From the sequence record NC_048047.1: 64,000 nt of DNA; one strand, written 5' to 3'. The position numbers were made by a program, and so were the translations under genes. The notes beneath the pieces were generated by a model. It was not told the origin of the DNA and did not search any database. It saw only the letters and a list, made by a program, of their open reading frames with translations. Below are positions 1 to 64,000 of this stretch, in pieces; position 1 is the first letter of the stretch, and each line of letters begins with the position of its first letter.

Positions 1-2
1 CC

Positions 3-365
3 GACATCGTCTCGTTCGAGAACGCCGTGGCCGGCATGGTCGCCAAGGACACCACGCAAAACCAGTTCGACGCCATGGTCGCCTTTGCGTTCAACGTGGG
101 CAAGACGGGCCTGTCCAAGTCGTCGCTGCTGCGGCTCCACAACGCCGGCAAGCGCGCCGTGGGCACGCTCGACGTCGCCAACCTGATCGCCACCTCCAAG
201 GCTCAGAAGGCGCCGACCAACATCCCGCAAGGCTTCACCTCCTGGTCGTATGCGGCCAAGAAGTGGACCCGTGGCCTGTTCCGTCGCCGCTGCTCCGAAG
301 CCCTGGTCTATGGCGGCATGCCCGGCGCCCAGGCCTTCAAGCAGGTCCAGGCCTATGCCGCCTAA
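3..365 (+). CDS. Endolysin, phage lysozyme (GH24-like), 5' truncated by window edge
   Basis: C-terminal lysozyme motifs 'QNQFDAMVAFAFNVG' and 'GLFRRRCSE'; first gene of a lysis cassette. Confidence 0.85.
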   Translation, partial: DIVSFENAVAGMVAKDTTQNQFDAMVAFAFNVGKTGLSKSSLLRLHNAGKRAVGTLDVANLIATSKAQKAPTNIPQGFTSWSYAAKKWTRGLFRRRCSEALVYGGMPGAQAFKQVQAYAA

Positions 366-372
366 CCGCCGC

Positions 373-666
373 CTGAGCGAGAATTCGGTCAGCCGTGTTC
401 GCCGGGCGATCTTCGCCTTCTTCCTGACGCTGCTCTGCTGGGCCAGCATCATGACTCTGGCGCGCTTCCCGGTCCCGGTCAACCAGGAGATCGTCAACAA
501 GGCGATCGACACCCTGGGCTTCTTCGCCACCGCCATCGGTCTGGGCTACATTGGTGGCTCTGTCGTCGACTTCTCGGGAATGTTCAGCGCGATCGGCGGC
601 AAGTTCGGCATCAGCATCCCGCAGGCCCAGCCCCAACCCCGCAACGACGAGATCGGAGGCGTCTAA
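373..666 (+). CDS. Putative holin (2 TM segments); start uncertain
   Basis: Small protein with two hydrophobic stretches between endolysin and spanins. Confidence 0.5.
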   Translation: MSENSVSRVRRAIFAFFLTLLCWASIMTLARFPVPVNQEIVNKAIDTLGFFATAIGLGYIGGSVVDFSGMFSAIGGKFGISIPQAQPQPRNDEIGGV

Positions 667-1196
667 TGCTTGGCTTCCTCTTTGGACACTTCGATCTCCT
701 GGGATTCATCTTCGGGCATCCGAAGGTGATCCTAGGCGTCATCGTCCTGGCCTTGGCCGCCGGCCTGATCATCTTCAAGGGCGCGTTTCTGAAGTTCATC
801 ACCAACGCCCGCGTGCTGTTGGTGATCGCCGTCGCCGTCGGCGTCCTGTCGGTGGCGAGCGTCAGGCGGGACATGGCCACGCTTGAAGCCAAGAACGCCC
901 ATTTGACCGAGCAGGTCCAGGCCGTCACCGACGGCGCCAAGGCCGTCACCCATAAATCCGAGGCGCAGCGCGTGAACGCCCAAAACACCGCGCGCCTGCA
1001 CGAGGTAATTTCCCATGCAAAGCCCGACCAAGCCCTCGACGACGTCCTCGACGAGATCGCCCTTCAGCAAGGCCAGAACGTCCCTGGCGGCGCTGGCGGT
1101 GATCCTGTCGCTCAGCCTGTCGGCGTGCGCAACGACGTCCCAGCCGCCCATCAGCCCGGAAGCATTGATCCCAACGACATTGACCGTCTGCGCTGA
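666..1196 (+). CDS. Inner-membrane spanin (Rz-like)
   Basis: N-terminal hydrophobic segments then predicted coiled coil; overlaps a lipoprotein gene in another frame. Confidence 0.75.
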   Translation: MLGFLFGHFDLLGFIFGHPKVILGVIVLALAAGLIIFKGAFLKFITNARVLLVIAVAVGVLSVASVRRDMATLEAKNAHLTEQVQAVTDGAKAVTHKSEAQRVNAQNTARLHEVISHAKPDQALDDVLDEIALQQGQNVPGGAGGDPVAQPVGVRNDVPAAHQPGSIDPNDIDRLR

Positions 1197-1401
1197 CGCG
1201 CCGAAGGTCCCTGAACGGATCAGCCCCGGTGAACCGCGTTCCGACGCGGCCCAGGCCAACTACGTCGTGGGCCTCTATGACGCCTACAAGGACTGCAAGT
1301 CCACCGTTGAGGCCGTCAAGGTCCGACGCCAGTCCCTGGATCAGCGCGAGTTCGAGGCCAAGCCCTGGTACCAACGCCTGTTCAAGAAGGCGCCCAAATG
1401 A
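1015..1401 (+). CDS. Outer-membrane spanin lipoprotein (Rz1-like)
   Basis: Signal peptide with lipobox 'LSLSAC', Pro-rich mature region, overlaps 3' part of the i-spanin gene. Confidence 0.8.
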   Translation: MQSPTKPSTTSSTRSPFSKARTSLAALAVILSLSLSACATTSQPPISPEALIPTTLTVCADAPKVPERISPGEPRSDAAQANYVVGLYDAYKDCKSTVEAVKVRRQSLDQREFEAKPWYQRLFKKAPK

Positions 1402-1730
1402 TCCCGCATCTCCGACAAGACCCTGACGATCTCCTGGCGCGCATCGCTGCACTGGAGGCCGAGGTCGAGAAGCTGAAGAACGCCCTGTTCCTCCGCCATC
1501 CCGACCCCGTGATCCCGCTGCCGGCCCGGCCGATCCCCTCGCCCATGGTGCCATACACGCCCCAACCGTTCGATTATCCGACGGTCGTGCCGATGACGCC
1601 CATGGTGCCGCTACAGCCGGGCTTCCCCAACTACCCGTCGTATCCGAGTCTGGACCCGACGACGCCTTACGCGCCCTGGCTCACGCCCATCACCATCTGC
1701 GCGGCCACCAGCGCCTCGGACGCGGCGTAG
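1398..1730 (+). CDS. Hypothetical protein, short coiled coil plus Pro-rich tail
   Basis: ATGA overlap with the spanin stop; no recognised motif. Confidence 0.55.
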   Translation: MIPHLRQDPDDLLARIAALEAEVEKLKNALFLRHPDPVIPLPARPIPSPMVPYTPQPFDYPTVVPMTPMVPLQPGFPNYPSYPSLDPTTPYAPWLTPITICAATSASDAA

Positions 1731-2722
1731 GCCGCGCCCCGCGCTTCGATCGCCTTCAGATAGTCCTCGCCGGTCAGGAAGACTTCGACGTTTTCCTGGT
1801 CGTCGCCCTTTTTGATGTCCTTCATGTTGGACTTCAGGACCGACGCGTGTTTGGTCAGCATATCCATCTCGCCGGAGCCGTCGCGCTTGATGACCTCCGT
1901 GCGGACGGCGCCGGCGGTCTTGCGGACGTCTTCGATCGGGCGGTCGATCAGGACGTAGGCCACCTTGACGCCCTTGGGCGCCAATTTGGCGAGCGCCACG
2001 CGGTCGGCGCGCCGGATGTTGGTGGCGTCCACCACCGTCGGCAGTCCGCCTTCCATACGCGCCCCAACCACCTTATGGACAGCGGCAAAGACAGCCGCGT
2101 TGCGGTCCTGGATGTGCGGTGAGCCGGTCAAGAGCCGACGAAAAGCGTCCGACGCGACGATGGTCGCCGGATCGAAGTGCCGACTGGCGAAGGTCGACTT
2201 GCCCGCGCCCGAAATCCCGATGATCACCGTGAGCAGCGGCACACCGCCGTCGACATAGACGCCGTAGGGCCGAACCATCGGCGGTTCGTCAAAATCACCC
2301 GGCGCGACCTGGAAGCAAGCCACGCCATTGGCGCGCCACATGTCGACGACCTTCTGGCGATCATCGAAGATCGCGTCAGGCTCGTTGCCCAGGGCGCGCT
2401 CCTCCAGCAACCAGGACAGCTTCAGCTTCTCGTCGGGCGTGTTGTCGCCTTCGACGCGCATGCGCTTGAGGTGGATTCGATCGATGCCTTCGGCTTCCAG
2501 CCAGACCGCCGATTTCTCGAAGACGATGTCGCTGCGGCCCGACCAGATTTCAACACGGTGGCCGGCGCGGATCAGGTCTTTCATGACGTTGAGCACGGCA
2601 TGGACCGGCTCGTCCCGGTCGCAGGCCTGGAAGAACTCGTCCCACTTCTTCATCGCCACCAGATGGCGACGATGATCGATCCAGGCGATCGTGCCGTCGA
2701 AATCGAAGATGTAGTAGCCCAC
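1667..2722 (-). CDS. Polynucleotide 3'-phosphatase (HAD) / 5'-kinase fusion, phosphatase first
   Basis: N-terminal HAD motifs 'IFDFDGT' and 'IFDDR'; C-terminal P-loop 'GISGAGKST' and 'VVDATN'; AGGAG RBS before GTG. Confidence 0.85.
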   Translation of the reverse strand: MGYYIFDFDGTIAWIDHRRHLVAMKKWDEFFQACDRDEPVHAVLNVMKDLIRAGHRVEIWSGRSDIVFEKSAVWLEAEGIDRIHLKRMRVEGDNTPDEKLKLSWLLEERALGNEPDAIFDDRQKVVDMWRANGVACFQVAPGDFDEPPMVRPYGVYVDGGVPLLTVIIGISGAGKSTFASRHFDPATIVASDAFRRLLTGSPHIQDRNAAVFAAVHKVVGARMEGGLPTVVDATNIRRADRVALAKLAPKGVKVAYVLIDRPIEDVRKTAGAVRTEVIKRDGSGEMDMLTKHASVLKSNMKDIKKGDDQENVEVFLTGEDYLKAIEARGAAYAASEALVAAQMVMGVSQGA

Positions 2723-2870
2723 GCCCGTCTCCTATGAGGTTTGGCCGGGACATTATCCACGACACGGACACACGTCAACGAAAACCGTGGCGCATTTCTT
2801 GACACGGTGACGTGGATCGTGACATGGACGTGCCATGCTCCTCTCACCCGCCGTCCGCAAGGACCCGTCC

Positions 2871-3476
2871 ATGCTCGGGCAGCAGCATTATGCGCGCTCT
2901 GAGCATGATCACTATCCCACGCCGCCTAAGGCGACCCAGGCGTTCCTCGACCATCCCTATGTCGCTTCCCTGATCGCCGACCGCGTGATCTGGGAGCCGG
3001 CGTGTGGAAACGGGGCCATCGTTAAGGTTATCGCCCCGCAGGTCCGCGCCACCTATGCCACCGATTTGGTGGTCTATCCAGGCGACTTCGAGCCGGATGG
3101 CCTGGGAGACTTCTACGCCATCAAGGACCTTCAACGAGACCTGTCCTTGGTGGTGGGCAGGACCATCGAAGCCCCCGACGGCATCGTCACCAACCCACCG
3201 TACGGCAAGGACGCCGAGCGCTTCGCCCGTCACGCGCTCGAACTGATGCGCCCCGTTGGTGGCTTCGTGGCCATGTTGTGCCGGCACGAATGGGACGCGG
3301 CCAAGGGTCGTAAGGACCTTTTCGACAGTCCCGCCTTCGCCGCCAAGATCACCCTGCGCTTTCGTCCGCGCTGGTTCGAGAACACCACCGGCGCGCCGCG
3401 CCACTCGTATGCTTGGTACGTCTGGTCCTGGGCCAAAGACGCTGCCACGCCCCCGATGACCCTTTACGCAGGCTGA
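2871..3476 (+). CDS. DNA amino-methyltransferase (N6-adenine/N4-cytosine type)
   Basis: Motif I 'WEPACGNG', motif IV 'TNPPY'; AAGGA RBS before ATG 2871. Confidence 0.8.
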   Translation: MLGQQHYARSEHDHYPTPPKATQAFLDHPYVASLIADRVIWEPACGNGAIVKVIAPQVRATYATDLVVYPGDFEPDGLGDFYAIKDLQRDLSLVVGRTIEAPDGIVTNPPYGKDAERFARHALELMRPVGGFVAMLCRHEWDAAKGRKDLFDSPAFAAKITLRFRPRWFENTTGAPRHSYAWYVWSWAKDAATPPMTLYAG

Positions 3477-3482
3477 GTACCC

Positions 3483-5375
3483 ATGGGCTGGCTTTACCCC
3501 CAATACGACCAAGAACCGGCGCCTGAGCCGCGTGAGTACACCGAAGCCGAGGCGCTCGCCGCGCGGACCCGCATGGAGGAAGCCCGTGTGGAACGCGCCG
3601 AGGAAATCCTGGACTGGCTGACGAACGGCCCCAACCATCATCGCCCTAGCGAAGCTGAAGTCGCCGCTGCTGAGACCCCTTCGGTGGAAGACGCCCCGCG
3701 CAAGGTCAAGCTCGAAGGCCTGACCCTCACCGAACTCGCCTCCCTGGCGCACACCGAAATCCTCGCCCTGGTCAAGAAGGCCGGCGGCCAGCGTGCCTTT
3801 GCACGCAAGACCGGTATCCCGCGCACCACACTGCAAGGCTACCTCAACAAGTCCCGCGAGGACCCGTTCGGCCACCGCCCCGCCCCCGAGCCGGTCGAGA
3901 TGATCACCGACTTTGGTCCGGCGATGCGTCGTGTGGTGCGTCGGTTCATCCTGACCTCGGCCCAGGACGGCACCAAGGTCCACGAGCCGTTCCTACGCAA
4001 CCTGGAGGCCTATGTCTCCTACCTCAACACGGACGAGGGCGACACCTGCGAACTCTTCGTCGCCGGCTTCACCTACAACAAGTCGCTGTTCGAAGATCAC
4101 TCCAAGCAGAAGGTCTTCTGGCCTGAGTCGATCAAGAAGTACATGCGCGACGAGCGCCTGCGCTTCAACGATCGCGTCGACTTCTGCGCCGAGATGAACA
4201 CCCTGCCGACCGCCGTCTCGCCGCTCTCGGGCTTCGATGGCTACACCCATGACAAGTGGGGCATCTTCCCCCATCCCAAGGTGCAGTTGGTCTCGGTGCC
4301 GACCATGGCCCACAAGCCGGCCAAGATGAACATGACCACCGGCGCGGTGACCATGCCCAACTATGTGCCCAAGAAGGCCGGGCTCAAGGCGGCGTTCCAC
4401 CACATCATCGGCGCGGTGATCCTGGAGATGGACGTGCGTGGCCGGTTCTTCTGCCGCCACCTGATCGCCGACGAGGCCGATGGCAGCTTCTACGATCTGG
4501 ACCGCTTCGTCTTCGACGGCGAGGTCACCACGGGCCATCGCGCCCGCGCCCTGACCCCCGGCGACGTCCACGTCTTCCAGATCGATCCGATGGTCTCGGC
4601 CGTCACCTTCGGCATGTCGCCGACGACGATCGAGCATGAGGAACACGGCCGCGTCTGGGAAGCGACCGATCAGGTCTCGATCGTCGATCGCCTGCGCCCC
4701 GAGTATCTCTTCATCCACGACGTGTGTGACTTCAGGGTTCGCAACCACCACTCGATCGCCGACCCGCTCGATCGCTTCCGCCTGTTCGTCGACGGCACCG
4801 AGTCGGTCGAGGACGAGTTGAAGGAGGTGGCGTTCTTCCTGTCGACCGTGGGCCGCGAGGACATGCAGACCGTGGTGGTCGAGAGCAACCACGATCTGGC
4901 GCTCAAGAAGTGGCTCAACACCGCCGACTACCGCCATGACCCGGTCAACGCCCTTTTCTTCCTGCGCTGCCAGACGGCCTCCTACGAGGCTGTGGCCAAC
5001 CGCGTCGATCACTTCTCGATCTTCGAGCACGTGATGAAGACGTCGTTCGCCGAGTACGACTGCCAGGACGTCGTCTTTCTGCGTGAGGACGACACCTTCG
5101 TGGTCGACGGCGTCGAGATGGCCAACCACGGCCACAACGGAGCCAACGGCTCTCGCGGCAACATCAAGCAGTTCTCCAAGGTCGCCTCCAAGGTGACGAT
5201 CGGGCACTCGCACTCGGCCGGCATCAACGACGGCGCGGTCCAGACCGGGACCTCGACCAAGATGAAGCTCGGCTACAACAAGGGGCCGGGCTCCTGGTCC
5301 TGGTCGCATGCGCTCCAATACCAGAACGGCAAGCGCACCTTGCTGACCATCCAAGACGGCCTCGCCTATCTGTGA
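3483..5375 (+). CDS. HTH plus calcineurin-like metallophosphoesterase phage protein
   Basis: 'GDVH', 'HDVCD', 'ESNHD', 'NHGH', 'GHSH' motifs in order; N-terminal HTH-like 'GGQRAFARKTGIPRTTLQGYL'. Confidence 0.65.
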   Translation: MGWLYPQYDQEPAPEPREYTEAEALAARTRMEEARVERAEEILDWLTNGPNHHRPSEAEVAAAETPSVEDAPRKVKLEGLTLTELASLAHTEILALVKKAGGQRAFARKTGIPRTTLQGYLNKSREDPFGHRPAPEPVEMITDFGPAMRRVVRRFILTSAQDGTKVHEPFLRNLEAYVSYLNTDEGDTCELFVAGFTYNKSLFEDHSKQKVFWPESIKKYMRDERLRFNDRVDFCAEMNTLPTAVSPLSGFDGYTHDKWGIFPHPKVQLVSVPTMAHKPAKMNMTTGAVTMPNYVPKKAGLKAAFHHIIGAVILEMDVRGRFFCRHLIADEADGSFYDLDRFVFDGEVTTGHRARALTPGDVHVFQIDPMVSAVTFGMSPTTIEHEEHGRVWEATDQVSIVDRLRPEYLFIHDVCDFRVRNHHSIADPLDRFRLFVDGTESVEDELKEVAFFLSTVGREDMQTVVVESNHDLALKKWLNTADYRHDPVNALFFLRCQTASYEAVANRVDHFSIFEHVMKTSFAEYDCQDVVFLREDDTFVVDGVEMANHGHNGANGSRGNIKQFSKVASKVTIGHSHSAGINDGAVQTGTSTKMKLGYNKGPGSWSWSHALQYQNGKRTLLTIQDGLAYL

Positions 5376-5395
5376 CGTTATTCTTGACATGGACG

Positions 5396-5403
5396 TTAAC
5401 CAT
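5396..5403 (+). promoter_or_regulatory. CtrA-type TTAACCAT box (representative copy)
   Basis: Exact TTAACCAT at 5396, 8862, 16397, 19025 and 30746, all intergenic near TTGAC -35 boxes. Confidence 0.6.
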
Positions 5404-5438
5404 GTCATGAATGGCGTCACCAAAGCCCCCGGACATCC

Positions 5439-6425
5439 ATGACCTTTCGCTACCTGACGACCTGCTCGGGCGTCGAGGCGGTGACGCTCGGCTGGGCGCC
5501 GCTCGGCGCCCGCGCCGTCGCCTATTCCGACTACGATCCCGACAACGACTTCCCCTCGCGCTTCCTCAAGGAGCGCTTCCCAGAAACCCCCAACCTCGGC
5601 GACATGCTGAAGATCGACGGCCGGCTCTGGCGCGGCCGGGTCGATGTGCTCTGGGGCTCCACGCCTTGCCAGAGCTTCAGCCTCGGCGGTCTGCGTAAGG
5701 GCATCAAGGACCCTCGCGGCGCCCTGACCCCCGCCCTGGTTGGCCTCGCCAACGAAATCGCCCCCAAGGTTCTCTGCTGGGAGAACGTCGATGGGGTCCT
5801 CACCGACGGAGACAACGCTTTTGGATGCTTTCTCGCAGCGCTGGCCGGAAGCGATACTGTCCTCGTCGCTCCAGGGAACAAATGGCCAAGTGCAGGTTAC
5901 GTTGTTGGACCCGAACGCCGTGTTGCGTGGCGACTCCTCGATGCCAAACACTTCTTCCTCCCCCAGCAGCGCCGGCGAGTGTTCCTTGTCGCGTGCCCTG
6001 TTGACGGACCCGATCCCCGAGAAGTTCTATTTGAAGGCTTCGCGCCTTTCGACACTCTTGGCGAACGCCGAGAAAGCTGGGCGCCAGTTGTCGAGCGCCG
6101 CGATGTCAGCGCTGACGCTTACGCCTGCGCGATCCGAGGCCGCAAGCACGGGCAGCAGTTCGAGCAAGGCGGCCTGATCGCCAACTGCCTGCGCGCCAGC
6201 CAGGGCGGCTCCGACAAGCCTCAGGTGCTTGCCAAGGAGGCCGGCGAGCAGTGGCGGGTGCGCAACATGACCCCGGTCGAGGCCGAGCGGTGCATGGGCA
6301 TGCCCGATGACTGGACCCTGATTACGGGCGCCTCCGACAGTGATCGCTACCACGCGATCGGCAACAGCCTCGCCGTCCCCTGCGTCCGCTACATCGGCGA
6401 ACGCCTCCTCAAAGTGCTCGGGTAA
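5439..6425 (+). CDS. DNA cytosine-5 methyltransferase
   Basis: Motif I 'CSGVEA', IV 'STPCQSFS', VI 'WENV', VIII 'QQRRRV', IX 'TPVEAERCMG', X 'IGNS'. Confidence 0.92.
   Translation: MTFRYLTTCSGVEAVTLGWAPLGARAVAYSDYDPDNDFPSRFLKERFPETPNLGDMLKIDGRLWRGRVDVLWGSTPCQSFSLGGLRKGIKDPRGALTPALVGLANEIAPKVLCWENVDGVLTDGDNAFGCFLAALAGSDTVLVAPGNKWPSAGYVVGPERRVAWRLLDAKHFFLPQQRRRVFLVACPVDGPDPREVLFEGFAPFDTLGERRESWAPVVERRDVSADAYACAIRGRKHGQQFEQGGLIANCLRASQGGSDKPQVLAKEAGEQWRVRNMTPVEAERCMGMPDDWTLITGASDSDRYHAIGNSLAVPCVRYIGERLLKVLG
5791..6177 (+). CDS. Putative +1-frame polypeptide nested in the C5-MTase gene (M.EcoHK31I beta-like)
   Basis: Open +1 frame with GGGAG RBS 7 nt before ATG 5791; contains 'CSLSRALLTDPIPEKFYL...AEKAGRQL'; main-frame codons lose GC3 bias over much of the overlap. 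Confidence 0.6.
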   Translation: MGSSPTETTLLDAFSQRWPEAILSSSLQGTNGQVQVTLLDPNAVLRGDSSMPNTSSSPSSAGECSLSRALLTDPIPEKFYLKASRLSTLLANAEKAGRQLSSAAMSALTLTPARSEAASTGSSSSKAA

Positions 6426-6522
6426 GACGCACCCCGTCAACCCGGCCTCCTGGTGCTGCTGAAGCGCCGACACCTGCCTATCCGCGATGGAAATGCGCGG
6501 CCCTGGGCCTGGAGCCAAGACC

Positions 6523-8799
6523 ATGAAACTGCGCCGCCGCCGGCTCATCTGGGACATCGAAACCGATGGCCTGCTTCACGAACTGACTCGCGTTCACGTC
6601 CTGACGATCCGCGACATCGACACCCGGCAGACCTACATCTTCCGCCGCAACGACGTGATGGACAACATCCGCGACGGCCTGAAGATGCTCAACGAGGCTG
6701 ACCTGATCGTTGGCCACAACATCATCGGGTTCGACAACTACGCGCTGTGGAAGGTCTACGGCGACGAGTACAATCCCCAAGGCACCATGCGCGACACGCT
6801 GATCATGTCGCGCATGCTCTACTCGCAGATCAAGGACGACGACTTCCGCCTGTGGAAGCGCGGTACCCTGCCCGGCGAGTATATCGGCAGCCACACCCTG
6901 GGCGCCTGGGGCGCCCGTCTGGGCTTTCCCAAGGACGATTACGCCGCCCGTCGCAAGGCCGAGGCGACCGAGAACTGGCAGACGGTCTGGGGTCTGCCCG
7001 ACCAGTTCGACAACAACCTGAAGTCCTACATCCACTGGTACACCTGGGCCAACTGGAACCAGGACATGGAAGACTACGGCGCCCAGGACCTGGACCCGAC
7101 TGAGGCCTTGTGGCTGAAGATGGAAAAGGTCGAGTGGTCCGAGGACGCCACGATCCTGGAGCACATGATCTGCGACCTGATGGCGCGGGTCGAGCAGAAC
7201 GGCATCAATTTCGACCGTACCCTGGCCCTCCAGATGGAGGCCGAACTTCGCGCCGAGTATGACGCCAAGACCAAGGAAGCTATCGAGCACTTCGGCAAGT
7301 GGTTCACCGCCACCAAGTGGCGCAAGGGCGAGCCGCCGCGTCACGAGTACGGCGAGGACGACAGTCGTTTGAACTGGGGCGAGGTCACCGTCCCCAAGCG
7401 GTCGATCAAGTTCAAGGACCCCATGTCCAAGGGCGGCGACAAGACCGAAGGCTGCGCCTACTGCCCGATCGTTCTGAAGGAGTTCAACCCCAACTCGCGT
7501 CCCATGATCGTCAACCGGTTGGAGACGATCTACGAGTGGGTGCCGGAGCGCTTCACCGAGAAGAACACGCCCATCGTCGACGACGAGGTGCTGCGTAACC
7601 TTGGCCTGACGATCCCGATTTGCGTCGAACTGGCCGAAATCTTCTACTACAAGAAGCGCCTGGGCCAGCTAGCCGATGGCGCGGAGTCCTGGCTGCACAA
7701 CTGCGATGACGAAGGTCGCATCCACGCCCGGATCAATCCGGGCGGCACGGTGACAAACCGGGCCAGCCACTCCAAGCCCAACATCGCCCAGGTCCCCCGC
7801 GTCGTCTACAAGAAGCTCCTGCAATGGCAGGAGGAAAACGTCACGATCCGCTGGATCGGTGGCAAGATCGCCTACGGCGTCGAGAAGATCGACAAGCGCT
7901 CCGGCGAGAAGTTCTACGACCAGAACCTCACGCCGCTGCTCGATCCCGATGGTCAGCAGTTCGTCGGCGTGCCCGTACGCGACAAGGAGACCGGCGAGTA
8001 CGTCCTGGACCGCGACGGCACGATCAAGACCAAGCCGACCCTGCTGAAGGGCCGCGCCGGCGATCACGGCTGGGACAGCCGCAATCTCTTCATGGTGCCC
8101 GAAGGATGGGTGCTGATGGGCGCCGACCAGAAGGGGATCGAGCTTCGCGCCCTGGCCCACTTCATGTGGGAGTTCGATGACGGCGAATATGCCCAAATCC
8201 TGCTCGAAGCCGACATCCACGACGCCCACACCGCCGCCATGGGCCTGGACTCGCGGGACAAGGCCAAGACGTTCATTTACGCGATGATCTACGGGGCGCA
8301 GGACTTCAAGCTCGGGGTCACCATCGACCCGACGCTCGAAAACTACCCCACCAAGGCCAAGGCCCTGGGCGCCCAGATGCGCGAGCGTCTGATGTCCAGA
8401 TATCCCGCCTTGCGTAAGCTGATCAAGTCGGTGCAGCGCACGGCCAAGAAGGGCTATGTCGACGCCCTGGATGGACGTCAACTGTTCGTCCGGGCCAAGC
8501 ACAGCGCGCTCAACACCCTGCTGCAAGGCGCGGGCGCGACCCTGGCCAAAATCTGGTGCGTCTCGTTCGAGTCGTTCATGGAAGAGGCCGGCTTCAAGCA
8601 TGGTTGGGATGGCGATTTCGTCATCCTGGCGTGGATTCACGACGAACTCCAGGTCGCCGTGCGTGACGATCCGGCCGTCAAGATCGCCGCAGAGCGCTAC
8701 ATCACCGAGGCCGCCACCTACTCCGGCGAGCGCGTCAATTTCCGCCTGCCGGTCGAGATCGACGTCAAGTGGGGCACGCGCTGGAGCCATACCCACTAA
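6523..8799 (+). CDS. DNA polymerase family A, T7-like, with 3'-5' exonuclease
   Basis: ExoI 'WDIETDG', ExoII 'GHNIIGFD', motif A 'DQKGIELR', B 'KTFIYAMIYG', C 'IHDELQ'. Confidence 0.97.
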   Translation: MKLRRRRLIWDIETDGLLHELTRVHVLTIRDIDTRQTYIFRRNDVMDNIRDGLKMLNEADLIVGHNIIGFDNYALWKVYGDEYNPQGTMRDTLIMSRMLYSQIKDDDFRLWKRGTLPGEYIGSHTLGAWGARLGFPKDDYAARRKAEATENWQTVWGLPDQFDNNLKSYIHWYTWANWNQDMEDYGAQDLDPTEALWLKMEKVEWSEDATILEHMICDLMARVEQNGINFDRTLALQMEAELRAEYDAKTKEAIEHFGKWFTATKWRKGEPPRHEYGEDDSRLNWGEVTVPKRSIKFKDPMSKGGDKTEGCAYCPIVLKEFNPNSRPMIVNRLETIYEWVPERFTEKNTPIVDDEVLRNLGLTIPICVELAEIFYYKKRLGQLADGAESWLHNCDDEGRIHARINPGGTVTNRASHSKPNIAQVPRVVYKKLLQWQEENVTIRWIGGKIAYGVEKIDKRSGEKFYDQNLTPLLDPDGQQFVGVPVRDKETGEYVLDRDGTIKTKPTLLKGRAGDHGWDSRNLFMVPEGWVLMGADQKGIELRALAHFMWEFDDGEYAQILLEADIHDAHTAAMGLDSRDKAKTFIYAMIYGAQDFKLGVTIDPTLENYPTKAKALGAQMRERLMSRYPALRKLIKSVQRTAKKGYVDALDGRQLFVRAKHSALNTLLQGAGATLAKIWCVSFESFMEEAGFKHGWDGDFVILAWIHDELQVAVRDDPAVKIAAERYITEAATYSGERVNFRLPVEIDVKWGTRWSHTH

Positions 8800-8814
8800 G
8801 GCTTCGTGGCGCCA

Positions 8815-8843
8815 AAAATATCCTGTGACGCAATTCTTGACAC
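8815..8843 (+). promoter_or_regulatory. GTGACG-N4-TCTTGACA promoter class (representative copy)
   Basis: 28/29-nt identity with 33333-33361; related copies at 2787, 5372, 16356, 19006 and 30761-30777 (- strand). Confidence 0.75.
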
Positions 8844-8893
8844 CGTCTCAGGCCTCCTCTATTAACCATGACAACGGGAAGGGGCTGACGCCC

Positions 8894-9253
8894 ATGACCA
8901 CCAACTCCACCACCAGCAAGCCGGAATTCTTGGCGGCCAACCCCGCCACGGCAAACCTCTTCGACATCGCCCGTGTCGGTGCGCCCTTGCTGGTGCTCGG
9001 TGCGGCTGTCTCGATCTTCGCGGCGCTGCTCACCTTGGGCCTGCACGCCTGGGTCAACCCCTCCATCCCTGTCGTGGGCTTTGGACCCGCCGCGTTCTTC
9101 GCGGCCGTCCTGGTCCTCTACATCAGCCTGCAAAGCCTGATCGCCTCGACGCTGCTGAGCGTCCTGGGCGTGGCCGGCGAAGTCATGGCTGCCGGGGAGC
9201 AGGCCAGAACCGTGTCGTCGGAAGACGTCAAGAAGTTCTTGAGCCTTCGCTGA
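8894..9253 (+). CDS. Hypothetical membrane protein (2-3 TM)
   Basis: Long hydrophobic stretches; promoter directly upstream. Confidence 0.6.
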   Translation: MTTNSTTSKPEFLAANPATANLFDIARVGAPLLVLGAAVSIFAALLTLGLHAWVNPSIPVVGFGPAAFFAAVLVLYISLQSLIASTLLSVLGVAGEVMAAGEQARTVSSEDVKKFLSLR

Positions 9254-9312
9254 TCGGCGACGCCGATCGGTCACGAACAATCGCCAAGTCTAAGTCCAAT
9301 CGAAGGCTAAGT

Positions 9313-9900
9313 ATGCTCCTCTTTTTCGACACCGAAACCACGGGCCTGTGGAACAAAGGCCTGCCGATGGGCTCGCCCGAGCAGCCCAAGATCGTCCAGA
9401 TCGCCGCCCTCCTGACCGAGGATGACGGCACCGAGGTTCAGAGCCTGAACTTCATCGTCCGCCAGGACCACGTGCCCGAAAAGGCCGCCGCCGTCCACGG
9501 CATCACCACCGACGTCTCCCAGCGCCTGGGCCTCAACGAGGGCACCGTCCTCACCGTGTTCGAGGAACTGCTGATGCTGGCCGACGTCGTCGTCGCCCAC
9601 AACGACGAGTACGATCGTCAGGTCGTCCTCAACGCCATCGCCCTGATCGACCAGAAGATTTCCGACCCGTTCGCGGGCAAGAAGGCCTTCTGCACGATGA
9701 AGGCCTCCACGCCGATCTGCAAGATCAAGGGGCCGCGCGGCTACAAGTGGCCCAAGCTGATCGAGGCCCACCAAATCCTCCTCGGCGAAGGCTTCGACGG
9801 CGCCCACGACGCCCTGGCCGACGTCCGCGCCTGCAAGCGCGTCTTCTTCAAGCTCCAGGAAATCATCGCCGAGCGCATCGCTGCGCAGAAGGCCGCCTGA
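9313..9900 (+). CDS. DEDDh 3'-5' exonuclease (DnaQ-like)
   Basis: 'FFDTETTG', 'AHNDEYD', 'AHDALADV'. Confidence 0.92.
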   Translation: MLLFFDTETTGLWNKGLPMGSPEQPKIVQIAALLTEDDGTEVQSLNFIVRQDHVPEKAAAVHGITTDVSQRLGLNEGTVLTVFEELLMLADVVVAHNDEYDRQVVLNAIALIDQKISDPFAGKKAFCTMKASTPICKIKGPRGYKWPKLIEAHQILLGEGFDGAHDALADVRACKRVFFKLQEIIAERIAAQKAA

Positions 9901-10001
9901 TGCCCTGGTTCATGGTCATCACGATCATGATCGGCGTCACCTGGATGATCCTGCCGCCGGGCGGGGACCCGCCCAACAACTCTGGCCTCGCGCCTGTTTA
10001 A
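9900..10001 (+). CDS. Small membrane peptide (33 aa)
   Basis: TGATG coupling to upstream stop; hydrophobic 'MPWFMVITIMIGVTWMIL'. Confidence 0.45.
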   Translation: MPWFMVITIMIGVTWMILPPGGDPPNNSGLAPV

Positions 10002-10010
10002 GACCTCCAT

Positions 10011-11102
10011 ATGACCGCTATCAACTTCGCCAAGGGCTTCGACGAATATGTCGCCGCCCACCAAAAGAAGTGGCGTCACGACCGCTCTAAGAGCGTGGGC
10101 GCGTCCGAAGCCTTCGGGTGCCTGCGCAAGGCGTGGTTTGGCAAGCACAACACGCCCAAGGATCGCAACCACAAGGACGACTGGGGCGCCCTCAAGCGCG
10201 GCGACGTGATGGAGGAGCACTGGGTCGAGCCGGTCGTCAAGTGGTACCTGGACCAGCTTCCCGGCAACGTGCGGCTGATCTGGGGCGGCAAGCATCAGCG
10301 CACCTTGGTCGGCAAGACCGCGCCGGCTTCGGCCACGCCGGACGGGCTCATCATCGACGCGGATGATGACGCCCTGGCGCTCTACGGTATTCCGAGCCTT
10401 GGCGGTACGGGATGCTTCAATTTCGAAATCAAGTCCATCGATCCGAGAGTAAATCTCAAGGAAGAGAAGGGCATCCATCGCGGTCAGACGATCATGCAGA
10501 TGGGACTCACTCGTGAGTTGACTTCGTATCGCCCGAACTATGCTCTGATCATCTACGTAGATGCGTCGTTTTACAGCGACATGAACTTCTACGTGATCCC
10601 GTTCAGCCAAGAAACCTTCGAGGCGGGCAAAGAGCGCGCCAAGCAGGCCTTCGAGGTCAAGAGCGTCGCCGACATCTTCCCGGAAGGCAAGCTGGACGGC
10701 TCGTGCGACTACTGCCCCTACACCACCGCCTGTTCGGTCGCCAATGGCGAGGCCACCCCGACCGACGGCGTCACGACGGAGACGAACACCCCGTCCCCGA
10801 TCGTCAAGGAATTCGAGGACCTGATTTTCCTGGAGCGAGAGCTTTCGGCGGAGAAGAAGGTCGCGGAGAAGGCCCACAAGGAGGCCCAGGAACGGCTCAA
10901 AGAGCTTTTCCGAGAGGTCGGCACCCGGCGTTTCCAAGTCGGAGACATCAAGGCGTCGATCACCTGGAACAAGGGCAAAAAGTCCTTGGACCGTAAGGCT
11001 ATGGAAGAAGACGGCATCGACCTGTCTCCCTACGAAAAGGAAGGCAATGGTTTCGACACCCTGCGGATCACCGAAAAGGGGTCCGGGGTCGACGACACCT
11101 AA
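10011..11102 (+). CDS. Cas4/RecB-like PD-(D/E)XK exonuclease
   Basis: 'TPDGL', 'FEIKS', 'GQTIMQM' and Cys cluster 'C...CDYCPY..AC'. Confidence 0.75.
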   Translation: MTAINFAKGFDEYVAAHQKKWRHDRSKSVGASEAFGCLRKAWFGKHNTPKDRNHKDDWGALKRGDVMEEHWVEPVVKWYLDQLPGNVRLIWGGKHQRTLVGKTAPASATPDGLIIDADDDALALYGIPSLGGTGCFNFEIKSIDPRVNLKEEKGIHRGQTIMQMGLTRELTSYRPNYALIIYVDASFYSDMNFYVIPFSQETFEAGKERAKQAFEVKSVADIFPEGKLDGSCDYCPYTTACSVANGEATPTDGVTTETNTPSPIVKEFEDLIFLERELSAEKKVAEKAHKEAQERLKELFREVGTRRFQVGDIKASITWNKGKKSLDRKAMEEDGIDLSPYEKEGNGFDTLRITEKGSGVDDT

Positions 11103-11106
11103 CGCG

Positions 11107-11320
11107 TAAGAGCACGGTAAGCGTACTCTAAGCTAAGCCAAGCTAATCCCAGACTAATGTCACGGTAAGCTAAGCCAAAGCTACGTCTAAGACCATCTAC
11201 GATAAGAACAAGTCCAAGCCAAAGCTAAGACTGCACTAAGCCTAAGACGAAGGCACCTCCACCAAAATTTAAGACCACCCTGCCGGCGGCATGTCGCCGC
11301 CGGCCAATCCCAAGGATAAG
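11107..11320 (+). repeat. Cluster of 13 same-strand TAAG motifs in the leader of the SSB-like gene
   Basis: TAAG counted by eye at 11107, 11118, 11129, 11134, 11166, 11171, 11188, 11203, 11226, 11237, 11243, 11270, 11317; CACGGTAAGC twice. Confidence 0.85.
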
Positions 11321-11321
11321 T

Positions 11322-12176
11322 ATGTCCACCCAACTCACCACCACCTCGTCGAGCTTCATCGCGGCCACCGACGACGCCTTCGCCCTGCTGTCGGAAGTCG
11401 CCAATGAAATGGGCGGCGGCTCGGGCGTCTTCCTGAAGTTCAACGGCAATGACGGCCTGTTCACCTACGGCGCCACCGGCGACGAACTGCCCCTGGGCTC
11501 GCAACTGGCCTTCAACGGCATGTCGCTGGAACGCGGCTGGATTTGCTGGAAGGACGAAGAAGTCGTCGGCGAGGAGATGGTCTCGTTCCTGACCGGCAAG
11601 CCGAAGGACAAGAGCCAACTGCCCGACAACGGCCCCTACGAGTCCAACCAGGACGGCTGGCAGGAGCAGATGGCGGTCACCTTCAAGATGACCGAGGCCC
11701 CGTTCCACGAACTGTCGTTCAAGGCCACCGGCGTGACCAAGCTGAACGCCGTCAAGCGGCTGGTCCAGGACTACATCAAGTCGATGAAGGCCAATCCGGG
11801 CCTGATCCCGATCGTCGAGATCGATGAGACCGAGTTCGAGTCCAAGGCCAAGGGCGCCCGTGGCGCGCGCAAGCACGCCCCGGTCTTCAAGATCGTGGCC
11901 TGGGTCACCGAGCAGCAACTGCTGGACGCCCAAGAAGGCGCTGAAGGCGAGTACGAGGCCGAGCCGGAACCCGCGCCGGCGCCGAAGGCCCTGGCCGCCC
12001 CGAAGGCTGCTGCTGCCGCCAAGCCGGCCGCTCGCCGCGCTGCGCCGGCTCCCGAGCCGGAACCGGTGGCTGAAGAAGACGACGCCGGCGCCTACGAAGA
12101 CGAGGCCGAAGCCGAACCGGCCCCCGCGCCGGCGCCGAACCCGCGTCAAGCCGCCGCCCGTCGCGGTCGCTTCTAG
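11322..12176 (+). CDS. Putative single-stranded DNA-binding protein
   Basis: Aromatic beta-rich core, very acidic Ala/Pro tail ending in Phe, located among replication genes. Confidence 0.6.
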   Translation: MSTQLTTTSSSFIAATDDAFALLSEVANEMGGGSGVFLKFNGNDGLFTYGATGDELPLGSQLAFNGMSLERGWICWKDEEVVGEEMVSFLTGKPKDKSQLPDNGPYESNQDGWQEQMAVTFKMTEAPFHELSFKATGVTKLNAVKRLVQDYIKSMKANPGLIPIVEIDETEFESKAKGARGARKHAPVFKIVAWVTEQQLLDAQEGAEGEYEAEPEPAPAPKALAAPKAAAAAKPAARRAAPAPEPEPVAEEDDAGAYEDEAEAEPAPAPAPNPRQAAARRGRF

Positions 12177-12199
12177 GCCTTAGCGCCCACTACCCCGAA

Positions 12200-12230
12200 G
12201 GCCCGTCCACTCCGGTGGACGGGCCACCTT
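12200..12230 (+). terminator. Hairpin terminator
   Basis: GGCCCGTCCAC-tccg-GTGGACGGGCC after the SSB stop; weak U-tract. Confidence 0.6.
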
Positions 12231-12260
12231 CTACCCCGACAATTTGAAGAGAGGACTCCC

Positions 12261-12845
12261 ATGACGACGTTCGTGGCGTTTCCCAAGATCGCGCGTCTGA
12301 ACCGCGAGATCGTGATCACCGAAAAGCTCGACGGCACCAACGCCCAGGTCGAGATCAACGATGCTGGCGACGATATCGTCTCGGCCGGCTCGCGTAACCG
12401 CTACATCACCCCCGAGATGGACAACCACGGCTTTGCGCGCTGGGTGCGCGACAACCGTGACGAACTGATCAAGCTCGGGCCGGGCCGCCACTACGGTGAA
12501 TGGTGGGGCAACGGCATCCAGCACGGCTACGGCCTGGGCAAGGGCGACAAGCGCTTCTCCCTCTTCAACGTCAGCCGCTGGGAAGACCCCGAGACGCGCC
12601 CGGCCTGCTGCGGCGTCGTGCCGGTCCTCTACCGTGGCCTGTTTTCGGAAGACGCCATCCAGGCTGCTGTCGAACGCCTGCGCACCGAAGGTTCGGTCGC
12701 CGCGCCCGGCTGGATGCGCCCCGAAGGCGTCATCGTCTATCACACCGCTGCTGGCACCCTCTTCAAGGTCACCCTGGAGAAGGACGCCGCGCCCAAGTCC
12801 ACCTACGACGCCGAGCACGCGGCGCGCATCGCCCAGGCGGCCTAG
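12261..12845 (+). CDS. RNA ligase, Rnl2-like nucleotidyltransferase domain
   Basis: Motif I 'EKLDGTN', 'GEWWG', motif IV 'EGVIV', motif V 'FKV'. Confidence 0.8.
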   Translation: MTTFVAFPKIARLNREIVITEKLDGTNAQVEINDAGDDIVSAGSRNRYITPEMDNHGFARWVRDNRDELIKLGPGRHYGEWWGNGIQHGYGLGKGDKRFSLFNVSRWEDPETRPACCGVVPVLYRGLFSEDAIQAAVERLRTEGSVAAPGWMRPEGVIVYHTAAGTLFKVTLEKDAAPKSTYDAEHAARIAQAA

Positions 12846-12846
12846 C

Positions 12847-13041
12847 ATGAGCACCGCTGCCTGGATTGACGCCATTTTCGGCGACGGGTTCGTCGACACG
12901 CGCACCCCCTCTCAGAAGAGGATCGACGACATCATTGGTGGTGTCGCCATCGTCGTGGCCCTGGCTGTCTCCGCCACGCCCTGGCTCATCGGCATCTTCG
13001 TGATCCTCCGCTGGCTGGCCAAGCTCGGAGGCGTCATCTGA
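12847..13041 (+). CDS. Small membrane protein
   Basis: C-terminal hydrophobic helices; tightly packed between neighbours. Confidence 0.55.
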   Translation: MSTAAWIDAIFGDGFVDTRTPSQKRIDDIIGGVAIVVALAVSATPWLIGIFVILRWLAKLGGVI

Positions 13042-14363
13042 TGCAGCTTTCCGGTCAACAGGAAGAGGCGATCAAGGTTATCGTCAAGCGCCTCGCCGGC
13101 GACTACCCCGAGCCCCTGACCTATCTGGCTGGCTATGCCGGCACGGGTAAGTCGACCATTCTGCCGTTCATCATCGCCTCGCTGAGCTTTGATCCCAAGG
13201 ACATCGCCTTCTTGGCGCCGACGGGCAAGGCCGCCAAGGTCATGACCCAGAAGCTGATGGCCCAGGGTTTCAAGCTCTCGGCCGCCGCCACGATCCACTC
13301 GGCGATCTACCGTGCGCGCCCCGCGCCGATCTCGCAACTGGAGGCAGAGCTTTACGAGGCCCAGACCAGTCGTGAGCGCCTGAAGCTGAACGGCGGGCAA
13401 CCCGAGGCGATCAACGCGCTGACGCGCACCATCAATCGCCTGGAGAAGGAACTGGACGACCTCTACACCGAGGAGAAAATCCACTTCCAACTCAACCCCG
13501 ACAGCATCGTCAAGGACAAGAAGCTCATCGTCGTCGACGAAGCGTCGATGGTGGGTCGCAGCATCGCCGACGATCTGCTCTACTTCGGCGTACCGATCCT
13601 GGCCATGGGCGATCCGGGCCAGCTTCCACCGGTCCAGGACGATGCGGGCCTCACCGCAGGCGAGCCGGACTACTTCCTGACCGAAATCCACCGTCAGGCG
13701 GCCGACAACCCGATTCTGCAACTGGCGACCATGGCGCGCCAGGGCAAGATTCTGGTCCCCGGCGTCTACGGCGATGGGCGTGCCGTGGTCATGAAGCGCC
13801 GCGACTTCAACAACGGGCATTTTGACTGGGACGCACCGGCGCCGCAGTTCATCGTCGGAACAAACGCCACGCGCTGGCGCGTCACCAAGATGCTGCGCCA
13901 GGGCTACTGCGTGCCTGGAGCGGAGCACCCCAATTCCGGCCCGCAGGAAGGCGAGCCGCTGATCATCTGCAAGAACAACCGCGCCTATCCGACCCTGGTT
14001 AACGGCACCGAGGTCGACGCGGTCGCCTCGCACATGCTCCACAAGGGCCAGACCACCTTCCCGTTCAAAATCCAGGACGAGGACGGGCGCAAGTACGAGA
14101 TCAATGCCTTCCAGGGCCTGTTCGAGGAGCACTACGCCGGCAAGAAGAACGCCTTCTCGTCGACGTCGCGCTCGGCCTTCAAGGCCCGCAAGAACTCCGT
14201 CGAACTGGACTGGGGCTGGGCGATCACCTGCCACAAGTCTCAGGGTTCCCAATACCCCGAAGTCGTCGTCATCGACGAGAGCGGGGTCTTCCGCGACGAC
14301 AGCGCCAAGTGGGCCTACACGGCCATCACCCGCGCGGCCGAAAAACTCACCATCCTGGTCTAG
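13041..14363 (+). CDS. SF1B helicase (Dda/RecD-like)
   Basis: 'GYAGTGKST', 'APTGKAA', 'VDEASM', 'GDPGQLPPV', 'ITCHKSQGS', 'YTAITRA'. Confidence 0.93.
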   Translation: MQLSGQQEEAIKVIVKRLAGDYPEPLTYLAGYAGTGKSTILPFIIASLSFDPKDIAFLAPTGKAAKVMTQKLMAQGFKLSAAATIHSAIYRARPAPISQLEAELYEAQTSRERLKLNGGQPEAINALTRTINRLEKELDDLYTEEKIHFQLNPDSIVKDKKLIVVDEASMVGRSIADDLLYFGVPILAMGDPGQLPPVQDDAGLTAGEPDYFLTEIHRQAADNPILQLATMARQGKILVPGVYGDGRAVVMKRRDFNNGHFDWDAPAPQFIVGTNATRWRVTKMLRQGYCVPGAEHPNSGPQEGEPLIICKNNRAYPTLVNGTEVDAVASHMLHKGQTTFPFKIQDEDGRKYEINAFQGLFEEHYAGKKNAFSSTSRSAFKARKNSVELDWGWAITCHKSQGSQYPEVVVIDESGVFRDDSAKWAYTAITRAAEKLTILV

Positions 14364-14374
14364 GGATTTTCTCC

Positions 14375-14917
14375 ATGCAAATCATCGCCTTCAATGGCAA
14401 GAGGGGCGCCGGCAAGGACACCGCCGCCGACGTCCTGGTCGAGCAGGGCTACACCCGGTTCGCGCTCACCGACCTGACGAAGGCGATCGTTCGTGACGTC
14501 TTTGGCGTCACGGTCGAGGAGCAGACCGATCGGGTCCTCAAGGAAACGCGCCTCAAGCGCTACCCGTACAAGAGCCCCCGCGAACTCGACAGGCTGGTGG
14601 CCGAAGAGATGTTCCGCGAGGTCTTTGACCCGGACGTCTGGTGCCACTACGCCGTACGCGAAATCCGCAAGCTGAAGGCCGCTGGCGTCAAGAAGATCGT
14701 GATCCCAGACGTGCGGCGCCCCAACGAGGCGGCGTTCCTGCGTGACGCCTTCGAGAGCGCCGTGACGATCATCAAGATCGTCAATCCGCGCCTGCGCAAC
14801 AACGACAGCCATCCCTCGGAAACCGAGGTCGACGACGTGGTGCCCAACATTACGATCTACAACGAGCGGGCCGTCAACGACCTCAAGCAGGCCGTCCTGG
14901 CCATCACCGAGGACTAA
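14375..14917 (+). CDS. Deoxynucleoside monophosphate kinase
   Basis: 'IIAFNGKRGAGKDTAA', 'IPDVRRPNEA', 'HPSE'. Confidence 0.85.
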   Translation: MQIIAFNGKRGAGKDTAADVLVEQGYTRFALTDLTKAIVRDVFGVTVEEQTDRVLKETRLKRYPYKSPRELDRLVAEEMFREVFDPDVWCHYAVREIRKLKAAGVKKIVIPDVRRPNEAAFLRDAFESAVTIIKIVNPRLRNNDSHPSETEVDDVVPNITIYNERAVNDLKQAVLAITED

Positions 14918-14923
14918 GGCCTC

Positions 14924-15853
14924 ATGTTCACCTCCAAGCAAGACGCCTCCAAGGCAATCTCGATCACCGCCTCGATCCTTCCCAATGGCGTTCGGGTCGA
15001 TAGCGCCCAGCTTCGCTACTGGCGACCGATCCACGGCGAGTTCATGACCCACCGGGATTTCTCGCGCAACGGCGCCTCGGGACGGGCGGTGCCTGTCGGC
15101 GCGGTCCTGGCGCGTGACGAGGTCTACATCCCTCAGTTCAAGCACAACAAGCCCGGCATGCAGCCGGGCGAGTACCTATCGCCCGAGAAGCAGGCGCGCG
15201 CCGAGAAGGCGTGGCTGAAGGCCGTCGGTGCCTGCCGCGAGATGGCCGCCGTCCTTTCGGACAAGGACGACCTCAACGTCCACAAGCAGTGGCCCAACCG
15301 CATGATCGAGTGGTTCGGCTGGATCGATGTGCTGGTGACCTCCACCCGCTGGTCCAACTGGGACGCGCTGCGGATGCACCCCGAGGCCCAGGACGAGATC
15401 AGGTTCCTGGCCGAAGCCCTCTACGAGGCGCGCCGCGACGCCAAGGTTCAAATCCTCAAGCCGGGCGAGTGGCATAAGCCCTACGTCCGCGAAGAGGATG
15501 GCGAGACGGTCGACAGGATGCTGCGCAACCAGGACCTGCCCGATGACGTGCGCGAGGCGCTCCACCTGATGGACACCCGCGACCTCAAGGACGTCTCGGT
15601 GCGTGAAAAGGTTCTCCTGGCGATCTCGGCCGCCCGCGCCTGCCGCGTCTCCTACGCCAAGATGGATGGCTCGCCCACCACCCTGGCCGACGACATGCGC
15701 CGCTTCCTGCTGCTGGCCAAGTCCAAGCCGATGCACGCCAGCCCGCTGGAGCATCAGTGCCGTGAACTGACCATGTTCGACTCGCCGCGCCTGCAAGGCA
15801 ATCTGCTGGGCACGGTGCAGTTCCGCAAGTGCTTCCCCCACGAGTGCCAGTGA
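14924..15853 (+). CDS. thyX: FAD-dependent thymidylate synthase
   Basis: 'FMTHRDFSRNGASGRA' ThyX motif; 'ARACRVSY' and 'HASPLEHQ' as in phage Thy1 proteins. Confidence 0.88.
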   Translation: MFTSKQDASKAISITASILPNGVRVDSAQLRYWRPIHGEFMTHRDFSRNGASGRAVPVGAVLARDEVYIPQFKHNKPGMQPGEYLSPEKQARAEKAWLKAVGACREMAAVLSDKDDLNVHKQWPNRMIEWFGWIDVLVTSTRWSNWDALRMHPEAQDEIRFLAEALYEARRDAKVQILKPGEWHKPYVREEDGETVDRMLRNQDLPDDVREALHLMDTRDLKDVSVREKVLLAISAARACRVSYAKMDGSPTTLADDMRRFLLLAKSKPMHASPLEHQCRELTMFDSPRLQGNLLGTVQFRKCFPHECQ

Positions 15854-16194
15854 TGAGCGGGCTCCAACAGCGCCTCTGGCTCTGGTTCCACGCCGCCTTT
15901 GGCGGCCGATGGAGCACACCTCAGGACCGCGCGCTGCGCGTTTTGGAGGAGGCGGTCGAACTGGCCCAGGCTGTCGGCATCATCCGAGGCGTGGCCCAGC
16001 ACATGGTCGAGCATGTCTACGACCGCCCGCCCGGCGAGCCTATCCAGGAACTGGCTGGTGTCCTCAACACCGTGCTGCTGACCGCCCAGGCCATGGGTGT
16101 GGATGCCGAACATGCCGGCGAATATGAACTCCAACAAGCCTGGGGCCGGATCGATGAAATCCGGGCCAAGCAACCCGGCAAGGTGATGCTGTGA
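15853..16194 (+). CDS. MazG-like NTP pyrophosphohydrolase
   Basis: All-helical 'RVLEEAVELAQA...QELAGV' EExxE pattern. Confidence 0.6.
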   Translation: MSGLQQRLWLWFHAAFGGRWSTPQDRALRVLEEAVELAQAVGIIRGVAQHMVEHVYDRPPGEPIQELAGVLNTVLLTAQAMGVDAEHAGEYELQQAWGRIDEIRAKQPGKVML

Positions 16195-16337
16195 TCTGGT
16201 GGCTCCTCGGTGGCGCGGTCGGCGTCGGCATCATCTGGTGGCTCGTCCGCGTTGGCGCGGGCCTCTTCCTGCTGGAGGTCGCTGGCGAAATTCTCGAAGG
16301 TCTCGCCGACTGCCTGGGCGACATCAGCTTCGACTGA
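16191..16337 (+). CDS. Small membrane peptide (48 aa), absent from the ORF track
   Basis: Manual translation MIWWLLGGAVGVGIIWWLVRVGAGLFLLEVAGEILEGLADCLGDISFD; GTGA overlap with upstream stop. Confidence 0.55.
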   Translation: MIWWLLGGAVGVGIIWWLVRVGAGLFLLEVAGEILEGLADCLGDISFD

Positions 16338-16436
16338 AGAAAGTACGCGCGTCTCGTGACGTTGGGCTTGACCCGTGTCACGAACTGCGTCACACATTAA
16401 CCATAAGGCCGGAAAAGCCTTTCTGTTCGGTAGCGT

Positions 16437-16721
16437 ATGACCCTCGACACCCCCCAAGACGTTCACGTCCCCGAATTTGGCCTTGCGATCTATAAGATCG
16501 AGGGCGCCGAGTTCGATCAGGCCGCCCTGGACGTCCACGTCCCGGAATTTGCCTCGACGGAGGAACCGGCCTCGGCCGCACTCCTGCACGGGCTCGGCAT
16601 CATGATCCTCGACCACCAGGGCGAAATCGCCCGCATGGTCGATCTCCTCTTCGGCGACAAGCGGCCCTCCGAGGCCGAAGCCGTCCGCATGATCAACTCC
16701 CTGCTCCTGAAAGCCGCCTGA
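16437..16721 (+). CDS. Hypothetical protein
   Basis: Phage-like codon usage; first gene after a promoter. Confidence 0.6.
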   Translation: MTLDTPQDVHVPEFGLAIYKIEGAEFDQAALDVHVPEFASTEEPASAALLHGLGIMILDHQGEIARMVDLLFGDKRPSEAEAVRMINSLLLKAA

Positions 16722-17023
16722 TGTCCCAGCGTATCCCCGAAGCCATTCTCACCATTCATGACGATCTCGGCCAGCCCGGCAGCGTCCTGTTCTCGCTCGA
16801 TCTCGACATGGAGACCAACCCCGACAGCGAGGTCATCCCCTACAGCGACGTGGTCGCCCTGACCCTGTTCAACATCGCGCGGCGCCAGCCGGAGGCCTTC
16901 ACCGAGACCTACCTGCAAGTCCTGGGCTGTCTGGCGGAATTCGCCGAGGAAGTCCAGGGCGGCGCCGATCCCGAAAAGCTGGCGGCGATCCGCCAAAAGT
17001 GGGGCATTGAACTCCGTGCGTAA
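16721..17023 (+). CDS. Hypothetical protein
   Basis: TGATG coupling. Confidence 0.6.
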   Translation: MSQRIPEAILTIHDDLGQPGSVLFSLDLDMETNPDSEVIPYSDVVALTLFNIARRQPEAFTETYLQVLGCLAEFAEEVQGGADPEKLAAIRQKWGIELRA

Positions 17024-17459
17024 GCCAGACCTTGCTCTGATGCGTGCGAGCTTCGAGCAAGAGTTCGGAAGCGACGACGACGCGCTCGACATCGACGAGT
17101 TCGATAGCCAAGACGACATCGTCGATGTTGCCGAACCGGCCTCCGACATCGACTTCGACGATGAGGACGATGAGGACGAAGCCCCCGCAAAGGGGCGCAA
17201 GTCCAACCTTTCCAATCGCCTCCCCCGCGAAGACTTCGCTCCGGTCGCCTTCTTCGACGACCGCCCACCGCTGATCGAGCGTTGCCAGGAAATCCTCAAG
17301 GATCGGCTGAAGATCAAGAACGGCTGTTTCTTCCTGGATCGCAATCCCGTCCACACCGACAAGGTTGTGGAGGCCGCAGGCCTCCAGTACCTGGAAGACG
17401 AGGCGCCAATGCGCTCACCGCCGCCGCGCCGGCCTAAGCGTCGACGCAAGGTGCTGTGA
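17007..17459 (+). CDS. Hypothetical acidic protein with basic C-terminus
   Basis: D/E-rich N-terminus, 'RRPKRRRK' tail. Confidence 0.6.
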   Translation: MNSVRKPDLALMRASFEQEFGSDDDALDIDEFDSQDDIVDVAEPASDIDFDDEDDEDEAPAKGRKSNLSNRLPREDFAPVAFFDDRPPLIERCQEILKDRLKIKNGCFFLDRNPVHTDKVVEAAGLQYLEDEAPMRSPPPRRPKRRRKVL

Positions 17460-17752
17460 TGATGGGCTGGGAACCCATCTACGCCCTCATCGGCCTTCTG
17501 GTCTATGTCGGCATCATCGCCTATCTGCTGCTCGATCCGTCCGAAGACGACGAGAAGTGGCAGTTCCTGCTTTGGGGCATGGTGATCGGCCTCATGTGGG
17601 GACCGCTCCTGGCGCTGGCCATCGTCTTCGGCGTCATCCCGGAGGGTTTCAAGGCCCTTCATCGGTGGATTCACAAGGATCGCAGCAAGCCCATCCCGCC
17701 GCCGCCCAAGAAGGTGACGCCGGCTGGTAAGCTCGCGATCGATAAGGACTAG
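17456..17752 (+). CDS. Hypothetical membrane protein (2 TM)
   Basis: Two hydrophobic helices; overlap with upstream stop. Confidence 0.6.
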   Translation: MMMGWEPIYALIGLLVYVGIIAYLLLDPSEDDEKWQFLLWGMVIGLMWGPLLALAIVFGVIPEGFKALHRWIHKDRSKPIPPPPKKVTPAGKLAIDKD

Positions 17753-17756
17753 GTCC

Positions 17757-18038
17757 GTGGTGGAGATCACCCGCAAGACCGTGGTCGTCAATGTCAACCG
17801 GCAGACGATCGACGCCAACTCCAAGAAGGCCCGCCTCGGCGAGCCTTCGGAGCCGGCCGCTCCCATCCGTGTCCAGAAAGGCAAGAGCGGCAAGGCCACC
17901 TATGGTTCCGAGGTGGCCATCCTGGACGCCCAGGGCGAGGAAGTCGCCCGTTTCATCTACAACCCGCAAGGCGCTCTTGTCTCCTGCGGCGCCCGGCTGG
18001 TGCTGGTCGCTCACCACGGGGCCAAGGTGGTCGCCTAG
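17757..18038 (+). CDS. Hypothetical protein
   Basis: Phage-like codon usage, operonic spacing. Confidence 0.6.
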   Translation: MVEITRKTVVVNVNRQTIDANSKKARLGEPSEPAAPIRVQKGKSGKATYGSEVAILDAQGEEVARFIYNPQGALVSCGARLVLVAHHGAKVVA

Positions 18039-18050
18039 GAAATCTCAATC

Positions 18051-18242
18051 ATGTTCAAGCTCCTCCTGGCCATTCTGTCGATCCTCTCCGGGATCGCTGC
18101 GATCGCCATCCCCGTCGTGGCGTGGTTCACGCACGTCATCCATTGCCTCATGACCCATGACTGGGTGTTCCTGATCGTCGGCGCCCTGGCCTTCCCCGTG
18201 GCCATCATCCACGGCATCGGCATCTGGTTCGGTCTCTGGTAG
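18051..18242 (+). CDS. Small membrane protein
   Basis: Almost entirely hydrophobic 63 aa. Confidence 0.6.
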   Translation: MFKLLLAILSILSGIAAIAIPVVAWFTHVIHCLMTHDWVFLIVGALAFPVAIIHGIGIWFGLW

Positions 18243-18438
18243 AGGCCGTCACCGACGACCGCCTGAGGCGGGAGTTCAAGAAGCTCCTGACCCAGGGGTT
18301 CTACGTCGTCGACGAAGACGGCGTCGTCCTGGAGGGCGAGGCGCATGACGCCGCCCTCCAGATCACCAAGCTCTGGCGAGGCGATCTCTGGAAAGCCTTC
18401 CGCCGATTGGAAGACCGGCTTTGGCCGGATCAAGCACC

Positions 18439-18906
18439 ATGATCTGCCTTCTCCTCATTCTCTGTACTGCCGCGATCATCCTGGCCGCCGTCGTCGTGCC
18501 GCTGGTCATTCTATCCTCCGACGAAGCGCCGCATACGATCACCCGCATGCCCGGCGGCGCCAACATCCAACCGACCTATCGCTCGACCGTCACCTACACC
18601 CCTGTCGAGCGTCCCAAATCCGCTAGTTCGGGGGGATACGCGCCGGCTCAGAAGCTCTCGACCAGCAAGCCGCCGACGGCCGCCAAGAAGGCTCTGAGTA
18701 CGACGAAGACGTCGCTCCGCAAGTCGTCCAGCGGGTCTTCGTCCAGCTATTCGTCGACGTCCGACGACAGCTATCTCTATGCCGCCGCAGCGGCAGCTTC
18801 GAGCTACGATTACGGCTCCTCGTACGACTCGTCCTCGTCGAGCAGCTACGACTGCGGATCGTCTTCATTCGACGGCGGTTCCTGCGACTCCTCGGGCGGC
18901 TTCTAG
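18439..18906 (+). CDS. Membrane-anchored Ser/Gly-rich low-complexity protein
   Basis: N-terminal TM; tail 'SSYDSSSSSSYDCGSSSFDGGSCDSSGGF'. Confidence 0.55.
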   Translation: MICLLLILCTAAIILAAVVVPLVILSSDEAPHTITRMPGGANIQPTYRSTVTYTPVERPKSASSGGYAPAQKLSTSKPPTAAKKALSTTKTSLRKSSSGSSSSYSSTSDDSYLYAAAAAASSYDYGSSYDSSSSSSYDCGSSSFDGGSCDSSGGF

Positions 18907-19069
18907 CCCGACTCCAAAGCCCTGGAGATACAAGCAGTTGTGTCTCCAGGGTCTACGACGCCCTCAGTCTGGTGGTGGTTCGTACTATGTCAAGCTGCGC
19001 GTCACGTGACGCGAATCTTGACTTTTAACCATGTTTCAGGCACCTTGCCAAACCCTCTCGAATGAACCT

Positions 19070-19094
19070 AAAGCCCCGTTCCGGGGCTTTTCTT
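19070..19094 (+). terminator. Hairpin with U-tract in the nrdA leader (terminator or attenuator)
   Basis: AAAGCCCCG-ttc-CGGGGCTTTTCTTT. Confidence 0.5.
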
Positions 19095-19108
19095 TGCGGA
19101 CCCCCTAA

Positions 19109-21880
19109 ATGCCAGTTTCTCCTGCTTCCGTGCGGATCGATTCCGCGCGCGACTCTCGTTTGGACGATTTTTCGAAGCAGACCCTCAAGGAACGGTATCT
19201 CCTCCCCCACGAAACCTCTCCCCAGGAGGCCTATGCGCGCGCCTCGGCGGCCTTTGCCGACGATGCTGAGCACGCCCAGCGTCTCTACGACTATGCCTCC
19301 AAGGGTTGGCTGTCCTTCGCCACCCCCGTGCTGTCGAATGGCGGGTCCGAGCGTGGGCAGGCGATTTCCTGTTTCCTGACGTCGGTCGAAGACAGTCGTC
19401 AAGGCATCTTCGATCACTGGGACGAGATCGGCTGGCTTTCCAGCGTTGGCGGAGGCGTCGGCGCCAACTGGTCGGAACTGCGCGGCAACGGCGAGAAGAC
19501 TTCTCGTGGCAGCCAGTCGACCGGCATCATCCCCTTCATTGCGGTCACCGACCGCATCATCCTGTCGGTCAGCCAGGGCGGTACGCGCCGGGGCTCCCTG
19601 GCCGTCTATCTCGATGTCGATCACCCCGAGATCGAGGAGTTCATCGTCGGGCGCAAGCCGACCGGCGGCGACCAGAACCGCAAGTTCACCAACCTGCATA
19701 ACGCGGTGAACATCACCGACGCGTTCATGCATCACGTGATCTCGGGCGCGCCGTTCCCTCTGCGCTCGCCCAAGACCGGCGAGATCATCCGCACGGTCAA
19801 TCCGCGTGAACTCTGGAAGCTGATTCTTGAGACGCGCATGCAGACCGGCGAGCCGTATCTGCATTTCATCGACACGACCAACCGCCACCTGCCGGAAACC
19901 CAGAAGGCCAAGGGCCTGAAGGTGCGTCAATCCAACCTCTGCGTCACCCCCGACACCGAGGTCCTGACCAACACCGGCTACCTGCCGATCGAGGCCCTGG
20001 CCGGCGGCAAGCACAAGGTCTGGAACGGCGAGGCCTTCAGCGAGGTCGAGGTGGTGCAGACCGCGCTTTCGGCCGAACTGGTGCGCGTCTGGTTCAGCGA
20101 CGGTTCGTATCTGGACTGCACCCCCTACCACAAGTTCTACGATGAGGACGGGGTCGAGCACCGCGCCGGCGAACTGGCCAACGGTCTTGTCCTGGAGGCC
20201 ACCCGCCACCCGGTCATCGAAGGGGGTGTCGTGGTGTCCGACGAGAAGGCCTACGCCGCCGGCTGGGCGACCGTGGCCGGCTTCGAAGACGACAATCGCA
20301 CCGCCGTCTTCGTGCCGGGCAAGCCGCGCCCCGAGCAGGCGCGCCGTCTGGTCGTCCATTCGCTGGACAGCACCGTCAGCGAGGACGGGCTGCTCGTGCG
20401 TTTCGAACCCCTGGCGGTGCCTGCCGGCGTTGTCCCGGCCCATTGGTCGCGGCGCGCCCGTGAGATGTGGCTGGGTGCGGCCCTGGATGCGATTGGCGAG
20501 TGGGTCGATACCGAGCACGGCCCGATGCTGGGCTTCGTCTCGCCTGATCCTGATCTGGTCAAGGAAGTGCGCCTGCTGGCCAAGACCCTGGGCCTGAACC
20601 CGATCATTCGCCTGACGGATGCGGGCAATGCTTTCCTGCTGCCGGCCGGCGATGGCAACAGCCTGATCACCCGAGGCTATGTCTGCATGCACGAGCATGC
20701 CGACATCGTCACGACCGCCCAGTACATCGAGCCCACGGTCAGCGTGGTCGATGTTCACGCGTTGCCCTACCAGACCGCCACCTACTGCTTTACCGAGCCG
20801 CAGCGCAATCGCGGCACGTTCAACGGCGTCCTGACGGGCAACTGCACCGAGATCACCCTGCCCACCGGCCGGGACGATCAGGGCAAGATGCGCACGGCCG
20901 TCTGCTGCCTGTCGTCGCTGAACGCCGAGAAGTACCGCGAGTGGCGCCACCACCCGACCTTCATCGAAGACGTCTTCCGCTTCCTGGACAACTGCCTCCA
21001 GGTCTTCATCGAAGATGAGACGCCGGGCCTGGAAAACGCCCGCTACTCTGCTTCGATGGAGCGTTCGGTCGGTGCGGGCCTGCTGGGCTTCCACTATCTC
21101 CTCCAGTCCGAGAACATCGCCTTCGCCAGCGAAGATGCGCGCGCTCTGAACCAGGAGATTTTCGCTCACTACTCGGCCGAGGCCACCAAGGCGTCGCTGA
21201 AGCTCGGCGCCGAGCGCGGCGAAGCTCCCGACATGATCGGCACCGGTCACCGTTTCGCGCACCGCATGGCCGTGGCGCCCAACGCCTCGACCTCGATCCT
21301 GCTCAACACCAGCCCCTCGATCGAGCCTGTCCGCGCCAATGTCTTCCTGCACAAGACGCTGTCGGGCAGCTTCCGGGTCCGTAACCCCTATCTCCAGAAG
21401 CTGCTGGAGACGATCGCTATCGAGAAGGCCCCCGAAACCGAGGGCAACACCGATGAGGACCGCGCCGCCTGGGTCGAGGCCCAGTGGAAGCTGATCAACG
21501 CCGATGAAGGCTCCGTCCAAGGCCTGGACTACCTCTCCGAACACGAGAAGGCGGTCTTCGCCACGGCCATGGAGATCGACCAGGAGTGGGTGATCACCCA
21601 TGCTGCCGATCGCCAGCCCTACATCGACCAAGCCCAGTCGGTGAACCTCTTCATGAAGGCCGGCACCAACGCCGTCGACCTGATGAAGGTCCACTACCAA
21701 GCCTGGGCCAAGGGCCTGAAGTCGCTTTACTACCTGCGCTCGACGACCGCCAAGCGTGGTGAGAACGTCAACTCCAAGGTAGAGCGCAAGGACATGTCCG
21801 AGCACAATCAAGTGCTGGACGTCGAGAAGGGTCCAGCCAGTCCGATCGAGGACAGCGCCTGCCTGTCCTGCGAAGGATAA
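19109..21880 (+). CDS. nrdA: Ribonucleotide reductase class Ia alpha subunit, intein-containing, no ATP cone
   Basis: 'SFATPVLSN', 'ISCFL', 'QSNLC...CTEI', 'APNASTS', 'KSLYYLRS', C-terminal 'CLSCEG'. Confidence 0.96.
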   Translation: MPVSPASVRIDSARDSRLDDFSKQTLKERYLLPHETSPQEAYARASAAFADDAEHAQRLYDYASKGWLSFATPVLSNGGSERGQAISCFLTSVEDSRQGIFDHWDEIGWLSSVGGGVGANWSELRGNGEKTSRGSQSTGIIPFIAVTDRIILSVSQGGTRRGSLAVYLDVDHPEIEEFIVGRKPTGGDQNRKFTNLHNAVNITDAFMHHVISGAPFPLRSPKTGEIIRTVNPRELWKLILETRMQTGEPYLHFIDTTNRHLPETQKAKGLKVRQSNLCVTPDTEVLTNTGYLPIEALAGGKHKVWNGEAFSEVEVVQTALSAELVRVWFSDGSYLDCTPYHKFYDEDGVEHRAGELANGLVLEATRHPVIEGGVVVSDEKAYAAGWATVAGFEDDNRTAVFVPGKPRPEQARRLVVHSLDSTVSEDGLLVRFEPLAVPAGVVPAHWSRRAREMWLGAALDAIGEWVDTEHGPMLGFVSPDPDLVKEVRLLAKTLGLNPIIRLTDAGNAFLLPAGDGNSLITRGYVCMHEHADIVTTAQYIEPTVSVVDVHALPYQTATYCFTEPQRNRGTFNGVLTGNCTEITLPTGRDDQGKMRTAVCCLSSLNAEKYREWRHHPTFIEDVFRFLDNCLQVFIEDETPGLENARYSASMERSVGAGLLGFHYLLQSENIAFASEDARALNQEIFAHYSAEATKASLKLGAERGEAPDMIGTGHRFAHRMAVAPNASTSILLNTSPSIEPVRANVFLHKTLSGSFRVRNPYLQKLLETIAIEKAPETEGNTDEDRAAWVEAQWKLINADEGSVQGLDYLSEHEKAVFATAMEIDQEWVITHAADRQPYIDQAQSVNLFMKAGTNAVDLMKVHYQAWAKGLKSLYYLRSTTAKRGENVNSKVERKDMSEHNQVLDVEKGPASPIEDSACLSCEG
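19940..20842 (+). mobile_element. Intein in NrdA (301 aa) with degenerate LAGLIDADG region
   Basis: Begins 'CVTPDTEVLT' after QSNL, ends 'FNGVLTGN' before C-TEI; removal restores SNLCTEI. Confidence 0.93.
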
Positions 21881-21899
21881 TATCCGACTTCGCTTCGTA

Positions 21900-21938
21900 G
21901 AGGCCGCCCTAGATGGGCGGCCTCCGACCTCTTTTTCT
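21900..21938 (+). terminator. Intrinsic terminator after nrdA
   Basis: GAGGCCGCCC-tagat-GGGCGGCCTC followed by a T-rich tract. Confidence 0.6.
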
Positions 21939-21953
21939 TGATCTGGATTACCT

Positions 21954-23237
21954 ATGAGCCTCCTTGAGCCCCGCGACTACTATAAGCCCTTCGCCTACCC
22001 TTGGGCCTACGACGCCTTCAAGAAGATGCGCGCCATGGCCTGGGAGCCGCACGAGGCCCCGATGGCCGACGACGTGAAGGACTGGAATCAGCGACTCACC
22101 AATGACGAGCGTGAATTCCTCACGCAACTTTTCCGTTTCTTTACCCAGGCGGACATCGACATCGCCAAGGGCTACCGGAGCAAGTACATGCCCCGGTTCG
22201 AGCACGCTGAAATCCAGATGATGTTCGCCGCCTTCGTCGACGCCGAGGCCAACCACATCGACGCCTATTCGACGCTGATGGAGACCATCGGCATCTCGGA
22301 AGGCGAGTACAAGGCCTTTCACAACTACGCGGCCATGCGCGAGAAGCACGAGTACCTGTTCGAGCGCGCCCAGGGTAAGAGCCTCGCCGATCTGGCCGTC
22401 GACATCGCCGTCTTCTCGGCTTTCGGCGAAGGCATGCAGCTTTTCTCGTCGTTCGCCTTGCTGATGAGCTTCCAGCGTCGCCCCGGCGGCCTGATGAAGG
22501 GCATGACCACGATCGTCGAGTGGTCGATCCGCGATGAGACCCACCACGTCGAGTCGATGATCAAGCTGTTCCACGAACTGGTCAAGGAACACCCGCGTAT
22601 CTGGAACGACGAGACCAAGCAGCGGGTCTACCAGACCTGTCGTGACATGGTCGACCTGGAAGACGCCTTCATCGACCAAGCCTTCGGCATGACTAAGATC
22701 GAAGGCGTCACGGCGGCCGAGACCAAGGCCTACATCCGTTACATCGCCGATCGGCGCCTGCTGCAACTGGGCCTCAAGCCCAACTACGACCAGAAGACCA
22801 ACCCGTTCGAGTGGCTGGAGGAGATCATGAACCTCCCCACCCACACCAACTTCTTCGAACAGCGCTCGACAGAATACTCCAAGGGCGAGATCGAGGGCTG
22901 GGACGAGGCCTTCGAACTGATGAGCCACGGCTTCACCCTGCCGCAACTCAAGCCCCAGGTCGAAGCCTTCTCCCTGGTCCCCAAGATCGCCTACATCGTC
23001 CACACCAAGCCCGGCTGCCCGCACTGCGACCGCGCCAAGGCCCTGCTGGACGCGCGCAAGATCAGCTACGTCGCTCAAGTCCATGACGATGACGAAGGCC
23101 GGTTCAACCTGTTGACCCAGATCAAGGACCAGTTTGGTGTGCCCTGGCGCACCTTCCCGGCCATCATCGCCCTGGGCGACACCGCGCCACGTTTCGTCGG
23201 CGGCGCCGATGCCCTGACGCAGGAGCTTGCCCAGTGA
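21954..23237 (+). CDS. nrdB: Ribonucleotide reductase beta subunit fused to a C-terminal glutaredoxin
   Basis: 'FFTQADID', 'EANHIDAY', 'FGEGMQLFSSF', 'SIRDETHH', 'NFFEQRSTEY', then 'TKPGCPHCDRAK...TFP' Grx domain. Confidence 0.93.
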   Translation: MSLLEPRDYYKPFAYPWAYDAFKKMRAMAWEPHEAPMADDVKDWNQRLTNDEREFLTQLFRFFTQADIDIAKGYRSKYMPRFEHAEIQMMFAAFVDAEANHIDAYSTLMETIGISEGEYKAFHNYAAMREKHEYLFERAQGKSLADLAVDIAVFSAFGEGMQLFSSFALLMSFQRRPGGLMKGMTTIVEWSIRDETHHVESMIKLFHELVKEHPRIWNDETKQRVYQTCRDMVDLEDAFIDQAFGMTKIEGVTAAETKAYIRYIADRRLLQLGLKPNYDQKTNPFEWLEEIMNLPTHTNFFEQRSTEYSKGEIEGWDEAFELMSHGFTLPQLKPQVEAFSLVPKIAYIVHTKPGCPHCDRAKALLDARKISYVAQVHDDDEGRFNLLTQIKDQFGVPWRTFPAIIALGDTAPRFVGGADALTQELAQ

Positions 23238-23674
23238 CGGCGACTGCGTCCTTCCGTAAGCTCACCCCGACGGCGACCCTCCCCACCAGGGGGTCGCCGC
23301 AGGCGGCTGGCCTCGATCTCTATTACGACGGCGCCAAGACTGTTCAACTCTGGGCAGGCCAGATGGTAATGCTGGGAACGGGCATTGCCGTTGAGGCCAT
23401 GCCCGAAGACTGTTATGGTCGTGTCGCACCCCGATCGGGCATGTCGATCAAGGGCAGTGACGTCCTGGCCGGCGTGATCGATGCAGACTATCGCGGCGAG
23501 TTGAAGGTCGTTCTGCTTGGAGTAAACTTCGAGCGTGGCGCGATCACCATTGAGCCCGGCGACCGCATCGCCCAGTTGATTTTTGAGCGATACACGCATG
23601 CGGAAGTGCTTGAAGTCTTCGACACGAATGATACACAACGAGGCGCCGGCGGGTTCGGTTCCACCGGGACGTGA
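23234..23674 (+). CDS. dut: dUTPase (trimeric)
   Basis: 'AGLDL', 'PRSG', 'GVIDADYRGE', 'GDRIAQL', 'RGAGGFGSTG'. Confidence 0.97.
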   Translation: MTATASFRKLTPTATLPTRGSPQAAGLDLYYDGAKTVQLWAGQMVMLGTGIAVEAMPEDCYGRVAPRSGMSIKGSDVLAGVIDADYRGELKVVLLGVNFERGAITIEPGDRIAQLIFERYTHAEVLEVFDTNDTQRGAGGFGSTGT

Positions 23675-23803
23675 AAGGTACATCCTTTTGTAGAAAGTCG
23701 CGTCTATTTGACGCGATACTTCAATTTTCGCTTGCACCTAGTTGGTGACGTGATACACGACGTAGGTCATGTACCGTGACACACAACTCGGAGGTGAAAA
23801 ATA

Positions 23804-24517
23804 ATGGTTGCAAGCGCTGCTTTGAGGACCGCTCCGGCGGCCTCCTCGCGGACCACTGCCCAAAAGGCTCCGGCCCGCGCCAAGTCGTCCCGCATGACCA
23901 ACGTCTGGATGCGCAACGGCGATGAGTCCACCATTCCCGGCCGCCTGACCTCGCGTCGCGTGCAACTGGGCATGGACCAGATCGACGTCGCCAACAAGAT
24001 GGGCGTGGCCCGTGCGGCCTATTCCCAGTACGAGACCGGCAAGGTCACCCCCACGCTCGACAAGATCATCAAGGCCGCCGAGGCCCTGGAGACGACGCCG
24101 CAGTGGATCGCGTTCGGCGGCATGAACCACGAAATCCCGATCCTGACCTACAACTCGTCCAACCGCACCTGGGTCAGCACCGACCAGACGTGGCCTGTGC
24201 CGGCGTCCTGGATCAAGGACCGCCTGTCCAACGTCGATCCCCACAAGCTCGATGCCTACGAAGCCACGACCAGCAGCCCCAGCGCCATGGTCCAGGCCGG
24301 CGACGTCGTGCTCGTCGATCGCGAGGAAAAGCCGGGCACGCGTCTCTACCAGGAGTTCGTGTTCGCGATGGATGGTGAATGTCTGACCGACAACCTGCGC
24401 AAGACCGATGGCGGCTATCTCGTCGGCCTCGCCGAGGAGGGCAAGCAGCCCGTCCTGGTCAACACGCGGGCCATCCGAATTCTCGGCAAGGTCGTCGCCG
24501 TCTTCGGCGCCCCCTAG
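23804..24517 (+). CDS. XRE-HTH / S24-like transcriptional regulator
   Basis: 'RRVQLGMDQIDVANKMGVARAAYSQYETG' HTH; C-terminal 'AGDVVLVD...RILGKVV' S24 fold. Confidence 0.75.
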   Translation: MVASAALRTAPAASSRTTAQKAPARAKSSRMTNVWMRNGDESTIPGRLTSRRVQLGMDQIDVANKMGVARAAYSQYETGKVTPTLDKIIKAAEALETTPQWIAFGGMNHEIPILTYNSSNRTWVSTDQTWPVPASWIKDRLSNVDPHKLDAYEATTSSPSAMVQAGDVVLVDREEKPGTRLYQEFVFAMDGECLTDNLRKTDGGYLVGLAEEGKQPVLVNTRAIRILGKVVAVFGAP

Positions 24518-24540
24518 TCTCCGTTGCTCATGGTACATGG

Positions 24541-24573
24541 AAAAGGCCCGCCAGATCGCTCTGGCGGGCCTTC
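24541..24573. terminator. Probably bidirectional terminator
   Basis: AAAAGGCCCGCCAGA-tcgc-TCTGGCGGGCCTT. Confidence 0.7.
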
Positions 24574-24986
24574 CTGTAGGTCATCCGTAGACGACTAGAC
24601 CGGTTTAGGCGAAAGCGCCCAGGTCACCCGGAACCTGACTCCGACTCGCACTCGCTCGGCCATCCAGCCTCGCTTCTCCGCACTCCGCGTGATCCCATCT
24701 CCGATGGGCGGCGCCTGCTCTCCCTTTCAGTCGGATCGGAGCAGGACAGGGACGCGTCACAGCGCCCTTGATAGCCACACCTTAGCGCCGACTTTCTCCA
24801 TGTCAAGAAATGCGACATGGAGAAAGTGCGCTTGACGCACAGGTCTAGCTCGGCCATCCTCGACCTGCATCGACAACCCTGTCTCTAGCACGTCAGGACC
24901 GGATTGCGAGCGTGGGGCGCTTCGGCGCGCTGGACTTCGGCGAAGCGCCCCTCGCTGACAAAATTCACGTCCCGCCGACACAATGC

Positions 24987-25015
24987 TTGACATGGAAAAC
25001 GAGGTAGGTTACAGG
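24987..25015 (+). promoter_or_regulatory. Sigma70-type promoter for the tmRNA/tRNA island
   Basis: TTGACA at 24987 about 30 nt upstream of the tmRNA acceptor piece. Confidence 0.55.
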
Positions 25016-25019
25016 TCAG

Positions 25020-25400
25020 GAGTTGTCGGCTGAAGGGTCCTTCGGGACCTGGATGACGGAATATACGGAGACTGAACTGGACCGGGGTGCGATTCCCCGC
25101 GCCTCCACCACCAAGTCTCCCGGCCGGTCCCCACCCAGGGACCTGGGCGTCGCCTTCAGCGACGGCGCCCGATCTGAACGGCGCGGGAGACTTTGTTCTG
25201 GGGGCGATCAGCATCGACAGGCAGGGTAAGTAGAAGACGCGACACGGCATGGCTGCCGGTTCCTTCGGGAGCGCTCGGCCCACTTTGACAAATGTCAACG
25301 CTGCAAACGACAACGACGTCGTGGTTTCGACCATGACCTCGGTCAAGCTGGCCGCTTAACGGCTCGGGGTTCAGGAGGCGCCTTTTCACCCAAGGTCTCC
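25020..25400 (+). ncRNA. ssrA: Circularly permuted two-piece tmRNA: acceptor piece ~25020-25110, intervening segment 25111-25199, coding piece from 25200; tag ANDNDVVVSTMTSVKLAA at 25303-25359
   Basis: 3' T-arm and CGCCTCC-A-CCA lie upstream of 5' GGGGGCG; 7-bp acceptor stem with G3.U70; tag starts ANDN and ends LAA-TAA; outer ends approximate. Confidence 0.92.
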
Positions 25401-25455
25401 AGCTTGCCCTAAGGGGCTTAGAGGACAGGCGGCGTAAGCCGCGCGATCAACACCA

Positions 25456-25607
25456 GGGGGCGGCCTGGGTCCCGAAACCGCCCACCCTCCTGCTTTCGCA
25501 GGTGGGATCAGAAGGTCGGCCTCAAAATAGGCGATCTGTCGGAAGAAACCCCGTTTCGCCGGCTTTCTGATCCCATCTACGAAAGCTGGAGGTTCGGTGC
25601 CGCCCTC
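25456..25607 (+). ncRNA. Unassigned structured RNA (long irregular hairpin)
   Basis: Nested pairings GGGGGCGGC/GCCGCCCTC, CCTCC/GGAGG, GCTTTCG/CGAAAGC, AGGTGGGATCAGAAG/CTTTCTGATCCCATCT; no ORF. Confidence 0.55.
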
Positions 25608-25632
25608 GGGAGGCGTCGAGCTTTCACAAAGT

Positions 25633-25709
25633 TGCGGGGTGGAGCAGTCCGGTAGCTCGTCTGGCTCATAACCAGAAGGTCAAGGGTTCAAATCCCTTCC
25701 CCGCTTCCA
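25633..25709 (+). tRNA. tRNA-Met(CAT), initiator-like
   Basis: Cloverleaf, encoded CCA, 1:72 mismatch (U:U), A11:U24. Confidence 0.9.
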
Positions 25710-25711
25710 TT

Positions 25712-26052
25712 TGCTGGGCTATACCAGCGAATAGACAAGGCCGCTGAACCGGCGTCTTCAGGCGTCGATGAAAGGTCTAACCTCGCGTCGCTCCCCGGTC
25801 AGTAGGGGAGTGGCAGTCAGAGCAGATAAGGCGGGCGCGCTGCGGCCGAGATAATGGCTTTGACTAGTCGGCCGGCGGGCTAGAGGGATGAGAGGCCAGA
25901 TGTCTCCTGCCGGAGGGACGCTGGCCGCCACCGATCTGTTTTCCAGGCCTCATGCTCGGCCCCGATCAACGGGGTCAGGGATTGAGGCTAGGTCCCGGCG
26001 AGACGCCTGTAGCAGGCTCACAAGCTAGGGCATGCGGCCTGGAAACCAGATC
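25712..26052 (+). ncRNA. Unassigned structured RNA(s) between tRNAs
   Basis: No ORF; many stems, a possible H-type pseudoknot (25815-25874) and a multibranch domain closed by GATCTG..TTCCAGGCC/GGCCTGGAA..CAGATC. Confidence 0.5.
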
Positions 26053-26054
26053 GG

Positions 26055-26131
26055 GGTGGTATAGCTCAGCCCGGTAGAGCGGGAGGCTCATTCCCTCCTT
26101 GTCCTAGGTTCAAATCCTAGTGCCACCTCCA
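26055..26131 (+). tRNA. tRNA with CAT anticodon (elongator Met or Ile2), atypical loop
   Basis: Cloverleaf GGTGGTA/TGCCACC, GCTC/GAGC, GGAGG-CTCATTC-CCTCC, CTAGG-TTCAAAT-CCTAG, encoded CCA. Confidence 0.85.
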
Positions 26132-26233
26132 ACCATAGCAGCGCCGTTCCGGTCACTGGGCATTGCGTCCCACACCCACGGCTCAAGGCCCGGCGCCAGG
26201 GCCTTGACGGGGTTGTCCAGACCCGGCACAAGG

Positions 26234-26282
26234 GCAAAAGGAACCCAGCCCCAGGTACGCCTCGGGCTGGGTTTTCCTTTTT
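26234..26282. terminator. Strong hairpin, possible terminator or processing stem
   Basis: AAAAGGAA-CCCAGCCC...GGGCTGGG-TTTTCCTTTT. Confidence 0.55.
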
Positions 26283-26285
26283 ATG

Positions 26286-26362
26286 GATGCCGTGGACTGA
26301 ATGGTTTAGGCGCGAGACTGCAAATCTCGATCATGCGGGTTCGAGTCCCGTCGGCATCTCCA
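26286..26362 (+). tRNA. tRNA-Cys(GCA)
   Basis: Cloverleaf GATGCCG/CGGCATC, CGAGA-CTGCAAA-TCTCG, U73 discriminator, encoded CCA. Confidence 0.92.
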
Positions 26363-26378
26363 CCTCTTCAGGACGACT

Positions 26379-26636
26379 ATGCCGCCCATCCCCAAGCCAT
26401 CTCCTGAGTTCCTGGCCTCGCCCGAGGGGCAGGCCTTGGAAGCGCGTTTCGCTGCGATCAGGGAGAAGCATCGACCGGCCATGGACGCGGTGATCGCGAA
26501 AGCCGCAGCCTACCGGCGCGAAGCGCTCGCCACCCTCAACTCGATCACCGACAAGGCCTTACGCGAGAGCGTGGAGTCCGCGACAGGTTTCACCTTGCCG
26601 GTCAGGATCGTCCTACCGATCCCAGGGTTCAAATGA
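26379..26636 (+). CDS. Hypothetical protein
   Basis: AGGA RBS; followed by a terminator. Confidence 0.55.
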   Translation: MPPIPKPSPEFLASPEGQALEARFAAIREKHRPAMDAVIAKAAAYRREALATLNSITDKALRESVESATGFTLPVRIVLPIPGFK

Positions 26637-26667
26637 AAGCCGCCGACCTCAGGTCGGCGGCTTTTCG
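26636..26667. terminator. Bidirectional terminator between convergent ORFs
   Basis: AAAGCCGCCGACC-tca-GGTCGGCGGCTTTT. Confidence 0.75.
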
Positions 26668-26894
26668 TCTTTCAGGCCTAGGAACTCATCCAGGCTGCCG
26701 GGCGGCCAAGGCTGCATGATCGGGTCAGCCCCGCCGGCATAGAACTTCCCCTGAAGGCTGGGCGAGAACGCCCCCTCGATCCCCGTCGCCAAGGCCATGA
26801 GGTCGAAAGCGTCTCCAGGGCTGAATTTGATCGTCCCCGCCATGGGCTCATCGCTGATGCGACCGCCAGATGGGCGCATATCCTTGATGTTCAT
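26649..26894 (-). CDS. Hypothetical protein
   Basis: GGAG RBS before MNIKDM. Confidence 0.55.
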   Translation of the reverse strand: MNIKDMRPSGGRISDEPMAGTIKFSPGDAFDLMALATGIEGAFSPSLQGKFYAGGADPIMQPWPPGSLDEFLGLKDEKPPT

Positions 26895-27087
26895 GATGTT
26901 CTCCGTCCGCGACCGCCTTACCCGATCTGGGCTCGCCGCGCCACCAGAAATCCGCATTTCACAGAGGGTTCAAGCAGCCGAAGGCTTCCAAAGGGCATTT
27001 CCGCAATAGAAACAGGTACTTGAAGTATTTTTCAGGCTGTGCTATAGTCTCTTCAAGGTCAAAGGGTGGCTTTGACCGTAAGCATGA

Positions 27088-27630
27088 GTGAAAATGATGA
27101 AGGAAGAACGTGATAGCCAGAAGTCTAAGCTCTATAAGGCCGAAAAGGTCTTAAACGATGTGAGCAAGAGACTTGAGACAGTGCCTGAAATTGAAACCTT
27201 TCTTGCCAAGGTCCTTGCGAGGGCGCCTTTACAGGCTCGCTACCCGAAGGAACTGCGCCGCGAGATCGAGGTGAGGGATGGCCGGCGCTGCCGAGCCGCT
27301 CAGGCCTGGACCAATTGGATCAAGATGCCGCGTTGGGCGCGCTGCGAGCACATTGTGCTGCATGAGGTCGCCCACAGTCTGACGATCCGACGCCACGGCT
27401 ATCATGTCGCCAGCCATGGATGGCAGTACGCCGCGATCTACCTGGACCTCGTTCGCTTTGGCATGGGCGTCGAAGCCCATAGGATGCTCAAGGAGAGCTT
27501 CAAGGCCCACAAGGTGCGCTGGACACCCAAGAAGACGCGCACGGCCTCTCCTGAAGTCCTGGAGCGGCTGGCCAAGGCGCGGGCTGCGATGGCGCAACGC
27601 AGGAAGGACCACACGGCAGACGCCGTATAG
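27088..27630 (+). CDS. Putative HExxH zinc metallohydrolase (SprT-like)
   Basis: 'IVLHEVAH...HG..Y' motif. Confidence 0.65.
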   Translation: MKMMKEERDSQKSKLYKAEKVLNDVSKRLETVPEIETFLAKVLARAPLQARYPKELRREIEVRDGRRCRAAQAWTNWIKMPRWARCEHIVLHEVAHSLTIRRHGYHVASHGWQYAAIYLDLVRFGMGVEAHRMLKESFKAHKVRWTPKKTRTASPEVLERLAKARAAMAQRRKDHTADAV

Positions 27631-27853
27631 CCCTCAGGGAGTATCTTCGTCAGGGTCTATGAGGAGAGATGCGCGACCGGCGAGCGGGCGAAGCCCGTGA
27701 GGTGGGAAGCGATCAGGAAAAGGCCTCCCACGACAGTTCCGTGTCGTTGAATGGGGAAACGCCATTCGTGGGAGGCCTGCTTGTCTCAGCGGACAGGCTT
27801 TGCAGTCCAGGCCGCATCGGGCCTGGGCTGTCTAGGGTGAAGCTCCGAGGCTG

Positions 27854-28453
27854 TCAACCCGGCGCGCGGACGATGAGATCGTCCTGGCTCACCATCACCA
27901 GGACACGTGGCTCGTGCTTCAAGGTCGAGGTTTCCCCGCCCCGCACCTGATCGCCCGGAAGGGTCAGTTCCACGTAGCCCATCCTCCAGTCACCGGCGAC
28001 CTCGGCGCCATCGCCGATGTCTCGCTCACCACCAGGATGACCCTTGAGCTTGGCGCGCTGCTTGGTGGTCAGCATCACCTGGAAGTAGGGGAACTCATAG
28101 GCCAGTTCCGCCAGGAATCCGGTGTGCTTTGAGGGATAGTGGACGTTCCCGCCGGGAGTGCGGAAGACCCAGACTTCTTGGTCGCCCAGGCGCTCGGGGA
28201 CCATCAATGCTTTGCGCGCCCGCTCGCGCTCGATGGCCACGGTCTCACGCAGCGCTTCCATCTCGACGAGGGTGGATTGACGAAGGCGCGTCTGTTCGCG
28301 CAGGTCCAGGAACTCGTTGACCGCGTCGAACCGCTCCTGCACTCGCTTTTTGACGCGCTCATAGAGCTTGAGGTCCTGGACCTCGGGCGGCGCGCACAGC
28401 GTCTTGGTCACGTCTGCGAGCTTATCCGCCAAGTCGGCATAGGCATGGCTCAT
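27854..28453 (-). CDS. Hypothetical protein
   Basis: ATGA overlap with the helicase stop; phage-like codons. Confidence 0.6.
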   Translation of the reverse strand: MSHAYADLADKLADVTKTLCAPPEVQDLKLYERVKKRVQERFDAVNEFLDLREQTRLRQSTLVEMEALRETVAIERERARKALMVPERLGDQEVWVFRTPGGNVHYPSKHTGFLAELAYEFPYFQVMLTTKQRAKLKGHPGGERDIGDGAEVAGDWRMGYVELTLPGDQVRGGETSTLKHEPRVLVMVSQDDLIVRAPG

Positions 28454-30330
28454 CCGATGGTCTCCACGATGTTGTCTTCCTTGACCTTCAGAGCCTGGGC
28501 GATGCGTGCGTCCAGCGAGCCGTTGGCCACGAGGTAGTAGATGAAAATCTTGTCGGAGGTCTGCCCGATGCGGCAGACGCGGTCTTCGCACTGCTCCATC
28601 ATCGCCGGCGTCCAATCCAGTTCGACGAACGCCACGTCGTGAGCCGTGGTCAGGGTGTGACCAACGCCCATGGCGTGGATGTTGCCGATGATCACGCGGC
28701 ATCGATCGGTCTGCTGGAAGGCGTCCACCATGTTCTGGCGTTCGCGTTGCGGGACCTTGCCGTAGATGTAGGCCGGGTTGTACTTCTTCAGCCCCTCGAT
28801 CAGGGCCTCGACGACGTCCGTATGGTAGGCGAAGACGACCAGTTTTTCGCCGCCGTCCAGGAAGGTCTTGATCCAGTCGATCGAGGCCTTGACCTTGGCC
28901 ATGCCTAGTTCGCGGCGGACCTGGGCGATCTCCTCAAAGTCGATCTTGACGGCCGGCGGCTCCAGACCCAGGACGGCAGCCGCAAAGTCCATGTTGAGCT
29001 TGCGCGCGTCGGTCTTCTGCTCGCCATCGCCCATCGCCATGTCCAGGCCAAGGGCCTTGGCGCGGTCGGCGATCATCTGGCCCTGGAAGGCCTCGTAGTC
29101 CTCGACGCTGTTGAAGACCTTGTTGGGGTCAGGCGCCGCCATCATGTGTTCGAACAGGCGCAGGCTTTGGCCCAGTTCGTCTTCCTTGGTGACGAGGTCC
29201 CTGATCTCGGCGCTGTCGAGCGCCACGATCGAGCGCGTCTTGGGTGGAAGCTCGGGCAGCACCTCGCGCTTGAGGCGCCGGATCATGAAGGACCGGCGCA
29301 GCTTCTCGCCCAGTTCCTTCAGGTTGGTCGCGCCCGAGGTGTCCAGGCCGTGATGGGTGCGGTAGGCGCCGCAGTAGCGGTAGTAGAACGCCTCCTGATT
29401 ACGTCCCAGGCCTGTTGGATCGAAGGCCTTGACGATCGACCAGAACTCCGCCGGCCGGCTCATCATCGGCGTGCCGGTCAGGAAGACGCGACGACGCGCC
29501 TCGATCGGCTTCCAGGTGACGGGTAGGCGTCGGCCTTTCTTGAAGTCCGCCGGCTGCACACCGCCGCAGATGAACAGGGTCCGCTGGCTATCGGGGGTCT
29601 TCAGCGCATGAGCCTCGTCGCAGACGAGATAGTCCCACTCGCGCTCCTTGATCCTCGGCGTGAACCGATCGAGGATTTCGTAGTTGATGATCACCACGTC
29701 GGTGTCGGGCCAGACGTCGACGCGCTTTACGCGCTTGAAGCGCGGCTTACCGTTCTTGAAGTGACCGTCGGGCACCTTCTCGATGAAGCTCGCCTCGGCG
29801 ATGCCTACGGTCAGGCCCTGGGTCTGCCACTTGACCCATTCGCGGCGCCAGTTCTCCTTCAGCGAGGCTGGTACGACCACGAGCGCGCCGGTGATGGGCG
29901 CATCATCGGTATAGACGCCGATGCTGTTGCCGCCCAGGATCGCCTGGATGGTCTTGCCAAGACCCGGCTGGTCGCCGACCAGCGTGTCCTTGCGCATCAG
30001 GATGTATTCGACGCCCGCCTTCTGGAAGGGGAATGGTCCAATGCCCTGGTCCTTCAGGGCCTGGGGGATAGGCGGCTCGAAGTCGGTGAAGGCCTGATAG
30101 CTGCGCTCCAGGCTGTCGATGGAATGGGAGCGTTGCAGGGATGCGGCGGACATCGCCGCCTCGGTCCACACCACGCCATCGACGGCCGTGGCGATGTCGA
30201 GATTGGCCGCCACCCAGGCGCGCGGTTTGGAGTTGGCGTCCAGGGTGAAGCCGGCCTTCTGCCAGATCGTCCGTTCTTCGTAGGTCCCCAGGCCGACGAA
30301 CCGCCCGTCGCGGTAATCAATCCTGGCCAT
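28450..30330 (-). CDS. SNF2-family (HARP-like) SF2 helicase
   Basis: 'GDQPGLGKT', 'VCDEAH', 'LTGTP', 'MIRRLK', 'MGVGHTL', 'QCEDRVCRIGQ'. Confidence 0.92.
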   Translation of the reverse strand: MARIDYRDGRFVGLGTYEERTIWQKAGFTLDANSKPRAWVAANLDIATAVDGVVWTEAAMSAASLQRSHSIDSLERSYQAFTDFEPPIPQALKDQGIGPFPFQKAGVEYILMRKDTLVGDQPGLGKTIQAILGGNSIGVYTDDAPITGALVVVPASLKENWRREWVKWQTQGLTVGIAEASFIEKVPDGHFKNGKPRFKRVKRVDVWPDTDVVIINYEILDRFTPRIKEREWDYLVCDEAHALKTPDSQRTLFICGGVQPADFKKGRRLPVTWKPIEARRRVFLTGTPMMSRPAEFWSIVKAFDPTGLGRNQEAFYYRYCGAYRTHHGLDTSGATNLKELGEKLRRSFMIRRLKREVLPELPPKTRSIVALDSAEIRDLVTKEDELGQSLRLFEHMMAAPDPNKVFNSVEDYEAFQGQMIADRAKALGLDMAMGDGEQKTDARKLNMDFAAAVLGLEPPAVKIDFEEIAQVRRELGMAKVKASIDWIKTFLDGGEKLVVFAYHTDVVEALIEGLKKYNPAYIYGKVPQRERQNMVDAFQQTDRCRVIIGNIHAMGVGHTLTTAHDVAFVELDWTPAMMEQCEDRVCRIGQTSDKIFIYYLVANGSLDARIAQALKVKEDNIVETIG

Positions 30331-30730
30331 GGGCCGCCTGCTGCGCGCGCGAGGCCAGGATCAGGGCTTCGAGCTTGGTCTGGAGGTATTCGAAGGTGGT
30401 GGGCGCGGTGATCGCCATGCGCGCGCGGTTGGTGCCCACGCCATCGGCCGGCCACACCACGATGCCGCCCTGCTGGACATGCTTGAAGAGGCGGCGCATG
30501 TCCTGGTCGATCATCTTCTTCTGGGCTTCGGTCTCCAGCGGCGCCTCGACGAAGTACATCTCGCCGGGGGTGTACTTGGTGCGGATGCCCACGGCGTTGG
30601 GCTCGCCGCGAAGCTCGGCGGCTTGGCCGCCGTAGCCCTTGCGAGCCACGTTGTCGCCGAAGGCATAGAGCAGGTACGGGTTTCGGCGCGCGTCTTCGCG
30701 CTTGATGATCTTCTGGAAGATGACGGGCAT
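30317..30730 (-). CDS. Conserved phage hypothetical protein
   Basis: 'FGDN...GGQAA..RGEPNAVGI' recalled as a widespread phage family of unknown function. Confidence 0.65.
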   Translation of the reverse strand: MPVIFQKIIKREDARRNPYLLYAFGDNVARKGYGGQAAELRGEPNAVGIRTKYTPGEMYFVEAPLETEAQKKMIDQDMRRLFKHVQQGGIVVWPADGVGTNRARMAITAPTTFEYLQTKLEALILASRAQQAAHGQD

Positions 30731-30836
30731 GCCGCCACCTAAGCGTTAACCATGTTCCGTGTCAAGAATTGCGTCATGAGTAAGGAGGGTTGACTTGGGT
30801 CACATTCCTTGACATGGTGGGGTATTTCGGCCATGC

Positions 30837-31343
30837 TTGCCGGATGAATTGTACTTGCCAGGAGCCCGGCCCGAAGCTGGACCTGATCGAGATTTTCGAT
30901 CGGGATGGCAACCGCGTATGGTATGCGAGGAAGACGTGTCCAATCCACAACCTGATCCTCGCGGTGAGCGAGAAGACCGTGCCGATGACCTCGGACGCCG
31001 AGCCGCCGTCCTCCGCCAAATCCTCGACGACGAGACCCCAGACGGAAGACTGGTCCAGCGTCCGAGCAACCGTCAGAAGGTCGAACAAATTTGCCGAATC
31101 GTCGGCGGAAAGCCCGACCAGTTCGACCTGACCGACGATTTCGACTTCGACCGGCTGATCAGGACGCTCAGCGTCGACAACGCCGTCGCCGGCCTTTATC
31201 TCGCCGACCTGCGCGCCCAGTTCCACGGCCGGCTCCAGGAGTCGCAGGAAGAAGCGGTCAACGAGTGGTGGTTTGAGCAGTTCGATAACATGCTCATCCT
31301 CCTGCGCACCGGGGACGCTCCGCCCAAGAAGCGCCTGCACTGA
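30837..31343 (+). CDS. Hypothetical protein (start uncertain)
   Basis: 3' half has phage-like codon bias; TGATG coupling to next gene. Confidence 0.5.
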   Translation: MPDELYLPGARPEAGPDRDFRSGWQPRMVCEEDVSNPQPDPRGEREDRADDLGRRAAVLRQILDDETPDGRLVQRPSNRQKVEQICRIVGGKPDQFDLTDDFDFDRLIRTLSVDNAVAGLYLADLRAQFHGRLQESQEEAVNEWWFEQFDNMLILLRTGDAPPKKRLH

Positions 31344-31741
31344 TGTCTGTCAAAAAGAACCTGATCCTCTACGCCGATCACGAGACCGGCGGCCTCAAAG
31401 CGCGCGTCATCGGCTCGTTCATGCGTAACGGCCAGACCTTCAACGTCATCGCCCCTGGCTACGACTCCCAAGGACGTCGGCGCCAGTCCTGGACCCAGGT
31501 CTGCGTCGACGACGTGCCTGTGTGGGAATGGAAGCTCAAGGCGCCCGTGGCCGACGTCCTCAAGCAGTTCGACAAGCTGATGTCCAAGTCGATCGGCAAG
31601 AACAAGAAGCTCCTGAAGGCCGCCATCGCCCAGACCCAGGCCAATCGTCGCTCGCGGTTCAGGGATGGTGTTTCAGGTGTAGAGCCCGCGCCGGCCCTGA
31701 CCAGGGACGGGCGCGAAGCGGGTCCCAGCTACGTGGCATAG
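31343..31741 (+). CDS. Hypothetical protein
   Basis: Phage-like codons. Confidence 0.6.
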   Translation: MSVKKNLILYADHETGGLKARVIGSFMRNGQTFNVIAPGYDSQGRRRQSWTQVCVDDVPVWEWKLKAPVADVLKQFDKLMSKSIGKNKKLLKAAIAQTQANRRSRFRDGVSGVEPAPALTRDGREAGPSYVA

Positions 31742-31822
31742 TTAATTCTGCCAGAAGTCTGTTGACTCCTGTCACGAAAGCGCATACCTCTGCTTCACGA
31801 AACGTGACACGGAGACACCCGT

Positions 31823-32551
31823 ATGCGCCCAGCCGCCGATATCGTCCATCTCAACCAGTTGCGGCGCCACGCCCGCCCTTCGACCCTGGCGGCTGCGCGC
31901 CGCGAGCCGGCCAAGACCAAGAAGGGCGTCCTGCACCGCGCCAAAATCCTCACCCCCGCCCAGTTCCAGGAACTGCGGGGTCTGGTCGAGGAAGACAGCA
32001 AGACGCCTGAGCGCGATCTGGTCGGCATCCTCCTGTCCTTCTACTGCGGCCTGCGCGCCCAGGAGATCGCCTACCTGGAATGGGATCGCCACATCCTCGA
32101 CGCCAAGGGCCGCTTCCGCACCACCGTCCTGGAGGATGGCACGGTCCAGCACACGATCTTCATCTCGGGCGACATTGGCAAGCGGGGCCGCGAGCGCACC
32201 CTGCCGATCCCGCCCCAGATGGTCCAGGCGCTGAAGGAACTGCGCGCCCTGCGCCAGACCGACGTCCATGTCTTTCACCGCCTGGACTGCCCTCCTGGCT
32301 ACGGCCCGCTGCTGGCCAACTCGGTGGCCAAGTGGTTTGGGCGCATCTACGAGCGCTACAACTACGACGGTTGCTCCAGCCACAGTGGTCGGCGCACCTT
32401 CGTCACCCAGGCCGCCCGCAAGATGCAGTTCGCCGGCTGCTCGCTGCGCGATGTCCAGATCATGGCTGGCCATGCCAGCCTCGCGACCACGCAGGCCTAC
32501 ATCGAGCCTTCCGAACAGCAAGGCGCGCTGGTATCGAGCCTCTACGACTAA
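31823..32551 (+). CDS. Tyrosine recombinase (catalytic domain only)
   Basis: R in 'GLRAQE', K in 'GKRG', 'HSGRR', 'AGHAS', Y in 'TTQAY'. Confidence 0.9.
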   Translation: MRPAADIVHLNQLRRHARPSTLAAARREPAKTKKGVLHRAKILTPAQFQELRGLVEEDSKTPERDLVGILLSFYCGLRAQEIAYLEWDRHILDAKGRFRTTVLEDGTVQHTIFISGDIGKRGRERTLPIPPQMVQALKELRALRQTDVHVFHRLDCPPGYGPLLANSVAKWFGRIYERYNYDGCSSHSGRRTFVTQAARKMQFAGCSLRDVQIMAGHASLATTQAYIEPSEQQGALVSSLYD

Positions 32552-32574
32552 GTTCCCTCCAAGCAGGAAAGCAC

Positions 32575-33267
32575 ATGAAGGAAGTCCACGGCTACTACGT
32601 CCCAGACAGCGAAACGCGTCTGGACGAAATCTTCAGGGATACGATCGCCCTGGGCCGCCCTGCCTACCAGCACCATAAGCTGGAAGCGGCCCTGGTGCTG
32701 ACCAAGCGCCGGCGCAACGCCATCGACGTCGGCAGCCACATCGGCATGTGGTCGATGCAGCTACTGAGCCACGGCTTCGAGCACGTCTACGCCTTCGATC
32801 CCGATCCGCAGAAGGCCGCGTGCTTCACGGCCAATCTCAAGGCCCATACCCCGGCCCTGGCTGGCGTCTCGCCGGGCGGCTTCCGCCACGTGACCGCTTA
32901 TGGCGTGGGACTAGGCGACAAGCGCCAGAACGTCAGCCTCGTCCAGAAGACCGACACCACCCTGAAGACCCACGTCAAGCCCGATCCGGCGGGGAGCTTG
33001 CAGATTGTGCCGCTGGACGAGTTCGCCTTCCGCGACATCGACTTCATGAAGATCGATGTCGAGGGCTTCGAGACGTTTGTCGTCGCGGGCGCCGAGCAGA
33101 CCATCCGCCATAACCGGCCGGTGATCATCGTCGAGCAGAAGAAGAACGTCGCCGCCAAGCGCTACGGCATCGGCGATCGAGACGCCCTGGTGCTTCTGGA
33201 AGCCTGGGGCTACCGGGTCCACGCCGAGTTCAACGGCGACTTCATCATGGCGCCGCCCACCGCCTGA
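32575..33267 (+). CDS. FkbM-family SAM-dependent methyltransferase
   Basis: 'AIDVGSHIG', 'YAFDP', 'DFMKIDVEGFE', 'RPVIIVE'. Confidence 0.85.
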   Translation: MKEVHGYYVPDSETRLDEIFRDTIALGRPAYQHHKLEAALVLTKRRRNAIDVGSHIGMWSMQLLSHGFEHVYAFDPDPQKAACFTANLKAHTPALAGVSPGGFRHVTAYGVGLGDKRQNVSLVQKTDTTLKTHVKPDPAGSLQIVPLDEFAFRDIDFMKIDVEGFETFVVAGAEQTIRHNRPVIIVEQKKNVAAKRYGIGDRDALVLLEAWGYRVHAEFNGDFIMAPPTA

Positions 33268-33273
33268 ATACCG

Positions 33274-33304
33274 CTCGGAGCCACCTGGAGTGGCTCCGAG
33301 TTTC
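33274..33304 (+). terminator. Intrinsic terminator
   Basis: CTCGGAGCCAC-ctgga-GTGGCTCCGAG-TTT. Confidence 0.65.
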
Positions 33305-33433
33305 CTGTCGTTTCCGACGTCACATGACGCCGAAAATATCCTGTGACGCAAATCTTGACACGGACGCGGAAGTGGTAAATGGTGCCACCCGCAGTGAGGT
33401 TGTCGTACCGACGCCTCCCAGAAAAGTTCCCGC

Positions 33434-36400
33434 ATGTCCGATTTGCTCGATTTCGCCGGAGCCCTCACGGGGCTCTATGACGGCCCGATCGCCTTCGATC
33501 TGAATGGCGAGCCGTACCCCGCCTCGGAAGCCGAGGCCATTACCGCCCAAGAAGGGCAACTCTACATCCAGGCCCTGCAACAAGACGGCACCGTGCCGTT
33601 CGTCTGGGGCATCCAGGACGAGGCCTCGCCGACCGACTGGAACGCCTGCCGCCTGAAGCCGACGGCTGTCCTGCACCAGGACGGCACGATGATCCTGTTC
33701 TGGGCCTTCGACACCCCGATGCCGGCCGAGGCCCTGGGCTGGGTCGAAGAAGCCTTCGACATGAAGCTCGACGAGCCGGTGCCGACGCCCGGCGCCAACG
33801 GCTGGGAACTCGTGCGCCTGGACGCCGAGACCTTCTACACCTTCGAGGACTTCGAACGCGCCTATGGCGACCCAGCGCCCTCGGACGGCGCGATCTATGC
33901 GGCCGTGTCCAAGGCCGACGCCGAGAAGGCCGCCCAGGCCGAGATCGAGGCGCTGGCCGCTGAAGTTCAGGCCGAGCCGCAAGCCAAGCCCAAGAAGAAG
34001 GCCGCCGCCAAAAAGAAGCCGGCCGTTAAGGTTAACGCCGAGGACGAGGCGCCGTGGGACGAGGAGCCGGTCAAGTACGGCGACGCCTTCGTGCGGTCGT
34101 CCTACGACGAGAGCAACCCGGTTCTGCATCAGGACATCATCGTCACCGTCGGCGCCAATGCCGAGACCTACAACTGGAAGCCCCAGTCCATCAAGCTTGG
34201 CCAGATGATGGCCATGCTCTGCCAGCACAAGGAGGGCAAGAAGGACGGGCTGGCCTGGGTGCTGGGCGACATGGTCGCAGGCAAGCGCGGCATCAACTCG
34301 GTCAAGACCCTGACCTCGGTCGGCCTCGACATCGACACTGGCATGAGCGGCGCGGACCTGGACAAGGCCCTGAAGAAGCTCGGCCTGATGGCAGTGCGCT
34401 ACACCACCCACAGCCACATGAAGTCCCGCACCAAGGTGCGTAAGGACATCATTCTGAACTGGATCGAGAAGAATCACGCCGGCCTCGATATCGAGGACCC
34501 CGAGACGATTCAACTCTATCTGGTCGAGGCCAAGAAGTACGAGCCCCAGGTCGTCACCGACGCTCGTATCGTCAGCTACGACCACTCCGATCGCGGCATC
34601 GAAGCCGTCATCGAGCACATGCCGATGCCCAAGCACCGGATCGTGCTGCCGATGGCCGAACCCTACGACATCGCCGAAGAGTCCAAGGGCACCTCGCAAA
34701 AGGCCGCCCTGGAAAAATGGCGTCTGATCCCCAAGGCCCTGGCCCGCGACCTGGGCGACCTGCCGATCGACAAGACCGGCAGCGATCCCAACCGCCTGTT
34801 CTATCTGCCGCGCCACGAGAAGGGCGCACCGTTCGAGATCAGCCTGTTCGGCGGCGACCTCTTCGACTGGCGCACGATGCAGCTTGTCGACAGCGGCGAA
34901 GAACTGGACAAGTTCCTGAACCAGGGCAAGTCCAAGTCGACGACGCCCGAGGGTCGTGACCTGGGCCGTTGGTCGATCAAGCGCGCCCACGGTTTCCAGA
35001 TCGCCGACATGGTGCGCAGCTTCGCGCCCGAGCGTATCCGGTCGGATACGGGGCTGAAGATCGAGATCGAGTGCCCGTTCGACGAGCATCACTCCAACCC
35101 CGGCGATCCCGAGGACCGGGCCTGCATGGCCGTCAACGCCGGCGATGGCCCGAGCGAAATCTTCACCGTCTCGTGCCGTCACGAGTCGTGCCAGGAACGC
35201 ACGAACCTGGACATGGTCGGTAAGATGATCGCCGACGGCTGGTTCGAGCGCGAGGACATCGAGAAGGAGGACTTCAACGCCGTTCTCGACGAGGACGCGG
35301 TTGAGAACGCCACGCCCCAGCAGGCCAAGCGCATCGAAGAAGCCACGCGTATCGAGATTGAGGACACCGCGCGCGAGGAGTACCAGATCAAGGCCGAGGC
35401 GATCACCTCAAAGTCGTCGGCCGGCGAGATCGAAGACGCCCTCAAGACCATCCTCGAAGCCAACCTCTCGTCCCTGGACGAAGCGCGGGCCATCGAGATG
35501 ATCCAGAAGAAGCTGGGCCTGTCCTCGCCGCGCTTCAAGGCCGAACTCAACCGCATCAAGCGCGAGATCACCGCCAGCAAGGACAAGAAGGGCCAAAAGC
35601 AGGTCAAGTTGGACGATGGCAAGCGCCTGATGTTCACCTATTCGGGCGAGATCGACTTCCACGAAGCGACCGAAGCCTGCTTTGGCATCCTGCGGGCCAA
35701 GAACGAGGAAGAGGGTCTGCCCCACTTCGCGTCCCTGGAGCACCGCCCCGTCCGTCTGACCCACTCCAAGACGGGCCGTACGCGCTACGACGAAGTCTCG
35801 TCCAAGACGCTGTGGTCGGAACTGAACAAGTACATCACCTTCGTCCGCACCACGGACGATGGCGGGTACGGCCCCCGCTCCCCGGTTCCCAAGGAAGTCG
35901 GAGATCAGGTCTACGAGACCGTCTACGAGGAAATGCCCTACGCGCCGGAGATCATCTACACCCCGATCTATGACAGCAAGGGGCGCCTGATCTCCGAACC
36001 GGGCTACTACGAAGACGAGGGCCTGCTGATCCCGTCGCTCGACTTCGAGGCGCCGAACGTCCCCGATGCCCCTACGGAAGAAGAGGTCAAGGAGGCCGTG
36101 CGCCTCCTGGCCGACGAGATGCTGATCGACTTCCCGTTCTCGGACTACGACAGCAAGGGCGTCGAGCGTCGCGAGCCGTCCAGGGCCAACGCCCTGGCCA
36201 TGATCCTGACGCCGTTCATGCGCCGGATGATCAACGGCTGCACGCCGGTCTTCTTCGTCTCCAAGCCGGTCCCCGGCACGGGCGGCACCTATCTCGGGAA
36301 GATTCCCATCCTCCTGTTCGACGGGGAAGAGGGCGCTCCGATGATCTACACGGAGAACCCGGACGAAATGGCCAAGGCCCTGCTCGCAGGCGCCCTGGCG

Positions 36401-37138
36401 GCCAAGTCCCACATGTTCTTCGACGACGTCAAGAGCTTCAACAATCGCGAGATCATGCGCGCGATCACCTCGTCCCAGGTCGGGGGTCGCGTCCTGGGCG
36501 CCTCGCGCAACATCGAAGTCGCCAACCGGTTCAACTGGATCGCGACCGGCAACAACCCGGACATCAAGCCGGAAATGGGCCGGCGCGTAGTCACCATCCG
36601 ACTGAACCTGAAGGACGAGGAGATCAACAACCGCGTCTTCAAGGGCCACCCTAACCTCCACGAGTGGCTCAAGGACAACCGCTCGCAGATCATCGGCGCC
36701 ATCCTGACGTTGATCCAGCACTGGCTGGTCAACACCAAGTCCAAGCCGTTCAAGGACCGCAAGCTCGCCTCGTTCGAGGACTGGGCCGAGAAGGTCGGCG
36801 GCGTGCTCCAGGCAGCCGGCGTCGAAGGCTTCCTCGACAATCGCAAGATGGCCGAGGCGGACATGGACGAAGCGGCGACGCGTATGTTGGTCCGTGACTG
36901 GTTCAAGAAGTATTCGGATCGCCCGGTTACGGCGAATGACCTGTTCGGTCTGGCCGAAGACAACAGTAACGATTTGATCGACGGCAACCCTGAAGACAAG
37001 CGTACGCGCAACAAGTTCTTCAAGCACCTCAATCACATCGAAAACCGCGTTTTCATCATCGGCGCCGCGCGCGTTGTGGTCATCAAGACCATCGACGAGC
37101 AGTTGCAGCCGGTCTTCATCCTGCAAATCCAGGACTAA
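33434..37138 (+). CDS. Large primase/helicase-like replication protein
   Basis: N-terminal primase-like regions ('LDID', 'RYTTHSH', 'HRIVLP', 'RLFYLP'), Zn-binding 'CPFDEHH...C...C.H..C', C-terminal P-loop-like 'PGTGGT...FFDD...ATGNN'. Confidence 0.7.
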   Translation: MSDLLDFAGALTGLYDGPIAFDLNGEPYPASEAEAITAQEGQLYIQALQQDGTVPFVWGIQDEASPTDWNACRLKPTAVLHQDGTMILFWAFDTPMPAEALGWVEEAFDMKLDEPVPTPGANGWELVRLDAETFYTFEDFERAYGDPAPSDGAIYAAVSKADAEKAAQAEIEALAAEVQAEPQAKPKKKAAAKKKPAVKVNAEDEAPWDEEPVKYGDAFVRSSYDESNPVLHQDIIVTVGANAETYNWKPQSIKLGQMMAMLCQHKEGKKDGLAWVLGDMVAGKRGINSVKTLTSVGLDIDTGMSGADLDKALKKLGLMAVRYTTHSHMKSRTKVRKDIILNWIEKNHAGLDIEDPETIQLYLVEAKKYEPQVVTDARIVSYDHSDRGIEAVIEHMPMPKHRIVLPMAEPYDIAEESKGTSQKAALEKWRLIPKALARDLGDLPIDKTGSDPNRLFYLPRHEKGAPFEISLFGGDLFDWRTMQLVDSGEELDKFLNQGKSKSTTPEGRDLGRWSIKRAHGFQIADMVRSFAPERIRSDTGLKIEIECPFDEHHSNPGDPEDRACMAVNAGDGPSEIFTVSCRHESCQERTNLDMVGKMIADGWFEREDIEKEDFNAVLDEDAVENATPQQAKRIEEATRIEIEDTAREEYQIKAEAITSKSSAGEIEDALKTILEANLSSLDEARAIEMIQKKLGLSSPRFKAELNRIKREITASKDKKGQKQVKLDDGKRLMFTYSGEIDFHEATEACFGILRAKNEEEGLPHFASLEHRPVRLTHSKTGRTRYDEVSSKTLWSELNKYITFVRTTDDGGYGPRSPVPKEVGDQVYETVYEEMPYAPEIIYTPIYDSKGRLISEPGYYEDEGLLIPSLDFEAPNVPDAPTEEEVKEAVRLLADEMLIDFPFSDYDSKGVERREPSRANALAMILTPFMRRMINGCTPVFFVSKPVPGTGGTYLGKIPILLFDGEEGAPMIYTENPDEMAKALLAGALAAKSHMFFDDVKSFNNREIMRAITSSQVGGRVLGASRNIEVANRFNWIATGNNPDIKPEMGRRVVTIRLNLKDEEINNRVFKGHPNLHEWLKDNRSQIIGAILTLIQHWLVNTKSKPFKDRKLASFEDWAEKVGGVLQAAGVEGFLDNRKMAEADMDEAATRMLVRDWFKKYSDRPVTANDLFGLAEDNSNDLIDGNPEDKRTRNKFFKHLNHIENRVFIIGAARVVVIKTIDEQLQPVFILQIQD

Positions 37139-37144
37139 ACCTAC

Positions 37145-38308
37145 ATGTCCACTTTCCCGCTGATCGAGCATATCGATCAGCTTCTCCCGGCCCTTACGGG
37201 TCGGGAGGAGTTTGTTGTGGCCAAAAAGGACGGCTACACGGTCATCGACTACCGCTACGTCCTGGCCGACAGCTTCGACGAGCCGCTGCGCCGCGAGTGC
37301 CGGGGCATCAAGTTCGACGAAGAGGGCGTGATCATCGCCCGCCCGCTGCACAAGTTCTTCAATTGGGGTGAAAAGCCCGAGACGGGGTTGCAGCAGGTCG
37401 ACTTCGGCAAGCCTCATGTCGTCATGGAGAAGATGGACGGATCGATGATCCATCCGGCCTTCGTCAAGGACAGACTGGTCTTCATGACCCGCATGGGCCG
37501 CACCGACGTGGCCCTGGAAGCCGAACGGTTGTTCCTGGAAGGCAACGACTATCTTCGCCAGGGCCTGATCGAGAGCCTCGTCAGCGGCTTCACTCCGGTG
37601 TTCGAGTACATCGGCCCGGACAACCGCATCGTCGAGGCCTACGACCAGCCTGAACTGGTCTTGCTCCAGGCGCGCGACATCGCCAACGGCGACTACCTGT
37701 CCTTGGACGCCTTGCAGGTCCTGTCCATCGAATACGGCGTGCGCGTCGCTCCGACCTATCCGGCCTTCTCCAGGCACGAGGATGTCCTGGCAGTCCACAG
37801 CCGCGCCGAGGGCGGTGAGGGCGTGGTGCTGGTGTTCGAGGACGGTCTGTTCGTCAAGATCAAGACCGACGAGTATCGGCGCCTGCATCGGATCAAGGAC
37901 GACGTCAGCCGTGAGCACGATCTGGCCCGCCTGATCCTGGACGGCCAGATCGACGACGCCCTGCCGTTGTTCGACGAGCGCACCCGCGCCCAGGTCGAAG
38001 CCTTCGCTGGAACCCTGATGTCGGCCTATGCCGGCCTGGGCGATTGCGTCCAGACCTTGGTCACGGCCGGCCAGGACGTCGACCAGAAGACCTTCGCCAC
38101 CGTCACCTTGAAGGATGCGCCCCATGGCGTGCGTTCGTGCGCCTTCAGCCTGCGCAAGGATAAGACCGTTGGCGCCGGCAAGGTGGTCCACGACTTCCTG
38201 ATCGCCCACACCAAGGACGCCAAGGCGTTCGACTCGGTGCGCGACATGCTGGGCGGCGTGCGCTTCGAGGGCAAGGTCGCCCGCATGGAGGCCGGCTGCC
38301 CATGCTGA
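37145..38308 (+). CDS. RNA ligase, T4 Rnl1-like
   Basis: 'RECRGIKF', 'HKFFN', 'EKMDGS', 'FEYIG', 'EGVV', 'VKIK'. Confidence 0.88.
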   Translation: MSTFPLIEHIDQLLPALTGREEFVVAKKDGYTVIDYRYVLADSFDEPLRRECRGIKFDEEGVIIARPLHKFFNWGEKPETGLQQVDFGKPHVVMEKMDGSMIHPAFVKDRLVFMTRMGRTDVALEAERLFLEGNDYLRQGLIESLVSGFTPVFEYIGPDNRIVEAYDQPELVLLQARDIANGDYLSLDALQVLSIEYGVRVAPTYPAFSRHEDVLAVHSRAEGGEGVVLVFEDGLFVKIKTDEYRRLHRIKDDVSREHDLARLILDGQIDDALPLFDERTRAQVEAFAGTLMSAYAGLGDCVQTLVTAGQDVDQKTFATVTLKDAPHGVRSCAFSLRKDKTVGAGKVVHDFLIAHTKDAKAFDSVRDMLGGVRFEGKVARMEAGCPC

Positions 38309-38757
38309 TGGTCATCACGGGACCTCGGGTCAAGATCACCAAGACACAGGTCCACACGGTCCTGGACGCGGTGTTCCCCGACCCGCCGGCGATCACCCTG
38401 ATTTCCGGTCGGGCGAAAGGTGCGGATCAGTTTGGTGAGCTTTGGGCGCAGGCCCGAGGCGCCGGGTTGATCCGCGTCCCGATCGACCACGCCTATGATG
38501 GCCACGACCCCTACGCCGCGCCCAAGAACCGAAACCAGCGGATGGTCGACATGAAGCCTAGGCTTTGTGTCGGCTTCCCCGGCCACAACGGCACCAACGA
38601 CATGCTGGCCCGCTGCCACAAGGCCGGCATGACCGTCTGGGAAGTCGAGTTCGACGACGCGGGCAACTACTCGGTCTGGCAATGGCCAAACCGAGACGAA
38701 CCCAAGGCCCGGCTCATTGCCGCTGGCTCTCTCCAACCGACCGAGACGACACCATGA
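38302..38757 (+). CDS. SLOG-superfamily (YspA/DUF2493-like) protein
   Basis: 'VITGPR', 'ISGRAKGAD', 'RNQRMVD', 'FPG..GT..M'. Confidence 0.7.
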   Translation: MLMVITGPRVKITKTQVHTVLDAVFPDPPAITLISGRAKGADQFGELWAQARGAGLIRVPIDHAYDGHDPYAAPKNRNQRMVDMKPRLCVGFPGHNGTNDMLARCHKAGMTVWEVEFDDAGNYSVWQWPNRDEPKARLIAAGSLQPTETTP

Positions 38758-39938
38758 CCACCGACACCCTCATCGTGGGGCCGCCGCTCTACAAGTTCGA
38801 CAGCAAGGGCAAGCTTCGCGTCTGGCGCATGGAGCAGGAAGGCTCCAAGCACCGCACCGTCGCGGGCCTGGACGGCGGCGCCCTGACCACCAGCGAGTGG
38901 ACCCAATGCGTGGGCAAGCAGAAGCGCTCCGACGAGGAGCAGGCTGCCTTCGAGATCGCTTCGGGCTACGAGTACCAGTTGAAGCGCGAATACTTCGAGA
39001 CGCCCGAGGCGGCGGCCGGCGAAGCGCGCTTCTTCAAGCCGATGCTGGCGCAGAAATGGAGCGATCTGGGCTGGGAAGGCGCCCAGAAGCGTCTGAAGAA
39101 GTCCGGCTGGACGCCGCGCTTTGACGGCGATACCGGCGTCTACGCCCAACCCAAGCTCGACGGCTTCTGCTGCATCGCCCAGAAGACCGGCCTGACCTCG
39201 CGCGAGGGCCAGCCGATTGTCGCCGTGCCGCATATCATGGAAGCCCTGGCCGGCTTCTTCGAGGAATATCCCGACGCGGTCCTGCATGGCGAACTCTACA
39301 ACCACGTCTTCAAGGACGACTTCGAGACCCTGGTCTCGATCCTGAAGAAGCAGAAGAACATCTCCGAGGAGCAGTATGCCCTCGCCCGCGAGATGGCACA
39401 GTTCCATCTCTACGACTATGCCGCCCCGCATGTGCGCGACGATCGCTACCCGGACCGCTACGAGGCCCTGGTCGAGCAGACCGCCGAGCACGTCGAGTTG
39501 GCCGACGGCATCCTGCACATCGTGCCGCTGGAGCCGATCACCAGCGCCGAACACCTGGAGCAGCACCGCTCCGAGCAAGTCGACCTGGGCTATGAGGGCC
39601 AAATGCCTAAGCTTGATCTCTGCGGCTATGAGCAGAAGCGCTCCTGGAGCGTCCTGAAGAACAAGGTCTTCGACGACGGCGAGTTCGAGGTCGTCGACAT
39701 CATCGAGGGCAAGGGCAACTACAGCGGCTACGCCAAGCGCGTCACCTGCCGCCTGCCCGACGGCCGCACCTTCGGCGCCGGTATCAAGGGCGGCCAGTCG
39801 AAGTTCAACAAGGACCTGCTGGGCGAGGCCGGCCAGGAGCAGAAGGTGGTGACCATCACCCACTTCGGCTGGACTGGCGAAGGCATCCCCCGCATGGGCG
39901 TGGCCACCAAGTGGCACGGCGCCGAACGCACCCTTTAA
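38754..39938 (+). CDS. ATP-dependent DNA ligase
   Basis: 'PMLA', 'QPKLDG', 'HGELY', 'YEGQM', 'KNK', OB-fold C-terminus 'GIPR'. Confidence 0.9.
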   Translation: MTTDTLIVGPPLYKFDSKGKLRVWRMEQEGSKHRTVAGLDGGALTTSEWTQCVGKQKRSDEEQAAFEIASGYEYQLKREYFETPEAAAGEARFFKPMLAQKWSDLGWEGAQKRLKKSGWTPRFDGDTGVYAQPKLDGFCCIAQKTGLTSREGQPIVAVPHIMEALAGFFEEYPDAVLHGELYNHVFKDDFETLVSILKKQKNISEEQYALAREMAQFHLYDYAAPHVRDDRYPDRYEALVEQTAEHVELADGILHIVPLEPITSAEHLEQHRSEQVDLGYEGQMPKLDLCGYEQKRSWSVLKNKVFDDGEFEVVDIIEGKGNYSGYAKRVTCRLPDGRTFGAGIKGGQSKFNKDLLGEAGQEQKVVTITHFGWTGEGIPRMGVATKWHGAERTL

Positions 39939-39949
39939 GGAGCACCACC

Positions 39950-40324
39950 ATGGGTTACGACTACGCCTACAGCGGCACCATCACGATCACCCCCGAAGTC
40001 TCGATGAAGAAGGCCAAGGAGGTCAACCGCTATAAGGACGGCCACAACGATCGCTACGCTCCCCAGCAGTGGTGCGGGCTGGAGATCAACGAGGACGGCG
40101 AACTGGAATACACCGCCGGAGAGGGCCAATGCGAAGTGGCCGCCTGGATCGGTTACTTCCTCGACGGTCCGCTCAAGGGCTACACCCTCAACGGAACGAT
40201 CACCGAGACCTGTGGTGATTTCCAGTCCCAGACCGACATCGAGGTCGAGAACAACGTCATCTACACCATCGACTACGAAATGCAGCCTGGACCCAGGGTC
40301 CGCTACCCGCCCGAGCCGGTCTAG
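39950..40324 (+). CDS. Hypothetical protein
   Basis: TAAGGAG RBS. Confidence 0.7.
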   Translation: MGYDYAYSGTITITPEVSMKKAKEVNRYKDGHNDRYAPQQWCGLEINEDGELEYTAGEGQCEVAAWIGYFLDGPLKGYTLNGTITETCGDFQSQTDIEVENNVIYTIDYEMQPGPRVRYPPEPV

Positions 40325-40332
40325 CATCCACA

Positions 40333-40368
40333 AGAAAGGCCCCAGGATCGCTCCTGGGGCCTTCTTTG
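40333..40368. terminator. Bidirectional terminator at the main strand switch
   Basis: AAGAAAGGCCCCAGGA-tcgc-TCCTGGGGCCTTCTTT between convergent gene blocks. Confidence 0.75.
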
Positions 40369-40391
40369 TATCCTGCCGCTGGGTCGCTAGC

Positions 40392-40595
40392 CTACGCCTT
40401 CCTAGCCGCCTCCTGGGCGGCGTTCCAGCCCTTGCCCCAAGAGACTGCCTTGGCGTGTTCGTCGAGGGCGCCAAACAATCGATAGGGCCGAGCCGCCGAG
40501 GCGTCGTCAACCGACGTGACTCCGCGCTCGTAGCAGGCCTTACCTTCGTCGAAGCAGTCCTGATGGAAAGGCAGACTTTTCGTCCGTCGCGCCAT
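40392..40595 (-). CDS. Hypothetical protein
   Basis: TAATG coupling to upstream stop. Confidence 0.55.
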   Translation of the reverse strand: MARRTKSLPFHQDCFDEGKACYERGVTSVDDASAARPYRLFGALDEHAKAVSWGKGWNAAQEAARKA

Positions 40596-40960
40596 TAGGC
40601 GGCCTGCTTGGCTTCAGCCTTGGCCGCGTTTGACGCGCGGCGCTTGGCGCGGGCGACCGCTTCCTTGTCGCCGTTGGCCACCAGAACCGCCTCGCGGATC
40701 AGATCGGCGGCGGCCTGCGACTCGAAGCTCCCTGCCTCAGGCATGCCCGGCAGGTTCAGGATGTCGGCGAAGTTCGCCAGCTTGTCGATCACCGCCGGCC
40801 GGATGCGCTCGACCAGGGTCGGCGACATGGCGCGGGTGCCCGAGATGATCCGCGAGATCAGGCCCTTGTTGAGGTTGGTCGCGGCGGCGACTTCGGTCTG
40901 CCACATCTGCGCCCAGGCGCGCTGGCCGATTTCTTTCAGTTGCAGAGGCGTCATCATCAT
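40595..40960 (-). CDS. HTH DNA-binding protein
   Basis: 'WQTEVAAATNLNKGLISRIISG' HTH-like; AGGAG RBS. Confidence 0.6.
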   Translation of the reverse strand: MMMTPLQLKEIGQRAWAQMWQTEVAAATNLNKGLISRIISGTRAMSPTLVERIRPAVIDKLANFADILNLPGMPEAGSFESQAAADLIREAVLVANGDKEAVARAKRRASNAAKAEAKQAA

Positions 40961-40974
40961 TCGAGGTCTCCTTC

Positions 40975-41565
40975 TTAGGCGGCGAGGTTGCGGCGGATCA
41001 GGTCGGCGTGTTGGAAGAGGTTCGGCGGCTCAGACTGGCTACGATCCTTCCAGGCGTTGGAGGTCGAGCCAACCTGGACCATGACGCCTTCACCCCAACG
41101 TTCGGCCATCGCAAAGAGTTCACGACCCAAATCTGTGGGGTAGTAGCGGGCCGTGTAACCCTGCCAACCCAGGTGGGTGGCCTTGGAGCGAACGGCTTGG
41201 TTCTTGACCAGACTGGCGATCACCGACCGCACCTTTTCGGGTGGCAAGCAGGCGATCTCGGCGATGTCGCTGATCGAGGCGCCTGGATCGATCTCGCCCT
41301 TGGTGCGTCGGATCAGGTTGGCGCGGATCAGGGCGCGGAAGACAGGCACATGGGCGATCGTGACTTTAGCCACGCCCCAGGGCGCCCGGATCAGGAGGAA
41401 CTCGCGCCGCGCGCGGTCGCCGGCGGCCTGGACGCGCGCCATCCGGCCACCGATCGGCTCCTGGATCACCTCGTCGAGGCTTTTCGCAGGAACCCTGGCG
41501 CGGGAGGGACGATCGGTAACGACCTCGTGGGCGCCGTCGTCGAGAAGGTATGCGTCGGTGTTCAT
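40975..41565 (-). CDS. Winged-helix-like DNA-binding protein
   Basis: 'SISDIAEIACLPPEKVRSVIASLVKNQAV...Y.PTDLG' wHTH pattern. Confidence 0.5.
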   Translation of the reverse strand: MNTDAYLLDDGAHEVVTDRPSRARVPAKSLDEVIQEPIGGRMARVQAAGDRARREFLLIRAPWGVAKVTIAHVPVFRALIRANLIRRTKGEIDPGASISDIAEIACLPPEKVRSVIASLVKNQAVRSKATHLGWQGYTARYYPTDLGRELFAMAERWGEGVMVQVGSTSNAWKDRSQSEPPNLFQHADLIRRNLAA

Positions 41566-41613
41566 AGCGCCCTTTTAGACGGCATGGGACTGGATGTCAA
41601 CAGGTTTCTTGCT

Positions 41614-41748
41614 CAGGTCAACCAAATTATCAGGGGCGGTTTGCCGGGTCGCCGGACGACCTTGACGAGCCCCGCATCGATCGCGTCCGCATAGAGGACC
41701 TCGGGAGGCGGGATTTGGTGCTTGGGGTTCTTGCGTGGAGGGGGCACA
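41614..41748 (-). CDS. Small hypothetical protein (44 aa), absent from the ORF track
   Basis: Manual translation MPPPRKNPKHQIPPPEVLYADAIDAGLVKVVRRPGKPPLIIWLT. Confidence 0.35.
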
Positions 41749-41750
41749 GG

Positions 41751-41833
41751 AGGCCTTTTATAAGCTATAAAGACAAAACCCTGGGATCAGTTAAAATCCC
41801 AGGGAAATCAGAGTGTTTGATCTTTATAGGCCT
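41751..41833. repeat. AT-rich nested inverted repeat
   Basis: AGGCCT..CTATAAAGA..CCCTGGGAT-cagttaaa-ATCCCAGGG..TCTTTATAG-GCCT. Confidence 0.75.
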
Positions 41834-41849
41834 ACCGCTCTCGAAGGCT

Positions 41850-42359
41850 TCACGCCTGAAGCTTCATCTGCTGGATGTGGAAGTCGTAATGCCCCGTCAA
41901 CCCCTCGGCGGCGATCTCCGCCTTCTCCTTGGCCATGCCGTTCTCGGCCTCGGCGCGGTTGATGTAGATCGAGTCGACGGTCAGGCAGTCATTGGCCCGG
42001 TCGTATTCGATCAGGGCGTAGACGATCCCGTCTTCGGCGATGTCGCCGGCAATATGGTTCTGGTAGAACTCGAAGATGCTGTCGCGATCACACGCCGCCT
42101 CGAAGGCCTCGGCGGCCTCATAGGAGCGGAAAGGGTCGTGGATCGTCATCACCCTGTCGCCATCATTGGTGATCTCGATCGGCACCCAGCACGACGTCTC
42201 CGGGCGCTGGATGCGATCATAGGAGACCCGATGCCCCAGGCGGTTGAGGATCATGTCGGCGACGACTTCGGGACCTCCATTGCCCATATAGCGGGGACTG
42301 TCGGCCGCCTCTTCGTAGAGGATTTCGATGATGGCGTCGCGGGCTTCGTCACGAGTCAC
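41850..42359 (-). CDS. Hypothetical acidic protein
   Basis: Phage-like codons. Confidence 0.6.
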   Translation of the reverse strand: MTRDEARDAIIEILYEEAADSPRYMGNGGPEVVADMILNRLGHRVSYDRIQRPETSCWVPIEITNDGDRVMTIHDPFRSYEAAEAFEAACDRDSIFEFYQNHIAGDIAEDGIVYALIEYDRANDCLTVDSIYINRAEAENGMAKEKAEIAAEGLTGHYDFHIQQMKLQA

Positions 42360-42552
42360 GGGGCACCTCGTCTATAATGCGGGCAGAGCCGAGCGCCAGA
42401 TCGCAGTGGGCGACGATCTGGCGGCGTCGCACGGTGTTGGGGGTGAGGCCGTCCGAAGCGGCGACCAGTTCCACCTCGTCTCGCGCATCTCGCAGCGCGT
42501 GTCGAAGCTGATTGATCACCGTCTCGTACTGGACGCTGGTTAGGACGGCCAA
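42349..42552 (-). CDS. Hypothetical protein
   Basis: Operonic spacing. Confidence 0.5.
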   Translation of the reverse strand: MAVLTSVQYETVINQLRHALRDARDEVELVAASDGLTPNTVRRRQIVAHCDLALGSARIIDEVPRDS

Positions 42553-42554
42553 GG

Positions 42555-43280
42555 TCAGACTTCACCGTTCAGGATCGCCACGAGGCGGTCCAGGCCGATG
42601 GCGACCTCGAAGCAGGTGAGCTTGCGCGCGCCGTTGATCTCGGGGAAGTCGGTGCGGCGAGAGGTCGACGCCACTTCCTTCCACTCGCCCTTCCAGCCGG
42701 TTTCGATGTCGATCGTCTCGGTGGCGTAGGCCGGCAGGCGGTCACTGGGGATCAGGCGGCCCTGGTCACCGACGATCAGTTCGACTTCGCGCAGGACGCT
42801 TTCGCGCACCGGCGTGGCGTAGTCGGCCTTGGTGTCCTCGGCATAGAGGCACTGGAATTCCAGTTGCCAGAACTGGTTGAAACGCAGCTTCTCAGCCGTG
42901 GCGCCGTCGCTGCTCTCGCGGCGGAACGACGGACCAGCCTGCCAGACGCACAGCGGCGCCTTGTAGCCGGACTGGCGCAGGAGGTGCTCGGCGATTTTGT
43001 AGGTGCCGGGCGTGGTCTCCGCGCGCAACGCGAAAGGCTTGTCGCCCAGGACGCCGGCCAGTTCGAAGATGTCGCTGCCGTCATAGGCGCACGAGAAGTC
43101 TTCTCGCGGCATCATCAGCGGCGTCTCGACGCGTTCGAAGCGCCAAGCCGAGTTGAGATCGAGGAGGGGTCGCGAGACGGCCTCCAGGAGACGTGCGACC
43201 ATCTGTTCGCGCAGGAGGATTTCCCGCTGCGTCCAGAAGCGCAGGCCACCACTTTGTCGGTTGTAAAGGGCGTAGCTCAT
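42555..43280 (-). CDS. Class II aminoacyl-tRNA synthetase catalytic core, GlyRS (alpha2-type)-like, without anticodon-binding domain
   Basis: 'LRAETTPG', motif 2 'WQAGPSFRRE...RFNQFWQLEFQ', 'AY..ETIDIE', 'WKEVASTSRRTDF', motif 3 'EVAIGLDR'. Confidence 0.8.
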   Translation of the reverse strand: MSYALYNRQSGGLRFWTQREILLREQMVARLLEAVSRPLLDLNSAWRFERVETPLMMPREDFSCAYDGSDIFELAGVLGDKPFALRAETTPGTYKIAEHLLRQSGYKAPLCVWQAGPSFRRESSDGATAEKLRFNQFWQLEFQCLYAEDTKADYATPVRESVLREVELIVGDQGRLIPSDRLPAYATETIDIETGWKGEWKEVASTSRRTDFPEINGARKLTCFEVAIGLDRLVAILNGEV

Positions 43281-43312
43281 GATGCTCTCATGTCATGATC
43301 CACGACACGCTG

Positions 43313-43522
43313 TCAACCACCCGTACTGAGGGCGGCCAGGGCGTCGTTCAGCTTCTTGTGGATGTCCGGCCGATCCTGCGCGTCGGTCAGGCGCTTGGGC
43401 ATCCTCTGGGGCAGTCCCAGGTATTCGCGTCCGCGTCGGCGCAGTTCGGCCGGGTCGGTGATCTGGTCCTCGAAGAGGGCGCGCAGGAGCTTACCCACGC
43501 CGATCATCTTGCCGATCAGCAC
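43313..43522 (-). CDS. Hypothetical protein (start uncertain)
   Basis: 3' part of a longer open frame with phage-like codons. Confidence 0.4.
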   Translation of the reverse strand: MLIGKMIGVGKLLRALFEDQITDPAELRRRGREYLGLPQRMPKRLTDAQDRPDIHKKLNDALAALSTGG

Positions 43523-43541
43523 CGCCTCGACAACCCGCTTG

Positions 43542-43952
43542 CTAGGCGGCTTTCGATTCTCGAAGGCTTGCAGATCGAGACACAGATCGACCCAGACTGA
43601 GTTGGCGGAGTCTCTCACGCGCTGAGAGACGGTTTGGCTCCACCACTTTGGGGGCGGGGCGGAGGCTTCTTTGGATGAGGTCTTCATAGGCCTTGGCGCC
43701 GATCTCGATCTTGGTGTTGTCCATCCGGCGGTACTGCCGCTCGCAAAAGCCCCAGACCATGGCCCAGTCGGCATCCTCGCGGGTAAAGCCCAGGACGCCC
43801 AGGGCAAGATCGAGGTCGCCGACGGTAAAGTCCATCAGGCAGATGCGCTCCTCCGGGCAGGCCGCGTCAAAGCGAGCCAGTTCGGCGTCTCGCTCGGAGA
43901 CATAGCGATGCTCACGGGTGTTGAGGGAAGGACGCATGGTCGGAGCCTTCAT
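43542..43952 (-). CDS. Hypothetical protein
   Basis: GGAG RBS before MKAPT. Confidence 0.55.
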   Translation of the reverse strand: MKAPTMRPSLNTREHRYVSERDAELARFDAACPEERICLMDFTVGDLDLALGVLGFTREDADWAMVWGFCERQYRRMDNTKIEIGAKAYEDLIQRSLRPAPKVVEPNRLSARERLRQLSLGRSVSRSASLRESKAA

Positions 43953-44055
43953 GTCACGCTCCGTGACATGGGTCAAGAATCGCGCAGAGGAACCAGGAGC
44001 CAGATGATCCCGGTCAGGACCAGCGCCACCAAGAGGAGGATAGACGCCGGTTCCA

Positions 44056-44571
44056 TCACAAGGCTTTGGCGCAGGCCAGGGCCATCCGCCAACCCCGGTC
44101 CGTCGGCTCAAAGCGCGCCACCGGCGAGATCAGCTTGGGATCATTCAGGAAGTGGGGATCAAGCCACCCCTTGTTCTTCTTGGTGATCTCGTCCAGGCTG
44201 TAGGCCTGGAACACCAGCACCTTACGGCCCTCATAGTTCGTGCAGCCGGGGTAGTCGATCTCCAGGACAAGTCCCCGGCCGCTGCGCTGCTCTCGAATCA
44301 GCTTCCATTTGACCGGATCGGGATCGCCCGGTGTCAGCGACATGGGCGAAACCCCACCTCGCGTTCGCGGCGCACTACCAGGAGAGATCGAGCCGCGTAT
44401 CGGCTCGGGCTCCCGATAGCTGCTGCCGGGCGAGATCGACGACCTGACGGCGCGCGGCGCCCCGCCGATCGAGAAGGGCCGAGGACTAGCCTCGGTCTTT
44501 CCCGTCGACAGGATGCGCGGGCCGCTCGCCGCCCTGGGCGAGCGCCCGGAAGAGAACAGCCGCATGCCCAT
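44056..44571 (-). CDS. Hypothetical protein
   Basis: TGATG coupling to the NAMPT stop. Confidence 0.55.
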   Translation of the reverse strand: MGMRLFSSGRSPRAASGPRILSTGKTEASPRPFSIGGAPRAVRSSISPGSSYREPEPIRGSISPGSAPRTRGGVSPMSLTPGDPDPVKWKLIREQRSGRGLVLEIDYPGCTNYEGRKVLVFQAYSLDEITKKNKGWLDPHFLNDPKLISPVARFEPTDRGWRMALACAKAL

Positions 44572-45989
44572 CAGAACTGCGACGCCACCAGGGTGCGGAT
44601 GTCGTCCAGGTAGTGGGCGTTGAGGACGCGACCGGTATTGAAGCGCTCGACGAGCAGGTCGTCGGGACGCACTTCGCCAGCTTCGATGTTGACCGACTGG
44701 TAGCCGGTCGAGGGGCTGTAGATCAGCGCGAAGCGGCCGGCCTTGGAGGCCTTGCCAGGATCGGTGATCGGGTCCTTCATGATCGGCGTCTCGACGCCAT
44801 CGATCACGTGATTGGAGGCCTTCATCGCCCAGCGGTTCTTATCGCGGTCCATGTCGGCTGTCGCCATACCGCCGCCGGCCGCCGTCATCACGCTGTCGGG
44901 CGCGATGCCCAGCGTCTCGGCGACGTCGAACGGCTGCATGTGCGTCTTCTCGTTCATGCCGTCGCCGGTCAGCACCTTGACGCCATAGCGAATGACGTCG
45001 CGGCCCTTGGAGTTGCGATCGGTGCCGAACCCGCCGGCCAGGATGCGCAGAACCTCGGGATTGACCTCGAAGATTTCACCCGAGTCCGGCCGGCAGACCA
45101 TCGTGATGTTCTTGTTGATGATGGCCTCCTTGCGGGTGACCAGCGTCTTGGAGAACTCGAAGATGTTCCAGGTGTCGCCGACCAGCGACAGGATGGAGCC
45201 CTCGGGCACGCGCTCGATGGCGTTGTCGATGTAGTCGGCATCGTTGTCGCGGCCGAAACCGCACGAGATCGAGTGCTCGGACGCGATGACCGAGAAGCCC
45301 GACATCTCGTGGTGGTAGTAGTAATTGACATGGCGCACGGCCGGGTAGTTGTCCGAGCCCATGAAGTGGAACAGGTGCCCGATGCCGGCGAGGCACGAGT
45401 GATCGTAGCCCATGACGCCGCGCGACGAGAAGTCCAGGAACGCGAACGGGCTCATCGGAGTGTCGCTGCGGTCGACCCACGAGGCGTTGATGCGCTGGGC
45501 GATGTAGAAGTTCCGGGTCGCGATCGAGCAGGCCGTCCACAGGTCGCGCAGGATCATCGTCTCGAAGTAGCTGGTCAGCCAGTAGAGGTCCGGGTCCAGG
45601 TTCTCGACGGTGAAGAGGACGTTCTTGACCGGCACCAGGGTGCCTTCGGCGACGGCCTTGATGCGCAGCGGCAACCAGCCACCATAGACGTCGATGATCT
45701 TGCGCCAGCCGGCCTCGTTGAACGGCACACCATGCTTGGGCAGGTCGCGACGCAGTTCGTCGATATCGGCTTCGGTGACACGCTGGCCCAGCTTGGCATA
45801 GAGCAGCGGCTGGAGGCCGGCGAACATGATCGCCGGATAATGGCCGCCACGGCTCTCGATGTAGCTGTAGACGCTCGTCGTGCCCGTCCGGTAGATCAGG
45901 AAATGGCTGAACTTGTAGCTGTCGGTATCGGCGACGAGGTTATACCGCAGCGGCGGCATGTGCTCGGGCAGGCGTTCCTTGATGCGCAA
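44571..45989 (-). CDS. nadV: Nicotinamide phosphoribosyltransferase (NAMPT)
   Basis: 'DTDSYKFSH', 'YIESRGG', 'DFSSRG', 'ASEHS', 'VGDTWN', 'RPDSG', 'GDG'. Confidence 0.93.
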   Translation of the reverse strand: MRIKERLPEHMPPLRYNLVADTDSYKFSHFLIYRTGTTSVYSYIESRGGHYPAIMFAGLQPLLYAKLGQRVTEADIDELRRDLPKHGVPFNEAGWRKIIDVYGGWLPLRIKAVAEGTLVPVKNVLFTVENLDPDLYWLTSYFETMILRDLWTACSIATRNFYIAQRINASWVDRSDTPMSPFAFLDFSSRGVMGYDHSCLAGIGHLFHFMGSDNYPAVRHVNYYYHHEMSGFSVIASEHSISCGFGRDNDADYIDNAIERVPEGSILSLVGDTWNIFEFSKTLVTRKEAIINKNITMVCRPDSGEIFEVNPEVLRILAGGFGTDRNSKGRDVIRYGVKVLTGDGMNEKTHMQPFDVAETLGIAPDSVMTAAGGGMATADMDRDKNRWAMKASNHVIDGVETPIMKDPITDPGKASKAGRFALIYSPSTGYQSVNIEAGEVRPDDLLVERFNTGRVLNAHYLDDIRTLVASQF

Positions 45990-46000
45990 AGGGTGTCTCC

Positions 46001-47170
46001 TCAGAAGCTGGCGTAGCGGCCGATCATGAAGTCGGCGATGTGGGCGTGGTCCTCGAACGTGTCGGTCGGGTCGAGGTCGAACGTAGGCATCCAGAAGGCG
46101 GCCTTGGCGTCGTCCATCCCGATCAGGCGCGGCAAGCCATAGCCCTTGGGAATTTGGAAGAGGTGTGCTTCGGTGATCAGGTGCCCTCGACGCGAGCGGT
46201 TGGGATCGTCGAACCGGTGTCCTTCACCTTGGTGGAAGGACTTCAGCAGCGTGATCGCTTCGGTCAGGAAACCCGGCGCTGGCGGGGCCGGGCGGTTGGC
46301 GACGCGGGCTTCGTGGCACTCGCCCAGGTAGGCCTGGAACGCGGGCAGATCACGGTCTTCGATGAAGATGCCGGTCTCCTCGACACCTTCACGAGCCGCG
46401 CCGTCCAGCGTGCGCTCGTACGCGTTCAGGAAGCCACCGGGCAGCCCCTTCATGCCGGTGCCTTCTTCGCCACCGCGCGTGATCATGGCGATCTGGTCGC
46501 CGGCCAGGATGACCGGGTCGACCGTCTGGTGCGGACCGTCGCCCCACTTTTCGCGATAGGCGATCTCGGCCGCCAACTGCTTCATGAGGTAGGCGTAGAC
46601 AGGGCGGTCGCGGAACTTGCGCAGGAATTCGATGGTCGGACGCGGAACGGTGCTCCAGTCGAAGCCGTCGTTCCAGCCCTTGGAGTCGAAGTCGACCGCG
46701 CCGGTGAAGTAGGCTTTGCGGATCGCGGTGGCGTTCGTCCCGCTGTCGGGGACGGGCACATAATCCCAGGCGCGGAACCATGTCAGGTACTCGCTGGTGG
46801 CGTCGCGAATGTTGCCGACCAGGGAGACGCGAGGCCGTAGCGCGTTCGTGGCGCCTCGCACCGACGCGTTCACCGAATCGATCCAGCCCGCCTTGTCGTA
46901 GGGCCGGTCGTTCAGTGGCGCGAACGAGATGCGCGACATTTCACCGGGGCTCCAGCGCTCGCGCAGGCAGGCCTCCAGGACGTCGCGTCGTTCTTCGTAG
47001 GTGAAGGGGTTGCGCGTGTCGCGGGCGACGTTGGCCGACCCGAGCATCACGTGGACACGGTCGGAGACCTCCATGGCCTTGCCGATCACATCCAGATGCC
47101 CTTCTTGGGCACACTGGAAACGGCCGATGACGCCAGCGACGTCGTAAAGCGCGGTAGAGCGAGTGGTCAT
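46001..47170 (-). CDS. nadM: Bifunctional NMN adenylyltransferase / Nudix hydrolase
   Basis: 'IGRFQ...GH', 'RNPFTYEER', 'NATAIRK..F', Nudix box 'LPGGF...ERTLDGAAREGVEETG'. Confidence 0.9.
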   Translation of the reverse strand: MTTRSTALYDVAGVIGRFQCAQEGHLDVIGKAMEVSDRVHVMLGSANVARDTRNPFTYEERRDVLEACLRERWSPGEMSRISFAPLNDRPYDKAGWIDSVNASVRGATNALRPRVSLVGNIRDATSEYLTWFRAWDYVPVPDSGTNATAIRKAYFTGAVDFDSKGWNDGFDWSTVPRPTIEFLRKFRDRPVYAYLMKQLAAEIAYREKWGDGPHQTVDPVILAGDQIAMITRGGEEGTGMKGLPGGFLNAYERTLDGAAREGVEETGIFIEDRDLPAFQAYLGECHEARVANRPAPPAPGFLTEAITLLKSFHQGEGHRFDDPNRSRRGHLITEAHLFQIPKGYGLPRLIGMDDAKAAFWMPTFDLDPTDTFEDHAHIADFMIGRYASF

Positions 47171-47190
47171 GGAGGTCCCCGAGATGTCGA

Positions 47191-47601
47191 TTAGGCTTCG
47201 TCGGCGCCGGCGTCCGCCGCCGGGGCAGCTTCGGTCTTGGCGGCGCGGCCCTTGGCCGGCGACGCCTTCTCGGGCTCGCTGACCGCCGGAGCCGCCTCCA
47301 CCGGTTCGACAGCGGCCGGCGCGGCGCCGACTTCTTCGAACTGTTCGGCAAACACGGCCGGCGCGTAGATGTCGATCCGGTGCTTGTTGACGCGGACCAG
47401 GAAGTAGCCGTTCTGGGCCTCGTGGACCTTGCCTTCCGACGGCACCAGCAGGGTGCCGTAACCCGACATGCCGATCTTGGCCCAGGTGTTCAGCGAGGTC
47501 AGGCCCTCGAAGTCCTGCGCCCACTGCGGCCACGTCGATTGATCAGCATGACGGTCCCAGGCGAAGGCCTCGACGACGACGGGCTTACGTTGATAGGGCA
47601 T
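47191..47601 (-). CDS. Hypothetical protein with Ala/Pro-rich tail
   Basis: 'Y.RKPVVVEA...DIY....F...FE' phage-type core; AAGGAGG RBS. Confidence 0.65.
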   Translation of the reverse strand: MPYQRKPVVVEAFAWDRHADQSTWPQWAQDFEGLTSLNTWAKIGMSGYGTLLVPSEGKVHEAQNGYFLVRVNKHRIDIYAPAVFAEQFEEVGAAPAAVEPVEAAPAVSEPEKASPAKGRAAKTEAAPAADAGADEA

Positions 47602-47678
47602 CAGGCCCTCCTTGTTACAGATGCGGGGAGAGGTAGCACGGTCGTGACGCGAGAACTAGCCTCGCGCCACGAATTCTA

Positions 47679-48104
47679 TCACGCCGGTTCGATGACCTTC
47701 GCGAGGTTCTTGGCCAGTTGCGTGACCGCACGCTGGTTGGTCTGGTCCAGGCCCAGGTAGGATTCGGCCAGTTCCAGGCCGCCGACGGCGGCGAACTTGG
47801 TGAAGGTGTCGGGTTCGATGTCTTCCTCCAGATCGCTGACCGCCGGGAAGAAGTAGCTGACCGGCACTTGCAGGAACTTGGCGATGTCGTAGAGCTTGGA
47901 GGCCGAGACGCGGTTGGAGCCGCGCTCGTACTTCTGGACTTGCTGGAACGTCAGGTCCAGGGCGCTGGCCAGTTGCTGCTGCGAAAAGCCCATGATCTTG
48001 CGGCGCGCGCGGATTTTCTCGCCGACATGCTTGTCGACGGGCGCGGGCTGCTTCTCGGTGGAGCCGAGCGTGGTCGGCGGGACAGCGTTCGTGACTTCGG
48101 TCAT
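47679..48104 (-). CDS. XRE-family transcription factor, alphaproteobacterial type
   Basis: 'DKHVGEKIRARR...SQQQLA..LDLTFQQVQKYERGSNRVSASKL...VSYFF'. Confidence 0.92.
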   Translation of the reverse strand: MTEVTNAVPPTTLGSTEKQPAPVDKHVGEKIRARRKIMGFSQQQLASALDLTFQQVQKYERGSNRVSASKLYDIAKFLQVPVSYFFPAVSDLEEDIEPDTFTKFAAVGGLELAESYLGLDQTNQRAVTQLAKNLAKVIEPA

Positions 48105-48550
48105 CAGAGTTCTTTCCCTTCGGGATCGAGGATCGCCAGCTTGTAGCCGCAGGCCTTGAGCGTGGCGTTCAGGGTGGAAACCAGAGGACGCCGCGTGCGG
48201 TAATCCGTCCAGTTGCGGAGGGTCGTGGAGGACGCGCCGCCACGACGGGTGATCTCGGCCTTGGAGAGATCGGTGTCTCCCAGGACCGTGATGGTCTTGA
48301 CCAGCAGTCCGTCGATCTCGGCGACAGGCACGCGACGATCACGAGGCGGGGCGGGCGAGGTATTGCGGCCGATCGGGCCTTCCACCGGAGCGCCAGACGA
48401 GTTGACCAGTTTGGCCTGGGCCTTGACCTCTTCGGGTACGACCGCCAGGGGATTGTCCTTGGCGCGGCGCGTCACCAGCTTTGGACCGCCTCGCACCGTG
48501 TCGCGGCGCGAGGAAACCTTCCAGCCCTTCTTCTTCGTGAACGTCATCAT
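48104..48550 (-). CDS. HTH protein (XRE-like C-terminal domain)
   Basis: 'LSKAEITRRGGASSTTLRNW...RPLVSTL..TLKACG'. Confidence 0.6.
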   Translation of the reverse strand: MMTFTKKKGWKVSSRRDTVRGGPKLVTRRAKDNPLAVVPEEVKAQAKLVNSSGAPVEGPIGRNTSPAPPRDRRVPVAEIDGLLVKTITVLGDTDLSKAEITRRGGASSTTLRNWTDYRTRRPLVSTLNATLKACGYKLAILDPEGKEL

Positions 48551-48556
48551 GACCTC

Positions 48557-48793
48557 CTAGCTGAAGTCTTCCATGTCCTCGATCGCGGTGATCGCGACCA
48601 GAAACTGCTTATTTCCCGAGCCAATCCACCCCACCTTACCGCGCGGCGCCAGCACGTTGACGTTGACCCAGGACGGCCGCGCGACGGTGCGGATGGGCGT
48701 GTCGCCATAGCCTTCGGCGAAGACCGGCGTACCCTTCTTGATCCGCACCCGCGAACCGACCTTGATCCTTTTCTTGATCTCCGCCGGGCTCAT
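48557..48793 (-). CDS. Hypothetical small basic protein
   Basis: SH3-like 'KVGSRVRIKKG' pattern. Confidence 0.5.
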   Translation of the reverse strand: MSPAEIKKRIKVGSRVRIKKGTPVFAEGYGDTPIRTVARPSWVNVNVLAPRGKVGWIGSGNKQFLVAITAIEDMEDFS

Positions 48794-48999
48794 AGGAGTC
48801 CTCTGGCGACCAGGACCTTCTCCGAGCCCTCGACCGGTCGTAGCCGGCCGCAGGCCTCTTCCCCATCTTGACGTCGAGAGTTGCCCCAGGATTGCCAGAA
48901 TGGCTTGGGCTCGGTGCCGCTCTTGGGGCTGCGCGTACACAGGGCAGCGCTTGGGCACTCAAGATCGCCACACATCTCGAAGTCAGGCATGGGTGTCAC
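48790..48999 (-). CDS. Small Cys-containing hypothetical protein
   Basis: 'MC...ECP....C.R' possible metal site. Confidence 0.5.
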   Translation of the reverse strand: MTPMPDFEMCGDLECPSAALCTRSPKSGTEPKPFWQSWGNSRRQDGEEACGRLRPVEGSEKVLVARGLL

Positions 49000-49219
49000 T
49001 CAGGATTTCGCGGATCGCCTCCCCTTGCAGCCGCAGCGCTTGATGATCTTCATCCAGCACCTGTAGAGCATGGACGACAGACGCCTTGGTTGCAACAGGA
49101 AGTTCGCGATTTACGATCATCTCGATCAGGTCAGCGGTATCCGCGAGCAACTCCCGATAGGTAGCTGCCTTCTTCCTCGCGGCGCGCGCCGCGTCGAGGG
49201 AGAAGAGGACGGCGGTCAC
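48983..49219 (-). CDS. Hypothetical protein
   Basis: GTGA overlap with upstream stop. Confidence 0.5.
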   Translation of the reverse strand: MTAVLFSLDAARAARKKAATYRELLADTADLIEMIVNRELPVATKASVVHALQVLDEDHQALRLQGEAIREILSDTHA

Positions 49220-49488
49220 AGGTTCTTCATCGCCAGGGATTGGATGTTGGTCTTGGAGGTGTCGAGCACGCGTTCCAGGCGCTGGGCCGCGTCGACGATC
49301 CCCGGCGGAATCATGTCGCCCTGGGCAGCCAGTTCCTTGCTGGCGGCGATCAGACCCTCGATCTGATCGATATAGTCCTGGACCTGCTGTCGGCTCTCGG
49401 CCTTGGCTGCGGCCAACAGGTCGGCCAGCTTCGCACGCGGCGCCGGAGCGTTGGGATGCAGGGTCTTGACGTTGGCGGTAGCCGGCAT
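49216..49488 (-). CDS. Hypothetical helical protein
   Basis: AAGGA RBS. Confidence 0.55.
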   Translation of the reverse strand: MPATANVKTLHPNAPAPRAKLADLLAAAKAESRQQVQDYIDQIEGLIAASKELAAQGDMIPPGIVDAAQRLERVLDTSKTNIQSLAMKNL

Positions 49489-49504
49489 CGGGGTAATCTT
49501 CCTT

Positions 49505-49729
49505 TTACTTGTCGTTGGCGATGTCGATGTACTCGACGTCAATGGTGTAGCCCGTGATCTTGGGCTGCGGCCCGAAGATCAGATTGTCGTGTATCCCCTC
49601 GGAGAGGACCTCCGACTTGATCGAGCGCACGTCAGGGTCCATGGACAAGCGCATCAGCATGGCGTTGAACGCCTCGCCGGCCTGCTCCATGGTCCCGAAG
49701 GCGCCGCGAACGTCGAAGACCCTCTTCAT
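49505..49729 (-). CDS. Hypothetical protein
   Basis: AGGA RBS. Confidence 0.5.
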   Translation of the reverse strand: MKRVFDVRGAFGTMEQAGEAFNAMLMRLSMDPDVRSIKSEVLSEGIHDNLIFGPQPKITGYTIDVEYIDIANDK

Positions 49730-49733
49730 GGCG

Positions 49734-50297
49734 CTATCCTGCGATGTGGGACGACGGCACGTAGGCGAAGGGCTCCAGGTCATGGGCCTCCACCACGCTG
49801 GCCGCTTCGCCCGCCCAGCGGTTTTCCTGCTTGGTGATCCAGGCCGACAGCACGTCAAGGCCGGCGGTCAGACCCGGAGCCTCGCTCTCGGCGATCGCCT
49901 TGATGATCTCGCAGAAGAGGTCATTGACCTCAGGCGGCTGGACACGGAAGAGAGCAGCCGCCCGCGCCGGCTCGAAGGGCTCCTTGCCCGTCAGGCCCAT
50001 CACCACCACGGCGCGGGCATAGACGTTGACCGGCACGCCCGAGCCCCACGACCCGGCCAGGGCATAGAGGTCCTCGAACTCCGGGAAGATGTCCAGCATG
50101 TCCTCGGTCGCCGCGCCCTGGGTCACGACCGTCTCGCCGCTCTCCTGGCGATCGATGATCCGATAGCCCAGCATGAAGATCGGGTCTGGATTGCCCGAGG
50201 TTTGCGCCAGACCGCCCAGGGCTTGATAGAACTGGGTCGGCGAGGCCGCCGTCAGGGGCATTTCGGCCAGGATCGGGATGAGGACTTGGTCGGTCAT
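49734..50297 (-). CDS. Hypothetical protein
   Basis: GGAG RBS. Confidence 0.6.
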   Translation of the reverse strand: MTDQVLIPILAEMPLTAASPTQFYQALGGLAQTSGNPDPIFMLGYRIIDRQESGETVVTQGAATEDMLDIFPEFEDLYALAGSWGSGVPVNVYARAVVVMGLTGKEPFEPARAAALFRVQPPEVNDLFCEIIKAIAESEAPGLTAGLDVLSAWITKQENRWAGEAASVVEAHDLEPFAYVPSSHIAG

Positions 50298-50313
50298 GAG
50301 GTCTCCGGCGCCG

Positions 50314-50646
50314 TTAGGCAGCTTGGGTTTCGAAATTGAGTTTGCGGGCGTACTGGCTGCCACCCAGGTTGTCGCGCGGCAGGACAGCGGCCTCGGCTTC
50401 GGCCAAAGGCTCGATGTGCGAGCGGATGGTCGAGGAGGACGAGAACTTCTTGGGCACGTGCTCGCGGCAGCGACCCGGCGCGCCGCGTACGTACTTGTGG
50501 TCGGCGCGGCCGGCGTGGATGTACTTGTCGGTCACCTTGGTGACCGTCTCGGCGCGGATGTTGACCAGCTTGCCCGAGATCGCCGAGATCGCCACGTACT
50601 TGACCAGTTCGCCCACCTTGGGGTTCCACAGATCAGTCATCGTCAT
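50314..50646 (-). CDS. Hypothetical protein
   Basis: AGGAG RBS. Confidence 0.55.
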   Translation of the reverse strand: MTMTDLWNPKVGELVKYVAISAISGKLVNIRAETVTKVTDKYIHAGRADHKYVRGAPGRCREHVPKKFSSSSTIRSHIEPLAEAEAAVLPRDNLGGSQYARKLNFETQAA

Positions 50647-51469
50647 TGGCTCCTTTCGAAAATCGGGGGTTCTTGATCACGGTCTGCGGCTCGCCCTTGT
50701 AGGTCTCGTGCGCCGAGACCATCGCCTTGCCGGCGACCTCTGTGCCCTGGCGGATGTAGCGAGAGCCGAAATAGGTGAGCATCTGCCCGTCCACGATCCT
50801 GATCTTGATCAGGTAGCGACCGGACATCCACGAGGTGGCCTCGCGCAGGCAGCGCGTGTCGGCAACCACGCCGGCGAACTCCATCCGCTCGCCCACCACA
50901 CCGACATGGCGCGCATGGGCCAGCCGGGCGCGCTGCTCATTGTCCCGGTCGATGAACTTCTGGACGGCAGCGACCTGGGCCTCGGTAAGGTCCTGGTGCT
51001 GGATCAGCCGCCACATCGAGGTGAGAAACTCACCAGGGTGATCGCGCTCGTCTTCCGACACCGCCTTGCGGCCGTAGAGGGCCGAGAAGCTCTGGTAGAA
51101 GGGATCGGCCGCCAGCTTGTCCTTACGGGCCTCCTTCGCCTTTTCCTCAGCCTCCAGGCGCGCGGCCTGGGCAGCCTCGTAGGCGCCCCGCTTCTTTGCG
51201 CGCTGCCGGTCACGGACGTCGTTGAGCTTGGCCAGTTCTTCGGCGGTGTAGAGTCGCTCGTGGCGGGTCTTACCCCGGCCGTGACCACCGCACTGATAGC
51301 AGGTGTAGCCGGTCATCGCCCACTGCTCAGAGCGTCCCGCACCGCCGCACCGCCCGCAGGGGTACTGAACGGCCGAGACCGGGCGACCCTTGTCGTCGAC
51401 GCCGGTCTGGCGCGCGGCCTGACCTTCCCGCAGGAAGAGTTCGACGATCTGTTCGGCGCTCTGGGTCAA
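50633..51469 (-). CDS. Zinc-finger plus OB-fold-like protein
   Basis: 'CGRCGG.G...CYQCGG.G' and C-terminal 'HVGVVGER..F...TYF...H..YKGEPQT'. Confidence 0.6.
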   Translation of the reverse strand: MTQSAEQIVELFLREGQAARQTGVDDKGRPVSAVQYPCGRCGGAGRSEQWAMTGYTCYQCGGHGRGKTRHERLYTAEELAKLNDVRDRQRAKKRGAYEAAQAARLEAEEKAKEARKDKLAADPFYQSFSALYGRKAVSEDERDHPGEFLTSMWRLIQHQDLTEAQVAAVQKFIDRDNEQRARLAHARHVGVVGERMEFAGVVADTRCLREATSWMSGRYLIKIRIVDGQMLTYFGSRYIRQGTEVAGKAMVSAHETYKGEPQTVIKNPRFSKGANDDD

Positions 51470-51540
51470 GGTCAACTCCTTTCGTTGACCTGACCATAGG
51501 GTGCATCCCGCGAGGCTGTCAACCGATATCTCGCAGAATT

Positions 51541-51882
51541 TTACGGCTTGGCCTTGGGGTGGGTGTGGGCCGCGATCCAGGCGCGCACGTGCTGAGGGAA
51601 ACCTTCCAGTTCCTCCTCCGAGCAGCGCCACGGAATCCCTTCCGTCCCCACGCCGAAGGCGGTCCGCATGGGCACGATCGTGTACTGGTGCGCCAGCAGG
51701 TCGTGAGCGTAGGTGGCGATCGTGTCCTTGGTCCAACGGTCGTCGCCGTCGGTGGCTGTGTCGATGACGCCGTCCTTGCGGATGGCCACGATGATCACGG
51801 CGCGCAGATTGTGCTTCTCGCGTAGGGCGATGGCGTCGTCGGAGGTCACGATGCAGTTGGGATCGTCGCGTTCGGTCGGCAT
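51541..51882 (-). CDS. Hypothetical protein
   Basis: TAATG coupling. Confidence 0.55.
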   Translation of the reverse strand: MPTERDDPNCIVTSDDAIALREKHNLRAVIIVAIRKDGVIDTATDGDDRWTKDTIATYAHDLLAHQYTIVPMRTAFGVGTEGIPWRCSEEELEGFPQHVRAWIAAHTHPKAKP

Positions 51883-52148
51883 TAGGACTGATAACCTGAG
51901 AGGCGGGCTTCAATGTCTTCGGAGATGTGGGCCAGGATCAGTTTCCGAGCCTCGGTAGCGGCCTTGTCGACGAACTCCTCGGTCAAGGTCGCAGGGTCGA
52001 CGTCCAAGCCCACCGCGTCCAGCGCGGCAAAGACCAGGGGGTGAGAGAATTCGCGAAAGAGGCTGCGGATCGGTACCGGCGCGGCCTCGATGCGTTCGTG
52101 GCTCAGACCCGCATCGGTGAGGGTCTGATAGCGACTTGTGTCAAGCAT
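51882..52148 (-). CDS. Hypothetical protein
   Basis: Operonic spacing. Confidence 0.5.
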   Translation of the reverse strand: MLDTSRYQTLTDAGLSHERIEAAPVPIRSLFREFSHPLVFAALDAVGLDVDPATLTEEFVDKAATEARKLILAHISEDIEARLSGYQS

Positions 52149-53112
52149 TGGCCACCGCGATCTTCCAGTTGGGGATGACTGCCGTCAGCAGTCGGTCGGC
52201 TTCACCCACATCCTGGATGATTTGCATCTGAAGCGTATCGAACGAGGCGATCGCCGCCAATGCGGTTTGGGCTCCCGCCAGCAAGGTCCGGGTCCGATTG
52301 GACGCCAGCATCTGGTGCATGGAGTCCGTCAGGCTTTCGGAGGCCACCTGCATGGCCACGCAATGCAGTTGCAGGTTCTCGACCTTGGGCTTGATCGTCG
52401 TCATGAACGGACCGATCCGGCTCAGCAGGCTCTGGCACTGATCGCGAGCGCCCGTCAGCATCGACTCGTAGTAGCCGGGCTTGGACTTGCCGCTGATCCG
52501 ATCAAGAAAGCCCATGGGCTTGCTCGACGCTTCTTTGGTGTCGGCGATCCAGTTCTTGATCCGCGTGCCGCTATAGGCCTGCGCGATCTTGACCTGCTCA
52601 TCGGTCACACGGGCGTTGATCGCAAGATCGTCAGCACCCCAGTTCGTCCATTCGGTGACTGGGATGTCCAGGATTTCCCTGATCTTCGGCCGGATGCGCG
52701 GGTTGGCCCCGATGACCGGGTCCAGTACGAGCGCTCGCGCCGCCAGGGCGTCGATCCGGTCTGGAACGCGAGCCGGCGAGACGGCGGGGACCGCCGACGA
52801 GATCGGGGATGCGAAAGAGGCAGCGGGCGGCCACGTCGAGGTTTGTTCGAAGTAGGGCGTGCGCTCGGGCTCGGGAGAGGAAGCGATGGTCCGCCCCTGA
52901 GGGGTGGAACGCGGGGCCGCCTGAGGCTCCTCGGACGCGGCGATCTGGCGGCCGACCGGCGGACTGCGCAGAGGCGCTTCGGGCTCGGGGCTGCTGTTGA
53001 TGATCCTGGGACGCATGGAGGGTGCTGCCTTGGCGGGGTGGTCGACGATCGGCGAGGGCTCGATGGGAGCCCCCGCCGAGGCCGGCGTGATAATGCGAGG
53101 TCTAATCGCCAC
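52141..53112 (-). CDS. Pro-rich N-terminus plus helical (TelA-like?) protein
   Basis: AAGGA RBS before GTG; C-terminal helical region 'WG..DL...GFLDRI'; last gene of the Ter/Tel cluster. Confidence 0.5.
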   Translation of the reverse strand: MAIRPRIITPASAGAPIEPSPIVDHPAKAAPSMRPRIINSSPEPEAPLRSPPVGRQIAASEEPQAAPRSTPQGRTIASSPEPERTPYFEQTSTWPPAASFASPISSAVPAVSPARVPDRIDALAARALVLDPVIGANPRIRPKIREILDIPVTEWTNWGADDLAINARVTDEQVKIAQAYSGTRIKNWIADTKEASSKPMGFLDRISGKSKPGYYESMLTGARDQCQSLLSRIGPFMTTIKPKVENLQLHCVAMQVASESLTDSMHQMLASNRTRTLLAGAQTALAAIASFDTLQMQIIQDVGEADRLLTAVIPNWKIAVANA

Positions 53113-53129
53113 GCGGTAGTCCTTACTGG

Positions 53130-53759
53130 CTAGGCGACGGCGCCCGGCAGGTAGCTGTTGATGATGTCCTTGATCGTCGCCTTCTGGCCGACGTCCAGGG
53201 CTTGGAAGCGCCACTGGTTGTCCTTCAGGTACAGCGAGCCGAACTGGAGGGCGTTGTAGCGCGAGTAGTCTTCGGTCAGGTCATAGCGCAGGATGACCTC
53301 GCCGGTCAGCGGCTTGCCGTTCTCGTCCAGGGCCACGTTGCCGGCGGCATCGCGCAGGCCCTTGTAGAGGCGGCAGTAGGCGTTCTTGACCGAGCCGAAG
53401 TTGATGCCGGTGTCGTAGATGTTGACCCACAGGTCGAGTTGGTCGACGCCGCCGGTCAGCCGGCCCAGGTCCAGAATGATGCGCTCATCGTCCTGGTCGG
53501 ACGCGTTGCCCTGGCCGGTGCGGTTGTCGCCGGTGTGGATGATGGCGCGGTCCGACGATTCGAGTTGGCGGAAGTAGATGGCGCCGGGGTTGCCGATGCA
53601 CTTGGCCGGCTCGTCGTTCGGTTGCTGCTTGCACAGGAAGACCGACGAGTCGAGGTCGGCTTCCGTGGTCCAGCCGATGCCCAGGATGAAGAGGGTCTCG
53701 CCGCCGGCTTCCTTCTGGATGTTGATCCGCTCGCCCTTTTCGACGCTCAGAGTAGTCAT
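53130..53759 (-). CDS. terD: TerD-family stress protein
   Basis: 'DLDSSVFL', 'HTGDNRTG.G..D.E.I', 'FG.V.NAY.R', 'W.F.A.'. Confidence 0.88.
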   Translation of the reverse strand: MTTLSVEKGERINIQKEAGGETLFILGIGWTTEADLDSSVFLCKQQPNDEPAKCIGNPGAIYFRQLESSDRAIIHTGDNRTGQGNASDQDDERIILDLGRLTGGVDQLDLWVNIYDTGINFGSVKNAYCRLYKGLRDAAGNVALDENGKPLTGEVILRYDLTEDYSRYNALQFGSLYLKDNQWRFQALDVGQKATIKDIINSYLPGAVA

Positions 53760-53828
53760 GGGTGTCTCCTTAAAATCCGTTGTCAGGGAGGTAGAGGGGC
53801 GAGGCCGTGAAGGCCTCGCCGCAGGGAG

Positions 53829-54860
53829 TTAGGCCGAAGCCAGCAGGCCGTCGGCCTGTTTCTTGTTCTCGATCAGCGACGTGATGAACGCCGCGCCGAT
53901 GATGATAGCGCCCAGCAGGCCCGTGATCCACTCGGGAACCTCGAACACCGGCGAGATCAGCATCAGGCCGCCCAGGGCGATGATCGCCCAGAAGGCGCCG
54001 TGCTCCAGGTGCGGATAGGCTTGCAGCGTGCCGCGATCGACGGCCAGTAGCGTCAGTTCCCGCACCGCGAAGGCACCGACGAACAGGCCAACGGTGATCC
54101 AGATGATGTTGTTGGTCAAGGCGAAGGCGCCGATCACGCCGTCGAAGCTGAACGAGGCGTCCAGGACTTCGAGGTAGATGAAACCGCCGATGCCGGCCTT
54201 GATCACCTTGTCGGCGACGTCGCCGCCACCGGTCGCCAGGGTGCCAACGGCCTTGGTGGCCAGATAGGTCACCAGACCCAGGGCGCCAGCGAAGATGTAG
54301 CCGTAGCGCTCATCGGCGGGCAGCAGGCCAGCCAGGGCCAGGACGGCGATCAGCACGATCATGATCTCGGCCGAGTCCAGCATGCCGATCTTCGACAGGA
54401 AGCGTTCGATCGGGCCGAGCCAGTGGTGGTCCTTCTCCTTGTCCAGGAAGTGGGTCAGGCCCACCTTGAGCAGGAACACGCCGCCGAAGGCCGCCACCAT
54501 GTAGTGGACGCCGGTCAGGGTCGCGGCGTACTTGGCCGGATCGGTCAGGGCCATCACGGTGGCGTCGACGGGCGACATGTGCGCGGCGACCGACACGATG
54601 GCGATCGGGAACAGCAGACGCATGCCGAAGACGGCGATCAGGATGCCCCAGGTCAGGAAGATTTTGCGCCACTTTTCGTCCCAGTTCTCCAGGACGTGGG
54701 CGTTGACCACGGCGTTGTCGAAGCTCAGCGAGACTTCGAGGATGGCCAGGACGGCGACGGTGATCGCCATCGCCGGGCCGGCGATGATGAAGGCGGCGAT
54801 GACTGCCAGCACGAAGGCCAGGATCGGCAGTCGGAAGTAGTGGAATACGGGCTTGTGCAA
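53829..54860 (-). CDS. terC: TerC-like integral membrane protein (DUF475 type)
   Basis: 'LEVSLSFDNAVVNA', 'YLEVLDASFSFDGVIGAFA', 'HLEHGAFWAI'; about 9 TM. Confidence 0.88.
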   Translation of the reverse strand: MHKPVFHYFRLPILAFVLAVIAAFIIAGPAMAITVAVLAILEVSLSFDNAVVNAHVLENWDEKWRKIFLTWGILIAVFGMRLLFPIAIVSVAAHMSPVDATVMALTDPAKYAATLTGVHYMVAAFGGVFLLKVGLTHFLDKEKDHHWLGPIERFLSKIGMLDSAEIMIVLIAVLALAGLLPADERYGYIFAGALGLVTYLATKAVGTLATGGGDVADKVIKAGIGGFIYLEVLDASFSFDGVIGAFALTNNIIWITVGLFVGAFAVRELTLLAVDRGTLQAYPHLEHGAFWAIIALGGLMLISPVFEVPEWITGLLGAIIIGAAFITSLIENKKQADGLLASA

Positions 54861-54926
54861 GGGGTCCCCCTGTTTGCCGTGGATGGGAAAGGCGTCGGGT
54901 CCAGGGGGACCCGAGCCCGACGCGGT

Positions 54927-55673
54927 TTACTTGCCGCCGATCTTCTTGGCGAAGGTGGCGAACTCGGGCGTGAACAGCGACGCGTACATCGCCTCGTCCG
55001 AGATGTTCAGGTCACGGATGGCGATGAAGCCGACGTGGTCGTACTTGTCCGCCATCTGTTGCAGGAACGGGAACGTCGTGGCCGTGCCCACACCGACCAT
55101 GAAGAAGTAGATCGGCTTGTCGGCGCAGGCCTTGATCGCGGCTTCAGCTTCGCGAGCGTCGCTGTTGTCGCCGTCGGTCAGGAAGAAGATCACGGCCGGT
55201 TCGTTCGAGGGCGCGGGCGCAGCCTTCGGAGCCTCGGGCTTCTTGCCAAAGAGGCCGCCGAACATGCCGGTCGGCTTGACCGCCGCCGGAGCAGCCTTGC
55301 CCAGGAAGAGATCGCCGACGAGCAGATTGATGATGGGCGCGTACGAAGTCGAGCCCCACAGGTGCTGGTCGCCCACCTTCAGCAGCTTTTCGCGCATGAA
55401 GGTGCCGAAGTCCTCCGCCGTCGCCGAAGTGATCTTCAGGGCGCGGTGATCGAAGATGTAGGAGTCGAGGTTGCCGTCGTCGTCCAGGCGCACGGCGGCG
55501 CCGAGAAGCTGGTCGAACGACTTCTGCATGGTCCCGTTCTCGAACATCCACTTGGCCGAGTACGAGACATCGAACACGGCGCCGGCGCGAACCGGCGGAA
55601 TCGAGGTGATGCCGATCTTCTCGATGGCGAGGCCGGCGGCCTTGGCTTTCTTTTCGACGCTGAGTTGCGACAA
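54927..55673 (-). CDS. vWA-domain protein (TerF-associated vWA type)
   Basis: MIDAS-like 'FDVSYS', 'GSTSYAP', 'FLTDGDN', 'FFMVGVG'. Confidence 0.8.
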   Translation of the reverse strand: MSQLSVEKKAKAAGLAIEKIGITSIPPVRAGAVFDVSYSAKWMFENGTMQKSFDQLLGAAVRLDDDGNLDSYIFDHRALKITSATAEDFGTFMREKLLKVGDQHLWGSTSYAPIINLLVGDLFLGKAAPAAVKPTGMFGGLFGKKPEAPKAAPAPSNEPAVIFFLTDGDNSDAREAEAAIKACADKPIYFFMVGVGTATTFPFLQQMADKYDHVGFIAIRDLNISDEAMYASLFTPEFATFAKKIGGK

Positions 55674-55684
55674 GGTGTGTCTCC

Positions 55685-56779
55685 TTAGTGGGTGCGGGCG
55701 AGCGCGGTCGAGACCTGCGAGGTCAAGGCGGCGATCTGCGGGGCTTCGGCGGTCAGGCGCGCGGCCATGTCCGAGCGAATCTTGGCCATGTCGTCGATCG
55801 CGCCGACGACGCTGGCGGTGACGGCTTGCAGCGAGGCCATGTCGACGCTGCTGCGGGCCATGGCGTTGCCGATCGCGACGGTGTTCTGGCGCGTGAGGTC
55901 GGCGTTCTTGACGATCGCTTCATTGAAGGCGTCGTCGATGTTGTTGGCCAGTTCGGCGCCCTTTTTCTGCTCCATCTGGATGATGTAGAGGGCGAACTGG
56001 CGCTTCATGGCCGGCAGGGTGTTGGCCTTCAGGTCCTTGAACTTCTCGGTCAGCAGAAACGAGTTGTTCTTGACTTGGGCCAGTTGCGGGCCTTGCAGCA
56101 GGCACAGGGTGCGCGTGCGCTCCAGGTCGTCGACCTTCTTCTTGGCGAAGGCGATCGCGTCGTTCCAGTTCGACACGGCCTGCGCCGAGGTCGGATCGTT
56201 CGGATCGACGGCTGGGACATTGGCTTCGGCCCAGGCGATGCGCTCGTTGGCGGCGATCACCACCTGCCCCAGGGCGTCGTAGAGCTTCTTGTTCTCTTCT
56301 TCCAGGCCGGTGATGTCGCCGATCCGGCGCTCGAACAGGCCGATCTGGGACTGGACTTGATTGACCAGCTTGTCGACGTTGTCGTTGACCGACGAGACGT
56401 GCGCGTCGATCTGCTTGGAGCCCCAGCGCTTGAGGAAGCCGAAGGGACCCTTGTTCCACTTCGACGGATCGTACTGGCGCGCGGTGTCCAGCAGCGTCAG
56501 CAGGCCCTTGCCCAGGTCGTCCATGTCCTGGGCCTTGGCGATGCCCGTGACCTTGTCCGAGATCGTCGTCGCCCGGCTCATCTCGCCGGCGCCCAGGGAG
56601 CCGATCTCCGACAGCGTGAACGCCCGTCCCGAGGCCGGCACATAGGCCGGAGCGGCCGGGACGACCGCCTGATTGACCGGCGACGTCAACGGCGGCGCGA
56701 AGTCAGTCTTCGTTGCTTGGATCGGCGGGGCCGCTGCGGGGGCTTCGGACGCGCCAAGAGTGCGAGGTTTCGGGGGCAT
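55685..56779 (-). CDS. telA: Toxic anion resistance protein TelA family
   Basis: Long helical protein 'FGFLKR...V...VD.L', 'QG.Q...V..N...L..K', 'N..I..NA.L..QN..AI', 'VD...L'. Confidence 0.8.
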   Translation of the reverse strand: MPPKPRTLGASEAPAAAPPIQATKTDFAPPLTSPVNQAVVPAAPAYVPASGRAFTLSEIGSLGAGEMSRATTISDKVTGIAKAQDMDDLGKGLLTLLDTARQYDPSKWNKGPFGFLKRWGSKQIDAHVSSVNDNVDKLVNQVQSQIGLFERRIGDITGLEEENKKLYDALGQVVIAANERIAWAEANVPAVDPNDPTSAQAVSNWNDAIAFAKKKVDDLERTRTLCLLQGPQLAQVKNNSFLLTEKFKDLKANTLPAMKRQFALYIIQMEQKKGAELANNIDDAFNEAIVKNADLTRQNTVAIGNAMARSSVDMASLQAVTASVVGAIDDMAKIRSDMAARLTAEAPQIAALTSQVSTALARTH

Positions 56780-56847
56780 GGGTTCCACCTAGTTAGAATA
56801 CGTGAACTCGTGTCACGACCCGCGTCACGGGTCAAGCGAAAATTGTG

Positions 56848-57492
56848 TCAGATGACCGGCGCAACACCTTGCGACGTCAGCCACGCCAGGAGCGCCTCTT
56901 TCGTATCGAAGCCGTGGGCTTCGATCGAATTGGCGTCTTCGTCTTCGATCAGGCACGACCAACGCAGGTCCTCATCGTACTCGATGTCGAAGGCCGACAA
57001 GGCCGAGCCTGAATCAGTGTCGAACGCCTCGACGAACGCGACATAGATGTCATCGCCCGGCTCCAGGACCTTTTCGTTGAACGCATTGGTTTTCACCGAA
57101 AGCACTCCTTTCACCGCCTGCTGAAATTGGGGATTTGAGTGAAATCCAAGCTCCTCGGCGATCGCGTCGGCGACGGCGCTGTGATGGGCCTCGAATTCGG
57201 CGGTGTAGCTGAAGACCGCCGGATCGCCTTGCACCTCGCCGACCGCCGCCATCAACGCGGGATCGCGCGGCAGCTTGCAGTTATTGCGGTAGTGGATCAG
57301 CGACCCCGCGCACATGGCCGGCTTTGCGCCCGCCTCCAGCGTCAGGTGGCAGGGGATCGGTTTTTCGGCGCGAACCGAGTCGGTGAAAGCCGCTGCGGGG
57401 TAGCCGCCCAGGAAACCTGGAGCCGAACTACGTCGCCACGGACATTCGCGACACGGGTTCCTGTGCCGAACCGGAGGAACTGTGTCGATCAA
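56848..57492 (-). CDS. Cys-rich hypothetical protein (DUF6283-like N-terminus)
   Basis: 'PCRECPWRR...CH...CAG...CK'. Confidence 0.55.
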   Translation of the reverse strand: MIDTVPPVRHRNPCRECPWRRSSAPGFLGGYPAAAFTDSVRAEKPIPCHLTLEAGAKPAMCAGSLIHYRNNCKLPRDPALMAAVGEVQGDPAVFSYTAEFEAHHSAVADAIAEELGFHSNPQFQQAVKGVLSVKTNAFNEKVLEPGDDIYVAFVEAFDTDSGSALSAFDIEYDEDLRWSCLIEDEDANSIEAHGFDTKEALLAWLTSQGVAPVI

Positions 57493-57698
57493 ATCGCCAC
57501 AAGTCCTTCTTCGAGCAGTTCGCCAAACACCCAGTCGATTCGGTCACAGCCCTCGATCACGAAGGCGCCGTTGTGCTTGGGGGAGTCCGGTGAGACGTTC
57601 TCATCGAACCAGCGCCGACCGCCGTAGGTGATCGGCTTCATGAGGATCAGGCCCGGCTCGACCGGGGTGACGTCGATATCGATCTGCATGCCTGACAT
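57489..57698 (-). CDS. Hypothetical protein
   Basis: TAATG coupling. Confidence 0.5.
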   Translation of the reverse strand: MSGMQIDIDVTPVEPGLILMKPITYGGRRWFDENVSPDSPKHNGAFVIEGCDRIDWVFGELLEEGLVAI

Positions 57699-58111
57699 TA
57701 CCGCAGGGTGACGCCGTTGGTCTTGTCGGCGCAGCCGAAGGCGCCCAGCATTTCCTTGCCGATGTTGCGGTTGTAGAGCCGGCCTTCGTGCGTCCTGGCC
57801 TTGTCGCCGGTGTTCATGATGAAGACCGCGCTGCTACCCAGCGTCCCGTAGACGCCGCAGTAGGTATAGGAGCCGTCGGTCTCGGCGAACAGCGACACCA
57901 TCAGGATGCGCGCCGGCTGTCCGATCTGGGTTTCGATCATTTCTTCGGCGCTGCGGGCCAGGACCGGACGCTTGTGCTCCGGCACGAAGATGGGAGATCG
58001 CAGCGCGTAGGGCGGCAGATAGTCGACACCCTTGGGCGGGACGAACTCGGTCGCCTGGGCGGTGCTGGCCATCAAGAGAGCGGCGGCGAGCCCGAACAAC
58101 GAGCGTTTCAT
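57698..58111 (-). CDS. Secreted hypothetical protein
   Basis: Signal peptide 'MKRSLFGLAAALLMASTAQA'; AGGAG RBS. Confidence 0.65.
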   Translation of the reverse strand: MKRSLFGLAAALLMASTAQATEFVPPKGVDYLPPYALRSPIFVPEHKRPVLARSAEEMIETQIGQPARILMVSLFAETDGSYTYCGVYGTLGSSAVFIMNTGDKARTHEGRLYNRNIGKEMLGAFGCADKTNGVTLR

Positions 58112-58229
58112 GGGTGTCTCCTTTTCTAGTGCAGGAGCCAGAGGACGAGGCAGCAGATCAGGAAAGTGATCAGTCGCATGTCGTCCTCCGTCTCAACGTT
58201 GCCCTAGTCGTAGAGGCCCATTCTCAGCC

Positions 58230-58244
58230 TGTCAACTGTTTTCT
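58230..58244 (-). promoter_or_regulatory. Early-type promoter, AGAAAAC(A/T)GTTGACA class
   Basis: Same 15-mer at 58230, 61306, 62591 and 63672, variant at 41595, all intergenic. Confidence 0.7.
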
Positions 58245-58252
58245 TGTGGAAA

Positions 58253-58747
58253 TCAGCGGGTCTCGGTCCAGATGTCTCCGATGCGGTGACGCACCTCGTG
58301 CAAGTGGTCAAGCATCTCCAGGCCGTAGCGCTGGGCCACCACTTGGACGTTGCCTCGCCGCCAGTAGCCTTCGGGGCAGACGATCAGGCACTTTTTGGTG
58401 CGGCAGGTCAGGCCCAGTTCGAGGAGCGTCACGGGCGCCTTGCCGGCCGGATCGAAATAGAAGACCACGACGTCGGCCGCGTCCAGGTGATCGATTTCCC
58501 AGGTAACCTGCTCAACGAACGGCTCGCACGAAATGTCTTGCACGAGCGCGGAGTCAAAGTCGGCCCGGCGCGGATTGAACACCGAGATTGGCAGGTCCGA
58601 CAAAAGTTCGATCAGGTAGGTCTGCCACTCGACAGCCTTGCCCATGTCGATGCTGCCGGCCAGGAAGACTTTCAGGCGATCGGACTGGGTGACGACGCGC
58701 GGATCGTACTGCGGCGCCGTCAGGACCCTAAATGCGGGGTGTGACAT
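58253..58747 (-). CDS. Nucleoside 2-deoxyribosyltransferase-like protein
   Basis: 'VFLAGSI', 'WQ', 'FNPRR', 'Q..WE...L..AD', 'TLLELG'. Confidence 0.82.
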   Translation of the reverse strand: MSHPAFRVLTAPQYDPRVVTQSDRLKVFLAGSIDMGKAVEWQTYLIELLSDLPISVFNPRRADFDSALVQDISCEPFVEQVTWEIDHLDAADVVVFYFDPAGKAPVTLLELGLTCRTKKCLIVCPEGYWRRGNVQVVAQRYGLEMLDHLHEVRHRIGDIWTETR

Positions 58748-59048
58748 ATTCGGTTGTCTCCTTGGCCGGATCGCCGCCTTCACGGGTCCGACCGGTCTTG
58801 GGGTGTTTGTGCCAGCCCTGGGGCTCGCCGTCGAATCCTTCGACGGCCCAGGCGTGCATGGCGGCGCTGGCCAGTTCACGGGTCTGATAGCACCAGCGAT
58901 CGACATAGCTCCACTCGTTATCGATCTCGCCGGTGTGCATCGTCCAGTGAAACATCAGCCGCTTGACGCCTACCCACATGCCATTGCCCATGTCGAGAAA
59001 CTCGACATAGCCGTTGTCGTGCAGGAAGGCGTCGAAAGTCGGCGTCAT
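58728..59048 (-). CDS. Hypothetical protein
   Basis: Trp/aromatic-rich phage-type small protein. Confidence 0.55.
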   Translation of the reverse strand: MTPTFDAFLHDNGYVEFLDMGNGMWVGVKRLMFHWTMHTGEIDNEWSYVDRWCYQTRELASAAMHAWAVEGFDGEPQGWHKHPKTGRTREGGDPAKETTEYVTPRI

Positions 59049-59506
59049 AGACCCCCGCGCTTGCCGTTCAGGAAGATGATCTCGCCGGCCAAGGCATACC
59101 CGTTTCCGGGCTTCTCCAGCCAGCGCATGATCTTCAGGATCGACCCGGTGGGACTGCTATGGACCTTCGGAGCCTTCTGGAGCCGCTTGTCATAGTAGGC
59201 TGGCGAGTCCAGGCGTGGGTTGACATGCACGTCAATCCAGCGCTCGAAGCTCTGCTCGGCGAACTGACCTCGTCGGCCGCCATAGAGTTCGCGCAGGAGA
59301 GCTTCGCTGGGGCGCCCCGCCTGATAGTCCACACACCAGAGATAGGCGTCACGCCCGATGATCTTGATCTCGCTGTCACCGTATTCGTCCTGGTAGACGA
59401 CAAGGTAGGCAGGACGAGGCCCAGCGCGTGCGGGCTTAGGCTGACGCTCCGTCTCGGGTTCTGCGCTGAACCTCAAGGTGGCGCGGGTGTCTTCAGGCGA
59501 CTTCAT
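59045..59506 (-). CDS. Hypothetical protein
   Basis: Operonic overlap. Confidence 0.5.
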   Translation of the reverse strand: MKSPEDTRATLRFSAEPETERQPKPARAGPRPAYLVVYQDEYGDSEIKIIGRDAYLWCVDYQAGRPSEALLRELYGGRRGQFAEQSFERWIDVHVNPRLDSPAYYDKRLQKAPKVHSSPTGSILKIMRWLEKPGNGYALAGEIIFLNGKRGGL

Positions 59507-59975
59507 GGGCCTCGGGCGTGTATCGGAAGCCCGAGAAGTTGCCGCCTGCCGCCTTGTGCGCCCGCAGACGCCCCGCGACTTCCTGGCCCAGGGGCGTCAG
59601 ATGCAGCACCTCGCCCGGCTCCATCTCCTCGATCAGGGGCAGGATGAGATCGCGGCGACGCACGCCCATCAACCCGGCGTGGACCATGTCCTGGACGCAG
59701 TGCCAGTCGTCATGGTTTTCGATGAAGGTGCCGTTGTTCAGGCGCGACCCGAATTCAGGCTTCATGACGGCGCCGTCGTGACCACCGTTGACCCGCCGGG
59801 GTCGGCGGCACTGCTCGTGCATGACGCGGAAGTGCTGGCGGCCTTGCCGCATGCGCGCGTCATAGCCAACCTGGAAGCCCTGGCAGTCGACCATGACGAC
59901 TTCGGCATAGGCCAACATCGACCAATGGTCCTTGCCAAAAAGGGTGATCGGCACGTAGCCGTCGTCGAGCGTCAT
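59493..59975 (-). CDS. Hypothetical protein
   Basis: AGGAG RBS. Confidence 0.6.
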   Translation of the reverse strand: MTLDDGYVPITLFGKDHWSMLAYAEVVMVDCQGFQVGYDARMRQGRQHFRVMHEQCRRPRRVNGGHDGAVMKPEFGSRLNNGTFIENHDDWHCVQDMVHAGLMGVRRRDLILPLIEEMEPGEVLHLTPLGQEVAGRLRAHKAAGGNFSGFRYTPEAHEVA

Positions 59976-59983
59976 GGAGGCTC

Positions 59984-60346
59984 CTAGAGCTTGGGTTCGT
60001 AGGAAAGGTCGTCGAAGACGGCCACGCGGAAGGTGCGCTCGGGACCTTCGCCCGTGCGCCTGAAGTTCAGGACCGCGATCTCCATGCGCCTGCCTTCGAA
60101 CTTCTTCTTGTCGGCCTCCGAATAGCGCGACGCGTGCCCGTAGGTGAACCGCGCGCCTTCCCAGCCGAGTTTGGCGGTGAAGGTCGAGGCCTCGCGGATC
60201 GCGCGCAGCATCACGGCCAGGACCACTTCATACGACCAGTCGCCGTACTTGGCCTTCTGGGGTTCACGGTTGGCGATCGCCACCTCGTGGGCCAGCTTGA
60301 AGATTTCGTCGCCCGGCAGGGTGAGGGTGTGCATGGGTTCGGTCAA
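59984..60346 (-). CDS. Hypothetical protein
   Basis: AAGGAG RBS. Confidence 0.55.
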   Translation of the reverse strand: MTEPMHTLTLPGDEIFKLAHEVAIANREPQKAKYGDWSYEVVLAVMLRAIREASTFTAKLGWEGARFTYGHASRYSEADKKKFEGRRMEIAVLNFRRTGEGPERTFRVAVFDDLSYEPKL

Positions 60347-60717
60347 CGGCTTCTCCTTTTGTCTCGGGCGAACGGGGAGGGTTTGCCTCGATGTTTGGCC
60401 TGCTCGGCCTTGCGTTCGGTCATGGCGGCCTTCACGGCGCCGGCCTTGGTCTTGTAGAGCTTGGTCCAGGCGCTCGAACCATTGACCCGTGCCGCCCAGC
60501 CCTCCTTGCGGGCGTAGGCATAGACTTCGCCAGCGCGGACGAACGGCACGAAGGAATCGGCCGTGACACCGTCGCCGAACGGATCAATCTGGTCATGAAG
60601 GAGCGAGATGCTCTTGCCGCCGATCAGGGTCGCTTCCCAGAAGGAGGCATAGACGAACTGGATGCCGTCGATGCTCTCGAAGGGACCAAACGAGCGAGGA
60701 TTGAGCGTGTCGGTCAT
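60343..60717 (-). CDS. Hypothetical protein
   Basis: ATGA overlap with upstream stop. Confidence 0.55.
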   Translation of the reverse strand: MTDTLNPRSFGPFESIDGIQFVYASFWEATLIGGKSISLLHDQIDPFGDGVTADSFVPFVRAGEVYAYARKEGWAARVNGSSAWTKLYKTKAGAVKAAMTERKAEQAKHRGKPSPFARDKRRSR

Positions 60718-60953
60718 GCCAGAACCCTTTGGCAGATGTGGGCGAACGCCGCCTGGAACGAGCCGAACAACTGGTCGGTCTCGTAGAGATGGGCATAGGC
60801 CGGCCGCTCGGGGCGGTCGATGCGGATGAACCACACGCCGGTCGGCTGAAACTTGTCGTCCAGGCGGCTGCGGATCGCGGCGATCCGGCCACGCTCGTCA
60901 CAGACGTCCCAGGCGTCCTCGCCGCGCTTGTGGATGGTGATGTAGTCCAGCAT
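60714..60953 (-). CDS. Hypothetical protein
   Basis: Operonic spacing. Confidence 0.55.
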   Translation of the reverse strand: MLDYITIHKRGEDAWDVCDERGRIAAIRSRLDDKFQPTGVWFIRIDRPERPAYAHLYETDQLFGSFQAAFAHICQRVLA

Positions 60954-60955
60954 GA

Positions 60956-61258
60956 TCAGCGCACCCGGATGTTCTGGTCGAGGCCTCGGAGGGCCTCCTT
61001 GCGGGTGTAGTAACCGCCGAAGCGCTTACCCGGCCCGTGCGCCACCGACTCGTAGTACCAGCGCATCGAGTCCCAGGACGAGGCGATGACGCGCTGTCCG
61101 GGGATGCCTTTTTCTTGGCGCTCCATGCGCTGGCCGACCCAGCCGATCACGGCGCCGTCGACGCTCACCGCATAGCGATGCAGCTTCTGCTGCTTGCCGC
61201 CCTTGATGAGCACCGGCGAGAAGATCGCCGGGACGGCCGTCAGAACGTGTTCGGTCAT
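60956..61258 (-). CDS. Hypothetical protein
   Basis: GAGGAG RBS; promoter upstream. Confidence 0.6.
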   Translation of the reverse strand: MTEHVLTAVPAIFSPVLIKGGKQQKLHRYAVSVDGAVIGWVGQRMERQEKGIPGQRVIASSWDSMRWYYESVAHGPGKRFGGYYTRKEALRGLDQNIRVR

Positions 61259-61324
61259 GGGGTCTCCTCTGTTCGATGCCCTTGCTTAAGCTGCCCTCAA
61301 GAAGGTGTCAACAGTTTTCTTGCA

Positions 61325-61612
61325 CTAGATCAGTAGATTGGTTGACGAACCGCCATAGCCGGACTGGTGTGGCTTGATCGGGTCCTCATGCCACCAGACC
61401 CCCGCCATCATCTCATGGTCGGGACAACCGCCGGCCTTACGGACGGTGATGTCAGGCATGTGGCCCGTGCTGATGGTGATGGTCTTCTGCCGATGGCGCT
61501 TCAGGCAGTAGAAGCCCTCGTCCCAGAGCTTGCAGTTGTTGCATGGCTCCCCGTACACCTTGCTGGCGTCTGGGATGCTGTCATGGGCTTCGCTGACTCG
61601 CCGGGAGACCAT
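61325..61612 (-). CDS. Small Cys/His-rich hypothetical protein
   Basis: 'CNNC...C..RH...C..H' possible metal site. Confidence 0.45.
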   Translation of the reverse strand: MVSRRVSEAHDSIPDASKVYGEPCNNCKLWDEGFYCLKRHRQKTITISTGHMPDITVRKAGGCPDHEMMAGVWWHEDPIKPHQSGYGGSSTNLLI

Positions 61613-61827
61613 CAGGACTTCTCGTAGTTGTCGTCGACCTCATCCAGGAGTTCGCGCAACTCCCGGCGGGCTTCGTGGTTGTTCATGATCTTGAGAAGGA
61701 GCATGGCGGCGCTGTCCTGGGTGGTCTTGCCCAGCTTTTGGCTAAGCAGGTTCCCGGTCCAGGCCACCAGCGTCACGTACTTGAGGACCCCTCGGAAGGT
61801 GATCAGAGGTCTAGGAGCCGGATGCAT
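61612..61827 (-). CDS. Hypothetical protein
   Basis: 3' part of an open frame; TGATG coupling downstream. Confidence 0.45.
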   Translation of the reverse strand: MHPAPRPLITFRGVLKYVTLVAWTGNLLSQKLGKTTQDSAAMLLLKIMNNHEARRELRELLDEVDDNYEKS

Positions 61828-62542
61828 CGTCGTCCTGAGGTGGTTCGGGCTGGAAGGCCACCGCGAGCACTTCCTGGGCCTGGGCGCCGTTGAGGACGCC
61901 CTTGGCGACGGCCGCAGCCAGGGCGCGCTCGCCCAGGTGCCGCAGGCCCAGGTCGAAATAGGCTTCGACCTCGGCAGTGGCGCGGTCGCGGTACTTGCTG
62001 GCCTCTTCGGAGGCGCGTTCGACGACGTAGGGCAGGTTCGCGGTCGCCTCGCGCAGCGCCGTTTCCAGCAGCTTTTCAAGGTCGCGTAGGTCGCCCTTCT
62101 TGGGCGCGCCGCCGGCCAGGATCGTTCGACATAGGTCGCGCGCATCCTTCGTGGCTTGCAGCGCCGTCGCCGCGTCTTCGGCGATCGCCTTTGACGCCAG
62201 ATTGGCCGCGTCTTCCTTTGCGCTCGTCGGGGGTTCAGCCATGCCGACATATCGGCCTTCGCCGACCCAGCGGCGTTGAATGGTGCAGGGAACGCCCATG
62301 GTGCCCACGCCGGTGATCAGTTGTGCGAACTGCACTTCCGACAAGGCGACCTTGATGATCTCCTTGTGCCCGAAGAACCGCTGCTCAACGCCACGCGTAT
62401 AGCGCTCGGCCTCCACGACCGTGAGGGTCAGGTAGTGTCCCGTGGGCCACTCGCAGCCGACGAGATTACGTTCGCCCGAGGTGCGCAGGATTTGCACCAT
62501 CCCATAGGACTCGTGGGCTTCCCTGATTTCATCGTCGGCCAT
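61811..62542 (-). CDS. Hypothetical protein
   Basis: AAGGAG RBS; promoter upstream. Confidence 0.65.
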   Translation of the reverse strand: MADDEIREAHESYGMVQILRTSGERNLVGCEWPTGHYLTLTVVEAERYTRGVEQRFFGHKEIIKVALSEVQFAQLITGVGTMGVPCTIQRRWVGEGRYVGMAEPPTSAKEDAANLASKAIAEDAATALQATKDARDLCRTILAGGAPKKGDLRDLEKLLETALREATANLPYVVERASEEASKYRDRATAEVEAYFDLGLRHLGERALAAAVAKGVLNGAQAQEVLAVAFQPEPPQDDDASGS

Positions 62543-62636
62543 GGGGTCTCCTTTTCCGTTCGGGAGAGGTTTAGGACAGCCCTGAAAGGCTGTCAACAGT
62601 TTTCTTGCGCGTCCGCCGTCCAGGGACCAAGGACGC

Positions 62637-63044
62637 CTAGTAGTGCTTGGACAGTAGCCCACGCTGGTCCCAGATGTTAGGACGGGGCTGGTTGTAGGGA
62701 TTGCGCGGATCGTCCCAGGCCAGGGTGTACTCCAGGCCGATGAGCTTGGCGCAGTCGGCGCCGATCAGGAACCAACCCATGTCCGAGCCGTGCCGGGGCC
62801 AGCCGTCGCGCGGTTCGGGATAGGGCTCGACTTGCGCGAAAAGGTCTGTGTCATCCGGGTGGAGCGCGTAGGGTCCTCCGCCGACCGTGTGAACCACCCG
62901 GCGCGGCTGACCTTCCTTCATGTCCTTCTGGCAGCGGCAGCAGAAGTGATTGGTCTTCGGATCACGGCGGTAATCCGGCTCCATCCACACTGCCCGGTAC
63001 GGGACGTTGGGCATGAACTCCTGCACGAATGTCGCCTTAGCCAC
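62637..63044 (-). CDS. Hypothetical protein
   Basis: 'CCRC...H...GADCA' possible Zn site. Confidence 0.5.
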   Translation of the reverse strand: MAKATFVQEFMPNVPYRAVWMEPDYRRDPKTNHFCCRCQKDMKEGQPRRVVHTVGGGPYALHPDDTDLFAQVEPYPEPRDGWPRHGSDMGWFLIGADCAKLIGLEYTLAWDDPRNPYNQPRPNIWDQRGLLSKHY

Positions 63045-63342
63045 GCTGGCGGGCCTTCCAGCGCGCGTCGAGGTCTTCCTTGGTCACGAAGATGCGCTCG
63101 GCCTCGGCGCCGCCATAAGGCTGCTCACAGACGAACACCGTGCCGGGCGTCGCCAAGGCGATCTCTGTGCCGTGGTCGCCACCACCCTCCGAGCCGTACT
63201 GGCTCATGTGGTAGGGCGAGACCTCGAAGGCTTCGGCGGCCTTGGCCTTCGAGGTTGTGGCCACGTAGGCTGCGCCCTGGCGCGAATTGCCGGGGATCGC
63301 CGGGTGGTAGAAGGTGAGGCTGTAGACCTTGAGCTTGGCCAT
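63037..63342 (-). CDS. Hypothetical protein
   Basis: TGATG coupling. Confidence 0.55.
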   Translation of the reverse strand: MAKLKVYSLTFYHPAIPGNSRQGAAYVATTSKAKAAEAFEVSPYHMSQYGSEGGGDHGTEIALATPGTVFVCEQPYGGAEAERIFVTKEDLDARWKARQRG

Positions 63343-63623
63343 CAGTCGATCACCGCGATGAAGTCGCTGCGGCGCCGCTTCCAGATGGCCGGACGTTCCG
63401 AGGCTTCCAGTTCAGCCGCCACCTCGGCGGTCACCGGCAGGTAGCCGATCTTGTCCCAGGTGGTGTACTCATGGGGCGTAGGACCGGTCTGCGAGGCGGC
63501 GTAGTCCTTCAGCCACGCGTCGGCGGTCGCTTCGGTGCGCAGGATCATGAAGCCGTCCGGGCGTTGGCCCCAGCCGCTCTCATGTTCGGTGCCTACGAGA
63601 ATGAAGAGGAAGGAGTGGGTCAT
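63342..63623 (-). CDS. Hypothetical protein
   Basis: AGGAG RBS. Confidence 0.55.
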   Translation of the reverse strand: MTHSFLFILVGTEHESGWGQRPDGFMILRTEATADAWLKDYAASQTGPTPHEYTTWDKIGYLPVTAEVAAELEASERPAIWKRRRSDFIAVID

Positions 63624-63673
63624 CGGTCTTTCTCCTGGTTGTCGCTCCATTTAGGCGACTGCCTGGAGTGGTG

Positions 63674-64000
63674 TCAACTGTTTTCTAGCACTCGCCGCTC
63701 GATATAGGCGCGCATCGCCGCCGAGGAGGCATAGCGCCATGTCCAGGGCGCCTTGTCAGGATCAGCGCCGTTGAACTGGCAAAGCCACAGATAGCCGGCC
63801 TCGGTGTGCGGGAACTGCTCGGCGGCGGCCGAAAACCCGGTCAAGCGGAAACAAGCCGCGACCTCGGCGGGTGAGAGGTTTGGCGGACGCACGTGGGTCA
63901 GCTTGACCTTCACCTCCTGCGGGGCAGTCGGGGGTGGCGGCTCGACCTCGTAGCCGGCCTTGCGCAGCAGCTTGATCGCCGCTGCGATTTCGGGTGACGG
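63674..64000 (-). CDS. Hypothetical protein, 5' truncated by window edge
   Basis: Frame stays open to the window end. Confidence 0.5.
   Translation of the reverse strand, partial: PSPEIAAAIKLLRKAGYEVEPPPPTAPQEVKVKLTHVRPPNLSPAEVAACFRLTGFSAAAEQFPHTEAGYLWLCQFNGADPDKAPWTWRYASSAAMRAYIERRVLENS

Follow-up and report, generated by a model that had tools for sequence, protein, structure and literature searches.

Truncated paralogs of class II aminoacyl-tRNA synthetases (aaRSs) usually prove to have non-tRNA acceptors, as exemplified by HisZ, AsnA, EpmA and the amino acid:[carrier protein] ligases. The last of these, SerRS-like enzymes of the alphaproteobacteria Bradyrhizobium and Agrobacterium (4h2s), represent glycine-activating, truncated class II cores that lack a tRNA-binding domain; they descend from SerRS of the methanogen type, and their genes lie next to that of the carrier protein. 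The α2-type glycyl-tRNA synthetase (GlyRS) holds glycine by its amino group with three conserved glutamates (E245, E296 and E522 in the human enzyme), and alanine is kept out partly by Ser or Ala at position 524 (human S524) (PMC4938167). The bacterial GlyRS α subunit, GlyQ, is a separate polypeptide consisting of a bare class II core; it activates glycine alone, recognizing it by residues other than those of the α2-type pit, and requires the β subunit, GlyS, for tRNA (PMC4938167). Tiny GlyCA fragments, natural mini-enzymes from GlyQ, show tRNA-Gly-dependent acylation (PMC11602164).

The window analyzed here, a stretch of 64,000 nucleotides, is DNA of Caulobacter phage CcrBL9, a jumbo phage of the genus Bertelyvirus (MH588546.1, 322,272 bp), with window position 1 corresponding to position 124001 of the CcrBL9 record. 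On the minus strand at 42555..43280, the gene gp230c was found (record positions 166555-167280, AXQ69254.1), an ORF of 241 aa with an ATG start and a TGA stop that was deposited as "hypothetical protein". Based on the ORF, an AlphaFold2 (AF2) model, Foldseek, VIA-align and profile searches and dN/dS, it was classified as a stand-alone class II aaRS catalytic core similar to α2 GlyRS, hereafter mini-GlyRS. All the sequence elements read in this ORF by a preliminary description, which had been made from the DNA sequence alone (ETP, FRRE, GLDR, LRAET, RFNQFWQLE, AYATETIDIE and EVASTSRRTDF), are present in the translation.

A word search with gp230c yielded 487 homologs, nearly all of 226-261 aa, and an exhaustive family profile search of clusters at 50% identity gave 104 clusters at E ≤ 1e-30 and 222 at E ≤ 1e-10. 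Between gp230c and its counterpart in the sister phage CcrSC, there are 46 nucleotide differences and 6 amino-acid differences, giving a dN/dS of 0.04. Because of these 487 homologs, the 104 clusters at E ≤ 1e-30 and the low dN/dS, gp230c is a true gene and not a chance ORF in a genome of 64% G+C. No match to gp230c was found in PHROGs or PADLOC, and no description of the mini-GlyRS family was found in the literature; the NCBI name for its bacterial members is merely "aminoacyl--tRNA ligase-related protein".

The AF2 model of gp230c, built from a 67-sequence alignment, had a pLDDT of 92.9 and a pTM of 0.90, and the traits of the class II superfamily, namely the antiparallel-sheet fold and motifs 1 (helix-strand-Pro), 2 (fRxE, a loop and F.Q.E) and 3 (G.G.DR), are present. 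When the model was compared with the PDB by Foldseek, the nine best matches were all α2 GlyRSs, that of M. tuberculosis with an E-value of 2.7e-14, and among viral models the first named match was the GlyRS of Orpheovirus. Structure prediction and comparison thus confirmed the class II aaRS fold, any other fold being one of the outcomes that, according to the preliminary description, would have spoken against its reading. GlyRS ranked top by Foldseek, VIA-align and profile search alike. In structure, GlyRS leads ProRS, ThrRS and HisRS by no more than 1-2 Z units, while the family profile matched only α2 GlyRSs in the PDB at E ≤ 1e-5 (1e-13, 1e-12 and 5e-6), the next match being a SerRS at 2.6e-5; GlyRS is told apart from the other class II relatives better by sequence than by structure.

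The sequence identity of gp230c to α2 GlyRS is 16-23%. Its score against Pfam tRNA-synt_2b (PF00587), 26.9 bits, is under the gathering cut-off of 29.3, which is exceeded by many other members of the mini-GlyRS family (33.7-48.3 bits). Against the NCBIfam GlyRS model PRK04173, gp230c scored 37.5 bits (cut-off 312), and against TIGR00389 20.5 bits (cut-off 243.3). The curated HisS, HisZ and SerS models scored below PRK04173, including the HisZ model TIGR00443 with 24.2 bits (1.5e-5; cut-off 271.65), and tRNA-synt_His (PF13393) gave 25.5 bits. The preliminary description had called the protein GlyRS-like, which is right in that its nearest relative is α2 GlyRS, but the relationship is distant, with scores under the cut-offs of both PRK04173 and tRNA-synt_2b.

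The motif 1 region (residues 18-58; 43107..43229, minus strand), delimited by secondary structure and conservation, comprises a long helix (18-42), a strand (47-50) and the invariant prolines P54 and P58. In the HMM alignment to Mycobacterium and Thermus GlyRS, RAETT (residues 86-90; 43011..43025, minus strand) pairs with LRPET of α2 GlyRS, making E88 the first glycine-pit glutamate. Motif 2 (residues 116-143; 42852..42935, minus strand), placed by alignment to GlyRS motif 2, is composed of G-x-SFRRE, a loop (SDGATAEKLRFN) and F-x-Q-x-E, in which R120 and E122 are the predicted ATP-binding residues and E141 the predicted second glycine-pit glutamate. The motif 2 loop, which in class II enzymes normally faces the tRNA acceptor end, is longer in gp230c than in α2 GlyRS and has another sequence; its DGA is invariant in the phage clade of the family, and it is two residues shorter in the cellular clade. 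The GlyRS-specific segments (residues 181-212; 42645..42740, minus strand), RLPAYATETIDIE and EVASTSRRTDF, align with KLSHYAERTVDIE and ELEGIANRTDFD of bacterial α2 GlyRS, and the family shows no or hardly any variation at R181, P183, Y185, T189, D191, E193, E202, S205, S207, R209 and D211. Motif 3 (residues 225-236; 42573..42608, minus strand), FEVAIGLDR, aligns with LELSFGVDR of N. equitans GlyRS; E225 would be the last of the three glutamates of the glycine pit, A227 would occupy the Ser/Ala site by which alanine is kept out, and R232 would be the motif 3 arginine. With GLDR at residues 229-232 of 241, gp230c stops 9 residues past motif 3, which agrees with the earlier observation that the protein ends right after this motif.

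By HMM alignment, E88, E141, E225 and A227 fall on the positions of human E245, E296, E522 and S524, and all four are invariant in 103/103 homologs from phages and bacteria of both clades. R120, E122, R209 and R232 are likewise invariant in 103/103 homologs, and so is E202. The GlyRS-type glycine/ATP site of gp230c is thus well supported to be under strong purifying selection, and the conserved residues provide strong evidence that gp230c would still form glycyl-adenylate.

Compared with the known systems, gp230c is best matched in both structure and sequence by the α2 GlyRSs of M. tuberculosis (8u2p), T. thermophilus (1ati) and human (2zt5), with which it shares the glutamate triad, the Ser/Ala site, motifs 1-3, the YA..T.DIE and R-T-D-F segments and, as predicted for gp230c, the motif 1 dimer. 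Unlike these enzymes, which are 440-690 aa in length, gp230c has neither the HGTP anticodon-binding domain nor any of the insertion domains. Its ~230 aligned residues cover GlyRS ranges of 320 (bacterial) to ~460 residues (human), indicating that gp230c represents the GlyRS catalytic domain with the insertions gone and nothing past motif 3. Profile and structure comparison therefore both bear out the initial view of a stand-alone core without an anticodon-binding domain. GlyQ is, like gp230c, a bare class II core, but it represents a different class II lineage, gp230c having no PF02091 match, and it has the obligate partner GlyS, whereas no partner is detectable for gp230c. Unlike the amino acid:[carrier protein] ligases, gp230c carries GlyRS-type signatures, and no carrier-protein gene was found nearby or genome-wide. 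HisZ, EpmA/PoxA and AsnA also consist of the catalytic core only and form dimers, as is predicted for gp230c, but they come from other parents (HisRS, LysRS and AspRS, respectively), and HisZ lost catalysis whereas the catalytic residues of gp230c are invariant. In architecture, gp230c resembles GlyQ and the amino acid:[carrier protein] ligases, but it is a member of neither group, nor of the α2 GlyRSs.

A gp230c homodimer was predicted with a score of 0.79 (0.81, 0.79 and 0.77 in individual runs), compared with 0.00 for the best control; the mark applied to this score is attained by 20/30 solved pairs and 1/23 single chains. The runs agreed in at least 93% of contacts, with a partner pLDDT of at least 87. 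The predicted interface is formed by the strand and proline residues of motif 1 (residues 49-58) together with the N-terminal LRFW (residues 13-18), and the strong conservation of LRFW in the phage clade can be explained by its place in this interface; W16 is conserved in both clades. Therefore, gp230c is predicted to form a motif 1 homodimer, as class II cores do, although, since class II dimers are abundant among solved structures, this result shows likeness to them and is no independent proof.

The family is distributed mainly among jumbo phages. Phage records carrying the gene are those of every matched Bertelyvirus genome, of five Brevundimonas jumbo phages, Sinorhizobium phage Phosso (469 kb), Xanthomonas phage XbC2 (368 kb) and two uncultured phages of ~635 kb. 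Metagenomic members of the family are often located on contigs of 100-600 kb, and the viral share of the atlas clusters is 86-97%. When species-representative genomes were scanned, 111 loci were found, nearly all in alphaproteobacteria, including Rhizobium, Phenylobacterium, Devosia, Caulobacter sp., Labrys and Shinella. A chromosomal gene is present in 57/121 Rhizobium genomes sampled, as opposed to 2/151 Caulobacteraceae genomes sampled. In the maximum-likelihood tree, which is unrooted, contains many long phage branches and omits five in six Rhizobium rows to cut redundancy, the family is divided with 100% SH-aLRT into two groups, a phage clade that includes gp230c and a bacterial clade, at whose base the phages Phosso and XbC2 are placed. 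The active-site residues are all common to the two clades, whereas their motif 2 loops are not alike. Members of the phage clade remain 50-60% identical, with a motif 2 loop that does not vary, across loci of 26-65% G+C, which fits a universally conserved substrate.

All-against-all ORF comparison revealed no conserved neighbor gene across 23 phage loci, and no neighbor conserved across genera was found in 80 bacterial loci, where the surroundings are ordinary chromosomal. Apparent ORF "families" overlapping the mini-GlyRS gene were rejected as antisense or alternative-frame ORFs of G+C-rich DNA. The neighbors in Rhizobium (a Mla-type transporter, a GGDEF protein, an isochorismatase and a giant apolipoprotein-like repeat protein) were also rejected as partners, as they reflect synteny within a single genus only. 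A tRNA gene was located no more than 1 kb away in 9/23 phage loci, which represent at least seven distinct tRNA neighborhoods; the tRNAs are those for Ser, His, Arg, Glu and Pro and an amber suppressor, and never tRNA-Gly. The amber-suppressor tRNA, which adjoins the mini-GlyRS gene of a distant phage, has an acceptor stem with G1C2G3 and A73. Furthermore, an RNA ligase is encoded within 4.3 kb of the gene in three lineages, and NAD-salvage genes within 5 kb in three lineages (CcrBL9/CcrSC, L018 and XbC2). These data indicate that the gene associates with translation, RNA-repair and NAD islands of phages and with no specific partner.

In CcrBL9, gp230c belongs to a same-strand string of genes consisting of gp235c, gp234c, three small ORFs, gp230c, gp229c and gp228c. 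The first gene, gp235c, encodes a NadM-type NMN adenylyltransferase/ADP-ribose pyrophosphatase, and gp234c, located 1.3 kb upstream of gp230c, encodes NAMPT. Downstream, gp229c (67 aa) and gp228c (169 aa) are tightly packed (41850..42552, minus strand): the TTG start of gp229c lies 2 nt past the gp230c stop, and gp228c overlaps gp229c. Neither these two nor the other small neighbors have a Pfam match, and gp229c and gp228c were not found adjoining the mini-GlyRS gene outside the genus.

The RNA genes of CcrBL9 are 27 tRNAs and a tmRNA. The preliminary description had brought the tmRNA of the window into connection with gp230c, but it lies 17 kb away and no link was seen. The roles put forward there, namely the charging of repaired tRNAs or tRNA-like RNAs, the modification of a protein and the synthesis of Ap4A, are speculative. 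The tRNA array opens with tRNA-Gly and tRNA-Thr; the single tRNA-Gly(GCC), at genome positions 78427-78501, is ~88 kb from gp230c and has an ordinary bacterial acceptor (G1-C72, C2-G71, G3-C70, U73). A private orthogonal pair of an α2-type enzyme and an A73 tRNA-Gly was considered and rejected, since the bacterial G1C2G3/U73 acceptor of the phage tRNA-Gly gives no sign of such a pair.

No match to HGTP_anticodon (PF03129), GlyS β (PF02092), GlyQ (PF02091), tRNA_bind (PF01588) or the PP-binding carrier protein (PF00550) was found in the complete CcrBL9 genome, while among 14 named control genomes these models were positive in 14, 7, 7, 14 and 11, respectively. The sole tRNA-synt_2b-like gene of the genome is gp230c itself. 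Thus, a separate tRNA-binding partner encoded by CcrBL9 was rejected on the basis of PF03129, PF02092 and PF01588, and an anticodon-domain partner elsewhere in the 322-kb genome, which would have overturned the earlier reading, did not turn up. At the family level, none of ~100 clusters has an anticodon domain, and none of the ~150 cluster representatives listed is long enough for one. Fusions were not found in ~100 clusters either; the few members of 306-352 aa have no recognizable extra domain. In the host genus control, Caulobacter vibrioides, GlyQ and GlyS are present, i.e. the α2β2 type that is unrelated to gp230c and that the preliminary description had given for most alphaproteobacteria.

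Based on these results, we tentatively propose that gp230c, as a minimal relative of α2 GlyRS, forms an active homodimer that glycylates the acceptor end of tRNA-Gly without reading the anticodon. Each subunit would hold ATP via the arginines of motifs 2 and 3 and bind glycine in the GlyRS-type three-glutamate pit to form glycyl-adenylate, a step that is well supported from sequence and model. The glycyl group might then be transferred to the 3' end of tRNA-Gly, with the invariant motif 2 loop reading the acceptor end alone (G1-C72, C2-G71, G3-C70 and U73), so that charging would not depend on the anticodon. In this way, the enzyme could provide a small, host-independent supply of charged glycine tRNA while the phage runs its 27 tRNAs and the host α2β2 enzyme may be limiting or attacked. 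We favor tRNA-Gly as the acceptor because of the recurrent tRNA-gene neighborhoods, the extreme degree of conservation among phages whose hosts are unrelated, as would fit a universal substrate, and the precedent of GlyRS fragments, which, although far smaller, activate glycine and show tRNA-Gly-dependent aminoacylation (PMC11602164). Several observations speak against the reading of tRNA-Gly: the insertion and anticodon domains of α2 GlyRS are all absent from gp230c, the adjoining tRNAs are never tRNA-Gly and ~88 kb separate the gene from tRNA-Gly in CcrBL9, the proteins of the family are acidic (pI 5.0-6.6), and the structural margin of GlyRS is just 1-2 Z units. If 241 residues suffice for tRNA charging, mini-GlyRS would be smaller than any other natural, widely conserved aminoacyl-tRNA synthetase and would offer a natural test of specific charging through the acceptor stem only (the "operational RNA code"). 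Being small, soluble-looking and highly conserved, it may also serve as a compact, possibly anticodon-independent charging enzyme.

Alternatively, gp230c could be a glycine ligase with a non-tRNA acceptor, forming Gly-AMP and passing glycine on to the side chain of a protein, the thiol of a carrier protein or a small molecule, which we regard as rather unlikely but as deserving serious consideration. The evidence from the active site applies equally to such an enzyme, and a non-tRNA acceptor is the common fate of truncated aaRS paralogs; EpmA, which attaches lysine to EF-P, AsnA and the SerRS-like glycine:[carrier protein] ligases all work as non-tRNA ligases. Moreover, Rhizobium, like most bacteria, is expected to hold a complete α2β2 GlyRS, so mini-GlyRS is unlikely to be a housekeeping synthetase there, and the accessory clade in this genus (57/121 genomes, normal GlyRS presumed) argues for a non-housekeeping job. 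However, CcrBL9 has no PP-binding carrier protein, no neighbor is conserved in the 23 phage loci or, across genera, in the 80 bacterial loci, and no domain fusion occurs in ~100 clusters. A phage-specific protein target is also hard to square with the high conservation across phages of unrelated hosts, and the signatures are of the GlyRS type, unlike those of the zinc-dependent SerRS-type ligases. If mini-GlyRS does not charge tRNA, a new glycine-transfer reaction would be present in hundreds of giant phages and roughly every second Rhizobium species that was sampled.

An anticodon-blind glycyl ligase could also belong to a translation-protection kit of giant phages, a role that we consider improbable. 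There, mini-GlyRS would keep tRNAs with a tRNA-Gly acceptor stem charged when these tRNAs or the host synthetase are under immune attack, and it may also charge tRNAs that the host GlyRS is unable to read, e.g. suppressor tRNAs. The toxSAS FaRel2 is reported to pick tRNA-Gly and tRNA-Thr by their acceptor stems (PMC11559606). These targets, the tRNA-Gly/tRNA-Thr start of the array, an HD_4 alarmone-hydrolase-like protein encoded by CcrBL9 and the amber-suppressor neighbor in the distant phage lend circumstantial support to this role.

There is also a small chance that gp230c is one half of a split synthetase, in which the core and a separate tRNA-binding partner, of phage or host origin, charge tRNA-Gly in an anticodon-dependent manner, just as GlyQ needs GlyS. 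The GlyRS α subunit sets the precedent (PMC4938167), and gp229c and gp228c are translationally packed downstream of gp230c. However, these two have no family match and do not adjoin the gene outside the genus, and the CcrBL9 genome is devoid of HGTP_anticodon, GlyS-β and tRNA_bind, for which the controls were positive in 14, 7 and 14 of 14 genomes. Since gp230c is unrelated to GlyQ, with no PF02091 match, docking on the host GlyS is not expected.

A role as a nucleotide-signal synthetase, joining ATP to a second nucleotide (Ap4A or similar) within a nucleotide/NAD counter-defense island of the phage, is very doubtful. Human GlyRS (2zt5) is able to make dinucleotides, and NAD-salvage genes lie within 5 kb in the CcrBL9/CcrSC, L018 and XbC2 lineages, but these are just 3 of ~20 lineages, auxiliary genes cluster in jumbo phages anyway, and a glycine-independent reaction would not require an intact, invariant glycine pit. 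Finally, a catalytically silent subunit with a regulatory or scaffold role, comparable to HisZ, the HisRS paralog that regulates ATP phosphoribosyltransferase, is highly improbable, because, despite weak HisZ/HisRS matches (TIGR00443, 1.5e-5; PF13393, 25.5 bits) and the phosphoribosyltransferase NAMPT encoded 1.3 kb upstream, all residues that bind ATP and the amino acid are unchanged across 103 sequences, which is not expected of a pseudo-enzyme, the HisZ matches are weaker than the GlyRS matches and the NAMPT neighbor is found in two lineages only (CcrBL9/CcrSC and L018).

After gp228c, a consensus scan alone picked out a terminator-like hairpin with a 10-bp stem and a T run (41779..41804, minus strand), although such consensus matches are no more numerous than in shuffles; the hairpin probably ends the same-strand string that runs from NadM and NAMPT through gp230c to gp228c. 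Past gp228c, the genes gp227c and gp226c follow on the same strand, and then a block on the opposite strand that holds gp225 (no family) and the genes for a DNA-ligase-like protein, a SLOG (YAcAr) protein and an RNA ligase.

Several genes that lie close to the mini-GlyRS gene gp230c in CcrBL9 have counterparts beside its homologues in other phages. A NAD-salvage pair, consisting of NAMPT (gp234c) and a NadM-type NMN adenylyltransferase/ADP-ribose pyrophosphatase (gp235c), was found on the same strand as gp230c and 1.3 kb upstream of it (window 44571-47089, minus strand). In the viral contig L018, the mini-GlyRS gene is flanked by genes similar to this pair, and in Xanthomonas phage XbC2, NadR and PnuC are encoded upstream of the mini-GlyRS. 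In addition, the strand opposite to gp230c carries a group of genes (window 37217-39938, plus strand) in which gp222 encodes an RNA ligase, gp223 a SLOG/YAcAr-family protein and gp224 a DNA_ligase_A_M-type ligase. An RNA ligase gene also lies no more than 4.3 kb from the mini-GlyRS in L021 and in Sinorhizobium phage Phosso.

Amber-suppressor tRNAs were also found beside the mini-GlyRS. In L017, a 328-kb viral contig, a tRNA(CUA) gene (L017:12439-12514) is located 1.7 kb downstream of the mini-GlyRS on the opposite strand, and its acceptor carries G1-C72, C2-G71, G3-C70 and A73. This tRNA could in principle be a substrate of an anticodon-blind GlyRS. Different from it, the suppressor tRNA adjoining the Phosso mini-GlyRS has an acceptor with C1-G72, G2-C71, C3-G70 and G73.

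As for other RNA genes of CcrBL9, the plus strand encodes a permuted (two-piece) tmRNA, whose tag is VNAANDNDVVVSTMTSVKLAA, and after it two tRNA-Met genes and one tRNA-Cys gene (window 25018-25450 and 25633-26362). Outside the window, the first gene in the tRNA array of this phage is tRNA-Gly(GCC), and the one immediately after it is tRNA-Thr(GGT) (genome 78427-78599). The antiphage toxSAS FaRel2 reportedly selects tRNA-Gly and tRNA-Thr via their acceptor stems (PMC11559606). That the array opens with the same two tRNAs may be a coincidence. The CcrBL9 genome further contains an ORF of 266 aa (genome 198856-199656, L106:857-1657, plus strand) that matches the HD_4 hydrolase domain of RelA/SpoT type with E 4.9e-8. 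Its product resembles a small alarmone hydrolase and could belong to one translation-protection toolkit with the mini-GlyRS.

In Rhizobium genomes, a gene for a protein of ~2,170 aa that consists of apolipoprotein A1/A4/E-like repeats lies downstream of, and convergent to, the bacterial mini-GlyRS homologue, with an isochorismatase-family gene between the two (in Rhizobium sp. F40D2, L050:10200-16700, minus strand).

Further unnamed viral proteins of 185-217 aa with a bare class II core fold were found in BFVD (A0A141HRQ2, A0A2I7SAH4, A0A292GIB7 and K7QJG2, the last from Escherichia phage phAPEC8). These matches share just 13-17% identity with gp230c and probably represent separate mini-synthetase families.
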